From a virus (Duplodnaviria > Heunggongvirae > Uroviricota > Caudoviricetes): a stretch of 37,183 bases of DNA. Both the position numbers and the translations under genes were made by a program. The stretch lies in IMG/VR virus record IMGVR_UViG_2537562195_000008. One strand, given 5' to 3'. The number at the start of each line of letters is the position of its first letter. Positions within the stretch are counted from its first letter, which is position 1. The notes under the pieces are model-generated. The model worked only from the letters and a program-made list of their open reading frames with translations, made no database searches and was not told where the DNA came from. Below, one piece after another: positions 1-37,183 of the stretch.

Positions 1-1053
1 TTACGGGGTAATGCCAACCGCTGCCGCCACTTTGTCGCCACTTGGCAGCGTTGCCAGAGGATTGAAACGGAGCGCCGTTTCCAGATGATCCGGTGCCAGA
101 TGTGCGTAACGCATAGTCATTTTTATATCGTGGTGTCCGAGAATTTTTTGTAAGGCCAGAATGTTTCCACCCGACATCATGAAGTGCGCCGCAAACGTAT
201 GGCGCAGAACGTGTGTGAGTTGACCGCGAGGGAGCACGATAGACGTTTTTTCCATCACTGATAAAAATTGAAAATAGCAGTCTGTGAAGAAATTGAACCC
301 ATCAAGCGCCATGATCTCTTCGTAAAGCTCTTTACTGATAGGGATGCTTCTGTTTTTCTTCCCCTTCGTTCTGACAAAGGTAATTCGGTATTTGGTCACC
401 TGTGAGCGAGTAAGATTTACGGCTTCACGCCAGCGTGCGCCTGTGCTTAAGCATATCTTAACTACCAGTGCCAGAATTGGGTCCTGACGTTTGCAATCAG
501 CCAGCAATTCAACAATCTGCTCATGGGTAAGCCATGCCATCTCTTTTTCTGCGATGGTGAATTTTCGCATGTTCTCCAGTGGGTTCGGATACGACCATTC
601 GCCCAGACGGGATAGTTCGCTAAAAACACTACTTAGATAGCTTTGCTCCAGGTTAATGGTGACCGGGCTTGCTCCTTTCTTCCATTTCTCGCTGAAGTAG
701 ATCTCGCCTGTCAGGCGTTTATCTCGATAGTGGGCAAACATTTTAGAGGTGAGATCGGTTGCAAGAGGATTGCCCAGAGCGTCAACCATCAACAGCAATT
801 TGTCATAGACATGCTGCCCAGCTGTCAGAGATTTACCATGTAGTTTGAACCATAGTTCAACCACGTCTTTCAGTGTTCGACGATCCACTGATTCACCCAG
901 CCAGGGCTTTGCTTCGGTTTCTTCCATCGTGTGACGCTCAAAAGCCAGAGCTTCGCCTTTGGTGGCGAATTGTTTACGCACACGACGTCCACTACGTCCG
1001 GCGGGGTAACATTCGCAAAGCCATTTTCCTGTGGTGAGTTTTCGTACTGCCAT
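1..1053 (-). CDS. int: Tyrosine integrase (P2/186-like site-specific recombinase)
   Basis: 350-aa ORF; C-terminal catalytic region with conserved R...HxxR...Y pattern (ARWREA..., LRHTFAAHF..., MRYAHL) typical of phage integrases; first gene of prophage next to att repeat. Confidence 0.9.
   Translation of the reverse strand: MAVRKLTTGKWLCECYPAGRSGRRVRKQFATKGEALAFERHTMEETEAKPWLGESVDRRTLKDVVELWFKLHGKSLTAGQHVYDKLLLMVDALGNPLATDLTSKMFAHYRDKRLTGEIYFSEKWKKGASPVTINLEQSYLSSVFSELSRLGEWSYPNPLENMRKFTIAEKEMAWLTHEQIVELLADCKRQDPILALVVKICLSTGARWREAVNLTRSQVTKYRITFVRTKGKKNRSIPISKELYEEIMALDGFNFFTDCYFQFLSVMEKTSIVLPRGQLTHVLRHTFAAHFMMSGGNILALQKILGHHDIKMTMRYAHLAPDHLETALRFNPLATLPSGDKVAAAVGITP
19..40. repeat. attL: Putative attL core: 22-bp direct repeat CGCTGCCGCCA(C/A)TTTGTCGCCA shared with 34329..34350
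   Basis: Same 22-mer with one mismatch occurs at both prophage ends; the left copy lies inside the last codons of int, as is typical for P2-like att cores. Confidence 0.6.
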
Positions 1054-1136
1054 AAAAAAGCCCTCATATCAGAGGGCTAAATTTAACTGTATATACAACC
1101 AGTAATCAATGTGTGATTACTATGAAACATACATTG

Positions 1137-2813
1137 CTAAGCAACATGCAGTTCATCGTTGGCGGAAGTTGCTGCTTTGCGCTCTTGCTCAATCGCCAGT
1201 GACTCTCTATATTCTTTCGCTTCCGCAAACATTGTCCATTGTGCGTTGATGTTCATATCTTCAATAACAGACTTAATTTCTTTAATATTTACGTTGAAAA
1301 ACTCTTTTCGTGAGTTAATTTTATTGACCTGTTTTTCGTTGAAGACTTTATGCAGATGATTTTCTAATGATGGTGCATCATCACTATAAATCATCGCATG
1401 AACATCGAACGAAAAAGGAACACTAGCATCACCGAGTTCACGAACACGATCAAGTGGTTCAAGGCGGCGTGTCATTCCAATTTTATATACATCTTCGCCA
1501 AATGAGCCAATATTACTAATTATATAAACGTGGCCTGATCTAGTTTGTTGAGCCATAGAAATAGCTCGTTGGTTTTTAGCTTCAGCTTCTTCATATTTTA
1601 ACTGTAGTTCAGCTATTTTTTGCTCTAAAGCTAAGCGTTGTTCTTCATTTGCAAGCATAAGCTCTTTTGTTGCTTTATTTATAGCTTGCTGAATAGCTTT
1701 CTCTTCTTTTTCAGCTTCTTTTATCGCTTTTTCATACTCCCTACGAGCTCTTTCCTCTTCACGAAGTTGTTCTTTAATCCTTCTTTGCTCTTCTTTTTCT
1801 TCGAGCATAATTTCATTAACTGCAACTCCCCATTTTAGCTCGTTGAGTCGAGCTTGAAGATAGATGTCACTTATTTTTGCGGACCTAAAGGCAGAACCAT
1901 TGTAATTTACAAGTTGAAACGCATCTTTTATCTCTTGGGAAAGTTTTCCAAAATTGTTGTGTTTGACTTTTGATAAAATACTGTCAACTCTTCCATTGAA
2001 GGCATCTAAAACAAAGTTGATAGCAGTATTACGCCTGTTTTGTTCAACATAATCACACGAAGCAGCTTTATTAGTTTTTATTAATGATTTTGTTAACTCC
2101 CTGGCTTTTTGTAATTCCTTACCTGCATCTGTAAACTCATAATTTTCTGCCAATTCATCGAGAACGCTACGGTTAGGGATGATCCATTCATCACCATAAC
2201 CTTCAATTTTATTTTTCATTGATTTGGCAACTGCTTCATATTTTTCTGCAAACTCTTTAGCTTCATATGCTGAACCAGCAATCTCTTTTGCTCTTTCTTC
2301 TGCATCGGAAATAATTTTCACTGCATTGTCATTAGCATTTGAGATCAGCTCATTTGCTTTACTATTGGCATTATCAAGACGTTCTTTAGCTTTCAGGCGT
2401 GCATCGCGAGCGTCTTTAGTAATTGCTATAGCTTCGCTATTAGCGTTGCTTATTTTTATCTGAGCTTGATAATTTGCTTCGTTTACTGTCTTAGCAGCCT
2501 TTATTTGGGCTTCTTCTATTTTTTGCCTGGCTATTGAGTCTGCATTTTTTATCTTATTCTCTGCTTCCATCACTGCGCTGTGCAATTCTACGTATTGCCA
2601 TAATGGCGCAGCTCGTCCTTCAAGCTCTGATAGATCTCGTACAGTCTGTGCTAATTCTTCTTGATTTTCTTTCAGTTGGTTGGAAAGGGCTATGTTGTTA
2701 GCTGTCAAGGTATTTATAGCCGCTTTATGTTTTTTGCTTTGCTTAAATAATATTACAGCTAGAATGGGGGCGAGAAATGCTAATAAGAATATAACGATGG
2801 AAAATGAATTCAT
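1137..2813 (-). CDS. Membrane-anchored coiled-coil protein with DUF4041-like region and C-terminal T5orf172/MUG113 (GIY-YIG-like) domain; cargo gene
   Basis: 558 aa; N-terminal hydrophobic helix (IVIFLLAFLAPILAVILF); long E/K/A/Q-rich coiled coil; C-terminus GHVYIISNIGSFGEDVYKIGMTRRLEPLDRVRELGDASVPFSFDVHAMIYSDD...LHKVF matches the T5orf172 signature from memory; AT-rich relative to flanks. Confidence 0.7.
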   Translation of the reverse strand: MNSFSIVIFLLAFLAPILAVILFKQSKKHKAAINTLTANNIALSNQLKENQEELAQTVRDLSELEGRAAPLWQYVELHSAVMEAENKIKNADSIARQKIEEAQIKAAKTVNEANYQAQIKISNANSEAIAITKDARDARLKAKERLDNANSKANELISNANDNAVKIISDAEERAKEIAGSAYEAKEFAEKYEAVAKSMKNKIEGYGDEWIIPNRSVLDELAENYEFTDAGKELQKARELTKSLIKTNKAASCDYVEQNRRNTAINFVLDAFNGRVDSILSKVKHNNFGKLSQEIKDAFQLVNYNGSAFRSAKISDIYLQARLNELKWGVAVNEIMLEEKEEQRRIKEQLREEERARREYEKAIKEAEKEEKAIQQAINKATKELMLANEEQRLALEQKIAELQLKYEEAEAKNQRAISMAQQTRSGHVYIISNIGSFGEDVYKIGMTRRLEPLDRVRELGDASVPFSFDVHAMIYSDDAPSLENHLHKVFNEKQVNKINSRKEFFNVNIKEIKSVIEDMNINAQWTMFAEAKEYRESLAIEQERKAATSANDELHVA

Positions 2814-2833
2814 TTTTAAATCCTTTTACTATA

Positions 2834-3430
2834 TTAATTTGAAACTATTGTACTTCTTATACAAGCAACTACTTCAATATCAGAAAATGCACATTCAAAG
2901 CTATTCTCTGTACTTGTAATTTTAATCATACCTTTTGGAAGCTTTGTGATTTTTCGAATGGAATAGGTTCCGTCGATGTTGATTAACCAGTGCCCATCAA
3001 GTACTTCAGAAAATTTTTGATCACAAATGTATGTGACGAGCCCATCCTGAATAACAATTGGTGATGAAAGATTTGCAGGAAGAAATGATGAATCGAAGAC
3101 ATATGAACCATCTTCAATCATTTTGCCTGCGGTAAGGCGAAACTTGGCAAGCTCTTCTGTAGCTGCTGTCAGCGAGCTTTGCTTAAGGCCTTGCCCGGTG
3201 GTTAACCATTTCAGTGAGGTTCCTGTTTCAAGAGCACATTGGATTATCCAGTCTGCAGGAAACGTATCCCGCAAATACCTGTTCGCCAGAGTGCTTTTTG
3301 ATACTTCCAAGTGATCAGCTAAAGCCTGTCGTGTCGTAAAGCCATAAGCTTCGACTAATCGCTCAATCGCAGCCTTACCACCTTTATTGGGATTTATTTT
3401 GATCTCATTTGGGTACTTTGATGTTGACAT
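2834..3430 (-). CDS. cI: Immunity repressor CI (186-type: N-terminal HTH, C-terminal oligomerisation domain)
   Basis: 198 aa; resembles 186 CI as recalled (…EAYGF…LA..L.VS.STLANRY…CALETG..L.WL.TG…); divergent from the early lytic operon. Confidence 0.8.
   Translation of the reverse strand: MSTSKYPNEIKINPNKGGKAAIERLVEAYGFTTRQALADHLEVSKSTLANRYLRDTFPADWIIQCALETGTSLKWLTTGQGLKQSSLTAATEELAKFRLTAGKMIEDGSYVFDSSFLPANLSSPIVIQDGLVTYICDQKFSEVLDGHWLINIDGTYSIRKITKLPKGMIKITSTENSFECAFSDIEVVACIRSTIVSN
3406..3418. promoter_or_regulatory. Putative operator repeat copy 1 (CATTTGGGTACTT) in the cI/apl switch region
   Basis: Exact 13-bp direct repeat with 3465..3477, about 59 bp apart, flanking the cI start and the divergent pR region. 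Confidence 0.4.
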
Positions 3431-3464
3431 ATCTCTTTTGCGATCCTAGTATCAATTTTGTCCC

Positions 3465-3477
3465 CATTTGGGTACTT
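3465..3477. promoter_or_regulatory. Putative operator repeat copy 2 (CATTTGGGTACTT) between cI and apl
   Basis: Second exact copy of the 13-mer, inside the approx. 95-bp divergent promoter region. Confidence 0.4.
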
Positions 3478-3525
3478 GTCACGATTACTACAGGCTCACC
3501 ACAAGCCAATAGGAGATGTTGCATC

Positions 3526-3747
3526 ATGACCCCTAACATTTCAATAACTCTGAATACGCCACATGTCACAATTGAGCGTTATAGCGAACTTACTGGTCTT
3601 TCTATCGACACCATCAACGATATGCTGGCTGATGGTCGCATCCCTCGCCATCGCCTTCGGAAAGACAAGAAAAGAGAAAAGGTAATGATCAACCTTGCTG
3701 CTCTTACCGTTGATGCACTTACTGATTGCAATGTTGTATTCAACTAG
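3526..3747 (+). CDS. apl: Apl/Cox-like excisionase and transcriptional regulator (small HTH protein)
   Basis: 73-aa ORF from an internal ATG preceded by AGGAG; first gene of the rightward early operon opposite cI; basic C-terminal region ([12 protein letters not shown]). Confidence 0.6.
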
Positions 3748-3779
3748 TTCCATTTTGGGATACATCAGGGGTGTCGACT

Positions 3780-4289
3780 ATGTTTGATTACCAAGTTTCC
3801 AAACATCCACATTTTGACGAAGCCTGTCGTGCATTCGCACTGCGCCACAACCTGGTGCAACTGGCAGAACGTGCAGGCATGAATGTACAGATTCTGCGGA
3901 ACAAGCTGAACCCAGCTCAACCTCATTTATTAACCGCACCAGAAATCTGGTTGCTTACCGATCTGACTGAAGATTCAACGCTGGTAGATGGCTTTCTGGC
4001 ACAGATTCACTGCCTGCCATGTGTACCGATTAATGAGGTGGCAAAAGAGAAACTGCCGCATTATGTCATGAGTGCAACCGCAGAGATCGGGCGTGTTGCT
4101 GCAGGTGCGGTATCCGGCGATGTAAAAACCAGTGCAGGTCGTCGTGATGCTATCAGCAGCATTAACTCTGTAACACGGCTGATGGCGCTGGCCGCTGTTT
4201 CATTGCAGGCCCGTTTACAGGCTAATCCTGCGATGGCGAGTGCAGTTGATACCGTTACTGGCCTCGGTGCTTCATTCGGTTTGCTGTGA
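3780..4289 (+). CDS. cII: CII lysogeny-establishment activator (186 CII-like)
   Basis: Start at internal M19 of ORF 3726..4289; [24 protein letters not shown]…LRNKLNP…[26 protein letters not shown]… closely resembles 186 CII as recalled. Confidence 0.85.
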
Positions 4290-4296
4290 GGTGCTT

Positions 4297-4497
4297 ATGC
4301 TGACGAAAGAACCATCATTTGCATCGCTGCTGGTAAAACAAAGCCCGGCAATGCACTACGGTCACGGCTGGATCATGGGGGAGGATGGTAAACGCTGGCA
4401 TCCGTGCCGTTCACAGGATGAATTGCTGGCAGAACTATCTACGAAAAAACGGGGGAACAAATGGCTATTGAAGGCGCTGCGGCAACTATTCCATTAA
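4297..4497 (+). CDS. fil: Small early protein at the 186 fil position (filamentation/cell-division inhibitor-like)
   Basis: 66 aa from internal ATG of ORF 4240..4497; immediately downstream of cII as in 186. Confidence 0.45.
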   Translation: MLTKEPSFASLLVKQSPAMHYGHGWIMGEDGKRWHPCRSQDELLAELSTKKRGNKWLLKALRQLFH

Positions 4498-4802
4498 GCC
4501 CCGGTGAACGCCTGAATGGACTTAATCACATTGCGGAGTTAAGGGCGAAAGTTTTTGGCCTGAATATTGAGTCAGAGCTTGAGCGGTTTATTAAAGATAT
4601 GCGTGATCCACGGGATATCAATAATGAACAAAATAAACGAGCACTGGCTGCCATATTCTTTATGGCAAAAATTCCAGCTGAACGTCATAGCATCAGCATT
4701 AATGAGCTGACCACTGACGAAAAGCGGGAGCTGATTAAAGCAATGAATCATTTTCGTGCAGTGGTGAGCTTATTTCCCAGACGGCTAACCATGCCGAATT
4801 AA
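4461..4802 (+). CDS. Hypothetical early-operon protein
   Basis: 113-aa ORF, co-oriented, overlaps the fil-like gene end by 37 nt; no recognisable motif. Confidence 0.45.
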   Translation: MAIEGAAATIPLSPGERLNGLNHIAELRAKVFGLNIESELERFIKDMRDPRDINNEQNKRALAAIFFMAKIPAERHSISINELTTDEKRELIKAMNHFRAVVSLFPRRLTMPN

Positions 4803-4869
4803 CCAACTAATGAAATTAATGGCGTAAACCCGCCGGGCATCCCTTTATCTAAATTCAGGAGAATTGATT

Positions 4870-5103
4870 ATGCGTAATATTGAAACCCTCACGACTAAAA
4901 CCGGACCGGATGACGCAGGGCTTAATATTTTACTGACAGAGGCTCGTCTGGAAGAACGCCGGGCAAGGGCTGAAGCAATGGCAGCTCGCCTTGATAGCCT
5001 GGCGTGTCATATCTCATCCCGTCAGCTAAACCACGTGGAAGCGGCAGAACTGCTGCGTGTGACTGCTGAAGCAATCCAGAACGAAGCGCAGGAGATCCAC
5101 TAA
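4870..5103 (+). CDS. DUF2732-like small early protein
   Basis: ATG 8 nt after AGGAG (the ORF track begins at an upstream TTG); R/E/A-rich helical protein of the kind found before the replication gene in P2-like phages. Confidence 0.5.
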   Translation: MRNIETLTTKTGPDDAGLNILLTEARLEERRARAEAMAARLDSLACHISSRQLNHVEAAELLRVTAEAIQNEAQEIH

Positions 5104-5330
5104 TGGCTGATGCAATGGATCTCGTACAGCAGCGCGTTGAAGAAGAACGCCAGCGCCATATCCGTGCTGCCCGTGCCAAAACGCCGGGCGTGTCCCGCGT
5201 GCTTTGCGTTGAGTGTGAAGCGCCAATTCCGCCAGCACGCCGCCGTGCCATTCCGGGTGTGCAGCTTTGCATTACATGTCAGGAAATCGCAGAGCTGAAA
5301 GGCAAACATTACAACGGAGGTGCTGTATGA
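5103..5330 (+). CDS. TraR/DksA-family C4 zinc-finger protein
   Basis: 75 aa with CxxC…(17 aa)…CxxC (CVECEAPIPPARRRAIPGVQLCITC); start overlaps the upstream stop. Confidence 0.7.
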   Translation: MADAMDLVQQRVEEERQRHIRAARAKTPGVSRVLCVECEAPIPPARRRAIPGVQLCITCQEIAELKGKHYNGGAV

Positions 5331-6184
5331 GCACCATCTTGAAATGGGCGGGAAATAAAACCGCCGTAATGTCCGAACTGAAAAAACATCTTCCTGCTGG
5401 TCCGCGACTAGTTGAACCTTTCGCGGGTTCCTGTGCTGTGATGATGGAGACGGATTATCCCTGCTATCTGGTTGCGGATATTAATCCTGATTTAATCAAC
5501 CTCTATAAAAAGGTTGCCGCTGATTGTGAATCGTTTATATCTCGCGCCAAAGTTTTATTTGAGATCGCAAACAGGGAGGTGGCTTATTACAACATAAGGC
5601 AGGAGTTTAATTACTCAACTGAAATTACTGATTTCATGAAAGCGGTATATTTCCTGTATCTCAATCGTCACGGTTACCGTGGGTTATGTCGCTATAACAA
5701 GAGCGGGCATTTCAACATTCCCTACGGTAATTATAAAAATCCGTATTTCCCTGAAAAAGAAATTCGCGCTTTTGCAGAAAAAGCCCAGCGAGCAACGTTT
5801 ATCTGCGCCAGCTTTGATGAAACGCTGGCGATGTTGAAGGCGGGGGATGTGGTGTATTGCGATCCGCCTTATGACGGTACGTTTTCCGGCTATCACGCTG
5901 ACGGCTTTACTGAAGATGACCAGTATCACCTGGCATCCGTTCTTGAACATCGGTCATCAGAAGGACATCCGGTCATTGTTTCTAACAGTGACACATCCCT
6001 GATCCGTTCGCTGTATCGCAATTTTACTCACCACTATATCAAGGTAAAACGCAGCATCGGCGTAGCAGCTGGTGAGAGTAAATCAGCAACAGAAATCATT
6101 GCTGTTTCCGGGCCGCGCTGCTGGGTGGGATTTGATTATTCGCGTGGCGTGGATAGTTCTGCCGTGTACGGAGTACGTGCATGA
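5327..6184 (+). CDS. dam: DNA adenine methyltransferase (Dam-like, orphan N6-adenine MTase)
   Basis: Internal ATG overlapping upstream stop (ATGA); N-terminal KWAGNK…EPFAGSCAV (AdoMet-binding) and DPPY catalytic motif (VYCDPPYDG). Confidence 0.85.
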
Positions 6185-8595
6185 GCCATGCCGATATGAG
6201 CAACTGCTGCGGCTTTAACGAGGCTGCCGCATCGTTCTCATGGAACAGCCCGAAAAAGGCCATTAACCCTTATCTGGACCCGGCGGAAGTTGCGCCGGTT
6301 TCTGCGCTTTCAAACCTGATCACTCTGTACGCTGCCGATAACGAGCAGGAACAACTGCGCCGCGAGGCACTGAGTGATCAGGTCTGGGAGCGTTATTTCT
6401 TTAATGAATCCCGTGATCCTGTCCAACGCGAAATAGAGCAGGATAAGCTCATTAGCCGGGCAAAGTTGGCGCATGAGCAGCAGCGTTTTAACCCGGACAT
6501 GGTCATTCTGGCAGACGTCAGCGCCCAGCCCTCCCATATCAGCAAGCCGCTGATGCAACGTATTGAATACTTCAGCAGCCTGGGCAGGCCAAAGGCTTAT
6601 TCCCGCTATTTACGTGAGACGATTAAGCCATGTCTGGAACGACTGGAGCATGTACGCGACAGCCAGCTATCTGCATCTTTTCGTTTTATGGCAAGCCATG
6701 TAGGGCTGGACGGCCTGCTGATTCTGCCTGAAATGAGTCAGGATCAGGTGAAACGCCTGTCTACCCTTGTCGCTGCGCATATGAGCATGTGCCTTGATGC
6801 AGCTTGTGGTGATTTGTATGCCACCGATGACGTTAAGCCAGAAGAAATCCGCAAGACATGGGAAAAGGTGGCAGCGGAAACCCTGCGTCTGGATGTCATC
6901 CCGCCTGCGTTTGAGCAACTCCGTCGGAAAAGAAACCGCCGTAAACCCGTGCCCTATGAACTCATTCCGGGTTCGCTGGCGCGTATGTTGTGCGCCGACT
7001 GGTGGTACCGGAAATTATGGAAAATGCGTTGCGAATGGCGGGAAGAGCAGTTGCGTGCTGTCTGCCTGGTCAGCAAAAAAGCATCTCCCTATGTCAGCTA
7101 TGAAGCCGTGATGCATAAACGTGAGCAGCGCCGCAAGTCACTGGAGTTTTTCCGTTCTCATGAACTGGTGAACGAAGAGGGCGACACGCTGGATATGGAA
7201 GACGTGGTAAACGCCAGCAGCAGCAACCCGGCGCACCGCCGCAATGAGATGATGGCCTGTGTTAAAGGTCTGGAGCTTATCGCGGAAATGCGCGGTGACT
7301 GCGCCGTTTTCTACACCATTACCTGTCCGTCACGTTTCCATTCCACGCTCAATAACGGCAGACCAAACCCAACCTGGACAAATGCGACGGTAAGACAAAG
7401 CAGCGATTATCTGGTCGGCATGTTTGCTGCATTTCGTAAGGCGATGCACAAAGCCGGGTTGCGCTGGTATGGCGTGCGGGTGGCTGAGCCGCATCATGAC
7501 GGTACAGTTCACTGGCACCTGTTGTGTTTCATGCGCAAAAAAGACCGCCGCGCCATTACTGCATTGTTGCGTAAGTTTGCCATCCGTGAAGACCGCGAGG
7601 AACTGGGTAATAACACTGGTCCACGCTTTAAATCTGAGCTGATAAACCCGCGCAAAGGAACGCCGACAAGCTACATCGCGAAATACATCAGTAAGAACAT
7701 TGACGGGCGTGGTCTGGCTGGCGAGATCAGCAAGGAAACGGGTAAATCCCTGCGTGATAACGCTGAATACGTTAATGCCTGGGCGTCTCTGCATCGTGTT
7801 CAGCAATTCCGCTTCTTTGGTATTCCGGGACGTCAGGCTTACCGTGAACTTCGCTTGCTGGCTGGTCAGGCGGCAAGGCAACAGGGTGACAAAAAAGCAG
7901 GTGCGCCGGTACTGGATAACCCGCGTCTTGATGCCATTCTGGCTGCTGCTGATGCTGGTTGTTTTGCCACCTACATCATGAAGCAGGGCGGCGTACTGGT
8001 TCCCCGCAAATATCACCTCATCAGAACCGCTTATGAAATCAACGAAGAGCCAACCGCCTATGGCGATCACGGTATTCGTATTTATGGCATCTGGTCACCC
8101 ATTGCAGAGGGCAAGATCTGCACTCATGCAGTGAAGTGGAAAATGGTTCGTAAGGCCGTTGACGTTCAGGAGGCGGCAGCCGACCAGGGCGCTTGCGCCC
8201 CTTGGACTCGTGGCAATAACTGTCCCCTTGCTGAAAATTTGTACCAACAAGGGAAAGACAAATCAGCTGATGGGGGCTCCAGAACGGACATTACCCGCAT
8301 GGATGACAAGGAATTGCACGATTACCTGCACAGTATGAGCAAAAAAGATCGCCGGGAGCTGGCAGCAAGGTTGCGCCTGGTGAAACCGAAACGGCGTAAA
8401 GACTACAAACAGCGAATTACAGATCATCAGCATCAGCAGCTCGTCTATGAACTGAAGTCCAGAGGATTTGATGGCAGCGAGAAAGAAGTCGATTTGCTCC
8501 TTCGCGGTGGCAGTATTCCGTCAGGAGCAGGCTTGCGTATCTTCTATCGGAACCAGCGTTTGCGGGAAGATGATAAGTGGCGGAACCTGTATTAA
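6181..8595 (+). CDS. A: Replication initiation endonuclease A (rolling-circle HUH nickase, P2 gpA family)
   Basis: 804 aa; HUH-type motif [10 protein letters not shown] and downstream tyrosine-containing segment ([10 protein letters not shown]); start overlaps dam stop (ATGA). Confidence 0.85.
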
Positions 8596-8689
8596 TTACG
8601 CGGGTTAACAATTCGTGCTCTTAATAATACCAGGCATATCAGGCTGATGAACGTAAAAAAACGTTTTACATCAGTAAGATTATTATATA

Positions 8690-8705
8690 CTGTAAATATA
8701 AACAG
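8690..8705. promoter_or_regulatory. LexA (SOS) box CTGTAAATATAAACAG
   Basis: Perfect CTGT-N8-ACAG palindromic half-sites with AT-rich spacer, about 45 bp upstream of the tum-like ORF. Confidence 0.75.
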
Positions 8706-8748
8706 TGGTTGTGTATACAGTATTTCTTGTGGTGTCATAGGAGGAAAG

Positions 8749-8937
8749 ATGCAGGACTATTTTTTGGAGTCTTTGAAGCTCCAGCGCATTGATTTTTTTC
8801 TTAAGCTTGTAGCGGCTAGTGAGTGTAGTGATGAAGAGAAGGGGCTAGCTTTGCAGTGGGTTTCTGAACTAACAGATGAACTCATGGCAAAAATCAGAAC
8901 CCACGAATACAACCGCTCAATGGATGTCATCAGTTGA
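8749..8937 (+). CDS. Tum-like antirepressor N-terminal part (SOS-controlled)
   Basis: 62-aa ORF from internal ATG directly after GGAGGAAAG; downstream of LexA box; by 186 analogy the LexA-controlled gene is the antirepressor tum. Confidence 0.45.
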   Translation: MQDYFLESLKLQRIDFFLKLVAASECSDEEKGLALQWVSELTDELMAKIRTHEYNRSMDVIS

Positions 8938-8947
8938 GGTGACTTTT

Positions 8948-9181
8948 ATGCGCATTGAAATAATGATCGATAAAGAGCAGAAGATTAGCCAGTCTATCCT
9001 GGACGCCCTTGAATCCGAGCTTTACCGCAATCTGCGCCCCCTGTATCCCAAAACGGTAATTCGTATCCGCAAAGGTAGCTCTAACGGTGTGGAACTGACC
9101 GGACTGCAACTGGACGAAGAAAGAAAACAAGTGATGAAAATTATGCAGAAAGTGTGGGAAGACGACAGCTGGCTGCATTAA
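8948..9181 (+). CDS. DinI-like protein (Tum C-terminal/DinI family)
   Basis: 77 aa from internal ATG of ORF 8876..9181; MRIEIMIDKEQKISQSILDALESEL…VIRIRKGSSNGVELTG…MQKVWEDDSW resembles the DinI fold sequence. Confidence 0.7.
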   Translation: MRIEIMIDKEQKISQSILDALESELYRNLRPLYPKTVIRIRKGSSNGVELTGLQLDEERKQVMKIMQKVWEDDSWLH

Positions 9182-9187
9182 GAAACG

Positions 9188-9222
9188 TTGCTGGCGTCTG
9201 AACTTGCTTCTGGCGCCAGCAA
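9188..9222. other. Inverted repeat (TTGCTGGCG … CGCCAGCAA) after the DinI-like gene; possible terminator
   Basis: 9-bp perfect inverted repeat containing palindrome CTGGCGCCAG; no obvious T-tract, so the terminator assignment is weak. Confidence 0.3.
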
Positions 9223-9384
9223 GGTTGAACAACGAGCCGTGCGAGGCGTTAGCTCTGTGGTGCATGTCTATGCCGCATGAGATCGCATGATCGTTTGAGG
9301 ATCGTTTTTGCTAAGGCCCGCCAGAACTGTCGGGCTTTTGCGTAGATCATGCAGGTGCATGAAAACCACTACATAAAGCGGGCA

Positions 9385-9403
9385 GGCGTGGCGGGGATAC
9401 GAG
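9385..9403. other. cos: Putative cos (cohesive-end) site, P2/186-like GGCGTGGCGGGGA…
   Basis: GGCGTGGCGGGGATACGAG resembles the P2/186 19-nt cohesive end as recalled (GGCG(A/T)GGCGGGGAAAGCA…); lies in a non-coding gap between the early region and the portal-side island. Confidence 0.5.
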
Positions 9404-9577
9404 CGCGCGCTGATAGGGTAATCGTCAAAACAGGCATCAGCTAGGTTGAGTTGTAGCGGTGCTTAAGTTTGCTCGTTGTTTGATAGAGCTTAATGTATGT
9501 AATTGCCTACAGCTGTGGTTATCTATTAACATGTAAGGATAAGGTCACTTGCTCGCTGCCATTAGAAGAGGAACTGG

Positions 9578-10048
9578 ATGTCTATCGAGGAAAAATTTTT
9601 TAGTGATATCGATTTAAAAGATCCGTTTTTTAACAGCCTAAGAGCTGATTATGAAGGATTTGATGTTTGGTTTCTCTCAAAAGGTAAAAATAAGGCGTTT
9701 GTATCACGTAATGAATTAGGTGAAATCGATGGTTTTCTCTATTTGAAAATAGAAGATGAAGAGTTGAGTGATATGACTCCAACGTTTCCAAAGATGAAGC
9801 GAGTAAAGCTTGGCACATTTAAAATCGATGCTCATGGAACCAAACTTGGAGAGCGTTTTATTAGAATTATGTTTCAATTTGCTATGAGAAACAAACTAAA
9901 AGAAGTATATGTTACTATATTTGATAAGCATTCAGGGTTAATTCGCTTATTAACTAAATATGGTTTTGTTTTAAAGGCGAGGAAAAATCTTTCTACGATT
10001 AATGGGCAAGAAGGTGTATACTTTAAAAACTTGGTATGGAAGGAGTAA
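9578..10048 (+). CDS. Hypothetical protein, possibly GNAT-fold N-acyltransferase-like; island gene 1
   Basis: 156 aa; C-terminal half (…KLGTFKIDAHGTKLGERFIRIMFQFA…EVYVTIFDKHSGLIRLLTKYGFVL) resembles GNAT motifs A/B; AT-rich. Confidence 0.5.
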   Translation: MSIEEKFFSDIDLKDPFFNSLRADYEGFDVWFLSKGKNKAFVSRNELGEIDGFLYLKIEDEELSDMTPTFPKMKRVKLGTFKIDAHGTKLGERFIRIMFQFAMRNKLKEVYVTIFDKHSGLIRLLTKYGFVLKARKNLSTINGQEGVYFKNLVWKE

Positions 10049-10051
10049 AAA

Positions 10052-10633
10052 ATGAGCTATGCTAATTATCCCTTAGTCAAATTGCAGGGGAGAAATTATT
10101 TATTAAGTATTTATCCTGCATGGCATACACGTCTTTTCCCTGAGTCAAAACTCCACAATGAGAGTGCTGGTATCATCGCTGATATATCACATACCAACAG
10201 TATTGAAAAAGTATACTTAACAAAAATGCATGGGGTAGCCAGCCTAAAGCCTGGAGATAATTTGCTTATTTATCGTACTTCAGATGGACAAGGTCCAGCT
10301 CGGTTTAGATCTGTTGCAACTTCAGTGTGTGTGGTTCAGGAAATTAAAGATATTCACGATTTCTTAACTTATGAGGAATTTAAGAATTACTGTGAACCTT
10401 ATAGCGTTTTTGATGAAGATGAGTTACAGCTTCTATATATGAAAAAAAATTATCCGATAATTATACGGTTTACTTATAATTTCCCTTTGGAAAAAAGAGT
10501 TATTCGTGATGAAATCATGAATATTACAGGTTATACCAATAGTGATTATTGGGGTTTTTTACCACTAACTGATTCAGCATTTAAGCAGATTGTCTTACAG
10601 GGAGGTGTTGATGAAAGTTTTATTATCGATTAA
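10052..10633 (+). CDS. Hypothetical protein; island gene 2
   Basis: 193-aa ORF tightly linked (4-nt gap) to the upstream gene; no motif recognised; AT-rich. Confidence 0.55.
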   Translation: MSYANYPLVKLQGRNYLLSIYPAWHTRLFPESKLHNESAGIIADISHTNSIEKVYLTKMHGVASLKPGDNLLIYRTSDGQGPARFRSVATSVCVVQEIKDIHDFLTYEEFKNYCEPYSVFDEDELQLLYMKKNYPIIIRFTYNFPLEKRVIRDEIMNITGYTNSDYWGFLPLTDSAFKQIVLQGGVDESFIID

Positions 10634-10980
10634 GCCAGAGTATGCAGAGAGTATACTTTCTGGTAAAAAAATATGAGTTTCGGAAAAATATTTTTAGAAA
10701 TAAAAATGTTGATACGATAGTTATTTACGCAACGATGCCGGTTGGCAAAGTAATAGGTGAATTTAAAGTAGGAGATATTCTTGCTCTATCCCCTTCAGAA
10801 TTGTGGGATAAAACGAAAGCTCATGCAGGAATTACACATTCTTTTTTTAAAGATTATTTCCACCAAAGAGAAAAGGCTTTTGCTATTTCCATCAAAAGCC
10901 CTAAAAGATATAAATTCCCTGTCGACTTAAATGAGTTGATTCCCGGCGGCGTCGCCCCACAGTCTTATCGTTATTTATAA
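10611..10980 (+). pseudogene. ASCH/PUA-like domain protein interrupted by a frameshift at an A7 tract; island gene 3
   Basis: ATG at 10611 encodes MKVLLSIKPEYAESILSGKK then hits TGA; the listed ORF 10642..10980 continues in another frame with …YEFRKN…IVIYATMPVGKVIGEFKVGDIL…AFAISIKSPKRYKFPVDL…; together they form a typical ASCH domain; the frames meet at poly-A 10665..10671. Confidence 0.5.
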
Positions 10981-11520
10981 TGTTGTCTGGGCATGTTTCT
11001 TAACCATGCCCAGTTTTTCTAGGGCAATAGATAAATCGTTTGTTGTTGGGGATTCTAAGATAATTAATGGTACATTGATTTTATTTGTAACATATTTTGC
11101 GTTTTCTCTTTCAGCTTCCATCAGCTTATTTAAATCATAAGTAATATCACTCCCATCTCGTTTCATTATTCGTTCTCTAATTGTATCGGGAGACTCCTCA
11201 ACTAAAATTACTCCATCTAGCCCCATTTCCTCAAATACTTCTTGCTTGAGAACTTCAATATCTCCATTTTTATTTATTAAGGTAAAATGACCATCCAATA
11301 AAATATTGGATACCTTTGACTTTAATGCATTAAGTGCCGTAAGTAATATTGATTGGTTTTTATCAGGTGTGGCCGTTAACTTACTGTTATCAAATTTAAT
11401 ATTAGAATTATTTTTTATAAGTTCGCTTGCGCTTACATGAGTTACCCCGAAATCATCTTTTGCAAATGAACACAAGTAACCTTTGCCTACACCATGAACA
11501 CCTGCTATGAAAATTAACAT
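10975..11520 (-). CDS. P-loop NTPase, nucleotide/nucleoside kinase-like; island gene 4
   Basis: 181 aa; Walker A GVHGVGKG at the N-terminus, hhhhD Walker B-like ILLDGHF; size and layout like small adenylate/dNMP kinase-like ATPases; RBS GGAGG upstream. Confidence 0.6.
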   Translation of the reverse strand: MLIFIAGVHGVGKGYLCSFAKDDFGVTHVSASELIKNNSNIKFDNSKLTATPDKNQSILLTALNALKSKVSNILLDGHFTLINKNGDIEVLKQEVFEEMGLDGVILVEESPDTIRERIMKRDGSDITYDLNKLMEAERENAKYVTNKINVPLIILESPTTNDLSIALEKLGMVKKHAQTTL

Positions 11521-11585
11521 AGTATTACCTCCGTTTATTTATTTATGTTAGAATGTTATAGCCTTAGCATAGTAGAGGATAGAGC

Positions 11586-11963
11586 ATGAAGTTTCAAGCT
11601 ATATCGATTTTGACTCCAGCGGTAGAAAATATTATAAATGGTTCTAAATCTATCGAAATACGGTCGTGGTATCCTGAAACGATACCATTAAAAAACGTCA
11701 TTCTTGTTCAGAATGATAAATATCTTAAAAATCAAAGCGATATAGATCATGGGGTGGCTATGGCTATTGTCGATTTTGTTTCAGTTAGAAATTGGTCATA
11801 TGAGGATTACTTAAAACAAAACCAAGAAACAACTCTTAATAAGCCTTGGTCTCCAGGTTATTATGTGTGGGAAATTAAAAATGTTAGAATTTTAAAAAAA
11901 TCTATTCCTTGTGTGGCGAGGAAAGGTATTTATACAATAGATTTAAATATGGATTATATATAA
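11586..11963 (+). CDS. ASCH/PUA-like domain protein; island gene 5
   Basis: 125 aa; …SKSIEIRSW… and C-terminal …YVWEIKNVRILKKSIPCVARKGIYTIDL match the ASCH pattern (Y-x-W-x-L…P…kG.qgi) from memory. Confidence 0.6.
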   Translation: MKFQAISILTPAVENIINGSKSIEIRSWYPETIPLKNVILVQNDKYLKNQSDIDHGVAMAIVDFVSVRNWSYEDYLKQNQETTLNKPWSPGYYVWEIKNVRILKKSIPCVARKGIYTIDLNMDYI

Positions 11964-11974
11964 GGTATTGTGAG

Positions 11975-12766
11975 ATGTGTGGTGCCATTCTTCGAAATAT
12001 TAAGCGTTATGCCATTATTTATTCACTGTTGTTTTTGGCTTTTATTTTAATGCTGATAGTGTTTGTTAGCTATGTTTGTAAATTTGGAATGTATTCATGG
12101 AGTGATTCCGTAGAGAAATGGGGACAGTTTGGCGATTATATTGGTGGTGTACTGAATCCTGCTCTGGCCTTTATCTCTATCATGCTTGTTTGTTTCACAC
12201 TATATTCTACATCTAGGCAGTCATCTATTCAGTCATTCGAGTCTGTGTTATTTGAGTTACTAAGATTTCATAAAGATAACTTATCAGAAATTAAAACAAC
12301 GTATTCAGATGGAAAAGTGTATGTAGGACGGGAGGCTCTTTCATTATACATTACCGAAGTGAAGTTTAACCTACTTAATATTGTGGATGATTCACTTCCT
12401 TTGGATGAAAGGTTAGAGCTTTCAGTTAATATGGTTTATCTGGAAGGTGACAATTTTGCGAATGTGGGACATTATTTCAGGAATATTTACCATATTTTTA
12501 AACATATCAATGACTCTAACTATTTGACTGAGAAAGAAAAAACCAAGTATGCGAAATTAGTTAGAGCACAAATATCTTCTATAGAATCTGGCGCGATGCT
12601 ATTAAATGGTTTTTCATCGGTAGGAAAGCCTGCCAAGAAATTTATTGAAAAATATTCTCTCCTTCAGGGGTTTAGTTTAAGTAAGGAATTCAAGCAGCAA
12701 TTACATGATTTAGGTGCCTTAAAATTATACGATGACGTTGCTTATGAGGATAAAAAAGGGCATTAA
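11975..12766 (+). CDS. Membrane protein with two N-terminal TM helices and a cytoplasmic domain (candidate effector); island gene 6
   Basis: Internal ATG of ORF 11909..12766; hydrophobic helices IIYSLLFLAFILMLIVFVSYV and IGGVLNPALAFISIMLVCFTLY; stop overlaps the convergent portal gene stop. Confidence 0.55.
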   Translation: MCGAILRNIKRYAIIYSLLFLAFILMLIVFVSYVCKFGMYSWSDSVEKWGQFGDYIGGVLNPALAFISIMLVCFTLYSTSRQSSIQSFESVLFELLRFHKDNLSEIKTTYSDGKVYVGREALSLYITEVKFNLLNIVDDSLPLDERLELSVNMVYLEGDNFANVGHYFRNIYHIFKHINDSNYLTEKEKTKYAKLVRAQISSIESGAMLLNGFSSVGKPAKKFIEKYSLLQGFSLSKEFKQQLHDLGALKLYDDVAYEDKKGH

Positions 12767-13809
12767 ATGCCCTTATCTTGGTCAAGGATGTAGTCATTAA
12801 ATGACACAATATTTTGATTTATCCAGGTGTTTAGCTCAACTAGTCTTTTCTGCAAAGGAACCAACTCATTTCTGACAAAAACCTTCGCGGCTTTTTCCAC
12901 ATCCCCAAACCCTCCAACATTATTAGGCATAATCCCCATCATTTGCGGCGGCACGCGGTGCGCAGCCATCATGTCATCACGGCTCACGTTCTTGATATTC
13001 AGAAACTCATCCTTCGCCGCAACTTCTGACAACGGGATGATCTGAAGCCCGTCCTTTTTGCCGTTAGGCGAGTACATAAACAGGTTGCGGAAGTTGCCTG
13101 GACCTTTGGCGCTTTTCATCGCATTGCGGAGGTTGTTCACATCCTCCTGGTTCTGCGCGGCATCGGTCATGTATATGATGAAGCCTGCATGACTACCGTT
13201 AATGTAATACTTCCGGCGGAACAGCGTGGCGGACTCGTTGAGCAAAGCGGATGGGATGGCAGAAAGATAGCCGGGCAGGCCGTAGATCTCCTGATTAATA
13301 TCCGGTTCCATCAGATGAAAAATGCTGCCTTTCGTGAACTGATACGGCTGGGTTGTCATACCGTATTGCACAAACCAGTAGGTCTCCAGGTCTAACCCGC
13401 GTCGGGTATATTTTGCCAGAGCAGGCTCAAGGGCGATAACTTCACCGAAGCGGTTCGTGCGTTTCTCCAGGTAGGCGTTACCAAATACCAGATAGTCCTG
13501 CACAAAACGTGAAAAAGCCTGCTGGCTGAGCAGCGGGTGAGGGATGTAGGTACTGGTCAGAATGTTGCATTTTACTGCAATCGGTGAGCTGTGATGCACG
13601 GCAGCGCGGAAGGTTCGTGCCAGTCCGTCAAAGCTGACGGGCGGCTCATACCAGCGGTCCATCTGTACGCATTCCACATAGTCCAGCAGTTCACGGCGGT
13701 CCAGAACAGGAACGGGATCGCCAAAGCTGAATGCTTCGGCTGAAGTCTGGCTTTTATGCTTGAGCTGATTCGTCGCCGCAGCGCGGTTTTTCTTACTCTT
13801 TCCCATCAA
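12763..13809 (-). CDS. Q: Portal protein (P2 gpQ family)
   Basis: 348 aa; position and orientation as P2 Q, start overlapping the terminase stop; sequence character typical of P2-like portal. Confidence 0.85.
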   Translation of the reverse strand: MMGKSKKNRAAATNQLKHKSQTSAEAFSFGDPVPVLDRRELLDYVECVQMDRWYEPPVSFDGLARTFRAAVHHSSPIAVKCNILTSTYIPHPLLSQQAFSRFVQDYLVFGNAYLEKRTNRFGEVIALEPALAKYTRRGLDLETYWFVQYGMTTQPYQFTKGSIFHLMEPDINQEIYGLPGYLSAIPSALLNESATLFRRKYYINGSHAGFIIYMTDAAQNQEDVNNLRNAMKSAKGPGNFRNLFMYSPNGKKDGLQIIPLSEVAAKDEFLNIKNVSRDDMMAAHRVPPQMMGIMPNNVGGFGDVEKAAKVFVRNELVPLQKRLVELNTWINQNIVSFNDYILDQDKGI

Positions 13810-15572
13810 AAAATCTCCACAATATTGCTGGTATTGGCGGATTCACCCTGCAGCGGTTCGTTAAACAGTGCGTGCATCGTTGCCCAGGCCAGATCGGCGT
13901 GGCTGGCTTCTTCGCTGCGGCTGGCTTCATAGGTCGGGCGGTTGCCGCTGGCGGTGGTGGCGCGACGGATTGCCATGAATGACAGCGCAATGTCGGTGTG
14001 CCCGGCGTCAAACTCCAGACGGCGGTGGCTGATAATGTCGTAGGCCTTGAGTACCAGGGCGTTTTTAACATTGGGGTTGTAGACAAACTCCCGGACGGCA
14101 GGAAAGAACGCTTTCACGTTCTCATAAACCCCGTGACCAACGCCGGTTGAGTCGATACCGATATAGGTCACGTTGTACTGTTCGGAGAGTTTTTTGATGG
14201 CGTCAGCCTGGGCGCGGAAGTCCATCCCGCGCCACTGGTGACGCTCAAGAATGCGGAACTTACCACCCGGCACGGCTGGCGGAGCCACCACCACGCATCC
14301 GGCACTGTCGCCGTTCTGCGTACCTTTTGCCGGGTCATAACCGATCCACACTTCGCGCCAGCCAAACGGGCGCAGGGCCAGTGCATGAAAGTCGGTCCAG
14401 ACTTCCCAGCTGTCCACCATGCACGCCTGCAGTTCGCTGAGCGGGAACACGGACGCGAGATCGTCCACGAACTCGCACATCAGCAGGTTCTGGTATTCGT
14501 CCGGGCTGTACTCCATGCGTAGCTGGTCGAGGTCGAACAGGTTACAGCCGCCGCGCACCGCATCTTCCACGGTGACTATCTGGCGGTATTGCCCGTCTGC
14601 GCACAGCAGGCCGGGGGCCAAATTGCTGTGGGACAGGTCGATGTCCACCTTGTCAGCTTTGTTGCGTCCACGGTTGAACAGCGCACCGGACCAGAACGGA
14701 TAAGCACTGTGGGTCAGGCTGGATGGCGTGGAAAAATAGGTTTGTCGCCATTTTTTGTGAATAGCCATCCCGGAAGCCACTTTGCGCAGCTCCTGGAATT
14801 TCGGTATCCAGAAATATTCATCCAGATACAGGTTGCCGTGATAACTCTGGGCCGTGCGGGCATTGGTGCCGAGGAAGTAAAGCGTGGCTCCGTTAGGAAG
14901 CACCATCGGATCGCCTTTTAGCTCCACCTCGACTTCTTTGGCGAAGTCGATGATGTATTGTTTAAAGACGTGGGCCTGAGCCTTACTGGCAGAAAGGAAA
15001 ATCTGGTTACGTCCGGTAAGCAGGGCGTCAATCAGGGCTTCACGGGCAAAATAGAAGGTCGCGCCGATCTGGCGTGACTTCAGCAGGTTGCGGATGCGGT
15101 TGGTTTTTCCGGCTTCCCACCAGTGGCGCTGGTAGTTGAACATGGAGGAATGGAAGATTTCTTCCAGCTTCTCAATCTGCTCATCGGTGAAAACATTCTT
15201 TTCCGGCTGACGGCGTGGGCCTTTATTGCGGTTGGCGACGTTAGGGTTTAAGTCGGCTTCGTTGCCGCCATTGTTAAACTTGCCGATCCGCGCGTGGCGC
15301 TCAGACTGGCGCGCCAGCAGGTCAATCTCTTTGAAATCTTTCCCTTCTTTGTGCTCCTTCATAATGAGCTGGCAGTAGCGTGCGGCGGTGGTGAGCTGCA
15401 TCTGATCCAGCGGCCCATAGTCACCCCACTTGTCGCGTTTTTTCCAGCTGTGAACGGTTGCAACTTTCTCGCCCAGCATTTCAGCAATGCGGGCTACGCG
15501 GTATCCCTGAAAGTACAGCAGCATGGCCTGCCGACGGGGATCGAGATCTGCGGGTGTCAGTGTGGTGTTCAT
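13806..15572 (-). CDS. P: Terminase large (ATPase) subunit (P2 gpP family)
   Basis: 588 aa; divergent from the O-N-M-L operon exactly as in P2; N-terminal DNA-binding segment and ATPase/nuclease core. Confidence 0.85.
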   Translation of the reverse strand: MNTTLTPADLDPRRQAMLLYFQGYRVARIAEMLGEKVATVHSWKKRDKWGDYGPLDQMQLTTAARYCQLIMKEHKEGKDFKEIDLLARQSERHARIGKFNNGGNEADLNPNVANRNKGPRRQPEKNVFTDEQIEKLEEIFHSSMFNYQRHWWEAGKTNRIRNLLKSRQIGATFYFAREALIDALLTGRNQIFLSASKAQAHVFKQYIIDFAKEVEVELKGDPMVLPNGATLYFLGTNARTAQSYHGNLYLDEYFWIPKFQELRKVASGMAIHKKWRQTYFSTPSSLTHSAYPFWSGALFNRGRNKADKVDIDLSHSNLAPGLLCADGQYRQIVTVEDAVRGGCNLFDLDQLRMEYSPDEYQNLLMCEFVDDLASVFPLSELQACMVDSWEVWTDFHALALRPFGWREVWIGYDPAKGTQNGDSAGCVVVAPPAVPGGKFRILERHQWRGMDFRAQADAIKKLSEQYNVTYIGIDSTGVGHGVYENVKAFFPAVREFVYNPNVKNALVLKAYDIISHRRLEFDAGHTDIALSFMAIRRATTASGNRPTYEASRSEEASHADLAWATMHALFNEPLQGESANTSNIVEIF

Positions 15573-15714
15573 GGCACAAACCTACAGCCTTGAATGACGG
15601 CTTTCCCCGCCTGCGGTTTGTGTGGTTGTCGGTACAAATACCGCGCATTGTTTCACTGCCCCCATCACCGCAACCATAAGGCTCCAGTAAGTTTTTTCTA
15701 ACGGAGCACGGCTC

Positions 15715-16548
15715 ATGACAGTGAAAGCAAAGCGTTTTCGCATCGGGGTGGAAGGTGCCACCACCGACGGACGCGAAATCCAGCGTGAATGGCTGGAACA
15801 GATGGCAGCCAGCTACAACCCGGCGGTGTATACCGCGCTGATTAACCTTGAGCACATCAAGTCTTATCTGCCGGACAGCACCTTTAACCGCTACGGCAAG
15901 GTGACGGCGCTGTTTGCTGAAGAAATCACGGAAGGTCCGCTGGCAGGCAAGATGGCGCTGTATGCCGACGTTGAGCCAACGGAGTCCCTGGTGGAGCTGG
16001 TGAAAAAAGGCCAGAAATTATTCACCTCTATGGAAGTCAGCCCGAAGTTCGCTGATACGGGCAAAGCCTACCTGGTCGGCCTGGCTGCCACTGATGACCC
16101 TGCCAGTCTGGGCACTGAAATGCTGACATTCAGCGCCAGTGCAGCCCATAACCCACTGGCAAACCGCAAGCAGAATCCTGCCAATCTCTTTACCGCTGCA
16201 GAGGAAACGGTGATCGAACTGGAAGAAATCCAGGACGACAAACCGTCCCTGTTTGCCCGTGTCACGGCGCTGTTTACCAAAAAAGAGCAGTCCGATGACG
16301 CCCGGTTCTCTGATGTGCATAAGGCCGTGGAGCTGGTCGCCACTGAGCAGCAGAACCTGAGCGCACGCACCGAAAAATCCCTGTCTGAGCAGGAAGAACG
16401 CCTGTCTGAGCTGGAGACTGCCCTGCAGGCACAGCAAACCGCCTTTAACGAACTGGTGGACAAGCTGAGTCATGAAGACAGCCGCCAGGACTACCGCCAG
16501 CGTGCAACAGGCGGTAACGCCCCCGCTGACACTCTGACCAATTGCTGA
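15715..16548 (+). CDS. O: Capsid scaffolding protein (P2 gpO family)
   Basis: 277 aa; N-terminus MTVKAKRFRIGVEGATTDGREIQ…INLEHIKSYLPDSTFNRYGKV matches the gpO pattern as recalled. Confidence 0.85.
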   Translation: MTVKAKRFRIGVEGATTDGREIQREWLEQMAASYNPAVYTALINLEHIKSYLPDSTFNRYGKVTALFAEEITEGPLAGKMALYADVEPTESLVELVKKGQKLFTSMEVSPKFADTGKAYLVGLAATDDPASLGTEMLTFSASAAHNPLANRKQNPANLFTAAEETVIELEEIQDDKPSLFARVTALFTKKEQSDDARFSDVHKAVELVATEQQNLSARTEKSLSEQEERLSELETALQAQQTAFNELVDKLSHEDSRQDYRQRATGGNAPADTLTNC

Positions 16549-16564
16549 TGGAGCACAAAACCCG

Positions 16565-17623
16565 ATGAAGAAGAATACCCGCTTTGCTTTTAACGCTTAC
16601 CTGCAGCAGCTGGCGCGTCTGAACGGTGTGGCAGTTGAAGAACTGTCCAGCAAGTTCACCGTGGAGCCGTCTGTACAGCAGACGCTGGAAGACCAGATCC
16701 AGCAGTCCGCCGCTTTCCTGACGCTGATTAACGTCACGCCAGTGACTGAGCAGTCCGGTCAGCTGCTGGGGTTGGGTGTTGGCAGCACCATTGCCGGAAC
16801 CACTGACACCACCGCGAAAGAGCGTGAACCTGTCGATCCTACGCTGATGGTCGATGTGGAATACAAATGCGAGCAGACCAACTTTGACACGGTACTGACC
16901 TACGCGAAGCTGGACCTGTGGGCGAAGTTTCAGGATTTCCAGGTGCGTATCCGTGACGCCATCGTGAAACGTCAGGCACTGGACCGCATCATGATCGGCT
17001 TTAACGGCGTGAAGCGTGCGAAAACCTCCAACCGTAGCGAAAACCCGCTGCTGCAGGATGTGAACAAAGGCTGGTTACAGAAAATCCGTGAGGATGCACC
17101 GGATCACGTCATGGGCAGCAGCACCACGGGCGGTGAAACCACACCGCGTGCGGTGAAAGTCGGTAAAGGTGGCGAATATGCCAACCTGGACGCCGTGGTG
17201 ATGGATGCCGTCAATGAGCTTATCGACGTTGTCTATCAGGACGATGACGATCTGGTGGTGATTTGCGGGCGTGAACTGCTGTCTGACAAGTATTTCCCGC
17301 TGGTCAACAAAGAGCAGGAAAACAGTGAAAAACTGGCTGCCGATATGATCATCAGTCAGAAACGCATGGGTGGCCTGCAGGCGGTGCGTGCGCCGTTCTT
17401 CCCGCCGAATGCGCTGCTGATCACCCGTCTGGATAACCTGTCCATCTACTGGCAGGAAGATACCCGCCGCCGTTCAGTTATCGACAACCCGAAACGTGAC
17501 CGGATTGAAAATTTTGAATCCGTTAACGAAGCCTATGTGGTTGAGGACTATCGCTGCGCTGCACTGGTGGAAAACATCCAGATTGGTGACTTCAGCGCCG
17601 CCGCAGCAGAAACCGGAGCGTAA
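16565..17623 (+). CDS. N: Major capsid protein (P2 gpN family)
   Basis: 352 aa directly after the scaffold gene; canonical P2 order. Confidence 0.85.
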   Translation: MKKNTRFAFNAYLQQLARLNGVAVEELSSKFTVEPSVQQTLEDQIQQSAAFLTLINVTPVTEQSGQLLGLGVGSTIAGTTDTTAKEREPVDPTLMVDVEYKCEQTNFDTVLTYAKLDLWAKFQDFQVRIRDAIVKRQALDRIMIGFNGVKRAKTSNRSENPLLQDVNKGWLQKIREDAPDHVMGSSTTGGETTPRAVKVGKGGEYANLDAVVMDAVNELIDVVYQDDDDLVVICGRELLSDKYFPLVNKEQENSEKLAADMIISQKRMGGLQAVRAPFFPPNALLITRLDNLSIYWQEDTRRRSVIDNPKRDRIENFESVNEAYVVEDYRCAALVENIQIGDFSAAAAETGA

Positions 17624-17626
17624 TTC

Positions 17627-18277
17627 ATGAGCCTGAGTCCCGCACGGCAGCATCGCCTGCGCGTTCAGGCTGAACAGGCCGCTCGCGAGGGTGGTAGTGT
17701 TCGCCACGCGTCGGGCTATGACCTGATGCTGCTGCAACTGGCGGAAGACCGCCGCCGTCTCAAGGGCGTTCAGTCCACGGTCAAAAAAGCGGAAATCAAG
17801 GTGGAGCTGCTGCCGAAATATGCCGCCTGGGCGGAGGGTGTTCTGGCTGCCGGAGGCGCTCAACAGGATGACGTGCTGATGTACGTGATGCTGTGGCGTA
17901 TTGATGCCGGAGATTATGCCGGGGCGCTGGAGATCGGGCGTCATGCCCTGCGTCATGGCTGGGTGATGCCGCTGGGTAACCGCAATGTGCAGACCGTGCT
18001 GGCAGAGGAAATGGCAGACGCGGCACAGAGCGCAATGCTTGCCACTACCGGCTTTGATGCCGATCTGTTACTGCAGACGCTGGAGCTGACAGACGGTCTG
18101 GATATGCCGGACCAGTCACGGGCGCGTCTGCATAAAGCGATTGGCGCTGTCCTGAGTGAAAGCAACCCGGCTTCCGCCCTTAATCATCTCAACCATGCGT
18201 TACAGCTCGATCCTCGCTGTGGCGTGAAAAAAGACAAACAGCAGCTGGAGCGCAGACTGCGCAATGACAGCCGCTGA
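17627..18277 (+). CDS. M: Terminase small/endonuclease subunit (P2 gpM family)
   Basis: 216 aa following N; canonical position. Confidence 0.75.
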   Translation: MSLSPARQHRLRVQAEQAAREGGSVRHASGYDLMLLQLAEDRRRLKGVQSTVKKAEIKVELLPKYAAWAEGVLAAGGAQQDDVLMYVMLWRIDAGDYAGALEIGRHALRHGWVMPLGNRNVQTVLAEEMADAAQSAMLATTGFDADLLLQTLELTDGLDMPDQSRARLHKAIGAVLSESNPASALNHLNHALQLDPRCGVKKDKQQLERRLRNDSR

Positions 18278-18372
18278 CAGAACGTGCCCCCGCGCACGGG
18301 CGGCACGGGGTGGCGAAAGGCACTGCCACATCAAAACCCCGTCCACCGCCCTCTATTTCAGGAGAAAGCAGC

Positions 18373-18837
18373 ATGAAGTTTGTTGCGCCAGAACAGGCAC
18401 CGGAACAGGCGGAAATCATCAGGAATACGCCGTTCTGGCCTGATGTGGACCTGTCGGAGTTTCGCAGCGTGATGCGCACTGACGGCACGGTGACGCAGCC
18501 GCGTTTAAAGCAGGTTGCGCTGTCGGCAATTTCGGAGGTCAACGCAGAGCTGTATGAGTTTCGCAGACGCCAGCAGATGCTGGGGTATGCCTCGCTGGCA
18601 GAGGTTCCGGCGGAACAGCTGGACAGCAAAAGTGAGCGCATTCAGCACTATTTCAACGCGGTTTACTGCTGGGCACGCGCCATGCTCAACGAACGTTACC
18701 AGGACTATGACGCCACGGCGTCCGGTGTGAAGCGGGGCGAGGAACTGGCGGAAGCAAGCGGTGATTTGTGGCGTGACGCCCGCTGGGCCATCAGCCGGGT
18801 GCAGGATGCGCCGCACTGCACAGTGGAGCTTATCTGA
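18373..18837 (+). CDS. L: Head completion/stabilisation protein (P2 gpL family)
   Basis: Internal ATG after AGGAGAAAG; about 154 aa; canonical position before X. Confidence 0.75.
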   Translation: MKFVAPEQAPEQAEIIRNTPFWPDVDLSEFRSVMRTDGTVTQPRLKQVALSAISEVNAELYEFRRRQQMLGYASLAEVPAEQLDSKSERIQHYFNAVYCWARAMLNERYQDYDATASGVKRGEELAEASGDLWRDARWAISRVQDAPHCTVELI

Positions 18838-19040
18838 TGAAAGTGCGTGCGCATCAGTATGACACGGTGGACGCGCTTTGCTGGCGTCATTACGGGCGCA
18901 CGCAGGGTGTCACGGAGCAGGTACTGAAGGCAAATCCGGGGCTTGCCGAATACGGCCCCTTTTTACCTCACGGGCTGCAGGTGGAGCTGCCGGACATTCC
19001 GACCACCACCACCGTGCAGACCGTCCAGCTATGGGACTGA
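18837..19040 (+). CDS. X: Tail protein X (P2 gpX family)
   Basis: 67 aa; …DALCWRHYGRTQGVTEQVLKANPGLAEYGPFLPHG…ELPD closely resembles P2 gpX as recalled. Confidence 0.85.
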   Translation: MKVRAHQYDTVDALCWRHYGRTQGVTEQVLKANPGLAEYGPFLPHGLQVELPDIPTTTTVQTVQLWD

Positions 19041-19043
19041 ATT

Positions 19044-19259
19044 ATGACGCTTGAGCGAATCAGCGCCTTTATCACGTATTGCATCGCCGTCGTGCTGGCC
19101 TGGCTGGGCGATTTGTCCATCAAGGATGCCTCAACGCTGGGCGGCCTGATGATTGGTGTGCTGATGCTGGCTATCAACTGGTACTACAAACACAAAGCCT
19201 ACCAGCTTCTGCGCGACGGGCAGATCTCGCGGGAGGACTATGAATCCATCAATCGTTAA
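19044..19259 (+). CDS. Holin
   Basis: 71 aa, two hydrophobic helices (FITYCIAVVLAWL, LGGLMIGVLMLAINWYY) and charged C-terminus; first gene of lysis cassette. Confidence 0.75.
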   Translation: MTLERISAFITYCIAVVLAWLGDLSIKDASTLGGLMIGVLMLAINWYYKHKAYQLLRDGQISREDYESINR

Positions 19260-19755
19260 ACGCTGCCTTGTCGGGGCCGTGCTGGCTATTGCTGCCACGC
19301 TGCCGGGTTTTCAGCAGCTTCACACCTCCGTGGAGGGGCTGAAACTGATTGCTGATTACGAAGGCTGTCGTCTGCAGCCGTATCAGTGCAGCGCGGGTGT
19401 CTGGACCGACGGCATTGGTAATACATCGGGCGTCATCCCGGGCAAAACCATTACGGAACGACAGGCAGCGGAAGGGCTGATCTCCAACGTGCTGCGTGTG
19501 GAGCGGGCGCTGGAAAGGTGTGTGAAGCAACAGCCGCCGCAGAAGGTGTATGACGCTGCAGTGTCGTTTGCCTTCAACGTGGGAACGGGCAATGCCTGCA
19601 GTTCCACGCTGGTGAAATTGCTCAATCAGCGGCGCTGGGCGGATGCGTGCCGACAGTTGCCGCGCTGGGTGTATGTAAAAGGTGTGTTTAATCAGGGGCT
19701 GGATAACCGCCGTGCGCGGGAGATGGCCTGGTGCCTTAAAGGAGCTGGACTATGA
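19240..19755 (+). CDS. Endolysin, T4-lysozyme-like (GH24) with N-terminal signal-anchor-release-like segment
   Basis: 171 aa; catalytic-type E…D…T spacing (EGCRLQPYQCSAGVWTDGIGNT); N-terminal weakly hydrophobic Gly/Ala-rich helix (LVGAVLAIAATLPG). Confidence 0.8.
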   Translation: MNPSIVKRCLVGAVLAIAATLPGFQQLHTSVEGLKLIADYEGCRLQPYQCSAGVWTDGIGNTSGVIPGKTITERQAAEGLISNVLRVERALERCVKQQPPQKVYDAAVSFAFNVGTGNACSSTLVKLLNQRRWADACRQLPRWVYVKGVFNQGLDNRRAREMAWCLKGAGL

Positions 19756-20180
19756 CGCGTGCGCTGGCAGTAGTGGTGGCGCTGGCACTCGTTACGCTGG
19801 GCTGGCAGTCGTGGCGGCTTAACAGCGCCAGTCACACCATCGAAACGCAGCGTGCGGCGCTGAAAAGTAAAGCGCAAGAACTGACGAAGAAAAACAGCCA
19901 GCTGATCGGTCTGTCCATTCTGGCTGAAACCAACAACCGGGAGCAGGCGCGGCTCTACGCTGAAGCAGAACAGACCAGCGCACTGCTGAGACAACGACAA
20001 CGCCGGATCGAGGAACTGAAACGTGAGAACGAGGATTTACGCCGCTGGGCTGATACTCCTTTGCCTGCTGACATTATCCGGCTGCGGGAACGTCCGGCAC
20101 TCACCGGAGGTGCAGCTTACCGTCAGTGGTTGTCCGCGAGTGACGCCGTGTCGGCTGGAGCAGGCAGCGCCGCGCACTAA
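19752..20180 (+). CDS. i-spanin (Rz/LysB-like)
   Basis: 142 aa; N-terminal TM helix then coiled-coil periplasmic domain; follows the endolysin. Confidence 0.7.
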   Translation: MTRALAVVVALALVTLGWQSWRLNSASHTIETQRAALKSKAQELTKKNSQLIGLSILAETNNREQARLYAEAEQTSALLRQRQRRIEELKRENEDLRRWADTPLPADIIRLRERPALTGGAAYRQWLSASDAVSAGAGSAAH

Positions 20181-20313
20181 CGGTGATCTGAACGCATTGC
20201 TGGATGAAACGGAGGCCGCTTGGGCGGTCTGTGCAGACAAAGTGGACATGATTATTGCGTGTCAGGAGCGAAACAGTGAACAAACCACAGTCCCTGCGCC
20301 ACGCCCTCAATAA
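20023..20313 (+). CDS. o-spanin lipoprotein (Rz1/LysC-like) overlapping the i-spanin gene in another frame
   Basis: Signal peptide with lipobox LTLSGC, Pro-rich mature region; starts inside the Rz-like gene. Confidence 0.65.
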   Translation: MRTRIYAAGLILLCLLTLSGCGNVRHSPEVQLTVSGCPRVTPCRLEQAAPRTNGDLNALLDETEAAWAVCADKVDMIIACQERNSEQTTVPAPRPQ

Positions 20314-20707
20314 AGCGGTGCCTTATGTCCGCAATAATCCGGACAAACTGCATCTGTTTGTGGATAACGGTTCGCTGGTTGCTACGGGGGCCAGCTCCAT
20401 GTCATGGGAGTACCGTTACACCCTAAACGTGGTGATTGAGGATTTCAGCGGCGACCAGAATCTGTTGATGGCCCCGGTTTTGCTGTGGCTGCGGGATAAC
20501 CAGCCTGATGCCATCAATAACCCGGCGTTACGGGAAAAGTTATTCACCTTTGAGGTGGATATTTTGCGCAACGATGTCTGTGATATCAGCCTTAACCTGC
20601 AACTGACGGAGCGTGTGCTGGTCAGCACTGACGGCGGTATATCAACGGTCAAGGCAAAGCCGGAACCTGACGAGCCAGAAGAAACGTGGACGGTGAAACG
20701 TGGATAA
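20255..20707 (+). CDS. R: Tail completion protein R (P2 gpR family)
   Basis: …LHLFVDNGSLVATGASSMSWEYRYTLNVVIEDFSGDQNLLMAPVLLWLRDNQPD… resembles P2 gpR as recalled; the true start may be the GTG at about 20276 (preceded by AGGAG). Confidence 0.75.
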   Translation: MRVRSETVNKPQSLRHALNKAVPYVRNNPDKLHLFVDNGSLVATGASSMSWEYRYTLNVVIEDFSGDQNLLMAPVLLWLRDNQPDAINNPALREKLFTFEVDILRNDVCDISLNLQLTERVLVSTDGGISTVKAKPEPDEPEETWTVKRG

Positions 20708-21155
20708 TCTGCATAAAGTGGATGAGTGGCTGGCAGTGCTGCTGGCGAATCTGGAGCCGGCTGCTCGTCAGCGCATGATGCGCGAACTGGCGCAAGAACT
20801 GCGTCGGACACAACAGCAGAACATCAGGCTGCAACGTAATCCTGATGGAACCGGCTACGAGCCGCGAAAAGTCACGGCACGGACTAAAAAGGGGCGTATT
20901 AAGCGACAGATGTTTTCGAAATTGCGTACAGCGAAGTACCTGAAAACTGCAGCCAGCGCGGATTCAGCCAGCGTGCAGTTTGAAGGGAAAGTTCAACGGA
21001 TTGCACGGGTACATCATTACGGTCTTCGTGATCGAGTAAGCCGTAAGGGACCGGTAGTGAGTTATGTAGAGCGTCGTTTGTTAGGATTCGATAAGAAAAT
21101 TAACAAAAATATACTAGAAGGGTTGCTCAGGATTTTTGATGACTATTTGCCTTAG
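20700..21155 (+). CDS. S: Tail completion/virion morphogenesis protein S (P2 gpS family)
   Basis: 151 aa; GTG start overlapping R stop; canonical position; the 3' end runs into AT-rich DNA. Confidence 0.7.
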   Translation: MDNLHKVDEWLAVLLANLEPAARQRMMRELAQELRRTQQQNIRLQRNPDGTGYEPRKVTARTKKGRIKRQMFSKLRTAKYLKTAASADSASVQFEGKVQRIARVHHYGLRDRVSRKGPVVSYVERRLLGFDKKINKNILEGLLRIFDDYLP

Positions 21156-21254
21156 CTTCAAGTTTTAAATATTGTAAATTTTAGATTGGTTGGTTTTGTT
21201 TGTTATTCTAATGAGATGAATTAAAGTTTGTTTTTAAGTTTATTTTTTATTATG

Positions 21255-21283
21255 CTGAAACCTCATAAATGATGAGGTTTCAG
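21255..21283 (+). promoter_or_regulatory. 12-bp perfect stem-loop (CTGAAACCTCAT-aaatg-ATGAGGTTTCAG) ending 2 nt before the HExxH gene start
   Basis: Perfect inverted repeat read directly; the only GAGG near the ATG lies inside the 3' arm. Confidence 0.5.
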
Positions 21284-21284
21284 T

Positions 21285-22337
21285 ATGATTAAATTAATGT
21301 CTGAATATAATGATGATTATAAAAAACTAGAAAGATATATTGAAGAGTATATTATAAGGAATAGTCTAGGCACTCAGGTATATAAAGAGGATCAGTTGGC
21401 TCAGTCATTAAATAGTGATGAGGGTTTTTCTTATGTGCGTAATAAAATGGATAATTTACCTTCTGATTGTATTGAAGAGTTATCAAACAATATTCAAGGT
21501 GTAGTTACTCTTCCAACAATCTATGATGATCGTGTGAGTTATAGCATTGCATCTCGCTTGATGAGTAAGGTTGAATTAGTAGCAAAGATATTTCCTTTTG
21601 ATCACCAAAACTATGGTGGGTTTTGTTGTGCTCCAACCGGCAGAGTTAGTGCACTTGCCGCGCCAGTTAAATGCCTAGACGGAAAGTCAAAGGTTTTCAC
21701 AATTTTTGAGTCTGGGATTTTTCAATTTATTCATGGTGTAATTAGTTTGTTTGTTAGCAGTTATCCTAATACTCTTCTGCAAGGTAGTAGTGAAAAAGAG
21801 TGGCGGTCAGAGTGGGAAAAATATTTGAGTAGTGAGCAGAATAGAAGCGCTTTATTACAAAGCAAGATTGACTTAAACGAATGGAGGGATTTTTTTAAGA
21901 ATTACAATGTACGTGGTGAACTTGCTTATACATCGATAATTAACTTCGGTCCTGTAGGGCAAAAGATTATATATAATATGGTCTTTGGCTGTGAGTTATT
22001 CGTAGCCGCTCATGAATATTCTCATGCCATGATGAATCATCAGCAGCCTGATTTAGTTGAATCAGAGGTTGAGAAGGAGGCTGACAAATGGGGGATTAGG
22101 ATTGCGTCCATTATATGTGAAGGTGAAGGTATTCTGATGATTCTTGCGATTGCTGGAATAGCTATATTTTTTTCGGCAATTGAAACGTCTGATCCATCTC
22201 ACTATTTACCAGCAGCTGAACGAATATTGTTCGTGATAAAGTCCTTGGAGATCTCTGATCCTATTAAGGAAAAAACTCTTATTGATATTTCTTGTTTAAT
22301 GCAGGATATATTTTCCGACATTATTAATTTTGAATGA
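21285..22337 (+). CDS. Putative Zn-dependent metallopeptidase (HExxH) with C-terminal hydrophobic helix; cargo gene between S and V
   Basis: 350 aa; motif AAHEYSHAMMNH with downstream acidic residues (EVEKEADKWG); hydrophobic stretch ILMILAIAGIAIFFSAI; strongly AT-rich. Confidence 0.6.
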   Translation: MIKLMSEYNDDYKKLERYIEEYIIRNSLGTQVYKEDQLAQSLNSDEGFSYVRNKMDNLPSDCIEELSNNIQGVVTLPTIYDDRVSYSIASRLMSKVELVAKIFPFDHQNYGGFCCAPTGRVSALAAPVKCLDGKSKVFTIFESGIFQFIHGVISLFVSSYPNTLLQGSSEKEWRSEWEKYLSSEQNRSALLQSKIDLNEWRDFFKNYNVRGELAYTSIINFGPVGQKIIYNMVFGCELFVAAHEYSHAMMNHQQPDLVESEVEKEADKWGIRIASIICEGEGILMILAIAGIAIFFSAIETSDPSHYLPAAERILFVIKSLEISDPIKEKTLIDISCLMQDIFSDIINFE

Positions 22338-22460
22338 TTTTTCTCGTAAGTACGCAGTGAAAATACTGTGTACTTTCTACTTAATTTCAGAAGTTTTGTA
22401 TCATTATTAATACAATCCAATCACATCGAATAATTCTAATATGTTGTGCATTATTCTTTT

Positions 22461-23039
22461 ATGAACGCACAAATCACAGAAATCATGCGCCTTATCACCA
22501 ACCTGATCCGCACTGGGGTAGTCACCGAAGTGGACCGGGAAAACTGGCTTTGCCGGGTGAAAACGGGCGACCTTGAAACCAACTGGATCAGCTGGCTGAC
22601 GCTGCGTGCCGGGAATGCCCGCACATGGTGGCGACCATCGGAAGGTGAACAGGTGGTGCTGCTGAGTCTGGGAGGTAATCTGGAAACAGCCTTTGCGCTG
22701 CCCGCTGTCTATTCGAATCAGTTCGCACCACCGTCGACGTCGGCGGATGCCTGCGTGATAGAACATCCTGACGGTGGCTGGTTTGAATACGAACCAGCCA
22801 CTGGGCGCTGGTATGTCAGGGGCATCAAATCAATGGTCATTGAGGCCGCCGACAATATCACCCTGAAAACCAGTGAGTTTGTGCTGGAGGCTGACCGCAC
22901 GCGTATTAACAGCGAAGTGGTGATCAATGGTGGCGTTACCCAGGGCGGAGGAGCGATGAGTTCTAACGGGATCGTGGTTGATGCGCATCAGCATACTGGC
23001 GTTCTGAAAGGCGGCGACACAACCGGAGGCCCGGTATGA
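22461..23039 (+). CDS. V: Baseplate spike/assembly protein V (P2 gpV family)
   Basis: …IRTGVVTEVD…CRVKTG…WLTLRAGNARTWWRPSEGEQVVLLSLGG…TAFALP… resembles P2 gpV as recalled; start chosen at internal ATG. Confidence 0.8.
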   Translation: MNAQITEIMRLITNLIRTGVVTEVDRENWLCRVKTGDLETNWISWLTLRAGNARTWWRPSEGEQVVLLSLGGNLETAFALPAVYSNQFAPPSTSADACVIEHPDGGWFEYEPATGRWYVRGIKSMVIEAADNITLKTSEFVLEADRTRINSEVVINGGVTQGGGAMSSNGIVVDAHQHTGVLKGGDTTGGPV

Positions 23040-23395
23040 CGCTTTATAGCGGGATGAACAATACCAGCGGCAAAGCCATTACTGATATTGACCATCTGCG
23101 CCAGTCGGTGCGGGACATTCTGCTGACGCCGCAAGGTAGCCGCATTGCTCGCCGTGAATATGGTTCCCTGCTGTCGGCACTGATAGACCAGCCACAAAAT
23201 CCGGCGTTACGCCTGCAGGTCATGTCGGCAGTGTATGTGGCGCTGAGTCGCTGGGAGCCACGGCTGACGCTGGATTCCATCACCATCAACAGCCATTTTG
23301 ACGGTTCAATGGTGGTGGAGCTGAGCGGGCGGCGTAATAACGGTGTGCCTGTTTCCCTTTCCGTATCAACAGGAGCAGAGAATGGCAGTGATTGA
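23036..23395 (+). CDS. W: Baseplate assembly protein W (P2 gpW family)
   Basis: 119 aa; ATGA overlap with V; canonical order. Confidence 0.8.
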   Translation: MTLYSGMNNTSGKAITDIDHLRQSVRDILLTPQGSRIARREYGSLLSALIDQPQNPALRLQVMSAVYVALSRWEPRLTLDSITINSHFDGSMVVELSGRRNNGVPVSLSVSTGAENGSD

Positions 23396-24290
23396 CCTTT
23401 CGCAGTTGCCTGCGCCGCAGATTGTGGATGTGCCGGACTTTGAGACGCTGCTTGCCGAACGCAAGGCCGAATTTGTGGCGCTTCATCCGAAAGATGAGCA
23501 GGAAGCAGTGATCCGCACGCTGGAACTGGAATCTGAACCCGTTACCAAATTGTTGCAGGAGAACGCTTATCGTGAGTTGCTTCTGCGCCAGCGCATTAAC
23601 GAAGCCGCGCAGGCGGTGATGGTGGCTTACGCGATGGGCGGCGATCTTGACCAGCTCGCTGCTAACTACAACGTGAAACGCCTGACGGTGACACCTGCTG
23701 ATGATGACTCTGTACCGCCCGTTGCGGCTGTGATGGAAAGTGATGAAGCGTTACGCCTGCGTGTGCCTGCAGCCTTTGAAGGGCTTTCTGTTGCGGGGCC
23801 AACTGCCGCTTATGAGTTTCATGCACGAAGCGCCGACGGTCGGGTGGCGGATGCCAGTGCAACCAGTCCGGCACCTGCAGAGGTGGTACTGACTGTCCTT
23901 AGCCGCGAAGGCGACGGAACAGCAGAAAAAGACTTGCTGGATGTGGTGGAGAACGCCCTGAACAGTGAGAACGTCCGCCCGGTGGCTGACCGTCTGACGG
24001 TTCGCAGCGCAGAAATCATCCCGTACCGCGTGGAAGCCACCATTTTTCTTTATCCGGGACCGGAAGCAGAGCCGGTAATGGCAGCGGCAAAAGCCAGCCT
24101 GCAGAAGTACATCGCCAGTCAGACGCGGCTTGGTCGGGATATTCGCCGTAGTGCCATTTTTGCCGCGCTGCATGTTGAGGGGGTTCAACGTGTGGAGCTG
24201 ACTTCACCGCTGGCTGATGTGGTCCTGAACAAAACACAGGCCGCCTCATGTACGCAGTGGAGCGTAACCAACGGAGGAACGGATGAATAG
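23382..24290 (+). CDS. J: Baseplate assembly protein J (P2 gpJ family)
   Basis: Internal ATG; MAVIDLSQLPAPQIVDVPDFETLLAERKAEF… matches the P2 gpJ N-terminus as recalled. Confidence 0.85.
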   Translation: MAVIDLSQLPAPQIVDVPDFETLLAERKAEFVALHPKDEQEAVIRTLELESEPVTKLLQENAYRELLLRQRINEAAQAVMVAYAMGGDLDQLAANYNVKRLTVTPADDDSVPPVAAVMESDEALRLRVPAAFEGLSVAGPTAAYEFHARSADGRVADASATSPAPAEVVLTVLSREGDGTAEKDLLDVVENALNSENVRPVADRLTVRSAEIIPYRVEATIFLYPGPEAEPVMAAAKASLQKYIASQTRLGRDIRRSAIFAALHVEGVQRVELTSPLADVVLNKTQAASCTQWSVTNGGTDE

Positions 24291-24888
24291 TCTGCTGCCA
24301 CCAGGTTCAACGCCACTGGAGCGCCGACTGGCGCAGACCTGTAGCGGGATTTCTGATCTGCAGGTGCCGCTGCGTGACTTATGGAATCCGGCAACCTGTC
24401 CGGTCAGTTTCCTGCCTTATCTCGCCTGGGCGTTCTCTGTGGATCGCTGGGACGAGGGCTGGACTGAAAGCGTCAAACGTCAGGTGGTGAAGGATGCTTT
24501 TTATATTCATCAGCATAAAGGAACCACCAGTGCCGTGCGGCGGGTGGTGGAACCGTTCGGATTCCTGATCCGCATTATTGAGTGGTGGCAGACCGGCGAA
24601 ACACCGGGCACGTTTCGCCTGGATATCGGCGTGCAGGACCAGGGTATCACTGAAGATACCTATCTGGAACTTGAGCGGCTGATAAGCGATGCCAAACCAT
24701 GTAGCCGTCACATGATCGGCATGTCCATCAATCTGCAGACCAGCGGTCCGCATTGGGTAGGGGCCGCCAGCTATCTTGGCGAAGAAATCACGATCTATCC
24801 GTATATCAACGAAACAATTATTTCTGGCGGCACCGCGCATGAAGGCGGGGCGGTCCATGTTATTGACACAATGAGAGTGAATCCATGA
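24283..24888 (+). CDS. I: Baseplate/tail protein I (P2 gpI family)
   Basis: 201 aa; overlaps J end; canonical order. Confidence 0.8.
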   Translation: MNSLLPPGSTPLERRLAQTCSGISDLQVPLRDLWNPATCPVSFLPYLAWAFSVDRWDEGWTESVKRQVVKDAFYIHQHKGTTSAVRRVVEPFGFLIRIIEWWQTGETPGTFRLDIGVQDQGITEDTYLELERLISDAKPCSRHMIGMSINLQTSGPHWVGAASYLGEEITIYPYINETIISGGTAHEGGAVHVIDTMRVNP

Positions 24889-26615
24889 GCACAAAATTTT
24901 ATACCCTGCTGACGGATATTGGCGCGGCGAAACTTGCCAGCGCCGCCGCGCTCGGTGTGCCGCTAAAAATTACCCATATGGCGGTCGGCGATGGCGGCGG
25001 AGTATTGCCAACGCCAGACTCAAAGCAGACTGCACTGGTAAATGAGAAACGCCGGGCTGCGCTGAATATGCTCTATATCGACCCGCAGAACAGCAGCCAG
25101 ATTATTGCCGAACAGGTGATCCCTGAAAACGAGGGCGGTTGGTGGATACGTGAAGTGGGCCTGTTTGATGAGTCCGGGGCATTGATTGCCGTGGGCAACT
25201 GCCCGGAAAGCTATAAGCCGCAACTGGCTGAAGGCAGCGGGCGCACCCAGACCGTGCGCATGGTGCTGATTACCAGCAGCACGGACAATATCACCCTGAA
25301 AATCGACCCTGCTGTCGTGCTGGCAACCCGTCATTATGTAGATCAACAAATAGAAATTCATGAGCAATCGCGCCGCCATCCTTCTGCGTCTTTGACAGAA
25401 AAGGGATTTGTACGTCTGTATAGCGGTGTGGAAAGCAATGATGAAACAGTCGCTGCAACGCCAAAAGCAGTGAAAATAGCGATGGATAATGCCAGCGCCA
25501 GACTGGCAAAAGACCGCAATGGTTCTGATATTCCCAATCCGGCACTGTTTGTTCAGAATCTGGGATTGAAAACGACTGTTGATAAAGCTGCATCAGCGAT
25601 TCAGCCAGGAGATTATGGAATTGGCCTGGCTTATCTGAAAACCATGGGAACCAAATCGCAATTTTTTGCTTATGGTACAGCTGTCGGCTATCCAGAAGTG
25701 CCAACACATGGTGCTGGTTTCCAGGCCTGTTACAACGACAATCGACGTGCACAGATTTATGTCGCTAATGATGGCAAGATGTACTGTCGATTCAGCATGT
25801 TATCGAAAATTGCCGATGATGAAACACCGTGGAATCAGGTGTTCACCAGTGCACATTATCCAGAAGCATCAGTGAGTGTTAAAGGAATGGTGCAACTGGG
25901 GAACGATGTAAACAGCGTGTCAGAAAATGTTGCGGCGACATTGAAAGCGGTAAAAATTGCGATGGACAACGCCAGCGCGAGACTGGCAAAGGACCGCAAT
26001 GGTGCTGATATTCCTGACCCGACTTTGTTTATTCAGAATCTGGGACTTAAACCGACGGTTGATAAGGCTGAAAGTGCTCTGCAACAGGGAGCATACGGAA
26101 TCGGTAGCAATAATAACTACGAAATGGGTGAGGTTTCACAGTTTCTTGCATATTCAGGTAATGCAGATGAAGTGCCATCGAATGGTGCAGGTTTTCAGGC
26201 TGCGTATAACAAGAACAGACGCGCGCAGATTTTCATCACCGGAGCAGGGGAAATGTATCACCGTTTCAGCGGCTCTGATACGGTTAAAGACAATACAACA
26301 CTATGGCGTCGGGGTGTTTGTGAAGATGAATTTTCATTTGGCAGCAATTATCACCGAATAACTGGCGGTGTGCTGAAGCAGTTTTTTAACAGTTATTTTT
26401 CCGGGGCAACTGGTGTGGTGAATAAAGAGTATCAGGTGAATTTTCCGACACCATTTGCCCGTCAGTGCTGGTACGTGATCCCCGTTTTCCGTTCGTCACA
26501 CGGTGGGAGTGTTGAGGGTGTCGCCATTACAGCTATTACTGCAACTGGCTTTACTCTGAGCATCACCGGAGATAACGGTGGATGGAATATTGGGTTTATT
26601 GCGGAGGGGGTCTGA
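24885..26615 (+). CDS. H: Tail fiber protein H with internally duplicated distal module
   Basis: 576 aa; conserved P2-H-like N-terminus (MSTKFYTLLTDIGAAKLASAAALGVPLKITHMAVGDGGG); ATGA overlap with I. Confidence 0.85.
   Translation: MSTKFYTLLTDIGAAKLASAAALGVPLKITHMAVGDGGGVLPTPDSKQTALVNEKRRAALNMLYIDPQNSSQIIAEQVIPENEGGWWIREVGLFDESGALIAVGNCPESYKPQLAEGSGRTQTVRMVLITSSTDNITLKIDPAVVLATRHYVDQQIEIHEQSRRHPSASLTEKGFVRLYSGVESNDETVAATPKAVKIAMDNASARLAKDRNGSDIPNPALFVQNLGLKTTVDKAASAIQPGDYGIGLAYLKTMGTKSQFFAYGTAVGYPEVPTHGAGFQACYNDNRRAQIYVANDGKMYCRFSMLSKIADDETPWNQVFTSAHYPEASVSVKGMVQLGNDVNSVSENVAATLKAVKIAMDNASARLAKDRNGADIPDPTLFIQNLGLKPTVDKAESALQQGAYGIGSNNNYEMGEVSQFLAYSGNADEVPSNGAGFQAAYNKNRRAQIFITGAGEMYHRFSGSDTVKDNTTLWRRGVCEDEFSFGSNYHRITGGVLKQFFNSYFSGATGVVNKEYQVNFPTPFARQCWYVIPVFRSSHGGSVEGVAITAITATGFTLSITGDNGGWNIGFIAEGV
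25401..25800 (+). repeat. Tail-fiber internal tandem repeat, copy 1
   Basis: aa about 173-304 (KGFVRLYSGVESNDETVAATPKAVKIAMDNASARLAKDRNGSDIP…GAGFQACYNDNRRAQIYVANDGKMYCRF) are repeated with divergence at aa about 333-463. Confidence 0.7.
25881..26275 (+). repeat. Tail-fiber internal tandem repeat, copy 2
   Basis: KGMVQLGNDVNSVSENVAATLKAVKIAMDNASARLAKDRNGADIP…GAGFQAAYNKNRRAQIFITGAGEMYHRF; the core is also recognisably similar at DNA level (GCGATGGA(T/C)AA(T/C)GCCAGCGC…GACCGCAATGG). Confidence 0.7.
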
Positions 26616-27049
26616 TGAGTTATTTTTACAGTCCATCAAGAAATGCATTTTATAACAGTGAACTGAAATCTGATTATTACGATGCTCTCGATGCGTGGCC
26701 GGATGACTGTATTGAGGTGAGTGATGCAGTCTATCAGGAGTTTTATCTTGGTTATCGGGAAGGGTACAAAATGGTTGCAGGCACTGATAACCAGCCATCA
26801 TGGGAAGAACGTCCACCATTGACCCATGAGGAACAGGTGGAACAGGCAGAAATGATGAAACAGATGCGCATTAATGAGGCTAACAACCTGATTAATGAAA
26901 AACAATGGCCATCAAAATTACAGCTTGGCAGGCTGAACGAAATGGAGACAACCAGATTTAATGCGATGCTGGATTATCTTGAGTTACTTGAAAATATTAA
27001 TGTAAGTGATGCCCCGGATATAGTCTGGCCTTTATCACCAGAAGTCTGA
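26615..27049 (+). CDS. G: Tail fiber assembly chaperone (P2 gpG-like)
   Basis: Internal ATG sharing one base with the H stop (TGATG); follows the fiber gene. Confidence 0.7.
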   Translation: MSYFYSPSRNAFYNSELKSDYYDALDAWPDDCIEVSDAVYQEFYLGYREGYKMVAGTDNQPSWEERPPLTHEEQVEQAEMMKQMRINEANNLINEKQWPSKLQLGRLNEMETTRFNAMLDYLELLENINVSDAPDIVWPLSPEV

Positions 27050-27053
27050 ATAC

Positions 27054-27073
27054 ATCCCCGCGTCTGCGGGGAT
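27054..27073 (+). terminator. GC-rich hairpin (ATCCCCGC-gtct-GCGGGGAT) just after the fiber-assembly gene
   Basis: 8-bp perfect stem and 4-nt loop, 5 nt after the stop; no clear U-tract. Confidence 0.4.
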
Positions 27074-27181
27074 TCCTGTATCCGCCGTTGTGCCATTTTT
27101 CATACAAACCACATAACGTGCATCCTGCTCGTATCAACCAGAACATAGGCAGACCCCCTCTACTACCGGAGAGACTGCCTT

Positions 27182-28354
27182 ATGGCTCAGGATTACCACC
27201 ACGGGGTGCGCGTTGTTGAAGTCAACGAAGGCACCCGATCCATTACCACGGTGAGCACCGCCATCGTGGGTATGGTCTGCACGGGCGATGATGCCGATGC
27301 AAAAATGTTTCCTCTTAATAAACCCGTGCTGATCACTGATGTGCTGACTGCCAGCGGTAAAGCGGGTGAGTCCGGTACTCTGGCCCGTTCGCTGGATGCC
27401 ATCGCTGACCAGGCAAAACCCGTGACCGTTGTTGTGCGTGTGCCGCAGGGTGAAACGGAAGACGAAACCACGACCAATATCATCGGCGCTGTGACTGCTG
27501 AAGGTAAAAAAACAGGCATGAAAGCCCTGCTATCTGCCCAGTCACAGCTCGGCGTTAAACCGCGCATTCTCGGCGTGCCAGGTCACGATAACAAAGCCGT
27601 TGCGACTGAGTTGCTGAGCGTGGCGCAAAGCCTGCGTGGGTTTGCTTACCTGTCAGCGTATGGCTGCAAGACAGTGCAGGAGGCGATCACTTACCGTGAA
27701 AACTTCAGCCAGCGCGAAGGGATGCTGATCTGGCCTGACTTTACTGGCTGGGACACGGTGCTGAATGCCGAAGCAACGGCATATGCCACCGCCCGTGCGC
27801 TCGGTCTGCGCGCCAAAATTGATGAGCAGACTGGATGGCACAAAAGCCTGTCCAACGTGGGCGTGAACGGTGTCACCGGAATTTCTGCTGATGTGTTCTG
27901 GGATCTGCAGGACCCGGCAACCGATGCAGGTCTGCTTAACCAGAACGACGTTACCACGCTTATCCGCAAAGACGGTTTCCGCTTCTGGGGTTCCCGCTGT
28001 CTGAGCGATGATCCGCTCTTTGCCTTCGAAAACTACACCCGAACCGCGCAGGTACTGATGGACACGATGGCAGAAGCGCACATGTGGGCAGTGGACAAAC
28101 CGCTGAATCCGTCGCTGGCCCGCGACATTATCGAAGGTATCCGCGCCAAAATGCGCAGCCTGGTCAGTCAGGGGTATCTCATTGGTGGTGATTGCTGGCT
28201 GGACGAGTCGGTGAATGACAAAGACACTCTGAAAGCCGGGAAACTCACTATCGACTACGACTACACGCCAGTGCCGCCACTTGAAAACCTGATGCTGCGT
28301 CAGCGCATCACCGATCAGTACCTGGTGAATTTCGCCAGCCAGGTCAGCGCGTAA
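27182..28354 (+). CDS. FI: Tail sheath protein FI
   Basis: 390 aa; canonical position; N-terminus [19 protein letters not shown]… typical of P2-like sheath. Confidence 0.85.
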
Positions 28355-28363
28355 GGGGACAAC

Positions 28364-28879
28364 ATGGCTTTACCACGCAAATTAAAACACCTGAACCTGT
28401 TTAACGACGGGAACAACTGGCAGGGGATCGTTGAGTCGCTGACGCTGCCGAAATTCACCCGCAAATATGAGAAGTATCGCGGCGGCGGAATGCCGGGGGC
28501 GGTGGATGTGGATCTGGGGCTTGATGACAGTGCTCTGGACACAGAATTTTCCATTGGTGGTACTGAACTGCTGCTGTTTAAGCAGATGGGCAAAGCCACT
28601 GTGGATGGCATCCAGCTGCGCTTTACTGGCTCTATCCAGCGTGACGATACCGGGGAAGTGCAGGCTGTGGAGCTTGTGGTGCGTGGACGTCACAAAGAAG
28701 TGGATTCCGGCGAGTGGAAGACGGGCGAAAGCAACACCACCAAAGTGACCAGTACCAACAGCTACGCGAAGCTGACCATCAATGGTGAGGTGCTCTATGA
28801 AGTGGACCTTATCAACATGGTGGAAATTGTGGACGGTGTGGACCTGATGGAAGCGCACCGCAACGCCCTCGGCCTCTAA
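28364..28879 (+). CDS. FII: Tail tube protein FII
   Basis: 171 aa immediately after the sheath gene. Confidence 0.85.
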   Translation: MALPRKLKHLNLFNDGNNWQGIVESLTLPKFTRKYEKYRGGGMPGAVDVDLGLDDSALDTEFSIGGTELLLFKQMGKATVDGIQLRFTGSIQRDDTGEVQAVELVVRGRHKEVDSGEWKTGESNTTKVTSTNSYAKLTINGEVLYEVDLINMVEIVDGVDLMEAHRNALGL

Positions 28880-28900
28880 TGTATCTGAACGGCGCGGGAT

Positions 28901-28918
28901 ACCGCGCCAGAACCCAAT
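28901..28918 (+). promoter_or_regulatory. Hairpin GGCGCGG-gata-CCGCGCC between tube and E genes (attenuator-like)
   Basis: 7-bp perfect GC stem in the 54-bp gap before gene E. Confidence 0.3.
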
Positions 28919-28933
28919 TTACAGGACAATAAA

Positions 28934-29236
28934 ATGAGCGATAAGCAGACTGAAAAGACCATTCAACTGGATACCCCCATCATGCGCGGTAAAACAGAAA
29001 TTACCGAAATTGTGCTGCGTAAACCGCAGTCCGGTGCGCTGCGCGGTACACGCCTGCAGGCCATTATGGATATGGATGTGAACGCGATGATGACCGTGAT
29101 CCCCCGCATCTCCAGTCCGACACTGACTGCACAGGAAATCGCAGAGATGGACCCGGCAGATCTCACAGCCATGTCGGTTGAGGTTGTCACTTTTTTGTTG
29201 AAGAAGTCGGTGCTTGCCGGTTTACCGACAGCCTGA
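28934..29236 (+). CDS. E: Tail assembly chaperone E
   Basis: 100 aa before the tape-measure gene; contains slippery heptamer T_TTT_TTG near its 3' end. Confidence 0.8.
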   Translation: MSDKQTEKTIQLDTPIMRGKTEITEIVLRKPQSGALRGTRLQAIMDMDVNAMMTVIPRISSPTLTAQEIAEMDPADLTAMSVEVVTFLLKKSVLAGLPTA

Positions 29237-29370
29237 CGGTTGACGATCTGGTGGCAGATATCGCCACCATTTTTCACTGGCCGCCATCCGTTACTGACGT
29301 TATGCCGCTGACCGAAGTGCTGGAATGGCGGTATAAAGCGATTCAGAGAAGCGGGGCCAACGATGAGTGA
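28934..29370 (+). CDS. E+E': Tail assembly chaperone E+E' (programmed -1 frameshift product)
   Basis: Slippery site at about 29191..29197; the -1 frame stays open to a TGA at about 29368..29370, overlapping the start of T, giving the extension VEEVGACRFTDSLTVDDLVADIATIFHWPPSVTDVMPLTEVLEWRYKAIQRSGANDE. Confidence 0.7.
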
Positions 29371-32300
29371 TAATAACCTGCGCCTGCAGGTCATTCTTAA
29401 TGCGGTTGACAAACTCACCCGCCCATTCCGTACTGCACAGGCCAGTTCGAAAGAGCTGGCTGGCGCAATCAGAAACTCCCGTGACGCATTAAAGCAACTC
29501 AATCAGGCGGGTAACAGCCTGGAAAAATTTCGCAAGCTGCAGGCCGATAACAAGAAGTTAGGCGACAGGCTGAACTATGCCAGACAGAAGGCTAATTTGC
29601 TTAGCTCTGAGCTGGAGTCGATGGAACAACCATCACAACGGCACCTTGTGGCTTTAGGTCGGCAAACGCTGGCAGTCCAACGTCTGGAAGAACAACAAAA
29701 ATATTTGCAGAAGCAAACGGCGCTTGTGCGTGCAGAACTGTACCGGGCGGGAATTTCTGCGAAAGATGATGCGGGAGCAACTGCCCGTTTAGCCCGTGAA
29801 ACATCACGTTATAACCAGGAACTGTCGAAACAGGAGGCGCGGCTGAAGCGACTGGGGGAAGCTCAGCGCAGGATGAATGCAGCGCGTGCCAGTTATGCCC
29901 GTTCGCTGGAGGTGCGCGATCGCATCGCAGGAGCCGGAGCCACCACCACGGCTGCAGGGCTGGCAATGGGGACGCCAGTGATGGCGGCAGTAAAAAGCTA
30001 TACCAGCATGGAAGATGCCATGAAAGGTGTGGCAAAGCAGGTCAATGGTCTGCGTGACGATAATGGCAACCGCACTGCACGTTTTTATGAAATGCAGGAT
30101 GCCATCAAAGCTGCCAGCGAACAGTTGCCGATGGAAAACGGTGCGGTGGACTTCGCTGCACTGGTTGAAGGTGGTGCGCGCATGAACGTCGCAAACCCTG
30201 ACGACAGCTGGGAAGACCAGAAACGTGACCTGCTGGCCTTCGCCAGTACGGCAGCAAAGGCGGCAACAGCCTTTGAGCTGCCAGCGGATGAACTGTCAGA
30301 AAGTCTGGGGAAAATCGCCCAGCTCTACAAAATTCCCACCCGCAATATTGAACAGCTCGGTGATGCGCTGAACTATCTGGATGATAACGCCATGTCGAAA
30401 GGGGCAGACATCATTGATGTGATGCAACGTCTGGGCGGTGTGGCTGACCGTCTGGATTATCGTAAAGCGGCGGCGCTGGGTTCCACCTTCCTGACACTGG
30501 GCGCTGCGCCGGAGGTTGCAGCCAGTGCAGCAAACGCGATGGTGCGTGAATTGTCCATTGCCACCATGCAAAGCAAGAGTTTCTTTGAAGGGATGAATCT
30601 GCTGAAACTCAATCCTGAAGTGATTGAAAAGCAGATGACGAAGGATGCGATGGGAACCATCCAGCGCGTGCTGGAGAAGGTGAACGCACTGCCGCAGGAC
30701 AAGCGTCTGTCTGCTATGACCATGTTGTTTGGTAAAGAGTTTGGCGATGACGCGGCGAAACTGGCAAACAACCTGCCGGAACTGCAGCGCCAGTTAAAGC
30801 TGACAGCGGGCAATGATGCGCTCGGTTCCATGCAGAAAGAATCCGACATCAACAAAGACTCACTTTCTGCTCAGTGGTTGCTGGTCAAAACCGGAGCGCA
30901 GAACACCTTCAGCAGCCTGGGCGAAACGCTGCGCCAGCCGCTGATGGATATTCTGTACACGGTGAAAAGCATCACGGGGGCGTTGCGCCGCTGGGTGGAA
31001 GCTAACCCGGAACTGACAGGCACACTGATGAAAGTAGCGGCTGTTGTGGCTGCGGTTACCGTAGGCCTCGGCACCTTAGCGGTGGCGCTGGCTGCAGTTC
31101 TGGGGCCGCTGGCAGTGATCCGTCTGGGATTCTCTGTGCTGGGTATCAAAACGTTACCTTCCGTTACGGCAGCAGTAACTCGAACCAGCAGCGTGTTGTC
31201 CTGGCTGGCTGGCGCACCACTGGCACTGCTGCGACGCGGGCTTGCTTCATCGGGCAACGCCGCAGGTTTACTTACTGCGCCGTTGTCGTCTTTGCGCCGC
31301 ACGGCATCACTGACGGGAAATGTCCTGAAAACTGTAGCAGGTGCGCCGGTTGCACTTTTGCGGTCTGGATTATCCGGTTTACGTGCTGTTGCTGTGATGT
31401 TTATGAATCCACTGGCGGTACTGCGCGGTGGACTGGCTGCCGCAGGTGCGGTGCTGCGTATGCTGGCATCTGGTCCGCTGGCGATGCTGCGCGTTGCCCT
31501 GTATGCCATCTCTGGTTTGTTAGGTGCACTGTTTAATCCGATAGGTCTTGTGGTTACTGCACTGGCGGGCGTGGCGCTGGTTGTCTGGAAATACTGGCAA
31601 CCCATCACCGCATTTCTTGGTGGCGTGGTGGAAGGATTCAAAGCGGCGGCAGGTCCCATCAGTGCTGCATTCGAACCACTTAAGCCTGTATTTCAGTGGA
31701 TTGGCGACAAAGTGCAGGCGTTGTGGGGCTGGTTTACTGATCTGCTGACGCCCGTTAAGTCGACCTCTGCCGAACTGCAGAGCGCAGCGGCAATGGGGCG
31801 ACGATTCGGGGAGGCACTGGCGGAAGGGCTGAATATGGTTATGCATCCGCTGGACTCCCTCAAATCCGGCGTATCCTGGTTGCTGGAAAAACTCGGCATT
31901 GTCAGTAAAGAGGCCGCAAAGGCAAAACTGCCGGAAAGCGTGACGCGTCAGCAACCTGCGACGGTGAATGCAGACGGTAAAGTGATGATGACATCGGGTG
32001 GTTTTCCGTCATGGGGATATGGCTTTGCGGGGATGTATGACAGCGGGGGGTATATCCCGCGCGGGCAGTTCGGCATTGTCGGTGAAAACGGGCCTGAAAT
32101 TGTCAACGGCCCGGCAAAGGTGACCAGCCGGAGAAATACAGCTGCACTGGCTGCCGTTGTTGCCGGAATGATGGGTGTTGCTGCCGCGCCAGCAGAGCTT
32201 CCACCGTTGCATCCTTTGGCACTTCCCACGAAAGGCGGTGAAGCAATGGTGAGTCGTGCAGCCACTGTGCCGCCCGCTCAACGGATTGAGGCACCGACGC

Positions 32301-32440
32301 AGATCATCATTCAGACGCAGCCAGGACAAAGTGCGCAGGATATTGCGCGGGAGGTGGCCCGCCAGCTTGATGAACGTGAACGCAGGCTGAAGGCAAAAGC
32401 CAGGAGTAACTACAGCGATCAGGGGGGATACGACGCATGA
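29363..32440 (+). CDS. T: Tail tape measure protein T
   Basis: 1025 aa, long helical N-terminal half, Ala/Gly/Leu-rich membrane-like central region; canonical position. Confidence 0.9.
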   Translation: MSDNNLRLQVILNAVDKLTRPFRTAQASSKELAGAIRNSRDALKQLNQAGNSLEKFRKLQADNKKLGDRLNYARQKANLLSSELESMEQPSQRHLVALGRQTLAVQRLEEQQKYLQKQTALVRAELYRAGISAKDDAGATARLARETSRYNQELSKQEARLKRLGEAQRRMNAARASYARSLEVRDRIAGAGATTTAAGLAMGTPVMAAVKSYTSMEDAMKGVAKQVNGLRDDNGNRTARFYEMQDAIKAASEQLPMENGAVDFAALVEGGARMNVANPDDSWEDQKRDLLAFASTAAKAATAFELPADELSESLGKIAQLYKIPTRNIEQLGDALNYLDDNAMSKGADIIDVMQRLGGVADRLDYRKAAALGSTFLTLGAAPEVAASAANAMVRELSIATMQSKSFFEGMNLLKLNPEVIEKQMTKDAMGTIQRVLEKVNALPQDKRLSAMTMLFGKEFGDDAAKLANNLPELQRQLKLTAGNDALGSMQKESDINKDSLSAQWLLVKTGAQNTFSSLGETLRQPLMDILYTVKSITGALRRWVEANPELTGTLMKVAAVVAAVTVGLGTLAVALAAVLGPLAVIRLGFSVLGIKTLPSVTAAVTRTSSVLSWLAGAPLALLRRGLASSGNAAGLLTAPLSSLRRTASLTGNVLKTVAGAPVALLRSGLSGLRAVAVMFMNPLAVLRGGLAAAGAVLRMLASGPLAMLRVALYAISGLLGALFNPIGLVVTALAGVALVVWKYWQPITAFLGGVVEGFKAAAGPISAAFEPLKPVFQWIGDKVQALWGWFTDLLTPVKSTSAELQSAAAMGRRFGEALAEGLNMVMHPLDSLKSGVSWLLEKLGIVSKEAAKAKLPESVTRQQPATVNADGKVMMTSGGFPSWGYGFAGMYDSGGYIPRGQFGIVGENGPEIVNGPAKVTSRRNTAALAAVVAGMMGVAAAPAELPPLHPLALPTKGGEAMVSRAATVPPAQRIEAPTQIIIQTQPGQSAQDIAREVARQLDERERRLKAKARSNYSDQGGYDA

Positions 32441-32922
32441 TGATGGTGCTGGGATTGTACGTGTTTATGCTGCGCACCGTGCCGTATCAGGAACTGCAGT
32501 ATCAGCGCAGCTGGCGACATGCGGCTAACAGCCGGGTAAATCGTCGTCCGTCCACGCAGTTTCTGGGACCGGACAACGACATGCTGACGCTTTCCGGTGT
32601 TCTTATGCCGGAGATAACAGGCGGCAGGCTGTCGTTGCTGGCACTGGAGCAGATGGCAGAACAGGGGAAAGCATGGCCTCTGATTGAAGGCAGCGGCACG
32701 ATTTACGGCATGTATGTGATTGAGGGACTGAATCAGACTAAAACGGAGTTTTTCCGCGACGGTATGCCGCGCCGGATTGAGTTCACCCTGTCGCTCAAAC
32801 GGGTGGATGAATCCCTGTCCGATATGTTCGGTGATCTCAGTTCGCAGCTGAATAATCTGCAGGACACGGCAACATCTGCATTAAGCGATATCAGTAAAAC
32901 GGTGGGAGGGCTGCTGTCGTGA
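32437..32922 (+). CDS. U: Tail protein U
   Basis: 161 aa; ATGA overlap with T. Confidence 0.8.
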   Translation: MMMVLGLYVFMLRTVPYQELQYQRSWRHAANSRVNRRPSTQFLGPDNDMLTLSGVLMPEITGGRLSLLALEQMAEQGKAWPLIEGSGTIYGMYVIEGLNQTKTEFFRDGMPRRIEFTLSLKRVDESLSDMFGDLSSQLNNLQDTATSALSDISKTVGGLLS

Positions 32923-34019
32923 ATTTCAGCTCTGAACTGCTTAACAAAGGCAACAAAACTCCGGCATTCAGCATCAGTATTGAAGGCAGGGATATCACCA
33001 CTGTGCTGGACAACCGCCTGATGGGGCTTACGCTGACGGATAACCGGGGCTTTGAAGCAGACCAACTGGAGCTGGAGCTGGACGACGCCGACGGAAAAAT
33101 CGTGCTGCCGCGCCGTGGTGCGGTGATTACGCTGGCGCTGGGTTGGAAGGGGCAGCCGCTTTTCCCGAAAGGGGCATTCACGGTGGATGAAATTGAACAC
33201 ACTGGCGCACCGGACCGCCTGACTATCCGGGCGCGAAGTGCTGATTTTCGTGAAACGCTGAATACCCGCCGTGAAAAGTCGTGGCACAAGACCACCGTTG
33301 GGGAAGTGGTGAAGGAAATAGCTGCACGGCACAAACTGAAGATGGCACTGGGTAAAGACCTGTCTGATAAACCCGTAGAGCATATAGACCAGACTAATGA
33401 GAGTGACGGCAGTTTTCTGATGCGGCTGGCGCGACAGTACGGTGCTATTGCGTCGGTGAAAAATGGCAATCTGTTATTCATCCGGCAGGGACAGGGTAAA
33501 AGCGCCAGCGGTAAACCACTACCGATGATCACTATCACACGTAAGGACGGCGACAGTCACCGTTTTACCCTGGCGGATCGCGGAGCTTACACGGGTGTAA
33601 TTGCCAGCTGGTTGCATACCCGCGAACCCGCGAAGAAAGAAAGCACCACGGTGAAGCGTAAGCGCAGGACTAAGAAGCAGAAGAAAGAGCCGGAAGCGAA
33701 GCAGGGCGATTACCTGGTGGGTACGGATGAAAACGTGCTGGTACTTAATCGCACTTATGCCAACCGGAGCAACGCCGAACGAGCGGCGAAAATGCAGTGG
33801 GAACGCCTGCAACGCGGAGTTGCGTCATTCTCGCTACAACTGGCGGAAGGGCGGGCAGATCTCTACACGGAAATGCCAGTGAAAGTCAGTGGCTTTAAAC
33901 AGCCGATAGATGATGCGGAATGGACCATTACGACTCTGACGCATACCGTCAGCCCGGATAACGGTTTTACGACCAGTCTGGAGCTTGAAGTGAGGATTGA
34001 TGATTTCGAAATGGAATGA
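32919..34019 (+). CDS. D: Tail protein D (late control gene D family)
   Basis: 366 aa; GTG start overlapping U stop; canonical terminal position of the tail operon. Confidence 0.85.
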   Translation: MNFSSELLNKGNKTPAFSISIEGRDITTVLDNRLMGLTLTDNRGFEADQLELELDDADGKIVLPRRGAVITLALGWKGQPLFPKGAFTVDEIEHTGAPDRLTIRARSADFRETLNTRREKSWHKTTVGEVVKEIAARHKLKMALGKDLSDKPVEHIDQTNESDGSFLMRLARQYGAIASVKNGNLLFIRQGQGKSASGKPLPMITITRKDGDSHRFTLADRGAYTGVIASWLHTREPAKKESTTVKRKRRTKKQKKEPEAKQGDYLVGTDENVLVLNRTYANRSNAERAAKMQWERLQRGVASFSLQLAEGRADLYTEMPVKVSGFKQPIDDAEWTITTLTHTVSPDNGFTTSLELEVRIDDFEME

Positions 34020-34109
34020 TTCTTCGCAATGGAGAACTTTTAAGTTTTCAAAATGGAATAATGCGGTATCATTATTGTGAATTTAGCAAAAATGGGGAGA
34101 ACTCGAAAA

Positions 34110-34328
34110 ATGATGATTTGCCCACTGTGTGGAAGTGCCGCCCATACTCGCAGCAGTTTTCAGGTATCTTCATTGACCAAAGAGCGTTACAACCAGTGCC
34201 AGAACATTAACTGCAGCCATACTTTTGTTACCCATGAAACTTTTGTTCGTTCGATTGCAACGCCAAAAGAGTCAAATCCGGTTCAGCCGCATCCAATGAA
34301 ATCAGGACAGGTGGCGCTCTCTCTTTGA
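34110..34328 (+). CDS. ogr: Ogr/Delta-family zinc-finger late-gene transcription activator
   Basis: Internal ATG; CPLCGSAAHTR…KERYNQCQNINCSHTF…PHP…SGQ matches the Ogr C2C2 pattern as recalled. Confidence 0.85.
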   Translation: MMICPLCGSAAHTRSSFQVSSLTKERYNQCQNINCSHTFVTHETFVRSIATPKESNPVQPHPMKSGQVALSL

Positions 34329-34350
34329 CGCTGCCGCCAATTTGTCGCCA
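34329..34350. repeat. attR: Putative attR core: CGCTGCCGCCAATTTGTCGCCA, direct repeat of 19..40
   Basis: 21/22 identity with the left-end copy; begins immediately after the ogr stop, ahead of host gene ybjL. Confidence 0.6.
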
Positions 34351-34404
34351 TCATTAAAAAACAGTGCTTCTAACATCATGATTTTAAAAGGCATAAATTT
34401 CAGG

Positions 34405-34451
34405 CAACAAAAAACCCATCAACCTTGAACCGAAATGGCGGGGTTGATGGG
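34405..34451 (-). terminator. Rho-independent terminator of ybjL (minus strand)
   Basis: 10-bp inverted repeat CCCATCAACC / GGTTGATGGG followed, on the minus strand, by a T-run (plus strand AACAAAAAA). Confidence 0.55.
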
Positions 34452-34563
34452 CTCCACAAAATGGGGACATCAAAGAAAAGCAGTGGCACTAATTAAGACT
34501 GATGCCCTGCGGAAAAGTTCTGCGGTTGTGCAAAAAAATTTCATTTTCAGGGCAACTTCAGTT

Positions 34564-36249
34564 TTATCCTAATCCTGGCCATACCATGACGATGATTGTC
34601 CCTGCCAGCGTCAGCAGGACGTTGGCGATTGCGTAGGTGCCCGCATAGCCCAGCGCAGGGATGTTACTGCGAGCTGTATCACTGATGATCTCCATTGCCG
34701 GCGCGCAGGTGCGTGCGCCCATCATTGCGCCGAACAACAGTGCGCGGTTCATTCGCAATACATAAGCACCGAACAAGAAACAGATAACCACGGGCACAAG
34801 ACTGACAATTAATCCGGCAATCAACATCTGACCGCCAATCGCGCCCAGGCCGTTATTAATACCGCTACCGGCGCTCAGACCAACGCCTGCCATAAACACC
34901 ATCAAGCCGAACTCTTTCACCATGCTTAATGCACCTTGCGGAATGTAACCGAAGGTCGGGTGGTTAGCACGCATAAAGCCCAGCATAATTCCGGCGAATA
35001 ACAACCCGGCAGCGTTCCCCATGCCGAAACTGAATGTGCTGAACTGGAAGGTGATCATCCCGATCATCAGCCCAATAACAAAGAAGGCGCAAAATGCCAG
35101 CAGGTCAGTGACCTGGCTGTGAATCGAGATAAAGCCGATGCGATCGGCGATGGTTTTTACGCGACGGGCATCACCGCTGACTTGTAAAACGTCACCTTTG
35201 TTAAGCACGACGTTGTCATCTATCGGCATCTCAATCTGGCTACGAATGACGCGGTTAAGGAAGCAACCGTGATCGGTCAACTTCAGTTGTGCGAGACGTT
35301 TACCTACAGCGTTATGGTTTTTAACGACCACTTCTTCAGTGACGATACGCATGTCGAGAAGGTCACGATCGAAAACTTCTTTACCGTTACGGAAGCTGGG
35401 ATCGAGTCGGGCATGGGCGTCGGGATAGCCTACCAACGCTATTTCATCGCCCATTTGTAGCACGGCATCACCGTCTGGATTTGCCAGAATCCCGTTACGT
35501 CGAATACGTTCAATGTAGCAGCCGGTTTGTCGATAAATACCCAGTTCACGCAGATTTTTGCCGTCGGTCCAGGCCACCAGCTCCGGGCCGACGCGATAGG
35601 CGCGGATCACCGGTAAATAAACCTTACGGTTGGCATCAGTGTCCAGGCCACGTTCGCGGGCGATTTGCTGGGCGCTGGTCTGTAAGTCCTGATGCTGCAA
35701 TTTCGGCAAGTAACGCGCACCAACAATCAAACTCACCAGACCGATTAAATAGGTTAAGGCATACCCGAGGCTCAGATTATCCAGTGCCAGTGAGAGCTGC
35801 CTGCTTTCCATGCCGAAATGACGCAGTGTATCGCCAGCACCGACCAGAACCGGTGTCGACGTCATAGAGCCTGCTAACATACCGGCCGTCAGGCCAATAT
35901 CCCAGCCAAACAGCTTACCTAACCCTAAGGCGATCACCAGCGCACTGCCAACCATCACCAGTGCTAACATTAGGTAATTTTTCCCATCGCGAAAAAAAAT
36001 GGAAAAAAAGTTCGGTCCGGCTTCGACCCCGACGCAGAAAATAAACAGCATAAAGCCAAGATTAAGCGCATCGGTGTTAATGCTGAAATGTTGTTGGCCT
36101 AATAACAGCGATACGACTAAAACGCCAATGGAATTACCCAGTTGGATCGAACCAAGTCGTAACTTTCCGAGACATAGCCCAAGCGCGAGGACCACAAATA
36201 ATAACAGAATGTAATTCCCATTTAACAATTCGGCGACGTTTATATTCAC
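34564..36249 (-). CDS. ybjL: Putative transport protein YbjL (AspT/YidE/YbjL family, two TrkA-C domains)
   Basis: 561 aa; N-terminus [42 protein letters not shown]… matches E. coli YbjL as recalled. Confidence 0.9.
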
Positions 36250-36518
36250 GGAGGCTAACTTCTTGTTTACTAGTAAGCTGTTGAAAGAAATGGTAATTTA
36301 CGATAATGTTTTTTACCAGAATTCAGGGCGCAGATTCATTCAGCGCACCTAAACGATAGTAAAGTAACAATATATTTTACTAGTGTAATCACATTAGGTA
36401 TCAACGGCTATATGAATTGCGTTGGCCTATATTAGCATGGAATGCGAAGCGGCTTTATCTTACTGAACGCCACACTGGCGAAAAATGTGTTCGATAGACG
36501 CAGTGTCAGGAGGAACGA

Positions 36519-36896
36519 GTGAAACATAAACAACGTTGGGCGGGGGCAATCTGCTGTTTTGTCCTCTTCATTGTGGTGTGCCTTTTTCTGGCGACGCACA
36601 TGAAAGGCGCTTTTCGGGCTGCCGGGCATCCTGAAATCGGCTTGCTATTTTTCATTCTTCCTGGAGCAGTTGCCAGTTTCTTTTCACAGCGTAGAGAAGT
36701 CCTGAAACCTCTATTTGGCGCAATGCTGGCGGCACCCTGTTCAATGCTCATTATGCGGCTGTTTTTTTCACCGACGCGCTCATTCTGGCAAGAGCTGGCA
36801 TGGTTACTAAGCGCGGTGTTCTGGTGTGCGCTGGGGGCACTGTGTTTCTTATTTATCAGTAGTTTGTTTAAACCACAGCACAGAAAAAATCAGTAA
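36519..36896 (+). CDS. ybjM: Inner membrane protein YbjM
   Basis: 125 aa, several TM helices; E. coli ybjL-ybjM-grxA gene order. Confidence 0.85.
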   Translation: MKHKQRWAGAICCFVLFIVVCLFLATHMKGAFRAAGHPEIGLLFFILPGAVASFFSQRREVLKPLFGAMLAAPCSMLIMRLFFSPTRSFWQELAWLLSAVFWCALGALCFLFISSLFKPQHRKNQ

Positions 36897-36916
36897 AGCC
36901 CTCAACGCGAGGGCTT
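36896..36916. terminator. Hairpin AAGCCCTC-aacgc-GAGGGCTT between convergent ybjM and grxA
   Basis: 8-bp perfect stem in the 29-bp gap between convergent genes. Confidence 0.5.
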
Positions 36917-36925
36917 GTCAGACGA

Positions 36926-37183
36926 TCAGGCGTCCAGATTTTCTTTCACCCATGCAGCAAAATCGGTATAGCCGCCGATATGTTGCTGATCGACAAAAAT
37001 CTGCGGCACGGTTTCTACGGGTTTACCTGCCTTTTGTTGTAGATCTTCTTTAGTGATCCCTTCCGCACGAATATCTACATACTGATACTGAAAATCATCG
37101 CGTTCATTGCTCAATTTCTCAGCCAGATCTTTTGCACGCACACAGTAAGGGCAACCCGAACGACCAAAAATAACGGTTTGCAT
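36926..37183 (-). CDS. grxA: Glutaredoxin 1
   Basis: 85 aa; active site CPYC (MQTVIFGRSGCPYCVRAK…); ends exactly at window edge. Confidence 0.9.
   Translation of the reverse strand: MQTVIFGRSGCPYCVRAKDLAEKLSNERDDFQYQYVDIRAEGITKEDLQQKAGKPVETVPQIFVDQQHIGGYTDFAAWVKENLDA

Follow-up and report, generated by a model that had tools for sequence, protein, structure and literature searches.

[quoted passage not shown] The locus lies in a stretch of viral DNA of 37,183 nucleotides (IMG/VR record IMGVR_UViG_2537562195_000008), referred to below as the window. Neither reference phage has a gene in this place, as a preliminary description of the window had noted. In phage 186, int begins directly where cI ends, and pL/pE, cI and int are annotated in that order; in P2 the 115 bp between C and int hold no annotated gene. 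The best explanation for the locus is that the prophage carries a membrane-anchored nuclease of the SNIPE type, which would cut incoming phage DNA as a direct defence (probability about 0.8).

The reading frame is intact and coding (Table 1). At the base composition of the gene, a stop-free run of 558 codons would arise by chance with a probability of about 1.6e-19. Open reading frames on the plus strand of the same segment reach at most 79 aa, and the minus-strand frame gives family matches at E values of about 1e-120. The gene is AT-rich, with a GC content of 0.368 and a GC3 of 0.27, compared with 0.46-0.56 and 0.44-0.61 in the other phage genes measured; cI, with a GC3 of 0.33, is atypical as well. 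An Rfam scan gave no RNA family within the gene or close to it, its sole match being host RybB at 34406-34484.

Table 1. Features of the cI-gene-int locus, in window coordinates.
Feature	Position	Strand	Basis or detail
P2-family tyrosine integrase, downstream neighbour	1..1053	minus	Pfam Int_N and Phage_integrase
Terminator-like hairpin AGCCCTC-TGATAT-GAGGGCT with T6 run, up to int ATG	1054..1078	minus	
SNIPE/PD-lambda-1-family gene	1137..2813	minus	complete 558-aa ORF, ATG start
GIY-YIG-fold nuclease domain (T5orf172/MUG113), aa 426-530	1224..1538	minus	
Glu484 codon (equivalent of catalytic E414 of SNIPE)	1362..1364	minus	BLASTP register and alignment
Charged helical hairpin joining DUF4041 to nuclease, aa 323-425	1539..1847	minus	AF2 and composition
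Globular DUF4041 (= Pfam 'SNIPE') domain, aa ~217-322	1848..2165	minus	Pfam and AF2
Helical stalk or 'adapter', aa 24-203	2205..2744	minus	AF2 model
Single N-terminal TM helix (~aa 4-23), then basic KQSKKHK	2745..2804	minus	hydropathy
cI-to-gene spacer, 20 nt	2814..2833	minus	Shine-Dalgarno AAGGA (2825-2821), 7 nt before ATG
186-type CI repressor	2834..3430	minus	Pfam Phage_CI_repr and Phage_CI_C

The spacer between cI and the gene is too short for a terminator, and no promoter-like or terminator-like site was found in it. On the other side, the hairpin before int includes the int Shine-Dalgarno sequence and marks the int-side edge of the cargo. This hairpin is kept in E. coli, Klebsiella and Salmonella. 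We considered it as the cargo's own terminator and dropped this assignment, since phage 4LV2017, whose cargo is different, retains the hairpin with compensatory changes; the hairpin therefore belongs to int. The gene sits inside what in phage 186 is the lysogenic operon, and we infer its co-transcription with cI from the spacing only. The same layout of cI, 20 nt, gene, 82 nt and int is repeated in Klebsiella and Salmonella loci, and the 558-aa form is found at 82-100 % identity in E. coli, Klebsiella, Salmonella, Citrobacter and Enterobacter. This retention across five genera, together with the shared operon layout, indicates purifying selection.

The gene strictly co-occurs with this cI allele in complete E. 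coli genomes: among 5,426 of them, the cI allele, the gene and the whole 4.3-kb block are each present in 165. With the gene placed in a cI-int lysogenic operon alongside a single cI allele, nuclease levels could be coupled to the repressor circuit. The slot itself is variable. In various E. coli and Klebsiella prophages it holds a SNIPE homolog, a KAP-NTPase (PADLOC PDC-S20) or unknown genes, and in sister prophages it holds uncharacterised genes of 314, 349 and 63 aa. As a cargo site of P2-related phages, the cI-int junction has already been described: it is a defence hotspot in K139-like Vibrio prophages (Rousset et al. 2022, PMC9122126), and the interval from integrase to primase is a minor hotspot in P2-like prophages (NAR 2026, PMC13586616). 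In contrast to these hotspots, published for Vibrionaceae phages or as a coarse interval, the cargo and the cI allele swap here as one cassette.

Several profiles assign the protein to a known family. The PADLOC PD-Lambda-1 model PDLC03976 matches aa 114-550 at profile positions 35-481 of 491 (E 4.7e-120), model PDLC03977 matches with E 2.1e-116, and PHROG 1847 with E 4e-132. Pfam detects DUF4041 (PF13250) at aa 267-322 (E 3.1e-12, 46.6 bits against a cut-off of 27), T5orf172 at aa 427-520 (E 9e-17) and MUG113 at aa 443-520 (E 2e-19), the latter two also above their curated cut-offs. Pfam's present name for PF13250 is 'SNIPE', and PGAP labels exactly this gene 'SNIPE associated domain-containing protein'. 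As reference we used the 500-aa 'PD-lambda-1' gene of Escherichia phage PhiR26_1, which has all nine residues quoted for SNIPE (10.1101/2025.11.03.685801). BLASTP aligns the two proteins with 49 % identity over 293 aa (aa 265-555 here, E 5e-77), and their nuclease cores are about 82 % identical. In an alignment of 100 homologous sequences, 53 columns are invariant, mostly within the nuclease domain, and conservation decreases from the nuclease through DUF4041 to the N-terminus, as in the published SNIPE profile. Judged from its sequence, the gene is a genuine and intact member of the SNIPE (PD-lambda-1) family, which has already been characterised. It is a stand-alone gene: its neighbours are phage cI and int, and the lambdoid, cyanophage and Thermotogae-virus homologs have unrelated neighbours.

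The architecture proposed from the letters alone, a TM anchor followed by a coiled coil, DUF4041 and a C-terminal T5orf172/GIY-YIG domain, was recovered in each of its parts. The Kyte-Doolittle mean over 19 residues peaks at 2.99 (aa 4-22) and does not exceed 0.7 in any other window of the protein. An N-terminal hydrophobic segment is also present in 96/100 aligned homologs, and a single TM helix has been reported for 59 % of SNIPE homologs (10.1101/2025.11.03.685801). By the positive-inside rule, the N-terminus is predicted to lie outside and the remainder in the cytoplasm; the topology of SNIPE has been established by experiment (10.1101/2025.11.03.685801).

The AF2 model continues from the membrane segment as an unbroken helix from aa 3 to 203. 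The stalk region is common to the 558-aa protein and a cyanophage homolog, and its matches to DivIVA, V-ATPase G and ATP-synt_B profiles all stay below threshold. Towards SNIPE-group homologs it shows less than 15 % identity and low alignment occupancy, and nothing in the first 264 aa, that is before aa 265, aligns with the reference SNIPE by BLASTP. DUF4041 follows as a compact domain of helices and strands (aa 217-316 in the AF2 model) that is only ~25 % identical to its counterpart in the reference SNIPE. The basic residues R238, K242, K246, R260 and R322 are kept in this domain. Thirteen positions of the DUF4041 region are basic in 70 % or more of the aligned homologs, which are mostly of the SNIPE group; at 8 of them the 558-aa protein has a non-basic residue, a count to be read with the uncertainty of an alignment at ~25 % identity. 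On this basis, the binding of DNA or of partners by DUF4041 could differ from that of SNIPE. The charged hairpin that leads to the nuclease is built from two helices (316-387 and 390-425 in the AF2 model), consists of A, E, K, Q and R to 71 %, and is 40-55 % identical to the SNIPE group.

The C-terminal domain has the alpha/beta arrangement of a GIY-YIG fold. Every motif that the preliminary description had quoted for this segment is located in the translation: GHVYIISN at 427-434, VYKIGMTRRL at 442-451, RVRELG at 456-461, PF at 466-467 and LHKVF at 487-491. Among the residues of the GIY-YIG motif, Y430 (in GHVYI), R449, R450, E484, N497 and N500 are invariant, E484 in 100/100 aligned sequences, and Y443 (in VYKIG) is Y or F. 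E484 corresponds to the catalytic E414 of SNIPE, whose replacement in E414A abolishes both defence and DNA cleavage (10.1101/2025.11.03.685801). Catalytic roles were assigned from the order of the motifs and this E414A result, not from superposition. When the PDB was searched by sequence, neither the protein alone nor a profile of 100 sequences retrieved anything beyond coiled-coil noise, so these searches did not establish the fold.

A mechanism can be outlined by analogy with the characterised homolog. PD-lambda-1 was first found in the screen of Vassallo et al. 2022 (PMC9519451), and SNIPE (= PD-lambda-1) of E. coli ECOR26 is a membrane-bound GIY-YIG nuclease that cuts siphovirus DNA during injection (Saxton et al. 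2025, 10.1101/2025.11.03.685801). Its DUF4041 binds both DNA and a phage component, the tape measure protein, to which escape mutants map, and its N-terminal region, the proposed specificity 'adapter', associates with ManYZ (10.1101/2025.11.03.685801). In the lysogen, the gene described here would be transcribed from the cI (pL-type) promoter within an operon of cI, the gene, the hairpin and int. The protein would be anchored in the inner membrane, most of it on the cytoplasmic side, so that the nuclease is kept at a distance from the chromosome. Upon injection by a sensitive phage, the stalk and the DUF4041 region would engage the injection machinery, which for SNIPE means the tape measure protein and, in the case of lambda, the ManYZ permease. 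Cleavage of the entering DNA by the nuclease would follow and the cell would survive, which is direct defence and not abortive infection. The phages and membrane partners recognised by the 558-aa variant may not match those of SNIPE, given an unrelated adapter and a DUF4041 at about a quarter identity.

The preliminary description had also suggested how the gene might act, namely as a lysogen-expressed single-gene effector of abortive infection, of superinfection exclusion or of nuclease type. An anti-phage nuclease fits the published family. Abortive infection, in which a toxic nuclease would be released or activated upon infection, degrade DNA of host and phage alike and kill the cell, we consider improbable. 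It draws on the facts that many single-gene prophage defences are abortive, that the diverged N-terminal and DUF4041 regions leave room for other regulation, and that removal of the TM helix makes SNIPE highly toxic, with double-strand breaks in the chromosome (10.1101/2025.11.03.685801), which implies that the nuclease is not intrinsically phage-specific. However, the anchor that prevents self-cleavage is intact here and widespread in the aligned homologs, and SNIPE acts as a direct defence, with cells surviving at high multiplicity of infection while injected DNA alone is cleaved (10.1101/2025.11.03.685801). Pure superinfection exclusion does not agree with the homolog either: with SNIPE, phage DNA injection is unchanged and the entering DNA is cleaved, in an E414A-dependent manner (10.1101/2025.11.03.685801).

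H-NS-silenced DNA is typically very AT-rich. The low GC3 may hint at such silencing of an intact gene that is unexpressed or non-functional in this prophage, a silent or decaying passenger for which the lack of a detected promoter of its own behind cI and the 477-aa form without TM helix in some database entries (P0052) would also speak. Against this, the frame is full-length with all catalytic-motif residues intact, the Shine-Dalgarno sequence stands at a proper distance from the ATG at 2813, and both the 558-aa form and the operon layout are kept across genera, and we rate the passenger reading somewhat below abortive infection. We give still less credit to a selfish, free-standing GIY-YIG homing endonuclease of no benefit to the lysogen. 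The T5orf172/GIY-YIG fold is common to homing endonucleases such as I-TevI, and the gene is AT-rich and foreign-looking between conserved genes; yet the protein combines a membrane anchor with a 180-residue stalk and DUF4041, Pfam found no homing-endonuclease DNA-binding module in it, and defence has been proven for the full-length family. Moreover, the gene is never found without this cI allele, which argues that it travels with the immunity cassette and not into cargo-free cI-int junctions. Finally, phage records name the protein 'chromosome segregation ATPase' and JGI names it 'vacuolar-type H+-ATPase subunit H', and there are weak NCBIfam matches to DivIVA_Wag31 and SMC. Identification as an ATPase of the chromosome-segregation or SMC type, or as a stalk protein resembling DivIVA or that of the V-ATPase, is nevertheless almost certainly wrong: the matches score 23 bits against a cut-off of 260 (DivIVA_Wag31) and 15.5 bits against 729 (SMC), Pfam DivIVA, V-ATPase_G and ATP-synt_B reach only E 0.01-1.3, and Pfam found no ATPase/NTPase domain (Walker A/B head). 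We rejected these labels as sub-cut-off matches that reflect coiled-coil composition.

A SNIPE-type nuclease as the preferred reading adds little beyond confirmation. Another temperate phage, here a P2/186-like myovirus, arms its host, with a nuclease whose characterised relative destroys siphovirus DNA at the membrane as it enters. The family already has a name, has been dissected by experiment and is annotated automatically, and the gene, although correctly spotted, is ordinary. The older labels 'chromosome segregation ATPase' and 'V-ATPase subunit H' need correction, as do the anchor-less 477-aa calls. The 314-aa, 349-aa and 63-aa genes of the same slot are better places to seek something new.

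Compared with SNIPE, the 558-aa protein has kept the nuclease and replaced the adapter. Both are encoded by single, prophage-borne genes, with the order TM helix, helical region, DUF4041, long helix and GIY-YIG/T5orf172 nuclease, and they share the catalytic glutamate. They differ in length (558 versus 500 aa, with ~60 extra helical residues within the first 264 aa), in the residues that correspond to the defence-boosting mutations E223K and W257R of SNIPE (S292 and K327 here), and in location, the reference SNIPE lying between ren and rha in a lambdoid prophage. Outside the nuclease domain, two homologs from hosts of other phyla are nearer to the 558-aa protein than E. coli SNIPE is. Identity amounts to 50 % over aa 8-541 for protein XAI96619.1 of Synechococcus phage Ssp-JY37 (555 aa), and to 55 % over aa 145-553, a range that takes in the end of the stalk and the entire DUF4041 region, for protein AMS33997.1 of Marinitoga camini virus 2. 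Their neighbourhoods differ from the one here, and their annotation is either hypothetical or 'chromosome segregation ATPase'. The DUF4041 region of the long-stalk form is well conserved in these cyanophage and Thermotogae-virus homologs. Tentatively, the 'long-stalk' clade of 558-aa proteins could represent a SNIPE subtype of distinct function, with an adapter for another inner-membrane entry route or phage component, protecting against phages that SNIPE spares; in the published screen, SNIPE acted on siphoviruses only and not on myoviruses (10.1101/2025.11.03.685801). Zorya and Kiwa differ in being multi-gene systems of unrelated proteins, and PADLOC models found no homology to ZorA/B or KwaA/B in the 558-aa protein. 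They resemble it as membrane-associated, DNA-targeting defences that operate at the inner membrane during genome injection.

The gene between cI and int reads from an ATG on the minus strand of the window and encodes 558 aa; given its own base composition, 558 codons would be free of stops by chance with a probability of ~1.6e-19. Beyond cI, on the opposite strand, lie an Apl/Cox-like gene and then CII. The preliminary description placed no gene at this position in P2 or 186, and the reference annotations bear this out: the cI stop abuts the int start in phage 186, the C-int gap of P2 measures 115 bp, and neither holds an annotated gene. Its claim of AT-richness is likewise borne out (GC 0.368 and third-position GC 0.27, against 0.46-0.56 and 0.44-0.61 in the comparison phage genes measured), with cI a second compositional outlier, and all the peptide motifs that it quoted occur in the translation of 1137-2813.

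Pfam places DUF4041 at aa 267-322 (E 3e-12), T5orf172 at aa 427-520 (E 9e-17) and MUG113 at aa 443-520 (E 2e-19), each above its curated cut-off. The hydropathy profile contains one strongly hydrophobic segment, aa 4-22, followed by KQSKKHK. An AlphaFold2 model built from a 100-sequence alignment (mean pLDDT 75) comprises a single unbroken helix of transmembrane segment plus stalk (aa 3-203), a compact domain (aa 217-316), a helical hairpin (aa 316-425) and an alpha/beta domain (aa 427-530). Pfam, hydropathy and AlphaFold2 thus agree on the anatomy first read from the sequence, namely a TM helix, a coiled coil and a T5orf172 C-terminus. PDB sequence searches with the single protein and with a 100-sequence profile gave no match beyond coiled-coil noise. 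Among the 100 aligned homologs, Y430, R449, R450, E484, N497 and N500 are invariant, and position 443 (Y443 here) is Y or F.

Two PADLOC PD-Lambda-1 models match aa 114-551 (E 4.7e-120 and 2.1e-116), and membership of the SNIPE/PD-lambda-1 family, which is already known, is essentially certain. Vassallo et al. 2022 (PMC9519451) obtained PD-lambda-1 in a functional selection, and Saxton et al. 2025 (bioRxiv 10.1101/2025.11.03.685801) renamed it SNIPE. According to the latter study, SNIPE is an inner-membrane protein whose N-terminus faces out and whose remainder is cytoplasmic, and its DUF4041 binds DNA. Radiolabelled lambda DNA still enters cells with SNIPE but is fragmented, the E414A variant retains neither defence nor cleavage, and SNIPE lacking the TM helix is toxic via chromosomal double-strand breaks. 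SNIPE protects against most siphoviruses but against none of the BASEL myoviruses or podoviruses, and escape mutations fall in the tape measure protein.

By homology, we consider it probable (about 0.8) that the gene encodes a membrane-tethered GIY-YIG nuclease, which would be expressed in the lysogen and cleave incoming phage DNA where it is injected, sparing the cell. The general guess of an anti-phage effector has thereby held, through the PD-Lambda-1 match and the published SNIPE defence. Abortive infection is an unlikely reading, as the characterised SNIPE is a direct defence and infected cells survive (10.1101/2025.11.03.685801). We also regard the gene as unlikely to be a homing endonuclease or a silent passenger of the prophage. 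An ATPase is improbable too: Pfam finds no ATPase domain in the protein, which makes the names 'chromosome segregation ATPase' and 'V-ATPase subunit H' given in databases wrong. Matches of the stalk to DivIVA, V-ATPase-G and ATP-synthase-b fall well short of threshold and come from coiled-coil composition.

For the favoured membrane-tethered nuclease, expression in the lysogen is suggested by the operon context. Between the cI stop (2836-2834) and the ATG at 2813 are 20 nt, with AAGGA 7 nt ahead of the ATG; a scan of this interval for promoter-like and terminator-like sites found none. The lysogenic operon annotated in phage 186 consists of cI and int under pL and pE; since the gene is inserted into the equivalent unit, co-transcription with cI in the lysogen is the simplest reading. 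Klebsiella and Salmonella contigs have the identical layout of cI (198 aa), 20 nt, gene (558 aa), 82 nt and int, and on them PF13250 bears its current Pfam name, 'SNIPE'.

The gene-to-int spacer (1054-1136, minus strand) is conserved in E. coli, Klebsiella and Salmonella and may control how int is expressed. Within it lie an inverted repeat (TAATCA-CACAT-TGATTA), the palindrome TGTATATACA and a candidate promoter (TTGATT-17-TTAAAT), then a hairpin sequestering the int Shine-Dalgarno. This hairpin with its T6 tract (1078-1054) ends at the int ATG, includes the Shine-Dalgarno and is conserved across genera. It persists with compensatory changes in phage 4LV2017 despite different cargo, which marks it as an int-associated element; it may limit int expression.

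Searched separately, the whole 4.3-kb block, the gene and the cI allele each occur in 165 of 5,426 complete E. coli genomes, so their linkage is strict. The cI alleles of sister prophages at this chromosomal site differ from the one here, and each comes with separate cargo (table), so that the cI-int junction is a slot whose cargo is swapped along with the immunity gene. The 314-, 349- and 63-aa slot genes have no match in Pfam or PADLOC and make stronger candidates for defence genes yet to be described than the SNIPE-like gene does. At 292 and 313 aa, the CI proteins beside the 314- and 349-aa genes are unusually long; Phage_CI_repr matches two stretches in Pfam, and the best-scoring one is preceded by ~110-135 aa of N-terminal extension. 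The cargo location is already known from the cI-integrase hotspot of Rousset et al. (PMC9122126) and from a survey published in 2026, which covered thousands of P2-like prophages and located ~8 % of P2 defence systems in the integrase-to-primase interval (PMC13586616).

The classical P2 defence hotspot at 8600-12766, flanked by replication gene A (6181-8595) and the portal gene (12763-13809), is occupied as well. Its two PDC-M11A ORFs are adjacent and in the same frame: a TAA and one further codon lie between them, and the second ATG is closely preceded by a perfect AAGGAG. Rather than an obvious nonsense mutation, this arrangement resembles a natural split into two translationally coupled ORFs. 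The D12-class methyltransferase of the early region could serve anti-restriction or self-protection. RybB and the YbjL-like permease are host genes, placing the right end of the prophage before ~34.4 kb; in sister strains, rcdA forms the left flank beyond int.

Features of the prophage and cargo of the cI-int slot in sister prophages (window coordinates, or those of sister-prophage loci L002, L013, L014 and L015)
Feature	Coordinates	Strand	Match or position
P2-family integrase	1-1053	minus	downstream neighbour of SNIPE-like gene
SNIPE-like gene	1137-2813	minus
186-type CI repressor	2834-3430	minus	upstream neighbour of SNIPE-like gene
Dam-like D12-class orphan N6-adenine methyltransferase	5267-6184	plus	Pfam E 9e-75; PADLOC orphan MTase E 9e-111
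DinI-like gene	8876-9181		hotspot region
PDC-M11A N-terminal half	9578-10048	plus	PADLOC candidate-defence profile positions 11-160 of 357, E 1e-58
PDC-M11A C-terminal half	10052-10633	plus	PADLOC profile positions 166-357 of 357, E 6e-69
PDC-M11B	10642-10980		P2 hotspot; E 4e-38
AAA_17/adenylate-kinase-like P-loop protein	10975-11520	opposite strand	P2 hotspot
125-aa protein of no assigned kind	11586-11963		P2 hotspot
Putative AbiC-family protein	11909-12766		P2 hotspot; Pfam putAbiC E 1e-18
RybB sRNA	34406-34484	minus	Rfam, 105 bits
561-aa Asp-Al_Ex/TrkA_C permease, YbjL-like	34564-36249	minus	host gene
KAP-family P-loop NTPase, 443 aa	L014:1787-3118	minus	PADLOC candidate PDC-S20, E 1e-173; weaker similarity to PifA, QatA
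Uncharacterised 314-aa gene	L013:1445-2389	minus	cI-int slot, E. coli APEC E19025
Uncharacterised 349-aa gene	L002:1851-2900	minus	cI-int slot, Klebsiella phage 4LV2017
Uncharacterised 63-aa gene	L015:1542-1733	minus	cI-int slot, E. coli 1EC213

Across E. coli, Citrobacter, Salmonella, Klebsiella, Enterobacter and relatives, the 558-aa form retains 82-100 % identity; the gene is also present, at 97-98 % aa identity, in two phages that have been isolated, Klebsiella phage KP12 and Escherichia phage vB_EcoM-813R9. PGAP names it 'DUF4041 domain-containing protein', and newer records 'SNIPE associated domain-containing protein'. Many public records, as in database entry P0052 (477 aa, 164 member sequences), start at an internal Met, aa 82, and lose the TM anchor. 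The 558-aa start is backed by the Shine-Dalgarno, by a TM segment in 96 of the 100 aligned homologs and by the alignment of a cyanophage homolog from aa 8.

As SNIPE reference we used the 500-aa gene annotated 'PD-lambda-1' in Escherichia phage PhiR26_1, whose product has all nine paper-named residues (E223, N250, L253, W257, E264, K305, I308, T319 and E414). BLASTP aligns the window protein with it at 49 % identity across aa 265-555 (E 5e-77) and finds no alignable stretch N-terminal of aa 265; E414 of SNIPE corresponds to E484 (codon at 1362-1364). Relative to 89 SNIPE-group homologs, the nuclease core is ~82 % identical, DUF4041 22-29 % and the N-terminal region <15 %. This profile matches the pattern published for ~500 homologs, in which the highly conserved nuclease exceeds DUF4041 and the N-terminal region, proposed as a specificity adapter, is hypervariable (10.1101/2025.11.03.685801). 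Because the adapter region differs, the SNIPE target range is not carried over to the window protein. At 8 of 13 usually basic positions of the DUF4041 region, where the alignment is weak, the protein is non-basic, a caveat for its predicted DNA-binding surface. Judged by sequence comparison, the 558-aa form is a distinct subfamily of SNIPE homologs, and this long-stalk clade might differ in specificity from the characterised SNIPE. The window protein is 50 % identical to a 555-aa protein of Synechococcus phage Ssp-JY37 across aa 8-541 and 55 % identical to a Marinitoga camini virus 2 protein across aa 145-553, and is therefore, outside the nuclease, much closer to these than to E. coli SNIPE.

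Follow-up and report, generated by a model that had tools for sequence, protein, structure and literature searches.

Organization of the module within the prophage

The window, which is the whole stretch of 37,183 nucleotides that was analysed, holds a complete 186/Fels-2-like prophage. The host flank carries E. coli ybjL-ybjM-grxA, and the prophage is integrated next to ybjL. The genes around the module are listed in their order along the window.

1–1053: int
after int and before cI: a PD-Lambda-1-like gene
2834–3430, minus strand: cI, a 186-type immunity repressor (Pfam Phage_CI_repr 8e-32, Phage_CI_C 4e-27) and the presumed target of TumA
after cI and before gene A: cII, a DksA-like zinc-finger gene and dam
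6181–8595, upstream of the SOS module: gene A, a P2/186 gpA-type replicase of 804 aa
after the SOS module: cargo genes, followed by portal, terminase, head, lysis and tail genes and ogr

Two small genes, tumA (ORF1) and tumB (ORF2), follow the replicase gene, together with a predicted SOS promoter and operator, a conserved 3´ element and a putative cos end.

8665–8670, plus strand: −35 hexamer TTTACA of the SOS promoter, the equivalent of 186 p95, assigned by sequence reading and by analogy to the annotated 186 p95
8686–8693, plus strand: −10 region within LexA box 1, read either as TATACT (8686–8691, 15-nt spacer) or as TACTGT (8688–8693, 17-nt spacer)
8688–8707, plus strand: predicted LexA (SOS) box 1, TACTGTAAATATAAACAGTG, core CTG-N10-CAG at 8690–8705, consensus match 17/20
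8703–8722, plus strand: predicted LexA box 2, CAGTGGTTGTGTATACAGTA, core GTG-N10-CAG at 8705–8720, with a 1-nt overlap with box 1, found by pattern search
8749–8937, plus strand: tumA, a 62-aa antirepressor homologue (N-terminal Tum domain) with the SD sequence GGAGGA at 8740–8745
8948–9181, plus strand: tumB, a 77-aa DinI-family protein with the SD sequence GAGGTGA at 8936–8942, which overlaps the tumA stop codon
9184–9252, plus strand: conserved 3´ element, comprising a covarying hairpin (9184–9226) and an invariant flank, AAGGTTGAACAACGAGC...GCGAGGCGTTAG (9221–9252)
9385–9403, plus strand: putative cos cohesive end, placed by alignment of the 186 and PSP3 genome ends

The predicted LexA operator

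A CTGT-N8-ACAG box had been proposed upstream of ORF1 in an earlier, sequence-only reading of this DNA, and the motif is present at 8690–8705 (CTGTAAATATAAACAG) as its sole match in the window. The bare 8-base motif is not significant by itself: 0.37 matches are expected per window, and at least one occurs in 31 of 100 shuffles. When the 20-nt LexA consensus is searched with up to three mismatches, TACTGTAAATATAAACAGTG is the only match in the window, and 0.00 matches are expected by chance. The two-box pattern CTG-N10-CAGTG-N10-CAG occupies 8690–8720, where 0.03 occurrences are expected per window. The second box, the core of which shares a single nucleotide with the first, is absent from the earlier reading.

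The −35 hexamer TTTACA is kept in all Fels-2-type homologues (alignment A1), and the annotated −10 of p95 in the 186 record is likewise a TACTGT within the LexA site. A strict sigma-70 consensus scan did not call the promoter, so the assignment rests on the analogy with 186 p95.

By sequence, the operator at 8690–8720 is a colicin-type pair of overlapping SOS boxes, which are predicted LexA sites. Colicin operators of this double-box form are bound by two LexA dimers, which results in very tight repression (PMC2994835). The ColE1 cea promoter (L013:5063-5093) has the same architecture as the window operator, with CTG-N10-CAG and GTG-N10-CAG cores overlapping by 1 nt, and the pPCP1 pst (pesticin) promoter aligns with the window operator at 84.8% over 46 nt, covering both boxes. 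Box 2 of ColE1 is identical to box 2 of Fels-2, from which that of the window differs by three substitutions in the central spacer. The colicin and pesticin operators drive a bacteriocin, whereas the window operator precedes a predicted prophage antirepressor gene, and the sequences flanking the operators are unrelated.

In every Fels-2-type phage or locus examined, the LexA site lies where it does in the window and has the double-box architecture. The same holds for 20 of 33 loci that were compared across different Enterobacterales species. In contrast to the window, 186 and PSP3 each have a single LexA box.

Relationship of tumA and tumB to 186 Tum

The coordinates proposed for the 62-aa ORF1 are correct: translation starts at ATG 8749 behind GGAGGA and stops at 8935–8937. 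The TumA protein shares 98.4% identity with Fels-2 STM2728 and with RE-2010 and is 100% identical to proteins of many Klebsiella and E. coli Peduoviridae. A single residue separates TumA from its Fels-2 counterpart, and the same is true of TumB. A 96-aa reading of ORF1 from a start at 8647 was rejected, as this start codon lies 5´ of the promoter −35 and the added N-terminal part is not conserved among homologues. The protein is often annotated at 96 aa, reading through the operator. The longer ORF1 entries in the databases are N-terminal miscalls through the operator or junk from poor assemblies.

ORF1 has no family in Pfam or NCBIfam, and a sequence-profile search of the PDB found nothing. 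The AlphaFold model of TumA is a two-helix hairpin (helices 2–23 and 28–61, pLDDT 87.9), in which Cys26, a nearly invariant residue among the homologues, sits in the turn. With this model, Foldseek found hairpins of a generic kind and no others, and none of them reached E <=0.001. In the databases the 62-aa family is named 'hypothetical' or carries the mislabel 'levan regulatory protein', and the PHROGs of ORF1 are labelled 'unknown function'.

BLASTP does not align ORF1 directly with 186 Tum, and a profile is needed to see the homology. The profile of 32 diverse ORF1 homologues matches 186 Tum residues 5–48 with 35.2 bits (E 5e-13, single comparison), and hhalign of the ORF1 profile with 186 Tum gives a probability of 95% and P 2.9e-8. 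186 Tum matches the PHROG of ORF1, phrog_698 (2.4e-5), as well as the bridging family phrog_8554, while ORF1 matches phrog_1993, the PHROG of PSP3 TumA (0.0022). In tblastn, full-length 186 Tum (residues 1–145) aligns colinearly through the tumA, stop codon and tumB of Yersinia phage MLG42 with E 6e-19; the two MLG42 genes share one frame.

The assignment of ORF2 as a DinI-like gene of 77 codons is borne out: from ATG 8948 to its end at 9181, its product scores 80.4 bits against Pfam DinI PF06183 (cut-off 24.2, E 1.3e-22) and matches the E. coli DinI structure 1GHH with E 3.6e-6. Against NCBIfam equivalog NF007893, which represents chromosomal E. coli DinI, ORF2 reaches 42 bits and stays below the cut-off of 111. 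By these scores, ORF2 is classed as a phage paralogue of the TumB type and not as host dinI. The sequence-only reading had given the C-terminal half of 186 Tum as DinI-like, in agreement with the 41% identity between ORF2 and Tum residues 71–145 (E 9e-25). The profile, PHROG and tblastn evidence shows that ORF1 is homologous to the N-terminal (antirepressor) half of 186 Tum, of which ORF2 matches the C-terminal half.

The layout of 186 resembles that of the window in several respects. In both, the module follows gene A (the window replicase at 6181–8595) and lies near cos (~9385 in the window), and the LexA box overlaps the promoter −10. The two differ in that Tum (146 aa) is fused in one ORF in 186, whereas tumA and tumB are separate in the window, and only 186 has orf97 after tum in the operon. 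The 186 record also gives an internal GTG start, from which the DinI-like part is made by itself, and the truncated Tum products are annotated 'modulates SOS induction'. The fused Tum is confined to the 186-like clade, with 28 records at >=90% identity, and the two-gene layout is the common state.

The closest known system is Fels-2, in which STM2728 and STM2726.1 are the same two genes (98–100% protein identity) with the same 10-nt junction, promoter and double SOS box. The window differs from it by one residue in each protein, by the three substitutions in the central spacer of box 2, by a CI of another immunity type and by its downstream cargo genes. SopEPhi, RE-2010 and many Klebsiella and E. 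coli Peduoviridae carry the same gene pair as Fels-2. PSP3 has, like the window, a two-gene tum split under a LexA box, with an antirepressor gene upstream and a DinI homologue downstream, and in its GenBank record the two are called tumA ('UV induction of prophage') and tumB. PSP3 TumB is closely similar to window TumB. PSP3 TumA, a member of the 186-like subfamily (phrog_1993), shows only weak similarity to window TumA (hhalign P 0.002). In PSP3, the two genes are in the same frame, with the stop codon and 3 nt between them.

The tum genes of Fels-2 and PSP3 have been described as split in two by a stop codon (PMC3121763, citing Bunny, Liu and Roth 2002), and the upstream gene of PSP3 is the antirepressor according to a personal communication cited second-hand in the same paper (PMC3121763). 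According to the title of Bunny et al. 2002, it is Fels-2 that makes a lexA null mutation lethal. A comparable pairing occurs in the Salmonella Gifsy-1/2/3 dinI-gfoA/gftA operons, which are LexA-controlled and encode a small antirepressor and a DinI homologue as separate genes (PMC3121763). These operons differ from the window in their reversed order (dinI first), in their unrelated antirepressor and repressor families and in belonging to lambdoid rather than P2-like phages.

The tumA-tumB junction

The two ORFs had been described as overlapping. The genes themselves do not overlap: the tumA stop TGA at 8935–8937 is followed by a 10-nt spacer, GGTGACTTTT, and then by ATG 8948. The apparent overlap at 8876–8937 exists only because the ORF2 frame happens to stay open upstream, as far as ATG 8876, which gives a mechanical ORF of 101 aa. 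This open extension spans 25, 14, 4, 22, 14 and 1 codons among the homologues, and the sequences are unrelated.

The junctions of homologous pairs vary in spacing, frame and stop codon.

Window and Fels-2: spacer 10 nt, frame offset +1, stop TGA
SopEPhi and Klebsiella ST437phi4.1: spacer 11 nt, frame offset 2, stop TAA
Yersinia MLG42: spacer 12 nt, frame offset 0, stop TAG
Klebsiella ST13phi12.1: spacer 13 nt, frame offset 1, stop TAG
PSP3: spacer 3 nt, frame offset 0, stop TAG

An identical 10-nt spacer is shared by the window, Fels-2, Klebsiella ST11-OXA245phi3.1 and E. coli phage 813R9. Across the homologues, the spacer measures 3, 9, 10, 11, 12 or 13 nt, and each possible frame relation is seen; among the 17 species loci with an intact pair, spacers range over 9–12 nt and the frame offsets 0, 1 and 2 occur 5, 4 and 8 times, respectively. 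A stop codon, an SD-like purine run and an ATG are present at each junction compared. No fusion of ORF1 with a DinI domain was found among 66 representatives clustered at 50% identity or among the 120 closest proteins. A hairpin at the junction (8926–8943) that would sequester the tumB SD sequence recurs in some homologues, and it was left out of the argument because its fold z-scores are only −1.7 to +0.75.

The sequence-only reading had allowed for two separate genes, for a single tum made by frameshifting and for a tum disrupted by mutation. A programmed +1 frameshift within 8873–8937 would yield a single 186-like fused Tum protein, such as 186 itself makes. The ORF2 frame is open upstream to 8873, which gives a 65-nt overlap with ORF1, and a run of five A residues (GCA AAA ATC, 8889–8893) could in principle permit +1 re-pairing of tRNA-Lys. 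However, this run is followed by neither a rare codon nor a stop codon, no stimulator is present, and the proposed scan of the overlap for slippery motifs found neither an X XXY YYZ heptamer nor a CUU-UGA-type site. The comparative evidence is also unfavourable, as the frame relation of ORF1 and ORF2 is not conserved among intact homologues, the upstream extension is as short as 1 codon in one of them, fusions are missing from both the representatives and the closest proteins, and ORF2 has its own SD sequence and ATG in every homologue. We assign frameshifting next to no probability.

A tum broken by mutation, with the loss of SOS inducibility, would account for a coding region that is interrupted relative to 186, and truly decayed tumB genes do occur at other loci, through nonsense (L025), frameshift (L039 and L052) or deletion (L047). 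In the window, however, each ORF is exactly as long as its counterpart in 66 phage genomes, Fels-2, SopEPhi and RE-2010 among them. The promoter, the operator and both SD sequences are conserved, each protein differs from that of Fels-2 by a single residue, and 21% of complete E. coli genomes share the layout. A pseudogene is thus a very improbable reading. The variable spacers and frame offsets, together with the lack of any fusion in the lineage, effectively exclude both programmed frameshifting and a disrupted tum.

Of the proposed readings, it is two separate genes that agrees with the homologues, which consistently show two genes of these sizes; the sequence-only reading had itself named this observation as one that would speak against a split gene. 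An alignment with 186 Tum had also been suggested to see whether Tum spans both ORFs. It does so in the alignment with the MLG42 pair, and the homologues in the lineage of the window are two genes and not one. What survives of the original proposal is an SOS module behind the replicase gene that is related to Tum, has a LexA box and includes a DinI-like second gene; the split by frameshift or by a disrupting mutation does not.

Distribution of the module and loss of tumB

ORF1 homologues occur in 66 phage records, and the two genes are separate in every annotated record inspected. The module is found in 1125 of 5426 complete E. coli genomes, for which PGAP annotates a 'hypothetical protein' and a 'DinI-like family protein' in 12 of the 12 records listed. 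Among the 33 species loci, tumA is intact in 32, while tumB is intact in 17, decayed in 5 (by nonsense, frameshift or deletion) and absent from 10. ESSI-2-like phages and ENT90 have a tumA-type gene without a DinI gene. The retention of tumA where tumB is often lost or decayed fits a role of tumA as the essential inducer.

CI repressors and the specificity of TumA

Klebsiella phage KP12 has a CI with 98% identity to that of the window and a TumA with 100% identity, so that the exact TumA and CI pair of the window recurs in KP12. Compared with the CI of RE-2010, a close relative of Fels-2, the window CI is only ~44% identical; it is therefore only the co-occurrence of TumA and CI in KP12 that argues for a functional pairing of the two in the window. 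Phages with identical TumA have CIs that are only 42–50% identical overall and represent at least four CI immunity types. The N-terminal domains of these CIs are 61–70% identical with long invariant stretches, whereas the C-terminal domains are 31–34% identical. The N-terminal domain of 186 CI is 37% identical. This pattern suggests that TumA may recognise a conserved surface of the CI N-terminal domain, maybe across immunity types. That the Fels-2-type TumA is a broad-specificity antirepressor is a tentative proposal, which we regard as possible and rather less than evenly probable.

The same pattern can be read differently. An identical TumA next to CIs that share only 42–50% identity is unusual for a specific repressor-antirepressor pair, and this, like the database names of the 62-aa protein, would fit a small SOS-induced protein with a role other than antirepression, in which case induction would proceed by another route. 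The profile homology to the N-terminal region of 186 Tum is, however, colinear and significant, and the genomic position, the LexA control and the 186-type CI partner are all as in 186. The conserved N-terminal domains of the CIs offer a target surface despite the overall divergence, and ORF1 is kept intact at 32 of the 33 loci, even where tumB has been lost. A different role for ORF1 appears unlikely, and we retain its assignment as the antirepressor homologue TumA.

The conserved 3´ element and cos

The hairpin at 9184–9226 folds with a dG of −26.2 kcal/mol (z −2.7). In an alignment of 26 sequences (A3), 92% of the cells are paired and 9 pairs are changed on both sides, and the covariation score is 0.417. 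Shuffles score 0.197, with none of 500 as high as the element, and slid controls <=0.11. The element has no U-tract, and a search of 8400–9700 against Rfam gave no match. It directly follows tumA where tumB is absent, follows orf97 in 186 and occurs twice in PSP3. The operon probably ends, on its 3´ side, with this element at 9184–9252. A GC hairpin with a T-run near 9316–9345 is another possible end of the SOS transcript.

When the linear genomes of 186 and PSP3 are compared with the window, the alignment of their right ends runs to 9384, which places the cos cut after this position. The cohesive end is presumably 19 nt long (9385–9403), a length that we take by analogy from P2. In many loci, cargo genes are inserted between the 3´ element and the cos block.

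Discussion

On the strength of its homologies and of its conserved operator, and with both genes intact, we identify the module at 8690–9181, with high confidence, as the Fels-2/PSP3-type "split tum" of a 186-like E. coli prophage. The split-tum layout is already known, and the window holds a near-exact copy of the tumA/tumB arrangement of Fels-2; new biology is not required to account for it.

A working model can be drawn from the sequence and from related systems. In an undamaged cell, LexA dimers would occupy the two overlapping SOS boxes (8688–8722) and cover the −10 region and the transcription start; for this repression step we draw on the sequence and on the colicin precedent. DNA damage would activate RecA, which would trigger the self-cleavage of LexA and allow the promoter to fire. 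One mRNA would then give two separate proteins, TumA and TumB, for which neither frameshifting nor read-through is needed. By homology to 186, TumA is expected to bind the 186-type CI (2834–3430) non-covalently and block its binding to the operator, so that the lytic promoter would be derepressed. TumB, which would start from its own SD sequence 10 nt past the tumA stop, is probably translationally coupled to tumA. Judging from DinI and from the truncated Tum products that 186 makes, TumB may modulate the activity of the RecA filament and thereby tune the timing of induction, which would make it an accessory and not the inducer.

The practical outcome is modest. As the SOS-induction module is intact on sequence grounds, the prophage is expected to be inducible by DNA damage, like Fels-2. 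There is also a gap in database annotation, where the profile evidence allows the TumA family to be called a Tum-type antirepressor. If TumA does recognise a surface that is shared among CIs, the SOS induction of one prophage could spread in trans to heteroimmune Fels-2-like prophages, and, were TumA of such broad specificity, this shared trigger would be held at a high threshold of damage by its double LexA operator of the colicin type.

Double SOS operator and the genes that it precedes

In the window, LexA box 2 (8703–8722) shares one base with LexA box 1 (8688–8707), and the pair makes up a double SOS operator of the colicin and pesticin type. Phages 186 and PSP3 lack such a double operator. 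Box 2 of Fels-2 is identical to box 2 of ColE1 cea. Many database entries for ORF1 (tumA) homologues, including P0005, P0007 and P0008, use an upstream start and call a protein of 84–109 aa, which translates through the promoter and the LexA operator (window 8647–8937); some carry the name 'levan regulatory protein'. Both the overlong calls and the name appear to be annotation errors.

The DinI-family gene tumB is a pseudogene in several species, by nonsense, frameshift or deletion (loci L025, L039, L052, L047 and L044), and is missing from 10 of the 33 Enterobacterales loci, while tumA is still intact. The record of phage 500465-1 contains indels in both genes, which look like sequencing errors.

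A conserved hairpin between the SOS operon and cos

Downstream of the SOS operon lies a hairpin element with strong covariation; after the hairpin comes the invariant motif AAGGTTGAACAACGAGC...GCGAGGCGTTAG.

Window 9184–9252: covarying hairpin and invariant motif
186 (L004) 4343–4414: same element
PSP3 (L012) 3054–3125 and 3459–3530: same element, two copies
Window 9257–9413: conserved cos block, cut after 9384, cohesive end about 9385–9403

Conservation of the element extends from Pantoea to Salmonella; its duplicated copies in PSP3 flank a cargo gene. Neither a U-tract nor an Rfam family was found for the window copy. In the window prophage the cargo genes (9578–12766) sit between cos and the portal gene; in many relatives, other inserted cargo instead separates the hairpin element from cos.

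Candidate defence genes and other cargo

9578–10048 and 10052–10633: adjacent same-frame ORFs separated by one in-frame stop codon
10642–10980: PDC-M11B (E 4e-38)
10975–12766: further cargo genes, namely an AAA_17 kinase-like gene (minus strand), an ORF with weak similarity to ASCH, and a match to Pfam putAbiC (1.2e-18) that is a putative AbiC-like abortive-infection protein
1137–2813, minus strand: 558-aa DUF4041 and T5orf172/MUG113 protein, matching PADLOC PD-Lambda-1 (E 1.5e-119)

Of the paired ORFs that precede PDC-M11B, the first corresponds to the N-terminal part of PDC-M11A, a PADLOC candidate defence protein (E 1e-58), and the second to its C-terminal part (E 6e-69). The pair may be a single defence gene split by a nonsense mutation, or a variant in which two genes are the natural state. 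The PD-Lambda-1-like gene is inserted between int and cI.

TumA and divergent CI repressors

Phages with 100% identical TumA encode CI repressors that are only 42–50% identical (window cI, 2834–3430, against the comparison phages L016–L020). In the same comparison, the likeness lies mostly in the N-terminal DNA-binding domain (61–70%, versus 31–34% in the C-terminal domain). Because identical TumA accompanies divergent CIs that are most alike in the N-terminal domain, these sequences hint that TumA may be a broad-specificity antirepressor.

Follow-up and report, generated by a model that had tools for sequence, protein, structure and literature searches.

A predicted P2-family cos site in a Fels-2/Elveevirus-type prophage, bordering a variable cargo island

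Introduction

The packaging site of P2-family phages is reportedly made up of 19-nt cohesive ends within a 55-bp core, a description said to go back to Ziermann and Calendar in 1990. The cos-proximal region between gpA and gpQ is likewise said to have been recognized as a hotspot by Dodd and Egan in 1996. Descriptions of the 55-bp core, of the 19-nt 5' ends and of circles as the substrate for packaging are available for the family (PMC3931495, PMC5694545, PMC2231350), and both P2 and P4 favour closed monomeric circles for packaging (PMC2231350). The hotspot itself has been described for P2-like phages (Rousset et al. 2022, PMC9122126; also PMC13586616).

P2 has 19-nt ends, the 55-bp core, a gpP/gpM terminase and an accessory or defence locus by cos, between gpA and gpQ. 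In coliphage 186, the 19-nt 5' ends of which have been defined experimentally, cos has a LexA-controlled tum/dinI operon and a terminator towards the right end and the portal gene towards the left end. P4 is a satellite that has neither terminase nor structural genes, and its 19-mer is of the P2 type (AAAGCAC). The cos site of phage lambda is comparable in that staggered terminase nicks generate 5' cohesive ends and that an asymmetric recognition region (cosB) lies on one side, but lambda is not a member of this family: its overhang is 12 nt long, its cos sequence and terminase small subunit are unrelated, and it packages from concatemers.

A further set of relatives consists of the Salmonella phage SEN8 (Felsduovirus), Fels-2, RE-2010, the Klebsiella phage 4LV2017 and the Escherichia phage Cartapus, in which cos is preceded by dinI and followed by a variable slot that leads up to the portal gene; the sites in these phages are predicted ones too. 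Here, we describe a site of the same kind at positions 9385-9403 of the window, that is, the whole stretch of 37,183 nucleotides that was analysed (IMG/VR record IMGVR_UViG_2537562195_000008). For the exact 19-mer at this site a cos prediction is already in print, the 55-bp core belongs to the textbook picture of the family, and several descriptions of the hotspot exist.

The Predicted Cohesive-End Sequence

The 19-mer GGCGTGGCGGGGATACGAG can be read directly at 9385-9403 on the plus strand. It lies in a gap of 396 bp without long ORFs, which extends from the dinI stop at 9181 to the ATG of the first cargo ORF at 9578; this bears out the earlier note, made from the letters alone, that a cos-like motif is present in an intergenic region of about 400 bp. 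The cohesive ends of P2 and 186 as given in the same note agree with the starts of both records: NC_001895 of P2 (cosL 1-19) begins with GGCGAGGCGGGGAAAGCAC and NC_001317 of 186 (cos 1-19) with GGCGTGGCGGGGAAAGCAT. The window sequence is a G+C-rich 19-nt homologue of GGCG(A/T)GGCGGGGA... and is unique, with a single match on both strands when three mismatches are allowed. The 13-mer that it has in common with P2 and 186, GGCGWGGCGGGGA, has one site in the window with at most one mismatch, where shuffled sequences lead one to expect 0.03; overall, the chance expectation for the motif is 0.01-0.03 matches per window. The 19-mer is identical to 186 at 15 of 19 positions and to P2 at 14 of 19. With respect to 186, the first 13 nucleotides are the same and the last six differ (TACGAG versus AAGCAT), so that the 3' half is ATACGAG in the window and AAAGCAT in 186.

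This sequence is found unchanged in several described phages, namely Fels-2, RE-2010, ST11-VIM1phi8.4 (Klebsiella), 813R9 (E. coli) and MLG42 (Yersinia), and with one mismatch in the Klebsiella phage 4LV2017. It also forms positions 1-19 of the SEN8 record (NC_047753), where it is annotated "putative cos site"; that record ends with the base that aligns to 9384, its ends having been set by annotation. The SEN8 genome announcement gives cos as ggcgtggcggggatacgag, identified during annotation (PMC5427200). The Cartapus record has the entry "putative cos site, homologous to the cos of P2 phage" for its positions 1-59, which align to 9353-9411. The 3' half ...ACGAG recurs in the predicted cos of SEN4/SEN5 (PMC5261728) and of the Stenotrophomonas phage Smp131 (PMC3931495); judged from these sequences, the variant is widespread and not a local oddity. 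Full-text searches for mapped termini of this cos variant, carried out with the 13-mer GGCGTGGCGGGGA and with SEN8, gave annotation-based statements only.

The Conserved Core

The circular junctions of P2 and 186 were rebuilt from both ends of their linear records and then aligned to the window. Over an ungapped block of 56 bp (9355-9410, plus strand), the window matches P2 at 43 of 56 positions and 186 at 44 of 56; P2 and 186 agree with each other at 48 of 56 over the same 56-mer. When the reference 56-mers were slid along both strands of the window, position 9355 was the unique best placement, the runner-up reaching 29-30/56. The similarity extends beyond the 19-mer and spans GTGCATgAAAACC..(n)..AAAGCGGGCA / 19-mer / CGCGCGC. 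The flanking sequence that is conserved in the window, P2, 186 and P4 alike reads GTGCATgAAAACC...AAGCGGGCA / 19-mer / CGCGCGC, and the phages of the SEN8 group have the same flanks (...AAAGCGGGCA / 19-mer / CGCGCGC). The earlier note had made its proposal depend on the conservation of flanking terminase-recognition sequence, and such conservation is what the comparison with P2, 186 and P4 brings out. Over a slightly longer interval, 9353-9414, the window is 96.8% identical to Cartapus.

An exact-match scan of IMG/VR for the 19-mer returned at least 120 contigs, and P2-like gpA, dinI, portal or gpP was present nearby in 105 of the 120 among the matches listed. From the listed matches a conservation profile was made with 112 distinct versions of the site and flanks of 200 nt. 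Two stretches of this profile, -29 to -20 and -9 to +25, reach an information content of about 1.9-2.0 bits; the values then drop to 1.14 at +26 (position 9410), 0.59 at +27 and 0.19 at +28, with noise beyond. Expressed as base conservation among the same matches listed, the values are 0.98-1.00 at 9404-9409, 0.83 at 9410, 0.52 at 9411 and 0.30 at 9412. At every column of the core, 9355-9410, the window carries the majority base of the 112 distinct copies listed. The right-hand boundary is also apparent in pairwise comparisons, homology to Fels-2, 813R9, 4LV2017 and ST11-VIM1phi8.4 stopping at 9410-9413. To the left of cos, similarity within the clade runs for more than 120 bp further. This long leftward conservation is partly shared ancestry of the dinI side and not constraint; the comparison with P2, P4, 186 and more diverged contigs suggests that the constrained left part extends from about -38 to -1.

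Symmetric Elements and Predicted Nicks

The 19-mer, the counterpart of cosN, is flanked by two 7-bp elements, GCGGGCA on the left (9378-9384) and CGCGCGC on the right (9404-9410), which together form an imperfect inverted repeat; the latter comprises the last conserved bases before the cargo junction. In the window, five of seven positions of the left flank agree with the reverse complement of the right flank. The score is 5-6/7 in P2, 186, P4 and five of six satellite loci, and 4/7 in the satellite L140. From this anatomy, the inverted flanks would serve to position the two staggered nicks. By analogy with the annotation of the 186 record, the nicks are predicted at 9384/9385 on the top strand and at 9403/9404 on the bottom strand, and every predicted nick comes after GC(A/G). 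The 5' overhangs would then be GGCGTGGCGGGGATACGAG at the left end and its complement at the right end. The exact overhang is extrapolated, as its last six bases (TACGAG) are unlike the mapped ends of P2, 186 and P4.

At the outer edge of the conserved block lies a palindrome, TCATGCA-GG-TGCATGA (9347-9362), the 7-nt arms of which are 100% complementary. Its arms are perfect in 91 of 115 relatives among the matches listed, and in the same set the 2-nt spacer varies (GG in 79, CC in 20, and others). The arms score 6/7 in 186 and 4/7 in P2, which does not have the left arm. A dimeric DNA-binding protein, for instance terminase, may bind at the palindrome, and the anatomy suggests that the asymmetric left block in which the palindrome is included acts as the terminase recognition region. 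A hairpin or terminator role was considered for the left flank as well, a scan having pointed to a weak hairpin on the minus strand at 9366-9381, and was rejected. Since P2, 186 and the window share no pairing register, this flank is treated as a protein-recognition sequence.

Genomic Context

A complete set of P2-type genes is found in the window in the form of long ORFs, namely int, CI, gpA, Q, P, O, N, M, tail genes, D and ogr. The integrase gene (1-1053, minus strand) and a gene for a 186-type CI repressor (2834-3430, minus strand) are followed by the gene for gpA, the replication initiator that nicks at the origin (6181-8595, plus strand; phrog_91, E = 1.3e-288). On the other side of cos are the genes for the portal protein, a gpQ homologue (12763-13809, minus strand; phrog_68, E = 2.7e-175), and for the terminase large subunit, a gpP homologue and the presumed cos nuclease and ATPase (13806-15572, minus strand; Terminase_5, Terminase_6N, Terminase_6C). 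The small terminase subunit, a gpM homologue, is encoded at 17627-18277 on the plus strand (PF05944 Phage_term_smal, 1.4e-40). The resulting order gpA - dinI - cos - [cargo] - gpQ - gpP - O - N - gpM is that of P2 and 186, where cos likewise lies between the gpA side and gpQ. The portal protein has 61% amino acid identity to P2 gpQ and 93% to the Cartapus portal. Because gpP is 99.5% identical at the amino acid level to that of the isolated phage Cartapus and 97.1% to that of Fels-2, a cognate P2-type terminase for this cos variant is encoded in the element itself.

On the right-end side, the arrangement of gpA, SOS operon, terminator, cos and portal is as in 186. A LexA-box-like sequence, CTGTAAATATAAACAG, is present at 8690-8705 on the plus strand and is the only CTGT-N8-ACAG in the window. 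It precedes a small ORF (8749-8937) and dinI and is placed like the LexA site at p95 of 186. The DinI/Tum-like gene dinI (8948-9181, plus strand; PF06183 DinI 2.5e-22, phrog_189) is the last gene before the predicted right end of the virion DNA. Its unit is ended just upstream of cos by a hairpin with U-run that resembles a Rho-independent terminator (9313-9340, plus strand) and that occupies the position of t95b in 186. The predicted fold of this terminator amounts to -16.2 kcal/mol, versus -23.4 in phage 813R9; it is weaker because a G-to-T change at 9330 breaks a stem pair. This position is T in the window and G in 98% of 112 relatives among the matches listed. With T at 9330, transcription of the LexA-controlled dinI unit may to some extent continue past the terminator and across cos into the cargo genes, which have the same orientation. 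Some differences from 186 are to be noted: in that phage cos and the portal gene are separated by about 180 bp, there is no cargo in between and orf97 is found on the other side of cos.

Other features of the prophage lie at a distance from cos. Between the genes for integrase and CI repressor, an ORF of 558 aa (1137-2813, minus strand) is strongly homologous to the defence protein PD-Lambda-1 (E = 5e-120) and carries DUF4041 and T5orf172/MUG113 domains; it represents a second defence locus of the prophage. An ORF of 350 aa (21285-22337, plus strand), located between the tail-completion genes and the baseplate gene V, may be an accessory slot; it has no match to a Pfam family and only a weak PADLOC match, to peptidase_U41 (3e-8). 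An Asp-Al_Ex/TrkA_C transporter gene at 34564-36249 on the minus strand is evidently a host gene, and therefore attR should fall between the end of the ogr-like ORF at 34328 and about 34560. The window begins at the integrase stop codon, and attL probably lies outside it.

The Cargo Island and the Cos-Proximal Hotspot

Directly after the core, at the junction 9410/9411, a variable island of about 3.4 kb begins (about 9411-12820). Its ORFs comprise a PDC-M11A-like gene in two parts (9578-10048 and 10052-10633), a PDC-M11B-like ORF (10642-10980), an AAA_17 kinase-like ORF on the minus strand (10975-11520; Pfam), a further ORF (11586-11963) and a putAbiC-like ORF (11909-12766; Pfam putAbiC 1e-18). 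The matches to the PADLOC candidate system PDC-M11A/B are strong (E = 1e-58, 6e-69 and 4e-38). On the basis of these candidate and annotated families (PDC-M11-like, AbiC-like), the cargo can be regarded as candidate anti-phage defence genes. The PDC-M11A model is a single protein of about 357 aa, which is split in the window by a stop at 10046-10048. In eight E. coli genomes with 98.9-99.7% identical DNA, the annotations within the matching stretch are two hypothetical proteins and an ASCH-domain protein, and the PDC-M11A split may be a natural two-gene form. A search of 8900-9700 for a sigma-70-like promoter for the cargo found none.

The relatives become homologous again at 12818-12850, within the final ~20 codons of the portal gene. 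This terminal part of the gene (12763-12850) is different in each of the relatives. One hairpin, GGGCAUUAAAUGCCC (12757-12773), holds in its loop the stop codons of both the portal gene and the convergent putAbiC-like ORF, and it looks like a bidirectional terminator brought in with the cargo.

The interval is highly variable among otherwise syntenic phages. When 114 right flanks were compared (113 IMG/VR copies among the matches listed, and the window), they fell into 79 unrelated clusters, and the window's cargo was common to three contigs among the matches listed. With window positions 9300-10700 as query, the cos end was matched in 1277 of 5426 complete E. coli genomes and this cargo in eight. 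The same slot is occupied in relatives by retron St85, AIPR, Hypoth_Ymh, DUF4145 or HNH genes. Within the SEN8 group, the phages differ only in the cargo after +26 and in an optional insert between dinI and the left block; SEN8 carries a hypothetical protein and an HNH endonuclease, Cartapus a DUF4145 protein and 4LV2017 retron St85. The island adjoins the cos core on the side of the portal gene and is an instance of the known cos-proximal gpA-gpQ hotspot. The portal-proximal location that the earlier note had assigned to it holds in the genetic-map sense only, the island lying next to the portal gene with cos between gpA/dinI and portal. The tolerance to insertions supposed there is in keeping with a position bounded by the cos core and, on the other side, by the 3' end of the convergent Q-P operon. 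In P2, by contrast, the cargo genes (old, tin) occupy the interval from gpA/orf91 to cos, on the right-end side, whereas the main cargo of the window is on the left-end side, between cos and gpQ; cargo downstream of +26 is shared with P4 and phiCTX.

A second, smaller variable slot is present on the dinI side of cos. It covers 82 bp in the window (9180-9261), which include a strong hairpin (9184-9226, -26.2 kcal/mol). Fels-2, 4LV2017 and ST11-VIM1phi8.4 have about 850 bp in its place, and in Fels-2 (STM2726) and ST11-VIM1phi8.4 a gene is annotated there.

The Same Core in P4-Type Satellites

The block is found again in P4, with CGCGCGC following the 19-mer, and the sequences diverge at once beyond it; the variable genes of P4 (gop, beta, cII) begin directly after the core, on the same side as the cargo of the window. 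The core architecture also recurs in six P4-like loci retrieved through Psu, of which the 3' halves are AAAGCAC, AGAGCAT and ATAGCAT variants. Among the 120 IMG/VR loci listed with the exact 19-mer, no P4-like locus was encountered. A satellite with the ATACGAG variant was absent from both sets, that is, from the six Psu-retrieved loci and the 120 listed loci, which is a small sample. The satellites L136-L140 (Enterobacter, Tatumella, Citrobacter, Kluyvera, Photorhabdus) add further cos variants, GGCGTGGCGGGGAGAGCAT and ...ATAGCAT, with unchanged core boundaries. Within the 19-mer it is mainly positions 14-19 that vary, a hint of variants specific to particular helpers.

Interpretation and Alternative Explanations

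Taken at the level of sequence, 9385-9403 is very probably the packaging cut site (cos) of a Fels-2/Elveevirus-type prophage of the P2 family (Peduoviridae). This reading is based on sequence homology, position, the conservation profile, the cognate terminase genes and the hypervariable neighbouring interval. It has to be weighed against the notion that a G+C-rich sequence resembles cos by chance, or that it is another element, such as a terminator or promoter, and no packaging signal at all. The region is indeed G+C-rich and a weak minus-strand hairpin was flagged at 9366-9381, but the low number of matches expected by chance, the 56-bp similarity to mapped cos sites, which is unique in the window, and the synteny with P2 and 186 make such a coincidence extremely improbable. 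Moreover, P4-type satellites, which otherwise have nothing in common with these phages, keep the block, and the left-flank hairpin lacks a consistent pairing register across P2, 186 and the window. It is just as hard to believe that the site is the cos of an inserted P4-like satellite, or of some other second element, instead of that of the resident prophage. P4-like satellites do carry the same core beside a defence hotspot, on the same side of the cut. The neighbourhood of this site, however, is free of P4 genes (alpha, sid, delta, psu), and the window has a single cos. On the left, the sequence passes without a break into the dinI/gpA region in 105 of 120 related contigs among the matches listed; on the right, it leads into the portal gene that belongs to this same phage.

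It could also be imagined that the site is a genuine cos homologue but a relic, never cut, in a prophage that is defective or cannot be induced. The T at 9330, by weakening the adjacent terminator, indicates some drift in the region. Yet the core itself has the majority base at every column of the 112 copies listed and is nearly the same as that of Cartapus, the P2-type genes are all present as long ORFs and gpP is almost identical to that of an isolated phage, so that a relic seems improbable. For the preferred reading, a cos site that is still in use, we infer that the prophage is active, that the nicks are exactly as predicted and that terminase binds the palindrome and the left block.

The course of events would then be as follows. 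After excision and replication, terminase, composed of gpP (13806-15572) and gpM (17627-18277), would recognize the core of about 56-64 bp (9347/9355-9410). It would introduce one nick before 9385 in the top strand and one after 9403 in the bottom strand, and the linear genome with its 19-nt 5' overhangs would be packaged. The left virion end would consist of the 19-mer, seven conserved bases and the cargo island, which makes up the first ~3.4 kb, followed by the portal gene. At the right virion end, gpA would be followed by the dinI unit under LexA control, the terminator of this unit and, last, the asymmetric recognition block. On the right of the cut, only 7 bp would be needed and the next essential element would be the 3' end of the convergent Q-P operon; for this reason, the interval from the cut to the Q-P operon would be free for replacement.

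Two more speculative proposals, both improbable, can be added. The junction at 9410/9411, which recurs as a +26 boundary in P2, 186, P4 and the satellites, could mark recombination initiated at the cos end. The free left end of cut or injected DNA could then be the point of entry for swaps of defence cargo between phages and satellites. The ordinary alternative is that the +26 boundary is simply what selection leaves of a minimal cos. In addition, the 3' half of the ATACGAG type may set a packaging-specificity group apart from the P2/186/P4 type.

Conclusions

If there is indeed an ATACGAG specificity group, it would limit which satellites such helpers mobilize. For the prophage itself, the position of cos would fix the ends of the packaged genome and orient the prophage map, the predicted 5' ends of the virion DNA being 9385 (top strand) and 9403 (bottom strand). 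It also delimits the accessory island as about 9411-12820. The PDC-M11-like and AbiC-like candidates are thereby placed in a well-described hotspot, which aids both annotation and the search for defence systems.

Follow-up and report, generated by a model that had tools for sequence, protein, structure and literature searches.

A six-gene cargo island of a 186/P2-like prophage as a candidate extended and split form of the GNAT-EVE/ASCH pair

What is the function of the AT-rich block of six genes that lies between the cos-like site and the portal gene of a 186/P2-like prophage? The question was addressed in the IMG/VR virus record IMGVR_UViG_2537562195_000008, the whole 37,183 nucleotides of which are referred to below as the window. 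The answer we favour, at a probability of roughly 0.5, is that the island represents the GNAT-EVE/ASCH gene pair (candidate system PDC-M11) in a split form with further genes added, and that it acts in abortive infection of the toxin-antitoxin type.

The GC content of the window drops from ~0.52 to 0.31–0.36 between about 9400 and 12760 and then returns to 0.48–0.58; for 9440–12766 it is about 0.32 versus 0.52. The island is ~3.3 kb in length and contains six genes, here called p1 to p6. A preliminary description of the window had reported this block, and its ORF coordinates, strands, GC content and the overlap of the p6 and portal stops (4 nt) were confirmed. All six ORFs are present where that description had placed them, but the third (10642–10980) is the remnant of a 123-aa gene starting at ATG 10611, and the last most likely starts at ATG 11975 (the PGAP start, giving 263 aa) and not at TTG 11909. 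The features are as follows.

9385..9403, no strand: cos-like site, 19-mer GGCGTGGCGGGGATACGAG; left edge of the hotspot, outside the system
9578..10048, + strand: p1, GNAT-like half of a split PDC-M11A/GevT-like protein, 156 aa (PADLOC, PHROG, structure match)
10052..10633, + strand: p2, EVE/PUA-like half of a split PDC-M11A/GevT-like protein, 193 aa (PADLOC, AF2, Foldseek)
10611..10980, + strand: p3, ASCH protein (PDC-M11B/GevA-like), 123 aa if intact, frameshifted in this window (PADLOC, Pfam)
10665..10671, + strand: poly-A tract, the p3 frameshift site, A7 versus A9 in relatives; inside the ASCH signature motif
10975..11520, − strand: p4, AAA_17/nucleoside-monophosphate-kinase-like P-loop protein, 181 aa (Pfam, structure match)
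11586..11963, + strand: p5, second ASCH-fold protein, 125 aa, divergent from p4 (AF2/Foldseek)
11975..12766, + strand: p6, 2-TM protein with a putAbiC domain, 263 aa (Pfam PF16872; PGAP start)
12756..12774, no strand: terminator-like hairpin with a T-run after it, where p6 and the portal gene converge
12763–13809, − strand: portal gene, with the terminase next

The locus is the gpA-gpQ hotspot (gpA-cos-gpQ) of a 186/P2-like prophage, and the 19-mer at its left edge is taken by us to resemble the P2/186 cos site. The slot houses old, tin and other validated defence genes expressed in the lysogen, and its turnover is very high (1,650 arrangements). Of 5426 complete E. coli genomes, 1277 have the flank on the cos side (9300–9420) and only 8 have the island. 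The island is cargo of the P2 defence hotspot, as the preliminary description had proposed, and was probably acquired horizontally; a supplementary table of Rousset et al. 2022 includes exactly this island, by protein accessions. The six genes are real, since dN/dS is 0.03–0.25 for each of them in comparison with one 94%-identical relative, and they are under purifying selection.

The preliminary description recognised no named defence system in this combination, and this view has to be abandoned. The PADLOC model PDLC04419 is matched by p1 over positions 11–160 (E 1e-58) and by p2 over positions 166–357 (E 6e-69), the two jointly covering positions 11–357, while p3 matches PDC-M11B (E 4e-38). 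The gene order is the same, and the first 23 nt of p3 lie within p2, an overlap of the same length as that between the A and B genes in Legionella, Lysobacter and phages. The island differs from PDC-M11 in making A as two polypeptides with a translation start each and in having three further co-inherited genes (the kinase, the second ASCH and putAbiC). PDC-M11 has the status of a candidate only in PADLOC and still had it in a 2026 preprint; the literature searched gave no published phenotype for PDC-M11 and no report of phenotype, toxicity or substrate for any member of the family.

Direct comparison of p1 with GNAT proteins gave weak matches, to the structure 8osp (E 0.004) and to PaiA in NCBIfam (E 0.002). 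However, p1 matches PHROG 13728, ‘acetyltransferase’, with E 4e-52, and its fused homologues match PF00583, so that the GNAT-like character which the preliminary description had predicted is weak directly and clear through the fused homologues. Alignment of homologues shows the conserved motifs GTFKI..HGT.LGERF and YGF. The AF2 model of p2 (pLDDT 83.5) is matched in Foldseek by ZmASCH, the EVE structure 2gbs, THYN1-5mC DNA and the McrB N-terminal domain, and its predicted fold is PUA-like and EVE-like. Judged by homology, p1 corresponds to the N-half and p2 to the C-half of what most other lineages make as a single polypeptide. The split is ancient and functional because the 193-aa form of p2 is kept across genera (55–84% identity across Enterobacterales and Aeromonas), p2 has its own Shine-Dalgarno sequence (AAGGAG, 5 nt upstream of the ATG and within the 3' end of p1) and dN/dS for p1–p3 is 0.03–0.06 against the 94%-identical relative. 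Truncation of p2 has occurred repeatedly (135 aa in E. coli LD91-1; clusters P0021 and P0035), which is consistent with a costly gene.

The intact form of p3 scores 37.1 bits against Pfam ASCH and carries the GxKxxExR motif as GKKKYEFR. It aligns with ZmASCH of Zymomonas mobilis (PDB 5guq) over 108 residues (E 6e-12), a nucleic-acid-binding protein with cleavage activity on single-stranded RNA in vitro (Kim et al. 2017). Both have a GKK..EFR motif, and ZmASCH Tyr47 corresponds to Y40 of p3, a residue that at least 90% of 74 homologues share. However, ZmASCH Lys53 falls on Gly46 of p3, with a Lys one position on, no p3 position was mapped to Ser128, and p3 is without the helix-turn-helix domain for which the depositors named ZmASCH.

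In the window, p3 is broken by a 2-bp contraction of the poly-A tract, A7 being found here versus A9 in five near-identical relatives; locus L019 has A8. The frameshifted 112-aa product is recorded only for E. coli 96.154 and the intact protein is found on at least 1000 contigs. The frameshift may mean that this copy of the island does not function, or it may reflect a sequence error at the homopolymer. A role for p3 as an essential antitoxin is hard to square with a frameshift beside intact p1 and p2; sequencing error, replacement of p3 by p5 or a latent toxin would be ways out of the puzzle.

The gene for p4 is convergent with p3, the two overlapping by 6 nt. The P-loop kinase of the preliminary description is an AAA_17, adenylate-kinase-like protein, with 68.6 bits against Pfam AAA_17, E 1.5e-6 against adenylate kinase 1 structures and conserved GxHGVGK (P-loop), LLDGHF (NMP site) and R...R (lid arginine) motifs. 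Its score against Pfam ADK was 25.0 (cut-off 26.8) and its scores against NCBIfam equivalogs were all far under the cut-offs; its likeness is to adenylate and UMP-CMP kinases. For p5, the Pfam ASCH score of 19.5 bits is slightly below the 21.2-bit cut-off, the motif reads GSKSIEIR, and the AF2 model (pLDDT 84.5) is matched in Foldseek by EOLA1/CXorf40A, the TRIP4 ASCH domain and ZmASCH. Two ASCH/PUA-like proteins had been noted previously; both kinds are real but the count is three, namely the EVE-like p2, the ASCH protein p3 and the ASCH-fold p5. The p5 family is small (210 representative clusters), and its nine longer proteins include five GNAT fusions, in both domain orders, one cytidine/dCMP deaminase fusion and one nucleotidyltransferase fusion. 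The start of p6 is 11 nt downstream of the p5 stop. As described previously, p6 has two TM helices, which are N-terminal (about residues 12–38 and 58–78). It scores well above the Pfam cut-off for putAbiC, PF16872 (E 1e-18, 67.9 bits, cut-off 22), and only weakly against the PADLOC AbiC model (E 1e-5, 23 bits).

Besides the putAbiC family and the listing by Rousset et al. 2022, two further precedents contradict the view that this set of genes matches nothing named. Bell et al. 2020 (BMC Biol 18:159) described operons of GNAT-EVE, ASCH and AAA_17 genes in gamma-proteobacterial prophages, predicted them to be toxin-antitoxin systems and credited the (PIN-)GNAT-EVE operons to Iyer et al. 2013. 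The features common to these operons and the island are a GNAT, a PUA-like EVE domain, a neighbouring ASCH, a nearby AAA_17 (frequent but not obligatory in the operons) and prophage location, the PIN-less form being found in beta/gamma-proteobacterial prophages and the island in a 186/P2-like prophage. The operons encode fusion proteins whereas the GNAT and EVE-like parts are here on separate polypeptides, though the homology of p1 and p2 to the fused proteins is unambiguous. Bell et al. 2020 mention neither a second ASCH nor a membrane protein, both of which the island has. The second precedent is GenBank PV340567.1 (Escherichia phage PhiR47_2), in which a homologous pair is annotated as GevT toxin and GevA antitoxin. 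The N-half of GevT is 42% identical to p1 and its C-half 49% identical to p2, and GevA is 55% identical to intact p3. Here GevT is a fused protein, so that the system has two genes only; it follows cI in a lambdoid phage and lacks the kinase, second ASCH and membrane genes. No paper was found behind the GevT/GevA names, which rest on the GenBank annotation alone.

A possible but doubtful alternative is that several independent units happen to lie side by side in the hotspot: a PDC-M11/GevTA pair (three ORFs here), a kinase plus ASCH pair and a stand-alone AbiC-like Abi protein. Of 95 loci scanned, 94 contain the core pair A+B and the other (L095) ends at a contig edge, and the p3-type ASCH partner always follows the GNAT-EVE protein or its split halves. 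The architecture met most often, in 33 of 81 dereplicated loci, is this pair by itself, as in Legionella, Lysobacter and SopEPhi; versions with A+B+p6 but without the kinase and p5 also exist. Nine dereplicated lineages have p1–p5 without the membrane gene; in eight P2-hotspot loci examined (L034–36, L039–42, L044) the portal gene is then directly next, and in K. oxytoca (L005–8) a degraded P2 remnant. By orientation, p4/p5 and p5/p6 are separate transcription units. Lactococcal AbiC is a single-gene system, and putAbiC relatives at 25–30% identity stand alone in other islands. Given that distant putAbiC proteins stand alone and that the membrane gene is dispensable in several lineages, p6 may be an independent neighbour.

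Against a composite, sequence identity to the window proteins varies in step across all six (Spearman 0.81–0.96, a statistic based on identity to a single reference and not phylogenetically independent), despite the many arrangements found in the hotspot. The six genes have been passed on together and co-diverge as one block. The p6 subfamily (at least 43% identity) was seen only inside the block, in 24 dereplicated loci and in three look-ups starting from p6, each of which ended in this six-gene block, at identities as low as 43%; in this it differs from AbiC. In Aeromonas an unrelated 2-TM protein, SLATT_5, fills the p6 slot in place of putAbiC, which would favour the membrane protein as effector, a role that the preliminary description suggested and that the lineages without a membrane gene speak against. 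The kinase is linked to the core pair in three arrangements, lying downstream of the pair on either strand (with a 4-nt overlap when on the same strand as the pair) or upstream of it on the same strand. A second small ASCH/DUF3850 gene adjoins the kinase, likewise in three arrangements, and in other lineages the kinase is translationally coupled to the B (ASCH) gene. The association crosses phyla, being found also in Paenibacillus and Enterococcus phage IME_EF3. The fusion of p5-type ASCH domains to GNATs likewise argues against independent units.

It is improbable that the cassette instead serves the phage against its host, with an EVE/ASCH-directed GNAT countering restriction or modifying host RNA in lytic growth. 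This opposite role, as a weapon against host restriction, was also discussed by Bell et al. 2020. The PUA-like domains of McrB and THYN1 read modified bases, and the genes are phage-borne: the enterobacterial and Aeromonas loci examined are in prophage cargo slots, though the Legionella, Lysobacter and Paenibacillus copies examined are chromosomal, without evident prophage genes around them. However, the P2 slot is one for lysogen-expressed defence genes, an Abi-family membrane protein accompanies the cassette, and the submitter of the GenBank entry labels the pair toxin and antitoxin. In lambdoid phages the core pair is immediately downstream of cI on the same strand, which in lambda is the position of rexAB, and in other prophages it adjoins the integrase. 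These locations, together with the P2 hotspot, make the placement typical of a defence gene.

Ordinary nucleoside or RNA-modification metabolism (N4-acetylcytidine writing, erasing and salvage), passively carried by the prophage, is very improbable: although E. coli YqfB is an ASCH ac4C amidohydrolase (Lys21/Thr24/Glu74 triad plus Arg26), p4 resembles nucleotide kinases and one p5-family protein carries a deaminase, all the proteins stay below the NCBIfam equivalog cut-offs, the enterobacterial and Aeromonas loci examined are prophage cargo even if others are chromosomal, the island is rare in E. coli, and p3 and p5 retain the Lys and Arg of YqfB but have Glu in place of the nucleophile Thr24, the Ala mutant of which is inactive. 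The YqfB-type ‘eraser’ role proposed for the ASCH proteins in the preliminary description is not supported, on account of this Glu.

The present analysis adds to what had been described the co-divergence of six genes under purifying selection, the three kinase arrangements and the p5-type fusions, together with the SLATT_5 swap, the lineages without a membrane gene, the missing YqfB Thr in both ASCH proteins and the p3 frameshift. The split GNAT-EVE/ASCH system may also be compared with AtaT, TacT and KacT. These are GNAT toxins, without a PUA-like domain, which acetylate aminoacyl-tRNA and have DNA-binding antitoxins. The island has in common with them a small GNAT beside a neutralising partner, carriage on mobile elements and a proposed acetylation; its candidate partner is an ASCH protein, and no sequence match was seen between the island proteins and these toxins. 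The prediction of Bell et al. 2020 and the naming in PV340567.1 lend support to a putative toxin-antitoxin assignment.

In a lysogen, p1 and p2 would form a two-subunit acetyltransferase, with the PUA-like p2 guiding it to a substrate linked to nucleic acid (RNA/tRNA or a modified base being the most likely), and the ZmASCH-like p3 would restrain this toxic activity. The kinase p4 and p5 may tune or redirect the enzyme; the GNAT fusions of other p5-type ASCH domains suggest that p5 could be an additional targeting subunit for p1. A membrane-acting Abi layer would be added by p6, either coupled to the system or merely co-inherited. Infection by another phage would upset the balance of toxin and antitoxin, and the cell would then stop growth or die before the invader replicates.

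The AT-rich six-gene island was found where the preliminary description had placed it, at 9440-12766, with all six open reading frames present and the fall in GC coextensive with them. GC within the island was 0.31-0.36 against about 0.52 before it, and recovered in the portal gene. On its left side the island is preceded by a gene for a gpA-like replication endonuclease, a DinI-like gene and, at 9385-9403, a cos-like 19-mer that is probably the cos site; on its right it gives way to the genes for portal and terminase. A CI repressor, CP76 and a Dam-type methylase are also encoded by the prophage, which is of 186/P2 type. The island genes are as follows.

9578-10048, + strand: p1, GNAT-like ORF
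10052-10633, + strand: p2, EVE/PUA-like ORF
10611 (ATG), + strand: start of intact p3 (123 aa), with a GGGAGG Shine-Dalgarno site upstream
10642-10980, + strand: p3, residual ORF (ASCH)
10975-11520, - strand: p4, kinase ORF
11586-11963, + strand: p5, second ASCH ORF
11909-12766, + strand: p6, longest ORF (two-TM putAbiC protein)

In agreement with the PGAP annotation, p6 most likely begins at ATG 11975 and has 263 aa. The stop codons of the convergent genes p3 and p4, which overlap by 6 nt, share the palindrome TTATAA at 10975-10980, and in relatives the gap between them is just 7-9 nt. Since a terminator would not fit into this junction, mutual interference between the two transcription units is possible.

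Of the 5426 complete E. coli genomes searched with megablast, 1277 have the cos-side flank and only eight the island itself, always entire and at least 99.4% identical. A rare whole island beside a common flank fits the gpA-gpQ hotspot of P2-like prophages, for which 1,650 gene arrangements have been reported (Rousset et al. 2022). Purifying selection acts on all six genes; against the related locus L021, whose p2 is 94% identical, dN/dS was 0.06, 0.03, 0.04, 0.14, 0.25 and 0.08 for p1 to p6 respectively, dS being near saturation past the closest relative. Among sequenced phages no near-identical DNA was found except for the cos flank. Within the island, repeats were limited to short matches at chance level, no Rfam RNA family was found, and the promoter scan was uninformative because it returned fewer sites than shuffled sequence.

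The first two genes together correspond to one catalogued protein. In PADLOC-DB, p1 matched positions 11-160 (E 1e-58) and p2 positions 166-357 (E 6e-69) of the 357-position candidate model PDC-M11A (A below), and PHROG 6345 (352 positions) also covers both. The GNAT-like assignment proposed for p1 was upheld by PHROG 13728 'acetyltransferase' (E 4e-52) and by matches of fused homologues to PF00583, direct GNAT matches being weak (PaiA model, E 0.002; structure 8osp, E 0.004). The p1 family conserves the motifs GTFKI..HGT.LGERF and a C-terminal YGF. No Pfam match was found for p2. Its AlphaFold model, made from 30 homologues (pLDDT 83.5), matched ZmASCH, the EVE protein 2gbs, THYN1 with 5mC DNA and McrB N-terminal domains; the modelled fold is thus PUA-like, of EVE type. 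The most conserved motif, S..L..E......D.S.TNSI.KVY at residues 32-55 (window ~10145-10216), has pLDDT below 50 and may be a functional loop, possibly the contact surface for the GNAT subunit or for the substrate.

The p2 ATG lies 5 nt past an AAGGAG located inside the last p1 codons. Only within a clade from Enterobacterales and Aeromonas (p2 identity 55% or more) did A occur as two ORFs; the split is conserved in that clade, and the frames at the p1/p2 junction vary. Although the two genes share a frame in the window, a pseudogenised fusion and a stop-codon read-through pair were both rejected, since relatives use different frames, p2 has a strong Shine-Dalgarno site and the split form is under strong purifying selection. 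Separately, p2 is shortened to 135 aa in the complete genome of E. coli LD91-1 (L106 953-1360), and forms of 146 and 119 aa occur in protein clusters P0021 and P0035 (64 and 45 member sequences; some contigs are partial). The truncations suggest recurrent inactivation of a putative toxin part and fit a costly gene.

The third gene matched PDC-M11B (B below; PADLOC-DB, E 4e-38). Intact p3 passes the Pfam ASCH threshold (37.1 bits) and aligns with crystallised ZmASCH (E 6e-12), a nucleic-acid-binding protein able to cut single-stranded RNA in vitro. In the window p3 is frameshifted, its poly-A tract being A7 (10665-10671) versus A9 in five near-identical relatives and A8 in L019 (6549-6655); L001 5301-5403 was also compared. 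The tract lies inside the ASCH signature motif, and in the 94% identical L021 it is interrupted: GAAAAGAAG. Phase variation was considered, as A9, A8 and A7 all exist, yet an exact record of the residual 112-aa product was found in a single assembly, E. coli 96.154, whereas at least 1000 contigs carry the intact protein. A private mutation or homopolymer sequencing error is therefore more likely, and 96.154 is the probable source strain of the window. The variable tract may be prone to slippage, or its length differences may be sequencing artefacts of a homopolymer.

The protein described as a P-loop kinase, p4, is kinase-like, with matches to AAA_17 (68.6 bits) and to adenylate kinase 1 structures (E 1.5e-6) and with conserved motifs GxHGVGK, LLDGHF and lid arginines. 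Beside the A-B pair the kinase gene was observed in three arrangements: 3' on the opposite strand, as in the window; 3' on the same strand with a 4-nt overlap with B (L054, L062, L078); and 5' on the same strand (L015, L047, L048, L084, L086). The kinase was also found with the pair in Paenibacillus and on a fragment of an Enterococcus phage. Next to the kinase, a further small ASCH-like gene came in three arrangements: p5, divergent from the kinase; a DUF3850 protein of 85 aa following it (L074, L077, L079); or a DUF3850-like protein of 113 aa preceding it (L082).

Although p5 falls slightly below the Pfam ASCH cut-off, the signature GxKxxExR is present as GSKSIEIR and its model (pLDDT 84.5) matched EOLA1/CXorf40A, the TRIP4 ASCH domain and ZmASCH. 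It is the second ASCH protein of the island; a sequence search of the PDB gave no match for it and similarity to p3 was not detectable. The suggestion that these ASCH proteins are erasers of the YqfB type failed a direct residue test. YqfB requires Lys21, Thr24, Arg26 and also Glu74, and the residues found were G18-K20-E23-R25 in p3 and G19-K21-E24-R26 in p5, with Glu at the Thr24 position in both. A profile search of 1.84 billion representatives returned only 210 p5-type clusters. Nine longer family members comprised five GNAT fusions, in both domain orders, one fusion to a cytidine/dCMP deaminase, one to a nucleotidyltransferase and two with the ASCH domain alone. The fusions are Rosetta-stone evidence that p5-type ASCH proteins work with base- or nucleotide-modifying enzymes, GNATs foremost, and among the loci scanned p5 was restricted to those with a free-standing GNAT. 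Small DUF3850/ASCH proteins are also very common in P2-like phages. A Serratia prophage has one 5' of gpA (L002 2263-2577). The hotspot table of Rousset et al. 2022 (supplementary files 4 and 6) repeatedly shows arrangements of the type 'DUF3850/ASCH + hypothetical...', and in its 'old-tin' entry the third gene encodes such a protein. In this phage family the role of ASCH-like proteins may be a general one.

The last gene, p6, encodes the predicted two-TM protein, with both helices N-terminal and a putAbiC domain (E 1e-18); the PADLOC AbiC model matched weakly. Against phage records only a weak match was obtained, to a P2-EC45 'lysogenic conversion' protein.

The preliminary description recognised no named system here. 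This did not survive the PADLOC check, given the PDC-M11A and PDC-M11B matches and the placement of p6 in a named Abi family. The core is of a catalogued, predicted kind, the PDC-M11 or GNAT-EVE-ASCH or GevTA candidate. Operons termed '(PIN)-GNAT-EVE', almost always with an ASCH protein and often with an AAA_17 protein, were predicted to be toxin-antitoxin systems, none then characterised, by Bell et al. 2020, who credit Iyer et al. 2013. In Escherichia phage PhiR47_2 (GenBank PV340567.1) the fused homologue is named 'GevT toxin' and its ASCH neighbour 'GevA antitoxin'. In Salmonella phage SopEPhi the same slot between cos and portal holds the fused pair (orf12/orf13); beside it in the hotspot lies unannotated cargo, orf14 and orf15 (193 and 325 aa; L107 4708-6256), and in L038 a 316-aa gene (7793-8743, - strand) shares the hotspot with the pair. 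The PhiR47_2 pair is directly 3' of cI on the same strand, a slot presumably comparable to that of rexAB. Rousset et al. 2022 list the island itself, by protein accessions, among the P2 hotspot arrangements (their supplementary file 6); neither their main text nor their HHpred table of tested systems mentions ASCH, GNAT or AbiC. A literature search for PDC-M11, GNAT-EVE-ASCH and GevTA found no experimental study, and in a 2026 preprint PDC-M11 is still a candidate.

Whether the six genes form one unit was examined at 108 related loci, the first 95 of which were scanned with iterated profiles; the tally adds eight more. The loci were the best 80 of 196 viral matches with a few genomic contexts added, which biases the sample, and genes were simple ORF calls.

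Gene architectures at dereplicated loci carrying the core (A+B)
A+B only: 33 loci
A+B, kinase, p5 and putAbiC: 21 loci
A+B and kinase: 12 loci
A+B, kinase and p5: 9 loci
A+B, kinase, p5 and SLATT_5: 3 loci
A+B and putAbiC: 2 loci
A+B, p5 and putAbiC, kinase remnant: 1 locus

For the membrane protein the evidence was mixed. Identities to the window proteins co-varied in every pair of p1-p6 (Spearman 0.81-0.96), a statistic that takes a single reference and is not phylogenetically independent. Homologues of p6 looked up at 59%, 58% and 43% identity were in the same six-gene block in all three cases, and in L037 and L038 A, B and p6 stand in tight tandem with kinase and p5 absent. In Aeromonas lambdoid prophages a SLATT_5 two-TM protein occupies the p6 slot, 7 nt past p5; it has no similarity to p6, which indicates replacement rather than divergence. 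Against linkage, nine dereplicated lineages have p1-p5 without a membrane gene, with the portal gene coming straight after p5 in L034-36, L039-42 and L044, and putAbiC proteins at 25-30% identity occur alone in unrelated islands. A composite of independent units is a serious possibility, if a minority one. The earlier interpretation stands in part. In the P2 hotspot the six genes make up a coherent candidate unit for defence or toxin-antitoxin function that has been inherited together, but its core was already catalogued. The novelty lies in the extended variant, with six genes and a split A, and in the evidence that connects kinase, second ASCH protein and a replaceable membrane protein with that core.

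Elsewhere in the window, at 1137-2813 (- strand), between the integrase (1-1053) and CI repressor (2834-3430) genes, a 558-aa protein with DUF4041 and T5orf172/MUG113 domains matches PADLOC PD-Lambda-1 (E 5e-120), so the prophage has a second, already named defence gene at its other cargo slot. The right end holds RybB sRNA (34406-34484, - strand; Rfam, 105 bits), a YbjL-like Asp-Al_Ex permease (34564-36249, - strand) and YbjM (36519-36896, + strand), and is the chromosomal flank marking the insertion site; the same permease also flanks the related prophage in L102.

In the mechanism we propose, p1 and p2 would be a two-subunit acetyltransferase whose PUA-like subunit p2 selects a nucleic-acid-linked target, and the ZmASCH-like p3 would restrain it in the role of GevA. 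Infection would free p1/p2 and growth would stop, as in toxin-antitoxin-type abortive infection. The kinase and p5 may modulate or retarget the enzyme, and p6 may be either a membrane effector coupled to the system or a single-gene Abi inherited alongside it. A more integrated version, to which we give a probability of roughly 0.2, is one modification-sensing abortive-infection system with a free GNAT (p1) that can pair with exchangeable nucleic-acid readers (EVE p2, ASCH p5), control by the ZmASCH-like p3 and the NMP-type kinase p4, and an interchangeable two-TM output effector, putAbiC here and SLATT_5 in Aeromonas. A counter-defence role on the phage side is unlikely, the island being placed in a slot type used by lysogen-expressed defence genes. 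Ordinary nucleoside metabolism is very improbable for this candidate defence unit.

Pairs of this GNAT-EVE/ASCH kind are widespread in prophage cargo slots, in the P2 hotspot, 3' of cI in lambdoid phages and by integrases, and a published substrate, trigger or phenotype was found for none. If the parts act independently, the island adds just three more entries to the P2 hotspot catalogue. If they form one system, it would be a multi-component one whose counterpart has not been described. The six-gene form offers natural handles, with separate catalytic and reader parts, a dedicated kinase, a second reader and a candidate membrane effector. If the acetyltransferase modifies RNA, tRNA or DNA under ASCH control, acetylation of nucleic-acid-linked targets, steered by a modified-base reader, would join the known chemistries of phage defence, and bacterial ASCH and EVE domains would gain a function.

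Follow-up and report, generated by a model that had tools for sequence, protein, structure and literature searches.

A GNAT-EVE/ASCH module with its ASCH gene split at an A-run in a P2-like prophage of Escherichia coli

Operons that combine a GNAT-EVE protein, in some cases with an additional PIN domain, and an ASCH-domain protein, often together with an AAA_17 protein, have been predicted to be toxin-antitoxin systems of beta- and gammaproteobacterial prophages (Bell, Wolf & Koonin 2020, PMC7641849). That work cites Iyer et al. for earlier work on GNAT-EVE + ASCH operons, describes the association with AAA_17 genes and proposes the analogy of these operons to type II GNAT toxin systems. The GNAT-EVE/ASCH system is thus already described computationally, and a literature search on its members found no experiment. 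PDC-M11 is mentioned in the literature as a 'phage defence candidate', and the record of Escherichia phage PhiR47_2 (PV340567.1) annotates a pair, in the order cI-gevT-gevA, as a GevT toxin of 357 aa and a GevA antitoxin of 125 aa; a literature search for GevT, GevA or GevAT found no paper. Among ASCH proteins, ZmASCH of Zymomonas mobilis (PDB 5GUQ/5GUS) is a Mg-dependent, ssRNA-specific ribonuclease in vitro (PMC5615036).

Here we analyse a locus of this kind in the window, by which we mean the whole stretch of 37,183 nucleotides under study. The window is identical to contig AEZW02000002.1 of E. coli 96.154 (GCA_000215245.2), whose P2-like prophage is otherwise intact, and the GNAT-EVE/ASCH pair lies between gpA/DinI and the portal gene of this prophage, in the gpA-gpQ cargo hotspot. 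The same 3.3-kb island is found at 99.7% identity or more in 8 of 5426 complete E. coli genomes, and megablast found nothing in the phage collection that matches the island.

The module and its neighbourhood

The two 'hypothetical' ORFs upstream of the ASCH gene are the N- and C-terminal halves of one PADLOC profile, PDC-M11A, and they are adjacent to a gene that, once repaired, matches PDC-M11B over its full length (E 1.7e-49), so that both models of the PDC-M11 pair find matches in adjacent genes. The original prediction had entertained the possibility that the island is a defence or toxin module, and the PDC-M11 matches and the likeness to the predicted GNAT-EVE/ASCH toxin-antitoxin operons bear it out. 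The first ORF (9578..10048, + strand; 156 aa, intact; ORF156 hereafter) is the GNAT acetyltransferase half of this split PDC-M11A, or GevT-like, protein. It matches positions 11-160 of the 357 of profile PDLC04419 (E 1e-58), and the exact protein, which is named GNAT family N-acetyltransferase in NCBI and UniRef, is carried by at least 1000 contigs; a Pfam search at E <= 0.01 gave no GNAT family match. The second ORF (10052..10633, + strand; 193 aa, intact; ORF193) is the half with the PUA-like EVE/ASCH fold, and matches positions 166-357 of the same profile (E 6e-69). Its AlphaFold model (pLDDT 83, pTM 0.81) has a PUA-like ASCH/EVE fold, and the top Foldseek matches of this model are ZmASCH (5y6b, E 7e-6), the EVE protein THYN1 and the N-terminal domain of McrB. 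A GNAT domain followed by a PUA-like EVE domain, as in the described operons, is therefore present, on separate polypeptides, and it is accompanied by a small, overlapping ASCH gene downstream, by an AAA_17 neighbour and by the prophage context.

The two halves share one frame (10052-9578 = 474) and meet at an in-frame TAA-AAA-ATG junction (10046..10054, + strand), with a GGAG just upstream of the ATG. Of 80 diverse loci, 60 have PDC-M11A as one fused ORF of about 350-500 aa. The split is seen in all eight E. coli relatives and in loci of Erwinia, Kosakonia, Providencia and Serratia, and stand-alone proteins of the 193-aa type, 59-84% identical, occur across Enterobacterales, Aeromonas and Gilliamella. 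A fresh nonsense mutation as the origin of the split was considered and is ruled out by its presence in four other genera and by the wide distribution of the 193-aa form. To judge from this distribution of sequences, the split is an established variant. The end of ORF193 overlaps the start of the ASCH gene by 23 nt, and the same overlap (upstream end 4023, ASCH start 4001) is kept in most of the 80 diverse loci. Inside ORF193 lies a second homopolymer, of eight A's (10442..10449, + strand), which has this length in the window and in seven relatives and is A7 in LD91-1 (L002, NZ_CP192621.1), where the gene is annotated as truncated; the operon of the window thus holds two A-runs prone to mutation or to error.

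Downstream, and convergent with the ASCH gene, whose stop it overlaps by 6 nt, lies an intact gene (10975..11520, - strand) for an AAA_17, adenylate-kinase-like P-loop protein of 181 aa (Pfam AAA_17, E 8e-19). In 22 of the 80 diverse loci (L024-L103), an AAA_17 homologue is the immediate neighbour of the pair, on its upstream or its downstream side; the two-gene PADLOC definition of PDC-M11 omits this gene. Seven nucleotides after the ASCH stop, within the 3' end of the AAA_17 gene, there is a perfect inverted repeat (10987..11019, + strand) consisting of a 9-bp stem (CTGGGCATG/CATGCCCAG) and a 9-nt loop, followed by T5. The consensus promoter and terminator scan passed over this hairpin, since its loop is longer than 8 nt, and it looks like the terminator of the gevT-gevA transcript. 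Further along, an intact gene for a second ASCH-like protein of 125 aa (11586..11963, + strand; Pfam ASCH E 0.0017, below the cut-off) is followed by an intact gene (11975..12766, + strand) for an AbiC-like putative abortive-infection protein of 263 aa, so annotated in relatives, which is 100% identical to WP_000333697.1 and matches Pfam putAbiC (PF16872, E 1e-18) and PADLOC AbiC (E 1e-5). Both genes co-occur with the split-GevT clade in four other genera, and they may form a separate or a linked module.

Other parts of the prophage also carry cargo. Between the integrase and the CI repressor, where GC is low, a protein of 558 aa is encoded (1137-2813, - strand) with matches to PADLOC PD-Lambda-1 (E 5e-120) and to Pfam T5orf172/MUG113 and DUF4041, which makes its gene a second defence gene in the same prophage. 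In the late operon, an islet with a GC content of 0.34 holds an ORF of 350 aa (21285-22337, + strand), with no Pfam match and a weak match to PADLOC peptidase_U41 (E 2.7e-8); since the relative MLI104K1 has a different gene (DUF6216) in this slot, it is a third cargo site. The region of the distal tail fibre and tail-fibre assembly (25343-27181) differs from that of the closest prophage (L009, 9438-12786), and the window lacks a counterpart of the invertase (recombinase) gene that MLI104K1 carries.

The split ASCH gene and its family

The ASCH gene (PDC-M11B, or GevA-like) starts at the ATG at 10611, which is preceded, 5 nt upstream, by a GGAGG at 10601-10605. The frame opened there encodes MKVLLSIKPEYAESILSGKKI; from the ATG, MKVLLSIKPEYAESILSGKK is read, then Ile and the stop, TGA at 10674-10676, so that the 5' fragment (10611..10676, + strand) comprises 20 native residues and one foreign residue. 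These 20 residues are 100% identical to residues 1-20 of the intact protein, WP_001555843.1. The A-run at 10665..10671 (+ strand), over codons K19-K20-K21, is exactly 7 nt long and is the site of a contraction by 2 nt from an ancestral A9. Past the run, the +1 frame reads KKYEFRKNIF... and stays open to 10980, and the 3' part of the gene (10672..10980, + strand) encodes residues 22-123 of the intact protein. The ORF of the program-made list, 10642-10980, begins at an ATG at 10642 and its first eight residues are out of frame; its product of 112 aa is EIH98177.1 of E. coli 96.154. In a tblastn search, residues 1-20 and 20-123 of WP_001555843.1 are found at 100% identity in two frames that join at the tract. 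The split of an ASCH gene across the A7 run is, on this alignment, not a chance arrangement, and our re-reading of the sequence agreed in every element with the layout first proposed for it: the ATG at 10611, the seven A's at 10665-10671, the TGA at 10674 and the continuation of the domain, up to 10980, in the +1 frame. As for the repair, one A fewer does give an ORF of 122 aa, as had been suggested, and two A's more give one of 123 aa; it is the latter, A9, that is the natural intact form, not A6.

The repaired protein matches the Pfam ASCH family (PF04266) with 27.5 bits, above the cut-off of 21.2, over positions 1-102 of the 103 of the model, as expected for the ZmASCH-like subgroup of this family, and a search of NCBIfam returned no specific family names. 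It has 1659 homologous proteins at E <= 1e-5. Homologues are about 123-135 aa long and the query is covered to 100% in all 120 matches listed. In an alignment of 36 sequences, M1, L5-E10, A12, I15, L16, G18 and K20 are invariant; G18, K20, E23 and R25, which make up a block G18-x-K20-x-x-E23-x-R25, are invariant too, with residue 19 varying among K, E, S, T, N and Y. Because of the full coverage of the query and the invariance of its N-terminal residues, the N-terminal segment belongs to the protein family, as the original prediction had assumed. With a profile of the 36 homologues, the nearest solved relative is ZmASCH (E 1.8e-17 over residues 4-122), in which Leu14 and Trp15 are the homologous N-terminal residues that line the base pocket.

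The tract is located inside the invariant block. In the native sequence, G18-K20 are on the fragment of 21 aa, and E23, R25, Y40 and S119 are in the +1 frame; the features that define an ASCH domain, that is, the N-terminal strand, the G-x-K-x-x-E-x-R block and the cleft residues on one polypeptide, come together only once A9 is restored. Translation from the normal start would end one codon past the A-run, which would leave the other 102 residues in the +1 frame, cut off from the first beta-strand and from the invariant Gly18. The ASCH product of the A7 allele is therefore expected to be inactive: the frameshift cuts through the invariant G18/K20/E23/R25 block, and the severed segment would bear invariant residues and, as the homologues of Leu14 and Trp15 of ZmASCH line the base pocket, part of that pocket.

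Length of the A-run among relatives and origin of the A7 allele

All eight complete E. coli genomes that carry the island have A9 and an annotated 372-nt gene, encoding WP_001555843.1, and six of six further copies of the island, found in JGI metagenomes and IMG/VR contigs by a pattern search that tolerated tract lengths of 5 to 13, have A9 as well. In a census of alleles by exact-sequence look-up in a collection of 15 billion proteins, the A9 product was present on at least 1000 contigs. The A7 product was found on one contig in the cluster listing and on three in the contig look-up, A8-type products on seven and 11, respectively, and the A10 product on two; the in-frame A6 and A12 products were absent from the collection. 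Off-length alleles (A7, A8 and A10) thus add up to about 16 contigs against at least 1000 with A9, which accounts for 98% or more of the carriers, and several of the A8 alleles are on contigs whose underlying data show further homopolymer deletions. Runs with A8 include ERR14114238/9. Each of the three A7 contigs, which come from runs that include ERR10447798 and SRR15989282, is a singleton on a haplotype of its own, and they are homoplasic. The exact gpA protein of the window is carried by 18 contigs, 14 of which are represented by contig L112 (ERR1618191), the nearest relative. Over 8413 bases, L112 departs from the window only in a SNP at 10555 and in the tract, which is A9; it also has 9937G, which is otherwise unique to the window. 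The comparison with orthologous loci in related prophages proposed at the outset thus finds the intact A9 gene in the eight genomes, in the six contigs and in L112. The ancestral state, as read from these loci, is A9 and not A6, and, since L112 is near-identical with A9 and A9 is near-universal, the allele of the window would be derived, by a very recent contraction of 2 nt. Another contig, L012 (ERR10447798), shares the prophage backbone, has A7 and shows no further indel over 3.5 kb; it was considered as proof of an inherited A7 lineage, which is ruled out because the closest relative, L112, shares 9937G and has A9.

Three readings had been offered for the split, namely a recent inactivating mutation, a homopolymer sequencing error and a slippage-prone switch, and, with an A9 tract in a near-identical relative and A7 in singletons, the first two survive; the switch is not supported. 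We regard it as roughly an even call that the split ORF is a loss-of-function allele of the ASCH gene that partners the GNAT-EVE protein, that is, a real and recent mutation. The ancestral A9 run, which encodes Lys19-Lys21, would very recently have lost two A's, probably by strand slippage at replication, and the deletion would be present in the strain and not merely in its assembly. That the strain truly has A9 and an intact gene, the consensus having under-called the longest homopolymer of the region by two bases, is plausible, falling a little short of an even prospect in our estimate. A9 would be the longest homopolymer in the window, where the others are of 8 nt or less, and the closest relative, otherwise one SNP apart, has A9. 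The A7 alleles are singletons on three unrelated haplotypes, a pattern that is also expected from independent sequencing errors and that speaks against a real allele, and many of the A8 contigs bear other homopolymer deletions. The 96.154 assembly dates from about 2011-12, in the pyrosequencing era, and the platform may have been 454, which is error-prone at long homopolymers. Moreover, a null allele of an antitoxin beside intact toxin ORFs should be counter-selected if ASCH is an antitoxin, a paradox that disappears with an artefact. A real allele is favoured, on the other hand, by the behaviour of the rest of the sequence: 43 of the 44 other homopolymers of at least 6 nt agree in length with a relative, about 28 kb of alignment contain no homopolymer indel other than the A7 tract, and the ASCH gene is the only gene split across frames in the 37-kb window. 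Consensus-call errors of 2 nt are atypical, -1 being more usual than -2. It is favoured also by L012, a contig from a separate run with the same backbone, which has A7 and no other indel.

The third reading would make the tract a functional slippage device, either a phase-variable contingency tract or a site of programmed recoding (+1 frameshifting or transcriptional slippage) that yields the full-length protein, and we consider it very improbable indeed. Runs of nine or eight A's are hypermutable, and in bacterial genomes selection against slippage becomes apparent at a run length of 9 nt (Baranov et al. 2005, PMC1088944). Alleles with A7, A8 and A10 recur on several haplotypes, the A8 of the neighbouring gene is a second slippery tract that is also variable, and frame 0 after the run presents a rare AUA and then UGA, where a +1 slip of tRNA-Lys, at a low level, is conceivable. 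However, frequent on/off variation in length among close relatives, as expected of a phase-variable tract, is not what was seen, with about 16 off-length contigs against at least 1000 with A9 and no in-frame A6 or A12 variants in the collection; nor is the tract maintained across the gene family, as in 64 diverse genomic loci the A-run at this position measures 2-8 nt and in no case 9, with an uninterrupted ORF in each. The frameshifted arrangement is found in none of these 64 homologues, in none of the eight complete genomes and in three contigs as compared with at least 1000. As regards recoding, a slippery site leading into a productive frame and accompanied by a stimulatory element was not found at the A7 tract. 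A programmed -1 shift on A AAA AAA is ruled out, since the frame that it enters stops after 17 codons, and there is no SD-like stimulator; downstream of the tract there is a weak, all-A/U hairpin (z = -2.3), which is common to every intact allele. Transcriptional slippage as a major route of rescue is ruled out as well, because A7 is too short: for appreciable slippage, the RNA polymerase of E. coli requires more than seven A's (Koscielniak et al. 2018, PMC6260861). As neither the tract nor the frameshift is conserved, programmed recoding and a phase switch are both unsupported. The nearest homologue of the ASCH protein outside E. coli has Glu19, and, residue 19 being variable, the A9 run seems to have arisen incidentally, when a Glu codon changed to a Lys codon in an AT-rich clade.

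On the two readings that survive, this homopolymer frameshift is of an ordinary kind: the allele is a trivial pseudogene or else an error. For annotation, EIH98177.1 corresponds to the 3' portion of a broken ASCH gene, the intact product of which is WP_001555843.1, and the 'hypothetical' ORFs upstream of it are the two halves of one GNAT-EVE protein. Both mutations and errors readily arise at long A-runs in the AT-rich cargo of prophages, so that pseudogene calls at such runs need the support of reads.

Role of the ASCH gene and comparison with known systems

The ASCH gene appears to be the antitoxin-like partner of the GNAT-EVE toxin. That ASCH neutralises the toxicity of GNAT-EVE is a prediction with indirect support from the GenBank labels, from Tn-seq and from a decay that strikes the acetyltransferase first. 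In the Tn-seq of Dickeya dadantii 3937, three consecutive prophage genes, whose orthology is deduced from gene order and annotation and not from sequence, encode an essential CI repressor, a GNAT protein (01764) with a growth defect and an essential ASCH protein (01763). Among 60 rows sampled from the 275 complete E. coli genomes that carry a lambdoid gevTA, two have an intact ASCH gene beside a disrupted acetyltransferase gene (one by an IS5 insertion, one by a frameshift), one has damage in both genes, and none has damage in ASCH alone (lesion genomes L117, NZ_CP076645.1; L115, NZ_CM142675.1; L114, NZ_CP053245.1); in the P2-type island, the sole lesion in the eight complete genomes is in the EVE half. 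The pattern in complete genomes points, indirectly, to a decay that begins with the toxin, the acetyltransferase being lost before ASCH.

A broken antitoxin beside an intact toxin is disfavoured by the essentiality in Tn-seq, by this acetyltransferase-first decay and by the lesion in the EVE half. In the window, both toxin halves have exactly the consensus sequence, which at least 1000 contigs carry, and with the putative antitoxin broken and the toxin ORFs intact, ASCH is not obviously the expendable part. The suggestion that this gene is the component that a host can afford to lose is thus at odds with its annotation as an antitoxin, its essentiality in Dickeya and the earlier decay of the acetyltransferase. 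If the allele is real, the split GNAT/EVE variant would tolerate the loss of its ASCH partner, and this would be a natural genotype, with a broken partner and intact toxin genes, that bears on the antitoxin model. A further reading, which we hold to be improbable as a whole, is that A7 is real, that the lysogen lives with a null ASCH 'antitoxin' beside intact GNAT and EVE genes and that the ASCH protein of the split GNAT/EVE variant would accordingly be no antitoxin of the classical kind. In that case, the system might need a trigger to become active, another island gene might neutralise it, or a slippery A9 in the antitoxin might serve to tune or trigger the toxin, as a point of dosage control or of failure. 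The second ASCH gene (11586..11963) was considered as a paralogous back-up and rejected, as it has no detectable similarity to the broken one.

With respect to known cases of run-length change, the locus resembles the homopolymer frameshift pseudogenes described in PMC1088944 and in PMC6260861, in that a coding A-run of the critical length of 9 is changed and the frame broken, a change that these sources describe as a consequence of replication slippage. It is unlike the 'savior' transcriptional slippage of the same two sources, since the A7 of the window, which needs a change of -1 or +2 nt, is too short, and its frameshift has no conservation that would suggest use. With respect to ZmASCH, the residues of the window family aligned to its functional Tyr47 and Ser128 are the invariant Y40 and S119, whereas its Lys53 is aligned one position off (G46/K47); ZmASCH is stand-alone, chromosomal and studied in vitro, without a known partner toxin, whereas the broken ASCH gene adjoins a GNAT-EVE pair.

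The type II GNAT toxins AtaT/AtaR, TacT/TacA and ItaT, which acetylate aminoacyl-tRNA, are similar to the module in having a GNAT-fold toxin with a small neighbouring gene that neutralises it, borne on mobile elements. The antitoxins of AtaT, TacT and ItaT are DUF1778/RHH proteins encoded upstream, in contrast with the ASCH protein encoded downstream in the window, and the GNAT of the window, unlike these toxins, is tied to an EVE reader domain and has no GNAT match in Pfam at E <= 0.01. The window module shares its prophage location and its AAA_17 neighbour with the predicted GNAT-EVE/ASCH operons, and its context links the PADLOC candidate PDC-M11 to these toxin-antitoxin operons and to the 'GevTA' annotation. 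GevTA of PhiR47_2 has the same gene order and the same 23-nt overlap; GevA is 54.5% identical to the repaired ASCH protein, and GevT aligns to both ORFs of the window, its residues 13-156 to ORF156 (41% identity, E 6e-37) and its residues 166-356 to ORF193 (49% identity). Unlike GevTA, the window has GNAT and EVE as two ORFs parted by an in-frame TAA and a frameshifted ASCH gene, and its operon travels with the extra ASCH and AbiC-like genes. In Salmonella phage SopEPhi, the pair orf12/orf13, with 65% identity, occupies the same slot between DinI and the portal gene as the module described here.

Follow-up and report, generated by a model that had tools for sequence, protein, structure and literature searches.

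The strongly AT-rich stretch that separates the tail genes S and V of the P2-like prophage studied here is a horizontally acquired single-gene cassette of 1.37 kb (positions 21086-22460 of the window, i.e., of the whole 37,183-nucleotide stretch of DNA that was analysed). Its only open reading frame specifies a predicted gluzincin metallopeptidase, the catalytic core of which is homologous, by profile comparison, to that of the Lit protease family. Given this Lit-related catalytic half and the position of the gene at a known cargo site, the most likely reading is, by analogy, that of a gene directed against phages and not of one for a part of the tail. Lit cleaves EF-Tu once it has been activated by the Gol peptide of phage T4 and excludes T-even phages; it is among the oldest known abortive-infection proteins and has stood alone in combining, within one protein, the sensing of a phage with killing by proteolysis.

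Along the window, GC content is 0.53-0.60 on either side of the block and drops to 0.29-0.39 over about 21000-22400, and by segment the block has values of 0.23-0.35 vs. 0.53-0.57 in its flanks (ORF-to-V spacer, 0.268; whole window, 0.495). Together with the PHROG assignments of the flanking products (gpS, PHROG 26; gpV, baseplate) this bears out the strongly AT-rich segment that the initial annotation had seen between S and V. The bounds proposed there, 21156-22440, hold for the AT-rich character but not for the extent, as the foreign block is slightly larger: its left end lies among the final ~22 codons of S, its right end at the start codon of V. This codon is the ATG at 22461, according to the alignment with relatives and RefSeq, and not at 22441 or 22446. 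The single ORF of 350 amino acids was recovered as described; no credible small ORF was found inside the cassette, and RefSeq annotates the same CDS in E. coli S21 as 'hypothetical protein'. A chance ORF in AT-rich DNA was considered and rejected, since dN/dS values of 0.07-0.20 point to purifying selection on the ORF. The cassette and its flanks comprise the following features:

20700-21085, plus strand: conserved body of gene S (tail completion), putative left recombination flank; PHROG 26 with E 5e-45, GC 0.531, relatives alike up to the ERRLLG codons
21086-21155, plus strand: 3' tail of gene S, AT-rich (final 70 nt of gpS, ~22 codons), moving with the cargo cassette; GC 0.30, divergence from relatives begins here
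21156-21284, plus strand: leader/spacer between S and the ORF with promoter-like blocks, from the alignment of six leaders; GC 0.233
21249-21289, plus strand: perfect 18-bp hairpin over Shine-Dalgarno sequence and ATG, from RNA folding
21285-22337, plus strand: ORF for the 350-aa predicted gluzincin metallopeptidase, GC 0.353; ORF call, homologues, model, Lit profile comparison and dN/dS
22011-22025, plus strand: HExxH codons H243-E-Y-S-H247 (zinc-binding/catalytic), invariant in 50 homologues and aligned to Lit H160-E161-H164
22071-22085, plus strand: gluzincin ExxxD codons E263-K-E265-A-D267, with E263 and D267 invariant and aligned to Lit E181 and D185
22128-22184, plus strand: codons of the hydrophobic helix, residues 282-300 (GILMILAIAGIAIFFSAIE); hydropathy and modelled helix
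22348-22375, plus strand: terminator-like hairpin directly past the ORF stop codon, from RNA folding
22397-22414, plus strand: TGT-N12-ACA box of the Ogr-type late promoter P_V, 47 nt 5' of the V ATG; box match and operon structure (PMC3931495)
22461-23039, plus strand: gene V (baseplate), putative right recombination flank; PHROG baseplate assembly protein, RefSeq start, GC 0.565

In P2-like phages S ends the P_O late operon while V begins the P_V operon, and a consensus has been described for the Ogr-type box (PMC3931495). The locus between both genes, orf30, is one of three moron regions of P2, the others being old/tin and Z/fun (PMC6823313; PMC3091744). As the site is a known moron locus at an operon boundary, the segment does not constitute a break within a contiguous tail operon, contrary to what had been assumed. 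The same position is occupied by a 261-bp ORF in P2 and by a 741-bp ORF in R18C (PMC6823313), as compared with a 1,053-bp protease gene in our case, and AT-rich foreign cargo varying among related phages is a common trait. The gap between S and V measures only 68 bp in the closest phages, Escherichia phage 500465-1 and Klebsiella phage 4LV2017. Among 51 sampled E. coli prophages the junction was empty in 27 and filled in 24, one of the latter with the protease cassette and the rest with other cargo, among it TIR, SIR2, Sll1717-type P-loop ATPase, DUF6216 and PcfJ proteins. The content of the S/V site is thus variable and defence-like. The block shares with orf30-type morons the S/V position, absence or difference in close relatives and a deviant composition. 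The proposal that it is a horizontally acquired moron is upheld by the short junction in the closest phages, by unrelated cargo in other relatives and by its foreign composition; far from being conserved in all relatives, the AT-rich segment is absent from most of them. Irrespective of what is carried, every junction with cargo has an AT-rich S tail with a GC content of 0.27-0.30, vs. 0.53 in the empty junction, and phage 500465-1, whose junction is empty, has the same P_V box at the same distance from V. TGT-N12-ACA boxes as such number 12 vs. 9.6 expected, which is not above chance, so that their positions alone are informative.

Defence hotspots within P2 tail genes were located in a 2026 survey (PMC13586616), and recent work on such hotspots has centred on old/tin, Z/fun and the cI-adjacent site rather than on the orf30 locus. 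The other two hotspots of the same prophage contain PD-Lambda-1 (E 1.5e-119), which occupies the cI-adjacent one in the window, PDC-M11A/B and an AbiC-like gene. Guilt by association of this kind is suggestive only with regard to an anti-phage role. The gene is rare: among 5,426 complete genomes of E. coli it occurs in 5, and among 5.8 billion clusters in 7. Neither the 50,697 phage records nor the 72,556 plasmids searched by tblastn gave a match, and no relative was found in species-representative genomes. In a 186-like prophage of Pantoea, a member of the family resides directly 3' of the CI repressor gene, at a distance of 58 bp and on the same strand, a position that corresponds to the cI-int hotspot and is transcribed in lysogens. 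Distant relatives occur in varied surroundings that cannot clearly be called defence islands. A conserved partner gene (retron reverse transcriptase, HTH, antitoxin) was found neither in the cassette nor near close or distant homologues, which fits a one-protein sensor-effector like Lit.

Six variants of the cassette have promoter-like blocks in common, TTGTTT at 21228-21233 and, 17 nt further on, TATGCT at 21251-21256. Generic sigma-70 and terminator scans gave nothing above shuffled expectation, and the leader promoter is consequently a putative one. The 18-bp hairpin (-24.8 kcal/mol; z -7.8; none of 200 shuffles equally stable) has an upstream arm that pairs with the Shine-Dalgarno sequence GAGG (21274-21277) and the ATG (21285). 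It persists in E. coli S21 and, at -20.8, in variant L024 (94% identical), but variants further removed show it weakly or not at all, and a family-wide regulatory element that sequesters the Shine-Dalgarno sequence was rejected, the hairpin being limited to the subclade formed by the window and L024. In Rfam, sub-threshold miRNA-like matches were the only ones obtained, and these reflect the shape of the hairpin. The terminator-like hairpin after the ORF has a z of only -2.2 and a poor U-tract, while the homologous hairpins of variants L004 and L008 keep the pairing with different stem sequences and possess better U-tracts.

No convincing terminator was found between S and the ORF, and the gene, located 3' of the late operon, may therefore be expressed as mRNA while the phage itself grows lytically. 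A protease made late by read-through from P_O, acting either in counter-defence, by destroying a host immune protein, or as a factor in host takeover or lysis timing, would agree with this arrangement, in which the ORF lies on the same strand as, and directly 3' of, the last P_O gene and is followed by the sole terminator-like hairpin; proteases are generally known to serve as anti-defence factors. We consider this unlikely, because the read-through transcript would hold the full 18-bp hairpin with Shine-Dalgarno sequence and ATG sequestered, most related phages have no gene at the site, the alternative cargo (TIR, SIR2, P-loop ATPase) is typical of defence and not of counter-defence, the Pantoea homologue is found in a lysogenic cI operon position, and Lit, the nearest characterised relative, is a defence protein. 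Both late read-through and a hairpin that blocks the ribosome-binding site are compatible with other roles as well.

At the protein level, the HEYSH...E...E...D motif noted in the initial annotation was confirmed, with HEYSH at residues 243-247 and ExxxD at residues 263-267. All of 50 distant homologues have HExxH, E263, D267 and R313 unchanged, and HEYSH is invariant also in the seven close ones; E263 is presumed to be the third zinc ligand. In the predicted structure (pLDDT 90.4, pTM 0.91), a family-specific N-terminal part of ~230 residues, with helices over ~1-100 and beta-sheet over 110-142, precedes a catalytic half of the Lit/M48 type (residues 230-320). M13 and M48 peptidases are its closest structural neighbours, IrrE not being among the top ones, and the gluzincin features of M48, i.e., HExxHxxxxH, the downstream Glu ligand and the HP..R motif, are all present. 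Active-site motifs and modelled fold therefore agree with the original reading as a metallopeptidase, in which the invariant residues and the profile link to Lit also concur, and characterise the protein as a predicted gluzincin. The query itself had no Pfam match at E<=10 (including M48 and M78), whereas 37 of the 50 distant homologues matched Pfam M48 (PF01435) at E<=0.01 (best, 4.7e-8). Sequence-profile matches to M48 in the PDB were weak (E 0.05-0.09), a Foldseek search of the PDB with a first, low-confidence model returned no match below E 0.08, and a search of the BFVD viral structures yielded nothing significant, the weak best matches being zincin and M48-type peptidases.

The C-terminal hydrophobic helix is likewise present (residues 282-300; 19-residue Kyte-Doolittle mean 2.33; residues 285-299 modelled as helix with pLDDT about 98) but is reinterpreted here as a core element of the M48/Lit fold, namely the helix coming after that of the ExxxD motif. 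It aligns with the 'GIATAVLCIQSLE' helix of Lit and with a helix of M48 3c37, and a membrane-spanning anchor was rejected on the grounds that these are core helices, in the case of 3c37 of a soluble protein. Invariant residues on both sides (HExxH and ExxxD before; H307, P309 and R313 after) also render a simple transmembrane anchor unlikely. The protein may nevertheless associate peripherally with the membrane, as Lit has been reported as a membrane protein in work cited in PMC13228613.

The relationship with Lit (MEROPS U49 / PF10463, E. coli e14 prophage) emerged from a comparison by hhalign of a 50-sequence family profile with a 27-sequence Lit profile (probability 96.3%, E 1.5e-9, 94 columns). 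The invariant residues of both sets coincide (query/Lit: E237/E148, HExxH, H252/H169, E263/E181, D267/D185, G291/G209, R313/R238), and the motif series HExxHxxxxH ... E-[KR]-E-A-D ... G-I-A ... H-P..R is shared with nearly equal spacing. Judged by these profiles, the catalytic cores are homologous. The only match of the query in PADLOC-DB v2 was PDLC03011 'peptidase_U41' (E 2.7e-8, about one third of the model), which is matched by E. coli Lit as well (E 1.5e-10); a search for literature tracing the source system of the model name found none. Comparison of single sequences with Lit is weak, the PADLOC Lit model did not match the query (true Lit, 410 bits), precomputed PF10463 tags on relatives are flagged 'weak', and a solved structure of Lit was not found.

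The alignable part is confined to residues 230-315 of the query and 141-240 of Lit. Upstream of it, the ~230 N-terminal residues of the query have no sequence counterpart in Lit and the ~140 N-terminal residues of Lit are missing in the query, the total lengths being 350 and 297 aa, respectively. In addition, lit adjoins the e14 integrase gene while the query is located in a P2 tail-gene hotspot. An orthologue of Lit that cleaves EF-Tu and is triggered by a Gol-like peptide from T-even capsids could account for the homologous core with its coinciding invariant residues and for the solitary prophage-borne gene common to both; with an unrelated N-terminal part and 16 bits on the NCBIfam Lit equivalog model (NF007238), the cut-off of which is 274, it is nonetheless a distinctly improbable explanation. 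Sequence identity in the aligned core amounts to only about 21-27%, so that the substrate and the trigger may differ from those of Lit.

We also give little credence to a protease of the ImmA/IrrE type that would cleave a repressor, e.g., the 186-type CI of the prophage (2834-3430), and control induction or another module. ImmA/IrrE/CapP proteins (M78) have roles in phage and immune regulation (PMC13228613) and resemble the query in the zincin pattern HExxH ... E..EA[ND]; 8 of the 50 distant homologues show weak matches to Pfam M78 (IrrE, PF06114; best, 1.8e-4), 5 of the 50 match the PADLOC capP model, and the Pantoea copy, in its position relative to the CI gene, resembles immR-immA pairs. 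However, the query has no M78 match and no HTH or GAF domains, and its best structural neighbours are M13/M48 instead of IrrE. In about ten loci examined no HTH gene adjoins the S/V copy, the flanks being gpS and gpV, and the post-cI position of the Pantoea copy is one of the hotspots already known for cargo, occupied by PD-Lambda-1 in the window. Among the functions put forward in the initial annotation, defence or exclusion is therefore best supported, by inference, while the ImmA/IrrE-like regulator is disfavoured by the missing repressor gene next door. A lysogenic-conversion or housekeeping protease of the M48 type (BepA/HtpX-like quality control) that provides a host fitness trait unrelated to phages is very improbable, as identity to M48 (BepA/YfgC 6sar; 3c37) and M13 (neprilysin, PepO, Zmp1), which are housekeeping enzymes and not phage morons, is only 12-18%, the TPR domain of BepA, the membrane domain of HtpX and the large N-terminal domain of M13 are missing, the model has no further membrane-type segment (the next-best hydropathy windows overlap the same helix), and the gene is extremely rare and patchy, unlike a housekeeping function, and sits in a fast-swapping phage hotspot.

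We lean, with moderate confidence, towards an exchanged single-gene moron cassette at orf30 that encodes a soluble or peripherally membrane-associated gluzincin of a rare, uncharacterised family with a Lit-like role in single-protein exclusion or abortive infection. Besides its one ORF, the cassette carries an AT-rich S tail and a P_V box of its own, together with a leader and the terminator-like hairpin, and cassettes would be swapped via recombination in the conserved S and V genes. The protease would be held scarce or latent in the lysogen; an infecting phage would supply the trigger, sensed plausibly through the family-specific N-terminal part, and the activated protease would cut an essential host or phage protein, by which infection would be stopped. 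The anti-phage role, trigger, substrate and mode of expression are what we infer, as distinct from the anatomy and horizontal origin of the cassette, the fold and active-site motifs, the homology of the core to Lit, the purifying selection and the variable, defence-like content of the site, for which the sequence data speak directly.

A bolder version is put forward tentatively and may well not apply. The protein would represent a new family of single-protein sensor-effector immune proteases in which a Lit-type core is joined to a different N-terminal sensor, responds to another cue and attacks a target other than EF-Tu, and the S/V junction would be a third, largely unexplored P2 defence hotspot with cassettes bringing their own S tail and P_V. 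In the present variant, with the promoter in one arm of the hairpin, the protease might be translatable only from its own lysogenic transcript, the late read-through mRNA being locked and the lytic cycle of the prophage spared.

Should the protein be without anti-phage activity, the finding would be that of an ordinary moron. Otherwise, the S/V junction of P2-like prophages, hardly exploited by recent hotspot surveys, would merit attention as a source of new defence genes, and a diverged family that combines the same catalytic core with another N-terminal half would make it possible to test directly what triggers such proteases and how they select their targets.

With regard to its layout, the window represents a P2-like (Peduoviridae) prophage, whose closest deposited relatives, Escherichia phage 500465-1 (Wadgaonvirus) and Klebsiella phage 4LV2017, share about 91% identity with it over the S and V flanks. 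Its features are as follows.

1-1053 (-): integrase
1137-2813 (-): 558-aa DUF4041 + T5orf172/MUG113 protein matching PD-Lambda-1 (PADLOC, E 1.5e-119), between int and CI in the cI-int hotspot
2834-3430 (-): 186-type CI, followed by gpA
9578-10980 (+): PADLOC candidate system PDC-M11A/B in the old/tin (gpA-portal) hotspot
10975-11520 (-): AAA_17/adenylate-kinase-like protein, gpA-portal hotspot
11909-12766 (+): putAbiC protein (PF16872; PADLOC AbiC, E 1e-5), gpA-portal hotspot
after gpA (-): portal and terminase
after portal and terminase (+): capsid, lysis and tail genes
20700-21155: gpS (PHROG 26, tail completion)
21285-22337 (+): 350-aa ORF, the query
22348-22375: terminator-like hairpin downstream of the ORF; homologues at loci L004 and L008 retain the pairing with different stem sequences
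22397-22414: TGT-N12-ACA box, 47 nt upstream of the V ATG and equally far from it in the empty junction
22461 (start ATG): gpV (PHROG baseplate assembly protein)
34564-36249: host permease gene, last in this order

PDC-M11A is split: ORFs 9578-10048 and 10052-10633 share one frame and correspond to successive stretches of the model, which suggests an in-frame stop, i.e., a pseudogene or read-through.

Between gpS and gpV the GC content drops from 0.53-0.57 to 0.23-0.35 and the query is the one long ORF, in agreement with the strongly AT-rich single-ORF segment described at this position in the initial annotation. The identical CDS in E. coli S21 is a "hypothetical protein" in RefSeq. The boundaries of the cassette were derived from an alignment of the window with the empty junction of phage 500465-1, in which only 68 bp separate S and V, and with two loci carrying 76-79% identical homologues. 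On the left, the match to the empty phage ends at about 21085, directly 3' of the gpS ERRLLG codons, so that the last approximately 22 S codons (21086-21155) belong to the foreign block. On the right, it restarts at ATG 22461, the first codon of V and likewise its annotated start in RefSeq; the GTG at 22446 in a mechanical ORF list was rejected as an over-extension on the basis of both the alignment with relatives and RefSeq. In all cargo-bearing junctions examined the GC content of the S tail is 0.27-0.30 irrespective of the cargo, as opposed to 0.53 in the empty junction (loci compared: the window, L002, L004, L008, L015). Cassettes therefore bring both a C-terminus for S and a P_V Ogr box of their own, an arrangement that points to their exchange through recombination in the conserved genes S and V.

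The consensus of the four Ogr-dependent late promoters of P2, which drive the operons PQ, ONMLKRS, VWJIHG and FI-D, is TGT-N12-ACA (PMC3931495). The window contains 12 matches, a count not above chance, so that only their positions are informative: four lie at the four expected late-promoter places (15561 and 15619 between P and O, 22397 before V, 27089 before FI). From the P_V box before V and the P2 late-operon layout it follows that the S/V junction is an operon boundary and therefore tolerates insertions. The proposed interruption of the tail cluster thus holds as regards its location between S and V, but it does not break a contiguous operon, since two late operons meet here.

S/V corresponds to the P2 "orf30" position, among the three classical moron regions (PMC6823313; PMC3091744). 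An S-V region was matched in 1,054 of 5,426 complete E. coli genomes and this cassette in only five. Of 51 full-length junctions sampled at even intervals along the ranking, 27 were empty (1,855-bp span) and the other 24 fell into more than 10 size classes, one being this cassette and the remainder carrying unrelated cargo annotated as DUF6216, Sll1717-type P-loop ATPase, TIR-domain, SIR2-family and PcfJ-domain proteins and assorted hypotheticals. These figures support the suggested horizontal acquisition and show that cargo at S/V differs between related prophages. DUF6216 at this junction includes the BL21 prophage copy. A 503-aa P-loop protein fills the site in Klebsiella phage Kp4865-2. 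The iLund4u survey and earlier work centre on old/tin, Z/fun and the cI-adjacent site, and the S/V junction looks like an under-explored defence hotspot.

The protein itself is rare. Only seven related clusters were found among 5.8 billion; no relative occurred among phage records, plasmids or species-representative genomes, and IMG/VR contains three. Close homologues (68-94% identity) are all found at the S/V junction of P2-like prophages. In Pantoea sp. SM3640 (CP064872.1; locus L012, 6001-7050) a homologue with 50% identity is located 58 bp downstream of the CI repressor gene of a 186-like prophage, at the cI-int cargo hotspot, a region that lysogens transcribe. The next 6 kb show no integrase, and the prophage may be degraded or its int region replaced. 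Values of dN/dS of 0.07-0.20 against six homologues indicate that the ORF is under purifying selection. An exhaustive profile search yielded 231 representatives, mostly of 375-400 aa; in 50 of these H243, E244, H247, E263, D267 and R313 are invariant, and H252, E237 and H307 nearly so. All motifs of the zincin-like pattern noted initially are present (HEYSH, residues 243-247; E263/E265/D267). HExxH combined with ExxxD is the gluzincin signature, as in thermolysin and neprilysin, and because the query carries it (E263-x-x-x-D267) its prediction as a metallopeptidase is well supported. Structural comparison with known peptidases gave scores of 10.3-10.1 for M13 (PepO, neprilysin, Zmp1), 10.0 for M48 BepA (6sar), 9.6 for M48 3c37, 8.3 for DPP III, about 6 for M1 aminopeptidases and 5.7 for thermolysin.

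Searches with the query gave no match in Pfam or to the PADLOC Lit model, and 16 bits with the NCBIfam Lit model (cut-off 274); single-sequence comparison with E. coli Lit was marginal. Judged by these models, the query is outside the Lit family as curated. Profile-profile comparison of the 50-sequence family with a 27-sequence Lit family gave 96.3% probability (E 1.5e-9, 94 columns; query 230-315, Lit 141-240), and the invariant residues of both families coincide.

Paired invariant residues, query family and Lit family
E237: E148
H243, E244, H247: H160, E161, H164
H252: H169
E263: E181
D267: D185
G291: G209
R313: R238

PADLOC PDLC03011 "peptidase_U41", whose source system or paper was not found in searchable literature, was matched by the query (E 2.7e-8) and by genuine E. 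coli Lit (E 1.5e-10). Lit, for which no structure has been solved, and M48 peptidases share the catalytic core with the query, whereas nothing in Lit corresponds to its N-terminal approximately 230 residues. Site and enzyme class are already known; the protein family is rare, unannotated and diverged from Lit, with a different N-terminal half.

The hydrophobic helix reported near the C-terminus exists (residues 282-300) and its 19-residue hydropathy of 2.33 suffices for a transmembrane prediction, but it is a conserved core helix following the ExxxD helix, modelled at a pLDDT of about 98 and aligning with Lit "GIATAVLCIQSLE" and a helix of the soluble M48 peptidase 3c37. Invariant residues of the catalytic domain flank it on both sides, and a membrane-spanning anchor, which would split the active site, was rejected on these grounds. 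Since Lit is reported as a membrane protein in a citing passage of PMC13228613 (Kao and Snyder 1988), peripheral membrane association of the query is possible by analogy.

The best-supported reading, and on balance a probable one, is that of a prophage-encoded single-protein exclusion or abortive-infection protease acting in a Lit-like mode. It rests on the Lit-homologous catalytic core, the presence of the family at two separate cargo hotspots linked to lysogeny (S/V and cI-int), the classic defence domains of other S/V cargo and the defence genes in the prophage's other two hotspots, PD-Lambda-1 (int-cI) and PDC-M11A/B plus AbiC-like (gpA-portal). A further ground is that the ORF is solitary, with no conserved partner gene at close or distant homologues.

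The expression signals are mostly inferred from sequence. Common to the six aligned leader variants are TTGTTT and TATG(C/A/T)T, separated by 17 nt and followed by GAGG and ATGAT, plausibly a weak sigma-70 promoter that a generic promoter scan did not call. An 18-bp perfect hairpin (21249-21289; -24.8 kcal/mol, z -7.8) pairs the SD and ATG with a 5' arm containing the conserved -10-like box. The hairpin is fully preserved in E. coli S21, slightly altered and still strong (-20.8) in the 94%-identical IMG/VR variant and weak or absent in 68-79% variants, being kept solely at 94-100% identity. Hypothetically, transcription from a promoter belonging to the cassette would begin inside the hairpin and give translatable mRNA, and late read-through mRNA from P_O, containing the hairpin in full, would remain locked.

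Among the rival readings, a late-expressed lytic or counter-defence factor appears unlikely and an ImmA-like repressor protease distinctly improbable. The defence reading includes the narrow case of a strict EF-Tu-cleaving Lit orthologue, which is as improbable as the ImmA-like protease, and a conversion or quality-control M48 protease is less probable still. Should the reading as a Lit-like exclusion protease be true, the query could become a second model for one-protein protease immunity.

What the first reader, a model, noticed from the sequence alone, without database searches (positions are those of the whole stretch)
21255..21283. Perfect 12-bp hairpin abutting the start codon of the HExxH gene
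Seen in sequence: CTGAAACCTCAT-aaatg-ATGAGGTTTCAG ends 2 nt before the ATG at 21285, and the only purine-rich Shine-Dalgarno-like element (GAGG) lies in the 3' arm of the stem. Inference: the hairpin could terminate read-through from the late tail operon and/or occlude the ribosome-binding site, keeping the cargo gene translationally silent until a trigger opens it. Such tight control is often seen for toxic effectors.
Basis: partly seen in the sequence, partly recalled or inferred. Interest (0 to 1): 0.45.

Follow-up and report, generated by a model that had tools for sequence, protein, structure and literature searches.

The report
Start-site-masking hairpin on prophage protease gene
A very stable RNA hairpin buries the ribosome-binding site and start codon of an imported metalloprotease gene in a P2-like E. 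coli prophage; it most likely stops the gene being translated from phage late transcripts that run into it, a known kind of control and not a transcription terminator.

Summary
The hairpin is real. It has a perfect 12-bp stem (21255-21266 / 21272-21283, loop AAATG). As sense RNA it extends to 18 bp (21249-21289, -24.4 kcal/mol) and covers the GAGG Shine-Dalgarno and the AUG at 21285. Freeing this start site costs 24 kcal/mol, the highest of 47 genes (mean 10). The stem has no U-tract, so it is not a canonical terminator, and it matches no Rfam family.

The gene is a 350-aa zincin-fold HExxH protease with only motif-level similarity to Lit. It lies in an AT-rich cassette in the known gpS/gpV accessory slot of a P2/186-like prophage.

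The hairpin is not a family feature. Relatives at 68-79% aa identity in the same slot lack it. It arose when the 5' arm changed to complement the older SD segment: a bulged form in Enterobacter and IMG/VR copies, then a perfect form in E. coli. The gene stays under purifying selection (dN/dS ~0.19), so it must be translated.

The only promoter-like element at a conserved position (TTGTTT-17-TATGCT) overlaps the 5' arm. Transcripts from it would lack that arm and have an open start site (5-8 kcal/mol). My best reading is therefore IS10-like insulation against read-through. The transcription start is predicted, not shown.

The parts
20700..21155 (+). gpS-type tail completion gene, last gene of the upstream late operon. 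Its last ~100 nt are already AT-rich, so they belong to the imported cassette.
   Evidence: Pfam Phage_tail_S E=5e-39; RefSeq annotation; GC drops from ~21050.
21050..22460 (.). AT-rich island (25-41% GC against ~57% in the flanks). It holds the 3' end of S, the leader, the protease gene, a terminator-like hairpin and an AT-rich copy of the gpV late promoter.
   Evidence: Composition profile; junction comparison with the empty-slot phages SopEPhi, 186 and L-413C.
21147..21175 (+). Rival upstream promoter-like site TTGCCT-17-TATTGT. A start near 21182 would put the whole hairpin in the transcript.
   Evidence: PWM score 9.5 in the window, 5.4-6.5 in the Enterobacter copy, at most 2.7 for the same pair in L014, where the -10 is TATTGC. 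Not conserved across lineages.
21228..21256 (+). Promoter-like element TTGTTT (21228-21233), 17-nt spacer, TATGCT (21251-21256). The -10 overlaps the base of the 5' arm. The predicted start at 21262-21265 lies at the top of the 5' arm.
   Evidence: It is the only promoter-like pair at the same aligned position in six lineages (window, L014, L004, L001, L002, L016) despite diverged spacers; L007 keeps TATGTT but with a 15-nt spacer. The score is weak (5.2-6.8). The start site is inferred, not observed.
21249..21266 (+). 5' arm of the RNA helix: perfect core 21255-21266, outer extension 21249-21254. This is the evolutionarily derived arm.
   Evidence: Folding; alignment showing the arm differs from L004 at 5 of 11 columns, each change creating complementarity.
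21267..21271 (+). Loop AAATG (GAATG in the Enterobacter copies).
21272..21289 (+). 3' arm. It contains the Shine-Dalgarno GAGG (21274-21277) and the start codon (21285-21287). This is the ancestral segment, conserved in all lineages as (G)AGGTG..CATGAT. A21282 is a window-type insertion that removes a bulge.
21285..22337 (+). Cargo gene: 350-aa HExxH (H243-E244-x-x-H247) zincin-fold metallopeptidase with a hydrophobic C-terminal segment and only distant, motif-level similarity to Lit.
22348..22382 (+). Terminator-like hairpin after the cargo gene: an 11-12 bp stem followed by UUCUACUU.
   Evidence: Own lenient scan and RNAfold. It falls just below the threshold of the tool scan.
22397..22414 (+). 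TGT-N12-ACA dyad, the Ogr/Delta-type activator box of the gpV late promoter. It sits 64 nt before the gpV ATG at 22461.
   Evidence: Pattern found. The same 64-nt distance occurs in SopEPhi. gpV start from RefSeq. Assigning this dyad to Ogr-dependent P2 late promoters is from established knowledge, not tested here.

Best explanation
The element is a sense-strand RNA stem-loop in the leader of an imported 'moron' gene, a zincin metalloprotease that is probably an anti-phage or exclusion factor. The gene sits in the gpS/gpV accessory slot of a P2/186-like prophage.

Any transcript that contains both arms has the Shine-Dalgarno and the AUG locked in an 18-bp helix and cannot start translation at 21285. 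That includes late-operon transcripts running out of gene S, because there is no terminator between S and the hairpin.

The gene's own weak promoter (TTGTTT-17-TATGCT) has its -10 in the base of the 5' arm. Its transcripts would start at about 21262-21265, lack the 5' arm and have an open ribosome-binding site. The hairpin would then silence read-through transcripts and spare self-promoted ones, as IS10 does by fold-back inhibition.

What is shown: the structure, its stability, its strand specificity, its lineage-specific origin, the absence of a terminator, and purifying selection on the gene. What is inferred: the position of the transcription start, actual read-through from S, and the benefit of keeping a protease that may shut off translation from being made during the phage's own late phase.
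For: Occlusion:
- Opening -14..+13 around the AUG costs 24.2 kcal/mol in the window and 20.7 in L014. It costs 4-14 in all other lineages. It is the highest of 47 annotated genes (mean 10.1, sd 3.95).

Dependence on the 5' end:
- Any 5' end upstream of 21250 gives 24-26 kcal/mol. Ends at 21262-21265 give 5-8.5.
- The difference between a long leader and a 22-nt leader is 17.9 kcal/mol. For the other 46 genes it averages 0.89 (sd 2.47, max 8.2).

Promoter:
- TTGTTT-17-TATG[C/A]T is the only promoter-like pair at the same aligned position in six lineages with diverged spacers; L007 keeps TATGTT with a 15-nt spacer.

Read-through:
- No terminator-like site lies between the S stop and the hairpin.
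- Empty-slot relatives have only 66-69 nt and no terminator between S and V.
- The S stop is 94 nt upstream of the stem, so terminating ribosomes would not melt it (sequence).

Sense-RNA specificity:
- The + strand folds at -24.4 kcal/mol and the - strand at -17.0, because the outer pairs are G.U.

The protein must be made:
- dN/dS is 0.18-0.20 at dS 0.11-0.17 inside the hairpin clade, and all ORFs are intact. Some transcripts must therefore escape the stem.

Directional evolution:
- No structure in L004 (-6.1 kcal/mol, z -0.6), a bulged 10+7-bp helix in L014 and L028 (-20.8), then a continuous 18 bp in the window (-24.4).

Precedent:
- IS10 translation signals are sequestered (Davis, Simons & Kleckner 1985, as cited in PMC13181058).
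- IS200 has a terminator against impinging transcription plus an SD-sequestering stem (PMC4513863).
Against: - The promoter is weak (7 of 12 consensus positions, PWM ~5.2). Scores that high occur at 1.4% of positions in this AT-rich island, and no transcript data exist.
- In the window itself a better-scoring upstream candidate (TTGCCT-17-TATTGT, 9.5) would put the hairpin in the native transcript.
- Conservation of TATTATG could reflect its pairing with CAUGAU rather than promoter function.
- Relatives at 68-79% identity in the same slot lack the hairpin, so insulation is not required for carrying this gene.
- Variation inside the clade is too sparse to prove constraint on pairing: 2 of 44 stem columns vary against 12 of 89 leader columns. 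The stem also overlaps the SD, the AUG and coding sequence.
- Pair counts across lineages barely exceed the shuffle control (80.0% against 77.3%, 24 of 500 shuffles).
Confidence: 0.45

Rival explanations
1. Constitutive throttle or trigger-opened switch. The native transcript starts upstream, for example near 21182 from TTGCCT-17-TATTGT, so every cargo mRNA carries the full hairpin. Translation is then kept near zero until something opens or removes the stem, such as a helicase, a nuclease cut, an antisense RNA or an incoming-phage factor. Alternatively, rare breathing of the stem gives the very low dose that a toxic protease needs.
For: - The upstream candidate has the best promoter score in the window (9.5 against 5.2).
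- Occlusion is extreme.
- The gene is under purifying selection, so it is expressed somehow.
- The zincin protease fold fits a potentially toxic product.
Against: - The upstream candidate is not conserved even in the 94%-identical L014, where the -10 is TATTGC and the score is at most 2.7.
- No trans-acting opener, antisense partner or riboswitch-like alternative fold is evident, and there is no Rfam match.
- By the published thermodynamics of MS2 coat-gene hairpins (de Smit & van Duin 1990, recalled from memory), a helix of -21 to -24 kcal/mol should give essentially no translation. That is hard to reconcile with purifying selection unless there is an escape route.
Confidence: 0.25
2. 3'-end element for the late operon. 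The stem acts on transcripts of gene S as a weak or atypical terminator, as an RNase III processing site, or as a barrier to 3' exonucleases that stabilises the upstream late mRNA. Its overlap with the cargo RBS would then be incidental.
For: - It lies 94 nt after the S stop and nothing else there looks like a terminator.
- An 18-bp continuous helix (22 bp with one mismatch) approaches the roughly two helical turns that E. coli RNase III needs (the size requirement is recalled knowledge).
Against: - There is no U-tract: the tails are UAUGAUUA or UAAAUUAA on the + strand and A-rich on the - strand.
- Empty-slot relatives have no terminator after S, so the phage does not need one there.
- The arms were built on the cargo's SD and AUG, not placed at the end of S.
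- A better terminator-like hairpin exists after the cargo gene at 22348-22382.
Confidence: 0.1
3. Mutational by-product without selected function. An imperfect palindrome was 'corrected' by intramolecular template switching during replication (quasipalindrome mutagenesis). The ancestral outer pairs AUUAUG:CAUGAU plus CAT/ATG at the loop would have seeded it. The result is tolerated because the gene is expressed from a start inside the stem or matters little.
For: - Five of 11 columns of the 5' arm differ from L004 against 1 of 19 in the rest, and every change creates complementarity to the older 3' arm.
- The later window-type change is a 1-nt insertion exactly opposite the bulged T.
- The outer six pairs already exist in all seven lineages.
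- This pattern is what templated mutation produces (recalled knowledge; Ripley-type models).
Against: - Origin and function are separate questions: a templated origin does not exclude selection afterwards.
- The hairpin has persisted through dS ~0.11-0.17 of divergence in E. coli, Enterobacter and a metagenomic virus, with no change in the 5' arm and only one loop change.
- Two successive steps both increased stability.
Confidence: 0.12
4. DNA-level site. The 12-bp palindrome with a 5-bp spacer is an operator for a dimeric DNA-binding protein, or a cruciform or recombination site.
For: The repeat has perfect dyad symmetry and overlaps a promoter-like -10 and the predicted start region.
Against: - The helix extends by G.U pairs that exist only in + strand RNA.
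- The sequence is not repeated elsewhere in the window.
- It does not occur in other enterobacterial contexts: there is one viral contig, which is the same locus, and 7 unrelated hits in 596 Gb.
- It lies inside the island, not at its borders.
Confidence: 0.03

Closest known systems
IS10/Tn10 protection from external promoters ('fold-back inhibition'; Davis, Simons & Kleckner, Cell 1985, cited in PMC13181058). My own recollection is that IS50 read-through transcripts behave the same way.
   Same: A mobile, potentially harmful gene sits where outside transcription can enter. The ribosome-binding site pairs with a segment lying upstream of the element's own transcription start, so only read-through transcripts are folded shut. 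Here the computed difference is about 18 kcal/mol.
   Different: The gene here is a phage moron, not a transposase. The transcription start is only predicted. The stem is much longer and perfect. It is present in only one sub-lineage of the gene family. No antisense RNA partner is evident.
IS200 tnpA leader (PMC4513863)
   Same: An SD-sequestering stem-loop strongly represses translation, and the element also guards against impinging transcription.
   Different: IS200 uses a separate bidirectional terminator for impinging transcription, and the SD stem is part of the native 5'UTR. Here there is no terminator upstream, and the stem may be absent from the native transcript.
RBS hairpins obeying the stability-expression rule of the MS2 coat gene (de Smit & van Duin 1990; recalled, not retrieved here)
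   Same: A local hairpin contains both the SD and the AUG, so expression is expected to fall steeply with stability.
   Different: At -16 to -24 kcal/mol this stem is far beyond the range where measurable translation remains. It should act as an on/off element rather than a tuner.
Phage morons (promoter + gene + terminator cassettes in late regions) and the P2 tail-gene accessory hotspot (PMC13586616; PMC9122126)
   Same: An AT-rich single-gene cassette lies between gpS and gpV with a downstream terminator-like hairpin. [quoted passage not shown]
   Different: The cassette also carries its own AT-rich copies of the S 3' end and the gpV late promoter, so it probably moves by homologous exchange between P2-like phages. 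The start-site hairpin is not part of the usual moron description.
Lit (e14) phage-exclusion protease, Peptidase_U49
   Same: A prophage-borne HExxH metallopeptidase with the shared motif HExxH...E[KR]EAD followed by a hydrophobic segment.
   Different: Similarity is at motif level only (hhalign probability 10%; NCBIfam 16 bits against a cut-off of 274). Target and trigger are unknown. The e14 lit leader shows no comparable palindrome by eye; it was not folded.

Membership tests
Intrinsic (Rho-independent) terminator | Run of U immediately 3' of the stem | tested here: not met
   The tail is UAUGAUUA after the 12-bp stem and UAAAUUAA after the 18-bp stem, and is A-rich on the - strand. No call by the tool scan or by my own scan.
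Intrinsic (Rho-independent) terminator | Stable G+C-rich stem downstream of a gene | tested here: inconclusive
   The stem is stable (-16.4 kcal/mol) but only 5 of its 12 core pairs are G-C. It lies 94 nt after the S stop.
RBS-sequestering leader stem-loop (translational occlusion) | Shine-Dalgarno and/or start codon base-paired in the dominant fold of the mRNA | tested here: met
   GAGG and AUG are both inside the MFE and centroid helix. Opening energy is 24.2 kcal/mol, the highest of 47 genes.
RBS-sequestering leader stem-loop (translational occlusion) | Pairing conserved or covarying among homologous leaders | tested here: not met
   The inner 10-12 pairs exist only in the window/L014/L028 clade and are absent from L004, L001, L016 and L007. 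Pair counts barely exceed shuffles. The structure is conserved within the clade, but with too little variation to test covariation.
RBS-sequestering leader stem-loop (translational occlusion) | Stem-disrupting mutations raise translation and compensatory ones restore repression | not testable with these tools
   Needs reporter fusions or toeprinting.
IS10-type fold-back inhibition of read-through transcripts | The 5' complement of the RBS lies upstream of the gene's own transcription start | tested here: inconclusive
   A positionally conserved promoter-like TTGTTT-17-TATGCT puts the start at about 21262-21265, inside the 5' arm. The site is weak, a rival upstream candidate exists, and there are no transcript data.
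IS10-type fold-back inhibition of read-through transcripts | Outside transcription can enter the gene | tested here: met
   Met by computation only. There is no terminator-like site between the S stop and the hairpin, and none between S and V in empty-slot relatives.
RNase III substrate | About two turns (~20 bp or more) of near-perfect dsRNA | tested here: inconclusive
   18 continuous pairs, or 22 with one U-U mismatch. Cleavage cannot be predicted here.
Any curated RNA family (Rfam 15) | Match at or above the family's gathering score | tested here: not met
   Only generic hairpin hits to miRNA precursor models at 15-27 bits against gathering scores of 60-100.
Lit / Peptidase_U49 (for the cargo protein) | Full-length sequence match above the curated cut-off | tested here: not met
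   NCBIfam Lit 16 bits against a cut-off of 274. No Pfam hit in my own scan. hhalign probability 10% over 31 columns.
Lit / Peptidase_U49 (for the cargo protein) | HExxH zinc site in a zincin fold | tested here: met
Lit / Peptidase_U49 (for the cargo protein) | Peptide-activated cleavage of EF-Tu and exclusion of T-even phages | not testable with these tools
   Needs biochemistry and phage challenge.
Phage moron cassette | Foreign composition, own promoter, own terminator, located inside a late region | tested here: inconclusive
   Composition and location are met. A terminator-like hairpin is found only with lenient criteria. The promoter is only predicted.

The most novel reading that the evidence does not exclude
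The hairpin is an infection-responsive translational switch. In the lysogen every cargo mRNA is locked. An activity brought by a superinfecting phage, or induced by it, opens or removes the 5' arm; candidates are a nuclease, a helicase, a change in RNase III/RNase E processing, or a burst of transcription from the internal start. The protease would then be made only in infected cells. That would be an abortive-infection effector controlled at the level of ribosome access instead of by protein-level sensing.
Probability: 0.06. Interest if true: 0.75.

Novelty: new member of a known kind. Interest (0 to 1): 0.33.

Why it matters
If the insulation model is right, this is a clean natural example of how a phage carries a potentially self-harmful cargo gene inside its own late operon. 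The cargo is transcribed in bulk during lytic growth but translated only from its own promoter in the lysogen.

The three natural states (no stem, bulged stem, perfect stem) in otherwise homologous cassettes are a ready-made series for measuring how much start-site occlusion matters. They also look like a textbook case of a palindrome perfected by templated mutation.

Practically, anyone cloning this candidate defence gene 'with its native promoter' should know that the upstream boundary of the insert decides whether the gene is translatable.

The mechanism itself is long known, the element is confined to a small clade, and nothing here is experimentally shown.

Tried and rejected
- **Terminator reading:** rejected, because there is no U-tract on either strand.
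- **Known RNA family:** rejected.
- **Mobile repeat or REP-like element:** rejected. The core pattern occurs once in viral contigs, at the same locus. It occurs 7 times in 596 Gb of genomes, all in unrelated Bacteroidales, Bacillaceae and Clostridia, consistent with chance or ordinary terminators; I did not inspect those.
- **Cassette boundary or recombination site:** rejected. The island runs from about 21050 to 22460 and the hairpin is internal to it.
- **Upstream ORF opening the stem:** rejected. ATGATG in the loop is in frame with the gene in L014 and L004 but out of frame in the window (a 7-codon ORF ending at 21293). It has no SD and sits in a 5-nt loop.
- **Translational coupling to S:** rejected, because the S stop is 94 nt upstream.
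- **First promoter registration (GTTTGT-16-TATTAT):** replaced by TTGTTT-17-TATGCT after the PWM scan.
- **Covariation test:** uninformative with 7 lineages.
- **Variation among the five complete E. coli genomes:** none inside 21245-21293, but the copies are at least 99.5% identical.
- **Searches that added little or nothing:**
  - Phage GenBank collection by DNA and by protein.
  - GTDB genomes by protein pattern.
  - Metagenome scan, which added one duplicate and one distant locus.
  - PDB by sequence.
  - The afdb50 fold library, which was unavailable.
- **N-terminally 'truncated' cluster member P0008:** it is a contig break near 21350, not a natural 5' deletion.
- **Literature search for the phrase 'fold-back inhibition':** found nothing. 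The IS10 reference was recovered only through a citing paper.

Full report
**1. The observation**

The sequence at 21255-21283 is CTGAAACCTCAT-AAATG-ATGAGGTTTCAG, as reported. One base (T21284) separates it from the ATG at 21285. GAGG (21274-21277) is the only Shine-Dalgarno-like element in the 20 nt before the ATG. It lies in the 3' arm, 7 nt from the ATG.

As RNA the helix continues outward for six more pairs, two of them G.U, to 21249-21289. The AUG is therefore paired as well. The repeat finder sees 22-nt arms at 21245-21293.

Stand-alone energies:

| Element | Energy (kcal/mol) | Shuffle control |
|---|---|---|
| 49-nt element, + strand | -24.4 | -5.0 +/- 1.9, z = -10.2 |
| 29-nt core, + strand | -16.4 | z = -7.3 |
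| 49-nt element, - strand | -17.0 | z = -6.4 |

The complementary strand is weaker because the G.U pairs become A-C mismatches. That asymmetry points to a sense-RNA structure rather than a DNA palindrome.

It is the longest inverted repeat in the window. A perfect stem of at least 12 bp appeared in 1 of 1000 shuffles of the AT-rich island and in 1 of 60 shuffles of the whole window.

**2. Context**

The window is a P2/186-like prophage of E. coli, inserted next to ybjL. The exact locus occurs in 5 of 5426 complete E. coli genomes, all at least 99.5% identical.

The hairpin sits in an island of 25-41% GC inside ~57% GC phage DNA, from about 21050 to 22460. The island lies between the tail-completion gene S (20700-21155, Pfam Phage_tail_S) and the baseplate gene V (ATG 22461). 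[quoted passage not shown]

The island contains:
- the last ~100 nt of S;
- a 129-nt leader;
- the 350-aa HExxH gene (21285-22337);
- a terminator-like hairpin (22348-22382);
- an AT-rich version of the gpV late promoter.

The promoter's TGT-N12-ACA dyad (22397-22414) lies 64 nt before the V ATG, exactly as in Salmonella phage SopEPhi. Phages with an empty slot (SopEPhi, 186, L-413C) have only 66-69 nt between S and V and no terminator. In the window no terminator-like site lies between the S stop and the hairpin. Late transcription leaving S is therefore expected to run into the cargo gene. This is an inference; no transcript data exist.

**3. The cargo**

Its link to the Lit exclusion protease is weak:
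- 16 bits against a cut-off of 274 in NCBIfam;
- no Pfam hit in my own scans;
- hhalign probability 10% over HExxH...E[KR]EAD against K-12 Lit;
- a PADLOC peptidase model at E = 2.7e-8.

It is best described as an uncharacterised zincin protease that is a candidate defence gene.

**4. Comparative evidence**

Only seven clusters of homologues exist among 5.8 billion proteins. I recovered their loci.

| Lineage | aa identity to window | Location |
|---|---|---|
| L001, L002, L015, L016 | 75-76% | same S/V slot |
| L004-L006 | 79% | same S/V slot |
| L007 | 68% | directly after S |
| L008 (Pantoea, 186-like prophage) | 50% | after the CI repressor |
| L009-L011, L018 | 36-39% | unrelated contexts |

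The leaders of the S/V lineages align. Two outer blocks are shared by all: GTTTGTTTT...TATTATG upstream and GAGGT(G)..CATGATT at the start. The sequence between them differs.

- **Where the inner stem exists.** It is found only in the window type and its close relatives: L014 (IMG/VR, 94% aa) and L028/L029 (Enterobacter ludwigii and E. cloacae, 95% aa).
- **Energies of the relatives' leaders.** L004 folds at -6.1 kcal/mol (z -0.6) and L001 at -4.5 (z +0.2).
- **Which arm is ancestral.** The 3' arm is ancestral: ATGAGGTKTC-GCATG is shared with L004.
- **Which arm is derived.** The 5' arm is derived: L004 and the outgroups share ATAATAAAT[CG]A where the window has CCTCATAAATGA. Five of its 11 columns differ from L004, against 1 of 19 in the rest of the leader, and every change creates complementarity.
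- **First derived form.** L014 and L028 carry a 10-bp inner stem, a bulged T and a 7-bp outer stem (-20.8 kcal/mol).
- **Second derived form.** The window type has an extra A21282 opposite that T, plus C>T at 21284, giving a continuous 18-bp helix.
- **Variation inside the clade.** 12 of 89 upstream leader columns vary, against 2 of 44 stem columns and 1 of 5 loop columns. This is suggestive but not significant, and it is confounded by the SD, the AUG and coding sequence.
- **Pair counts across all seven lineages.** The six outer pairs (AUUAUG:CAUGAU) are universal. The rest barely exceed the shuffle control.

The clustered, complementarity-creating changes and the bulge-filling insertion are what quasipalindrome template switching produces. 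That comparison rests on recalled knowledge and is an inference.

**5. What the stem does to the start site**

Making -14..+13 around the AUG single-stranded costs 24.2 kcal/mol in the window and 20.7 in L014, against 4-14 in every other lineage. It is the largest value among 47 annotated genes of the prophage and its flanks (mean 10.1, sd 3.95).

The cost depends entirely on the 5' end of the RNA. It is 24-26 kcal/mol for any start upstream of 21250 and falls to 5-8.5 for starts at 21262-21265. The difference between a long leader and a 22-nt leader is 17.9 kcal/mol. For the other 46 genes that difference averages 0.89 (sd 2.47, max 8.2).

Within the hairpin clade the gene has dN/dS of 0.18-0.20 at dS 0.11-0.17, and all ORFs are intact. 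The protein has therefore remained useful since the stem arose. Some transcripts, or some condition, must escape the stem.

**6. Where transcription might start**

A simple sigma-70 PWM, built from recalled consensus frequencies, finds one pair at the same aligned position in six lineages: TTGTTT-17-TATGCT (TATGAT in L004). In the window these are 21228-21233 and 21251-21256, and the spacers have diverged. L007 keeps TATGTT but with a 15-nt spacer.

Its -10 lies in the base of the 5' arm, so the start would fall at about 21262-21265. The site is weak (score 5.2-6.8), and scores that high occur at 1.4% of island positions.

The window also has a stronger upstream candidate, TTGCCT-17-TATTGT (21147-21175, score 9.5). 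It degrades in the Enterobacter copy (5.4-6.5) and is lost in L014 (at most 2.7). The start site is the main unknown.

**7. Interpretation**

- **Best explanation (0.45).** The stem silences translation of read-through late transcripts, while transcripts from the internal promoter lack the 5' arm. This is the logic IS10 uses against external promoters (Davis et al. 1985, via PMC13181058). It is also related to the IS200 leader (PMC4513863).
- **Constitutive lock opened by a trigger, or leaking at a very low level (0.25).**
- **3'-end, RNase III or exonuclease-barrier role for the S operon (0.10).**
- **By-product of templated mutation with no selected function (0.12).**
- **DNA-level operator (0.03).**
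- **Canonical terminator:** excluded for lack of a U-tract.
- **Curated RNA family:** none matches.
- **Repeat element:** the sequence is not one.

**8. Novelty and verdict**

Start-site occlusion and read-through insulation are classical mechanisms. This would be a new member of that kind, in a phage moron rather than an insertion sequence. It is confined to one small clade and is unverified.

It has two points of appeal. One is the natural three-step series: no stem, bulged stem, perfect stem. The other is the practical point that the choice of upstream cloning boundary would decide whether this candidate defence gene is expressed. Interest 0.33.

Noticed in passing
window 7673-9793 and 10392-12728: A KAP-family P-loop NTPase gene and a large AAA-family ATPase gene lie between the replication gene and the portal gene. 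That is the main described defence hotspot of P2-like phages (GpA-GpQ). This prophage therefore carries cargo in at least two hotspots (RefSeq annotation of the near-identical copy; hotspot from PMC13586616).
   Followed up: no
window 21050-21155 and 22397-22460: The AT-rich island includes the last ~35 codons of gpS and a complete AT-rich version of the gpV late promoter. Its TGT-N12-ACA box sits at the same 64-nt distance from the V ATG as in SopEPhi. The cassette therefore looks like a piece of a low-GC P2-like phage swapped in by homologous exchange within S and V, not a simple insertion.
   Followed up: partly
window 22348-22382: A terminator-like hairpin follows the cargo stop codon: AAGTACGCAGT / ACTGTGTACTT with one G.U pair, then TTCTACTT. 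It falls just below the tool scan's U-tract threshold. It would end both cargo transcripts and read-through late transcripts just before the gpV promoter.
   Followed up: partly
window 21995-21966, minus strand: The best sigma-70-like match in the region (CTCACA-18-TATAAT, 10 of 12) lies inside the cargo gene on the opposite strand. It would give an antisense transcript running back over the 5' half of the gene and the hairpin. AT-rich DNA often yields such matches.
   Followed up: no
window 21269-21293; L014 2985-3002; L004 3985-4002: ATGATG in the hairpin loop and 3' arm is in frame with the main ATG in L014 and L004, giving a possible MMR(F/C)R extension. L001, L016 and L007 have GTG or TTG at the equivalent place. 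The 1-nt insertion in the window puts it out of frame, as a 7-codon ORF ending at TAA 21291-21293. No SD precedes it. I attribute the conservation to the extended SD GAGGTG.
   Followed up: partly
L008 4001-5050 (Pantoea sp. SM3640, CP064872.1); L009 1585-2643: More distant homologues of the protease sit in other slots. One lies directly after the CI repressor of a 186-like Pantoea prophage. Another lies near a ParE-toxin-like gene on a short metagenomic contig. Neither has a comparable start-site hairpin; opening energies are 9.8 and 4.9 kcal/mol.
   Followed up: partly
L035 (E. coli assembly GCA_012297905.1) and 5 similar contigs: Six draft assemblies break at about window position 21350, some 65 nt downstream of the hairpin. 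This gives rise to 'truncated' 313-aa annotations that start at a TTG codon. It is probably an assembly or coverage problem in 25% GC DNA near a strong palindrome.
   Followed up: partly
window 21255-21261 and 21277-21283: The outer halves of the arms, CTGAAAC and GTTTCAG, resemble the two half-sites of the Cra (FruR) operator as I recall it (TGAAAC|GTTTCA). Here they are 15 bp apart instead of adjacent, so this is probably a coincidence.
   Followed up: no
L032 (Yersinia phage L-413C, P2-type) 2990-3019: In the empty-slot P2-type phage a G+C-rich hairpin (GCCGCCGG-TATGACC-CGGCGGC) lies in the gpV leader, about 12 nt before the V ATG. It is unrelated to the finding but is another structured start region at this junction.
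   Followed up: no
window 9184-9226: The second-longest inverted repeat in the window (19-nt arms, 84% complementary, 5-nt spacer) lies inside the KAP NTPase gene.
   Followed up: no

Follow-up and report, generated by a model that had tools for sequence, protein, structure and literature searches.

Two homologous 160-residue modules in tandem in the tail-fibre gene of a P2/186-like prophage

The tail-fibre gene H of a P2/186-like prophage encodes two stretches that resemble each other, which raises the question of what the repeated unit is, how the pair arose and what it might do for the fibre. The gene lies in a stretch of 37,183 nucleotides from a virus of the class Caudoviricetes (IMG/VR record IMGVR_UViG_2537562195_000008; hereafter, the window), and the features discussed below are collected in Table 1. 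Self-BLASTP of H returned the identity match only, and comparison of the split sequence by BLASTP and Smith-Waterman alignment with shuffles was therefore used. Between the halves, 94 of 153 residues (61%) were identical (E = 6e-62), and the Smith-Waterman score of 432 has to be compared with 30.4 ± 4.8 in 300 shuffles (z = 84). The alignment pairs aa 166-318 (window positions 25380-25838) with aa 326-476 (25860-26312); the modules start exactly 480 nt, or 160 aa, apart, and of the 160-aa unit ∼152 residues are alignable. Chance or compositional similarity is refuted by this E value, by the distance from the shuffled sequences and by the exact 480-nt register. The claim of two tandem homologous segments in the tail-fibre gene, made in a preliminary description from the bare sequence, is thereby confirmed: a self-alignment devoid of significant similarity would have spoken against it, and the similarity is overwhelming. 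The consensus quoted there (AAT.KAVKIAMDNASARLAKDRNG.DIP.P.LF.QNLGLK.TVDKA ... GAGFQA.YN.NRRAQI) is correct, and so is the location, while the limits given (25401-26275; aa 173-304 and 333-463; a module of ∼130 aa) are slightly short at both ends.

At the level of DNA, the similarity that had been claimed is real but uneven. Self-blastn aligned gene nt 580-706 with nt 1060-1186 (84% over 127 nt) and returned a second stretch of 64 nt at 75%; the copies are also 71% identical over 239 nt, and 61% identical when their entire length is compared in a codon alignment. The longest exact match between them is 14 nt. Similarity is concentrated in the 127-nt core. Tandem Repeats Finder, for which the copies are too diverged, reported nothing on the repeat.

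The H product is 100% identical to the “phage tail protein” WP_000104811.1 of Escherichia coli strains A12 and NCTC9113, in which the prophage with the identical gene is P2/186-like and adjoins ybjL. Residues 1-149 of H cover the Pfam family PF12571 (phage tail-collar fibre, N-terminal) in full (E 1.9e-64). The ORFs located 5′ of H match Baseplate_J and Tail_P2_I (gpI-like), the one located 3′ matches Caudo_TAP, and the gene order, as given by Pfam and by RefSeq for the identical locus, is baseplate J, I, H, tail-fibre assembly gene, sheath, tube. By its PF12571 N terminus and this gene order, H belongs to the P2/186-type tail fibres (gpH/K). The early region of the window, which encodes an integrase, CI, CII (CP76), a Dam methylase and gpA, is 186-like. 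Collinearity of the window with strain A12 is absent upstream of the late genes.

Each module consists of a head of ∼75 aa followed by a knob of ∼85 aa. The heads account for the two stretches of H that match PF03406 (Phage_fiber_2; 101.6 bits vs a cut-off of 22; E 1.7e-29); they carry the Phage_fiber_2 motif AATxKAVK together with the Mu-Sc-type sequence IAMDNASARLAKDRNGxDIPxPxLFxQNLGLK, and head 1 matches residues 111-191 of Mu gpS (E 7e-24). The same segment occurs in 186 K, in P2-type H, in SfMu and in lambdoid side tail fibres. Judged by sequence, most of the striking similarity between the copies is this pan-phage Phage_fiber_2/Mu-Sc head motif. The junction between head and knob, TVDKAxSAxQxGxYGIG, is common to both units in exact 160-aa register. 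In a full-length AlphaFold model of H, the heads are predicted as short strands followed by helices (pLDDT 70-88), the helices of head 1 comprising residues 193-208, 219-225 and 229-236. Papers on P2 pseudotyping, on the in situ structure of Mu and on an E. coli collagen-like protein contained no structure of a Phage_fiber_2 segment.

The knobs follow the pattern YGIG...SQF.AY...EVP.NGAGFQA.Y...RRAQI....G.MY.RFS......TPW, for which Pfam has no family, returning chance-level matches only (DUF859, E 0.059); a profile of eight knob sequences found none of the PDB chains at E ≤ 10. Outside of H, head-less knobs are present in other fibre proteins (P0264, P0344, P0345, P0378/9), and P0329 carries a tandem pair of them. 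In the full-length model, the knobs were poorly predicted (pLDDT <50). A monomer AlphaFold model based on the eight-sequence alignment yielded a five-stranded β domain (mean pLDDT 79, pTM 0.70), and the best three Foldseek matches of this model were R1 and R2 pyocin fibres. As modeled, the knob fits the structural Knob class, that is, an antiparallel five- to six-stranded β fold of ∼80-85 aa.

The tip of the fibre is a domain of its own. Residues 508-570 match PF21882 (Gp53-like_C) with 23.2 bits, under the cut-off of 24.9 (E 9.9e-5), and the tip region of the full model has a pLDDT of 62-89. Foldseek aligned the full model with the R1 pyocin fibre (6cl5), with the pyocin foot domain (6cxb, E 5.9e-4), with AP22 gp53 (4mtm, 8.4e-3) and with the H-type lectins 3wmp (3e-3) and 2ccv (1e-2), and the predicted tip accordingly has a fold similar to AP22 gp53, the pyocin foot and H-type lectins. 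The two modules had been placed in the distal fibre; this needs to be qualified, since they lie in mid-shaft and the distal end (aa ∼486-576) is formed by the separate, lectin-like tip.

Table 1. Features of the tail-fibre gene H and its surroundings (positions refer to the window).
Feature	Position	Strand	Remarks
Tail-fibre gene H, 576 aa, P2/186-like prophage	24885..26615	+	ORF; Pfam PF12571 and PF03406 (×2)
N-terminal baseplate-attachment domain, aa 1-160	24885..25364	+	PF12571; pLDDT >90; moves as a block
Head 1, aa 166-240 (strand, Phage_fiber_2 motif, helices)	25380..25604	+	PF03406 stretch 169-209; Mu gpS match
Conserved DNA core, copy 1	25464..25590	+	84% identical to copy-2 core (self-blastn)
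CTGATATTCC, copy 1, left side of the 480-nt deletion joint	25525..25534	+	L146 corresponds to copy 1 up to here
Degenerate homologue of Mu gix/186 crossover site, copy 1 (encodes FVQNLGLKT)	25549..25574	+	Homologous codons
Knob 1 (domain X1), aa 241-325	25605..25859	+	
Head 2, aa 326-400	25860..26084	+	Second PF03406 stretch; aligns with head 1
Conserved DNA core, copy 2	25944..26070	+	Self-blastn partner of copy-1 core
CTGATATTCC, copy 2, right side of the 480-nt deletion joint	26005..26014	+	L146 corresponds to copy 2 hereafter
Degenerate gix-like putative relic, copy 2 (encodes FIQNLGLKP)	26029..26054	+	14/26 bases match Mu gix (hand count)
Knob 2 (domain X2), aa 401-485	26085..26339	+	Aligns with knob 1
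C-terminal lectin-like tip domain (predicted), aa 486-576	26340..26612	+	Gp53-like_C sub-threshold; Foldseek
Tail-fibre assembly (chaperone) gene, downstream of H	26615..27049	+	Caudo_TAP E 6.5e-26; RefSeq start is the base after the H stop overlap

The reading we favour, at a probability of roughly three in four, is that the trimeric P2/186-type tail fibre encoded by H has, one after the other in its shaft, two homologous 160-residue modules of rod and knob. In each of them, a rod-like head of ∼75 aa (a short strand, AATxKAVK and helices) would be followed by a five-stranded β knob of ∼85 aa. The knobs would trimerise around the fibre axis and thereby set the length and stiffness of the fibre; knob 2 may, in addition, supply a second, weak saccharide contact, as has been proposed for Knob2 of pyocins, while primary receptor specificity would reside in the tip domain served by the chaperone.

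How mobile the parts of the gene are can be read from its natural alleles, in which three joints were mapped: at the end of the N-terminal domain, at AATLKAVK and at CTGATATTCC. The common second allele (P0233-type, also 576 aa) differs from H in aa 1-160 only, hence the distal cassette has been transferred as a whole from one N-terminal lineage to another. Another allele, L066 (631 aa; the same type is present in E. coli as P0242/P0423), shares with H gene nt ∼450 to ∼1075, that is, head 1, knob 1 and the first half of head 2, and continues after AATLKAVK with an unrelated Gly-rich distal part; the shared block is ∼98% identical in DNA and therefore recent. A third natural allele, L146 (encoding P0243), comprises 416 aa (576 − 160) and is without exactly 480 nt. 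Its nt 1-570 are ∼99% identical to L147 (P0418), a diverged two-module gene from a metagenome, the modules of which have ∼73-78% nucleotide identity to those of H. Thereafter follow ∼60-75 nt identical to the copy-1 core of the window, and from TGACCCGACTTTG on L146 is ∼100% identical to copy 2 and the tip of the window, in the +480 register. The switch from copy 1 to copy 2 falls within the 10 nt of in-register identity that CTGATATTCC represents.

That the 416-aa allele arose by assembly collapse was considered and rejected, given the longest exact match of 14 nt between the copies and the fact that the P2-like tail operon in which L146 lies is intact and includes a chaperone of its own. A match of 14 nt is shorter than typical assembler k-mers. 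Efficient recombination by RecA usually needs ∼25 bp; exact identity below about this length agrees with how rarely the deletion is seen, P0243 being a singleton (a single sample, and a cluster with one member in the representative library). One-module genes were found neither in GTDB species genomes nor in the IMG/VR scans nor in 5426 complete E. coli genomes. The complete H gene was present in 47 of the latter, and both modules were kept in every one of them (the matches spanning 1731 nt, in two pieces), as they were in 151 protein clusters of 576 aa. In homologue searches, the full 576-aa query recovered 120 near-identical 576-aa clusters, the 160-aa module only short fragments of ≤280 aa, and P0243 the 576-aa family, P0243 itself being absent. 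The two-module form is, thus, the stable and prevalent state. The proposal that the modules are a substrate for recombination gained support, as L146 is without exactly one 480-nt unit and L066 is joined at AATLKAVK. At the level of the sequences compared, the joints demonstrate that the conserved head is a site of fibre-gene recombination, both in register (exchange of N-terminal and distal blocks) and out of register.

The pair itself is old. Compared with each other, the copies have a dS of ≥1.8, with saturation in the knob, a dN of 0.38 and a dN/dS of 0.21, and in the core a dS of ∼1.0 and a dN/dS of 0.11; between orthologues (H vs L147) dN/dS is 0.05-0.09. Both copies are under purifying selection. 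Orthologous copies of H and L147 differ by a dN of 0.09 and 0.16, paralogous copies by 0.35-0.38; thus, the pair predates the split between H and this ∼20% diverged lineage. The cores gave no signal of concerted evolution or of gene conversion, because core identities within a gene (0.79 and 0.83) are not above the paralogous ones between lineages (0.74 and 0.82).

Homology and tandem order of the “diverged duplication” named in the preliminary description stand, but an event within the gene followed by divergence may not hold, considering that synonymous sites are saturated and that the knobs have only 45% identity. It is possible, at somewhat less than an even chance, that two fibre genes with one head and one knob each were joined by staggered homologous recombination at the head motif. 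The 45% identity of knob 1 and knob 2 does not exceed the 43-45% that each shares with knobs from unrelated fibres, head 1 is about equally close to the 186 K core and to head 2 (hand count), the block of head 1, knob 1 and half of head 2 has moved alone at ∼98% nucleotide identity (L066), as have knob 2 and the tip (L146), and every joint falls in the head motif. Against such a fusion stand the Mu-type head and the junction TVDKAxSAxQxGxYGIG that both units share in a 160-aa register, for which a single in-place duplication is the simplest account. Moreover, one-knob alleles appear to be derived from the two-module gene rather than ancestral to it, L146 having ∼60 nt of window-type copy-1 core immediately before its copy-2 sequence and the block in L066 being recent, and neither the GTDB genomes nor IMG/VR nor the E. 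coli genomes yielded an ancestral gene of the type head-knob 2-tip. In sum, the same long head with the head-knob junction in exact register favours in-place duplication, the equal distance to outside knobs and the independently mobile blocks favour staggered recombination, and the odds of the two are roughly equal.

The two modules in series, whatever their origin, had also been taken as a route to altered or dual receptor specificity. That the duplicate diverged under positive selection towards a second or altered specificity is improbable. It is true that between H and L147 knob 2 has diverged most (71% identity, where knob 1 has 81% and the tip 89%) and that it has the most recurrent polymorphisms in the family (11% of sites), and for pyocins Knob2 and the C-terminal domain have been proposed as two binding sites (PMC6116203). 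However, dN/dS is 0.21 between copies and 0.05-0.09 between orthologues, both copies have been retained and conserved across the ∼20% diverged lineage, and a separate lectin-like tip with a cognate chaperone is the usual determinant of specificity. By analogy to pyocin fibres, LPS may be contacted by the tip and possibly by knob 2; with dN/dS well below 1 despite the divergence of knob 2, dual specificity remains an analogy. It is likewise doubtful that the knob is an unclassified saccharide-binding domain, so that knob 2 and the lectin-like tip would make two spatially separate receptor contacts. Were this true, out-of-register recombination between heads, as in the 416-aa allele, would naturally alter fibre length and valency and, with them, the host range.

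The heads also contain what looks like the remains of an invertible-fibre joint. The annotated boundary of the Mu G segment reads ...TTATCCAAAACC|TCGGTTTACAGGAA, the codons being LFIQN|LGLQET, and at homologous codons 186 K has a misc_recomb feature, TTGTCCAGAATATCGGTTTAAAACCC, annotated as “Mu-like inversion crossover site.” An invertible segment of the Gin/Cin/Pin type has inverted functional crossover sites and an adjacent invertase gene; in H, the two gix-like sequences are in direct order, and neither the window ORFs scanned, which were those of ≥150 aa, nor the identical late region as annotated in RefSeq contained a serine recombinase. A programmed switch, in which an invertase of the Din family supplied in trans deletes and restores a module at the direct gix-like repeats, would be in accord with the codons that each head shares with the Mu G-segment boundary and the 186 K crossover site, but is highly improbable: next to the lack of a recombinase in those ORFs and that annotation, the sites are degenerate (copy 2 matches Mu gix at 14 of 26 bases, with the central TCGG changed to TGGG; hand count), the natural deletion joint CTGATATTCC lies 15-25 nt upstream of the gix-like site, and all 47 E. 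coli genomes have the two-module form. The gix-like sequences are read as probable signs of shared ancestry of the fibre joint and not as a working switch.

Tandem modules are an old and ordinary route to building phage fibres, and the general understanding of these fibres is unchanged by H. Modestly new are a knob family that has no Pfam model, the 160-aa unit of head and knob, and a base-pair-level record of in-register and out-of-register recombination at a conserved head, which makes H a worked example of the Phage_fiber_2/Mu-Sc motif as a joint in fibre-gene mosaicism. L146 demonstrates that clean loss of one module occurs in nature, and the mapped joints are rational fusion points for engineering fibres of the P2 or pyocin type.

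Among known systems, Mu gpS (Sc) is related to H through PF03406, each H head being ∼67% identical to gpS residues 111-191. The Mu segment extends as far as the G-segment boundary, the natural joint between constant and variable parts; Mu, however, has one long segment with an invertible variable part and Gin, whereas H has two segments with direct, degenerate sites and no invertase among the ORFs scanned or in the annotated late region. 186 K and P2 gpH share with H the position of the gene, the N-terminal domain and the head family. Head 1 and the core of 186 K have ∼84% identity (hand count), and tblastn matches cover 84-94% of the H module at 37-49% identity, but 186 K and the P2-type H examined have other distal domains; a 919-aa H of a P2 variant had no match to the knob profile and contains three tandem repeats of a different domain of ∼85 aa. 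The tandem knob “tower” of the Staphylococcus phage phi11 receptor-binding protein (5EFV), phage K gp144 (5M9F) and the repeated domains of T4 gp34 (5NXH) are of unrelated sequence and belong to another virion context and to other hosts.

Closest in architecture are the fibres of the R-type pyocins of P. aeruginosa (PDB 6CL5/6CL6), which belong to a contractile tail related to that of P2 (Buth et al, 2018; PMC6116203). They consist of a rod of helix plus turn, two tandem Knobs of ∼83 aa that are held to be a gene duplication, and a lectin-like C-terminal domain, which together with Knob2 has been proposed to provide two separate binding sites (PMC6116203). The relatives of the pyocin Knob named there largely equal the Foldseek matches of the predicted H knob (PMC6116203). 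H has no detectable sequence similarity to pyocin fibres; its knobs are parted by a 75-aa Phage_fiber_2/Mu-Sc head, those of the pyocins by one helix-turn; its copies are 45% (knob) and 61% (overall) identical within a 160-aa unit of head and knob, compared with 20% for the pyocin knobs; and between its knob 2 and tip there is no long shaft containing iron. The predicted knob and the full model match pyocin structures best, and the order of rod, knob, rod, knob and lectin-like tip is the same. With its N-terminal domain, repeated rod and knob, putative lectin-like tip and chaperone, H therefore follows the plan of the R-pyocin fibre.

The distal part of the tail-fibre gene of L146, a prophage whose natural H allele (protein P0243) carries only one module, is ~100% identical to that of the window, whereas the product of the chaperone (tail-fibre assembly) gene located directly 3′ of it (L146 7251-7682) shares only ~60% identity with its counterpart in the window, as estimated by eye. 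The right-hand recombination joint is accordingly located within the last ~20 nt of H, and the tip of L146 is left with a non-cognate chaperone. In the window, the mechanical ORF of the chaperone gene and its RefSeq annotation differ in their start (see the table below).

P0241 (491 aa) corresponds to a frameshifted H allele, which past the start of knob 2 enters the +1 ORF overlapping H. Most likely, therefore, P0241 reflects a pseudogene of another strain or an error in the sequence of that strain.

Features addressed in this section, with their coordinates
Feature	Location	Strand or frame	Remark
ORF overlapping H	window 25957-26361	+1 frame	ORF call, inside H
Tail-fibre assembly gene, mechanical ORF	window 26582-27049	+	start 33 nt inside H
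Tail-fibre assembly gene, RefSeq start	window 26615-27049	+	MSYFYSPS..., overlaps H stop codon
350-aa ORF	window 21285-22337	+	between gpS-like and gpV-like genes
558-aa gene	window 1137-2813	-	PADLOC and Pfam matches
Two adjacent ORFs	window 9578-10048 and 10052-10633	+	PADLOC match
AAA_17/adenylate-kinase-like protein	window 10975-11520	-	gpA-portal cargo hotspot
putAbiC (abortive infection) protein	window 11909-12766	+	gpA-portal cargo hotspot
H of L150 (OU784746.1)	L150 1303-4062		919 aa

Outside the fibre region, the 558-aa gene has the integrase gene (1-1053, -) on one side and the gene for the CI repressor (2834-3430, -) on the other. Its best-scoring defence match, in PADLOC, was PD-Lambda-1 (E 4.7e-120); in Pfam, it matched DUF4041 and T5orf172/MUG113. 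PDC-M11A, a candidate defence protein in PADLOC, was matched in its N-terminal half by the first of the two adjacent ORFs (E 1e-58) and in its C-terminal half by the second (E 6e-69); the pair looks like a single gene interrupted by a stop or a frameshift. E. coli strain A12 has the identical fibre gene, but at the position of the gpA-portal cargo a KAP NTPase is encoded together with an AAA ATPase instead. The 350-aa ORF, labeled hypothetical in RefSeq, matched no Pfam family; its sole, and weak, match was PADLOC peptidase_U41 (E 2.7e-8).

H of the "Peduovirus P2" variant L150 contains three tandem repeats of ~85 aa (LNT.G....G.W...NYPE...G.LEV...G..QR.TTR.GN.Y.R...W..W), a domain unlike that of H in the window. 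L150 H is one more P2-type fibre in which knob-like repeats follow one another in series.
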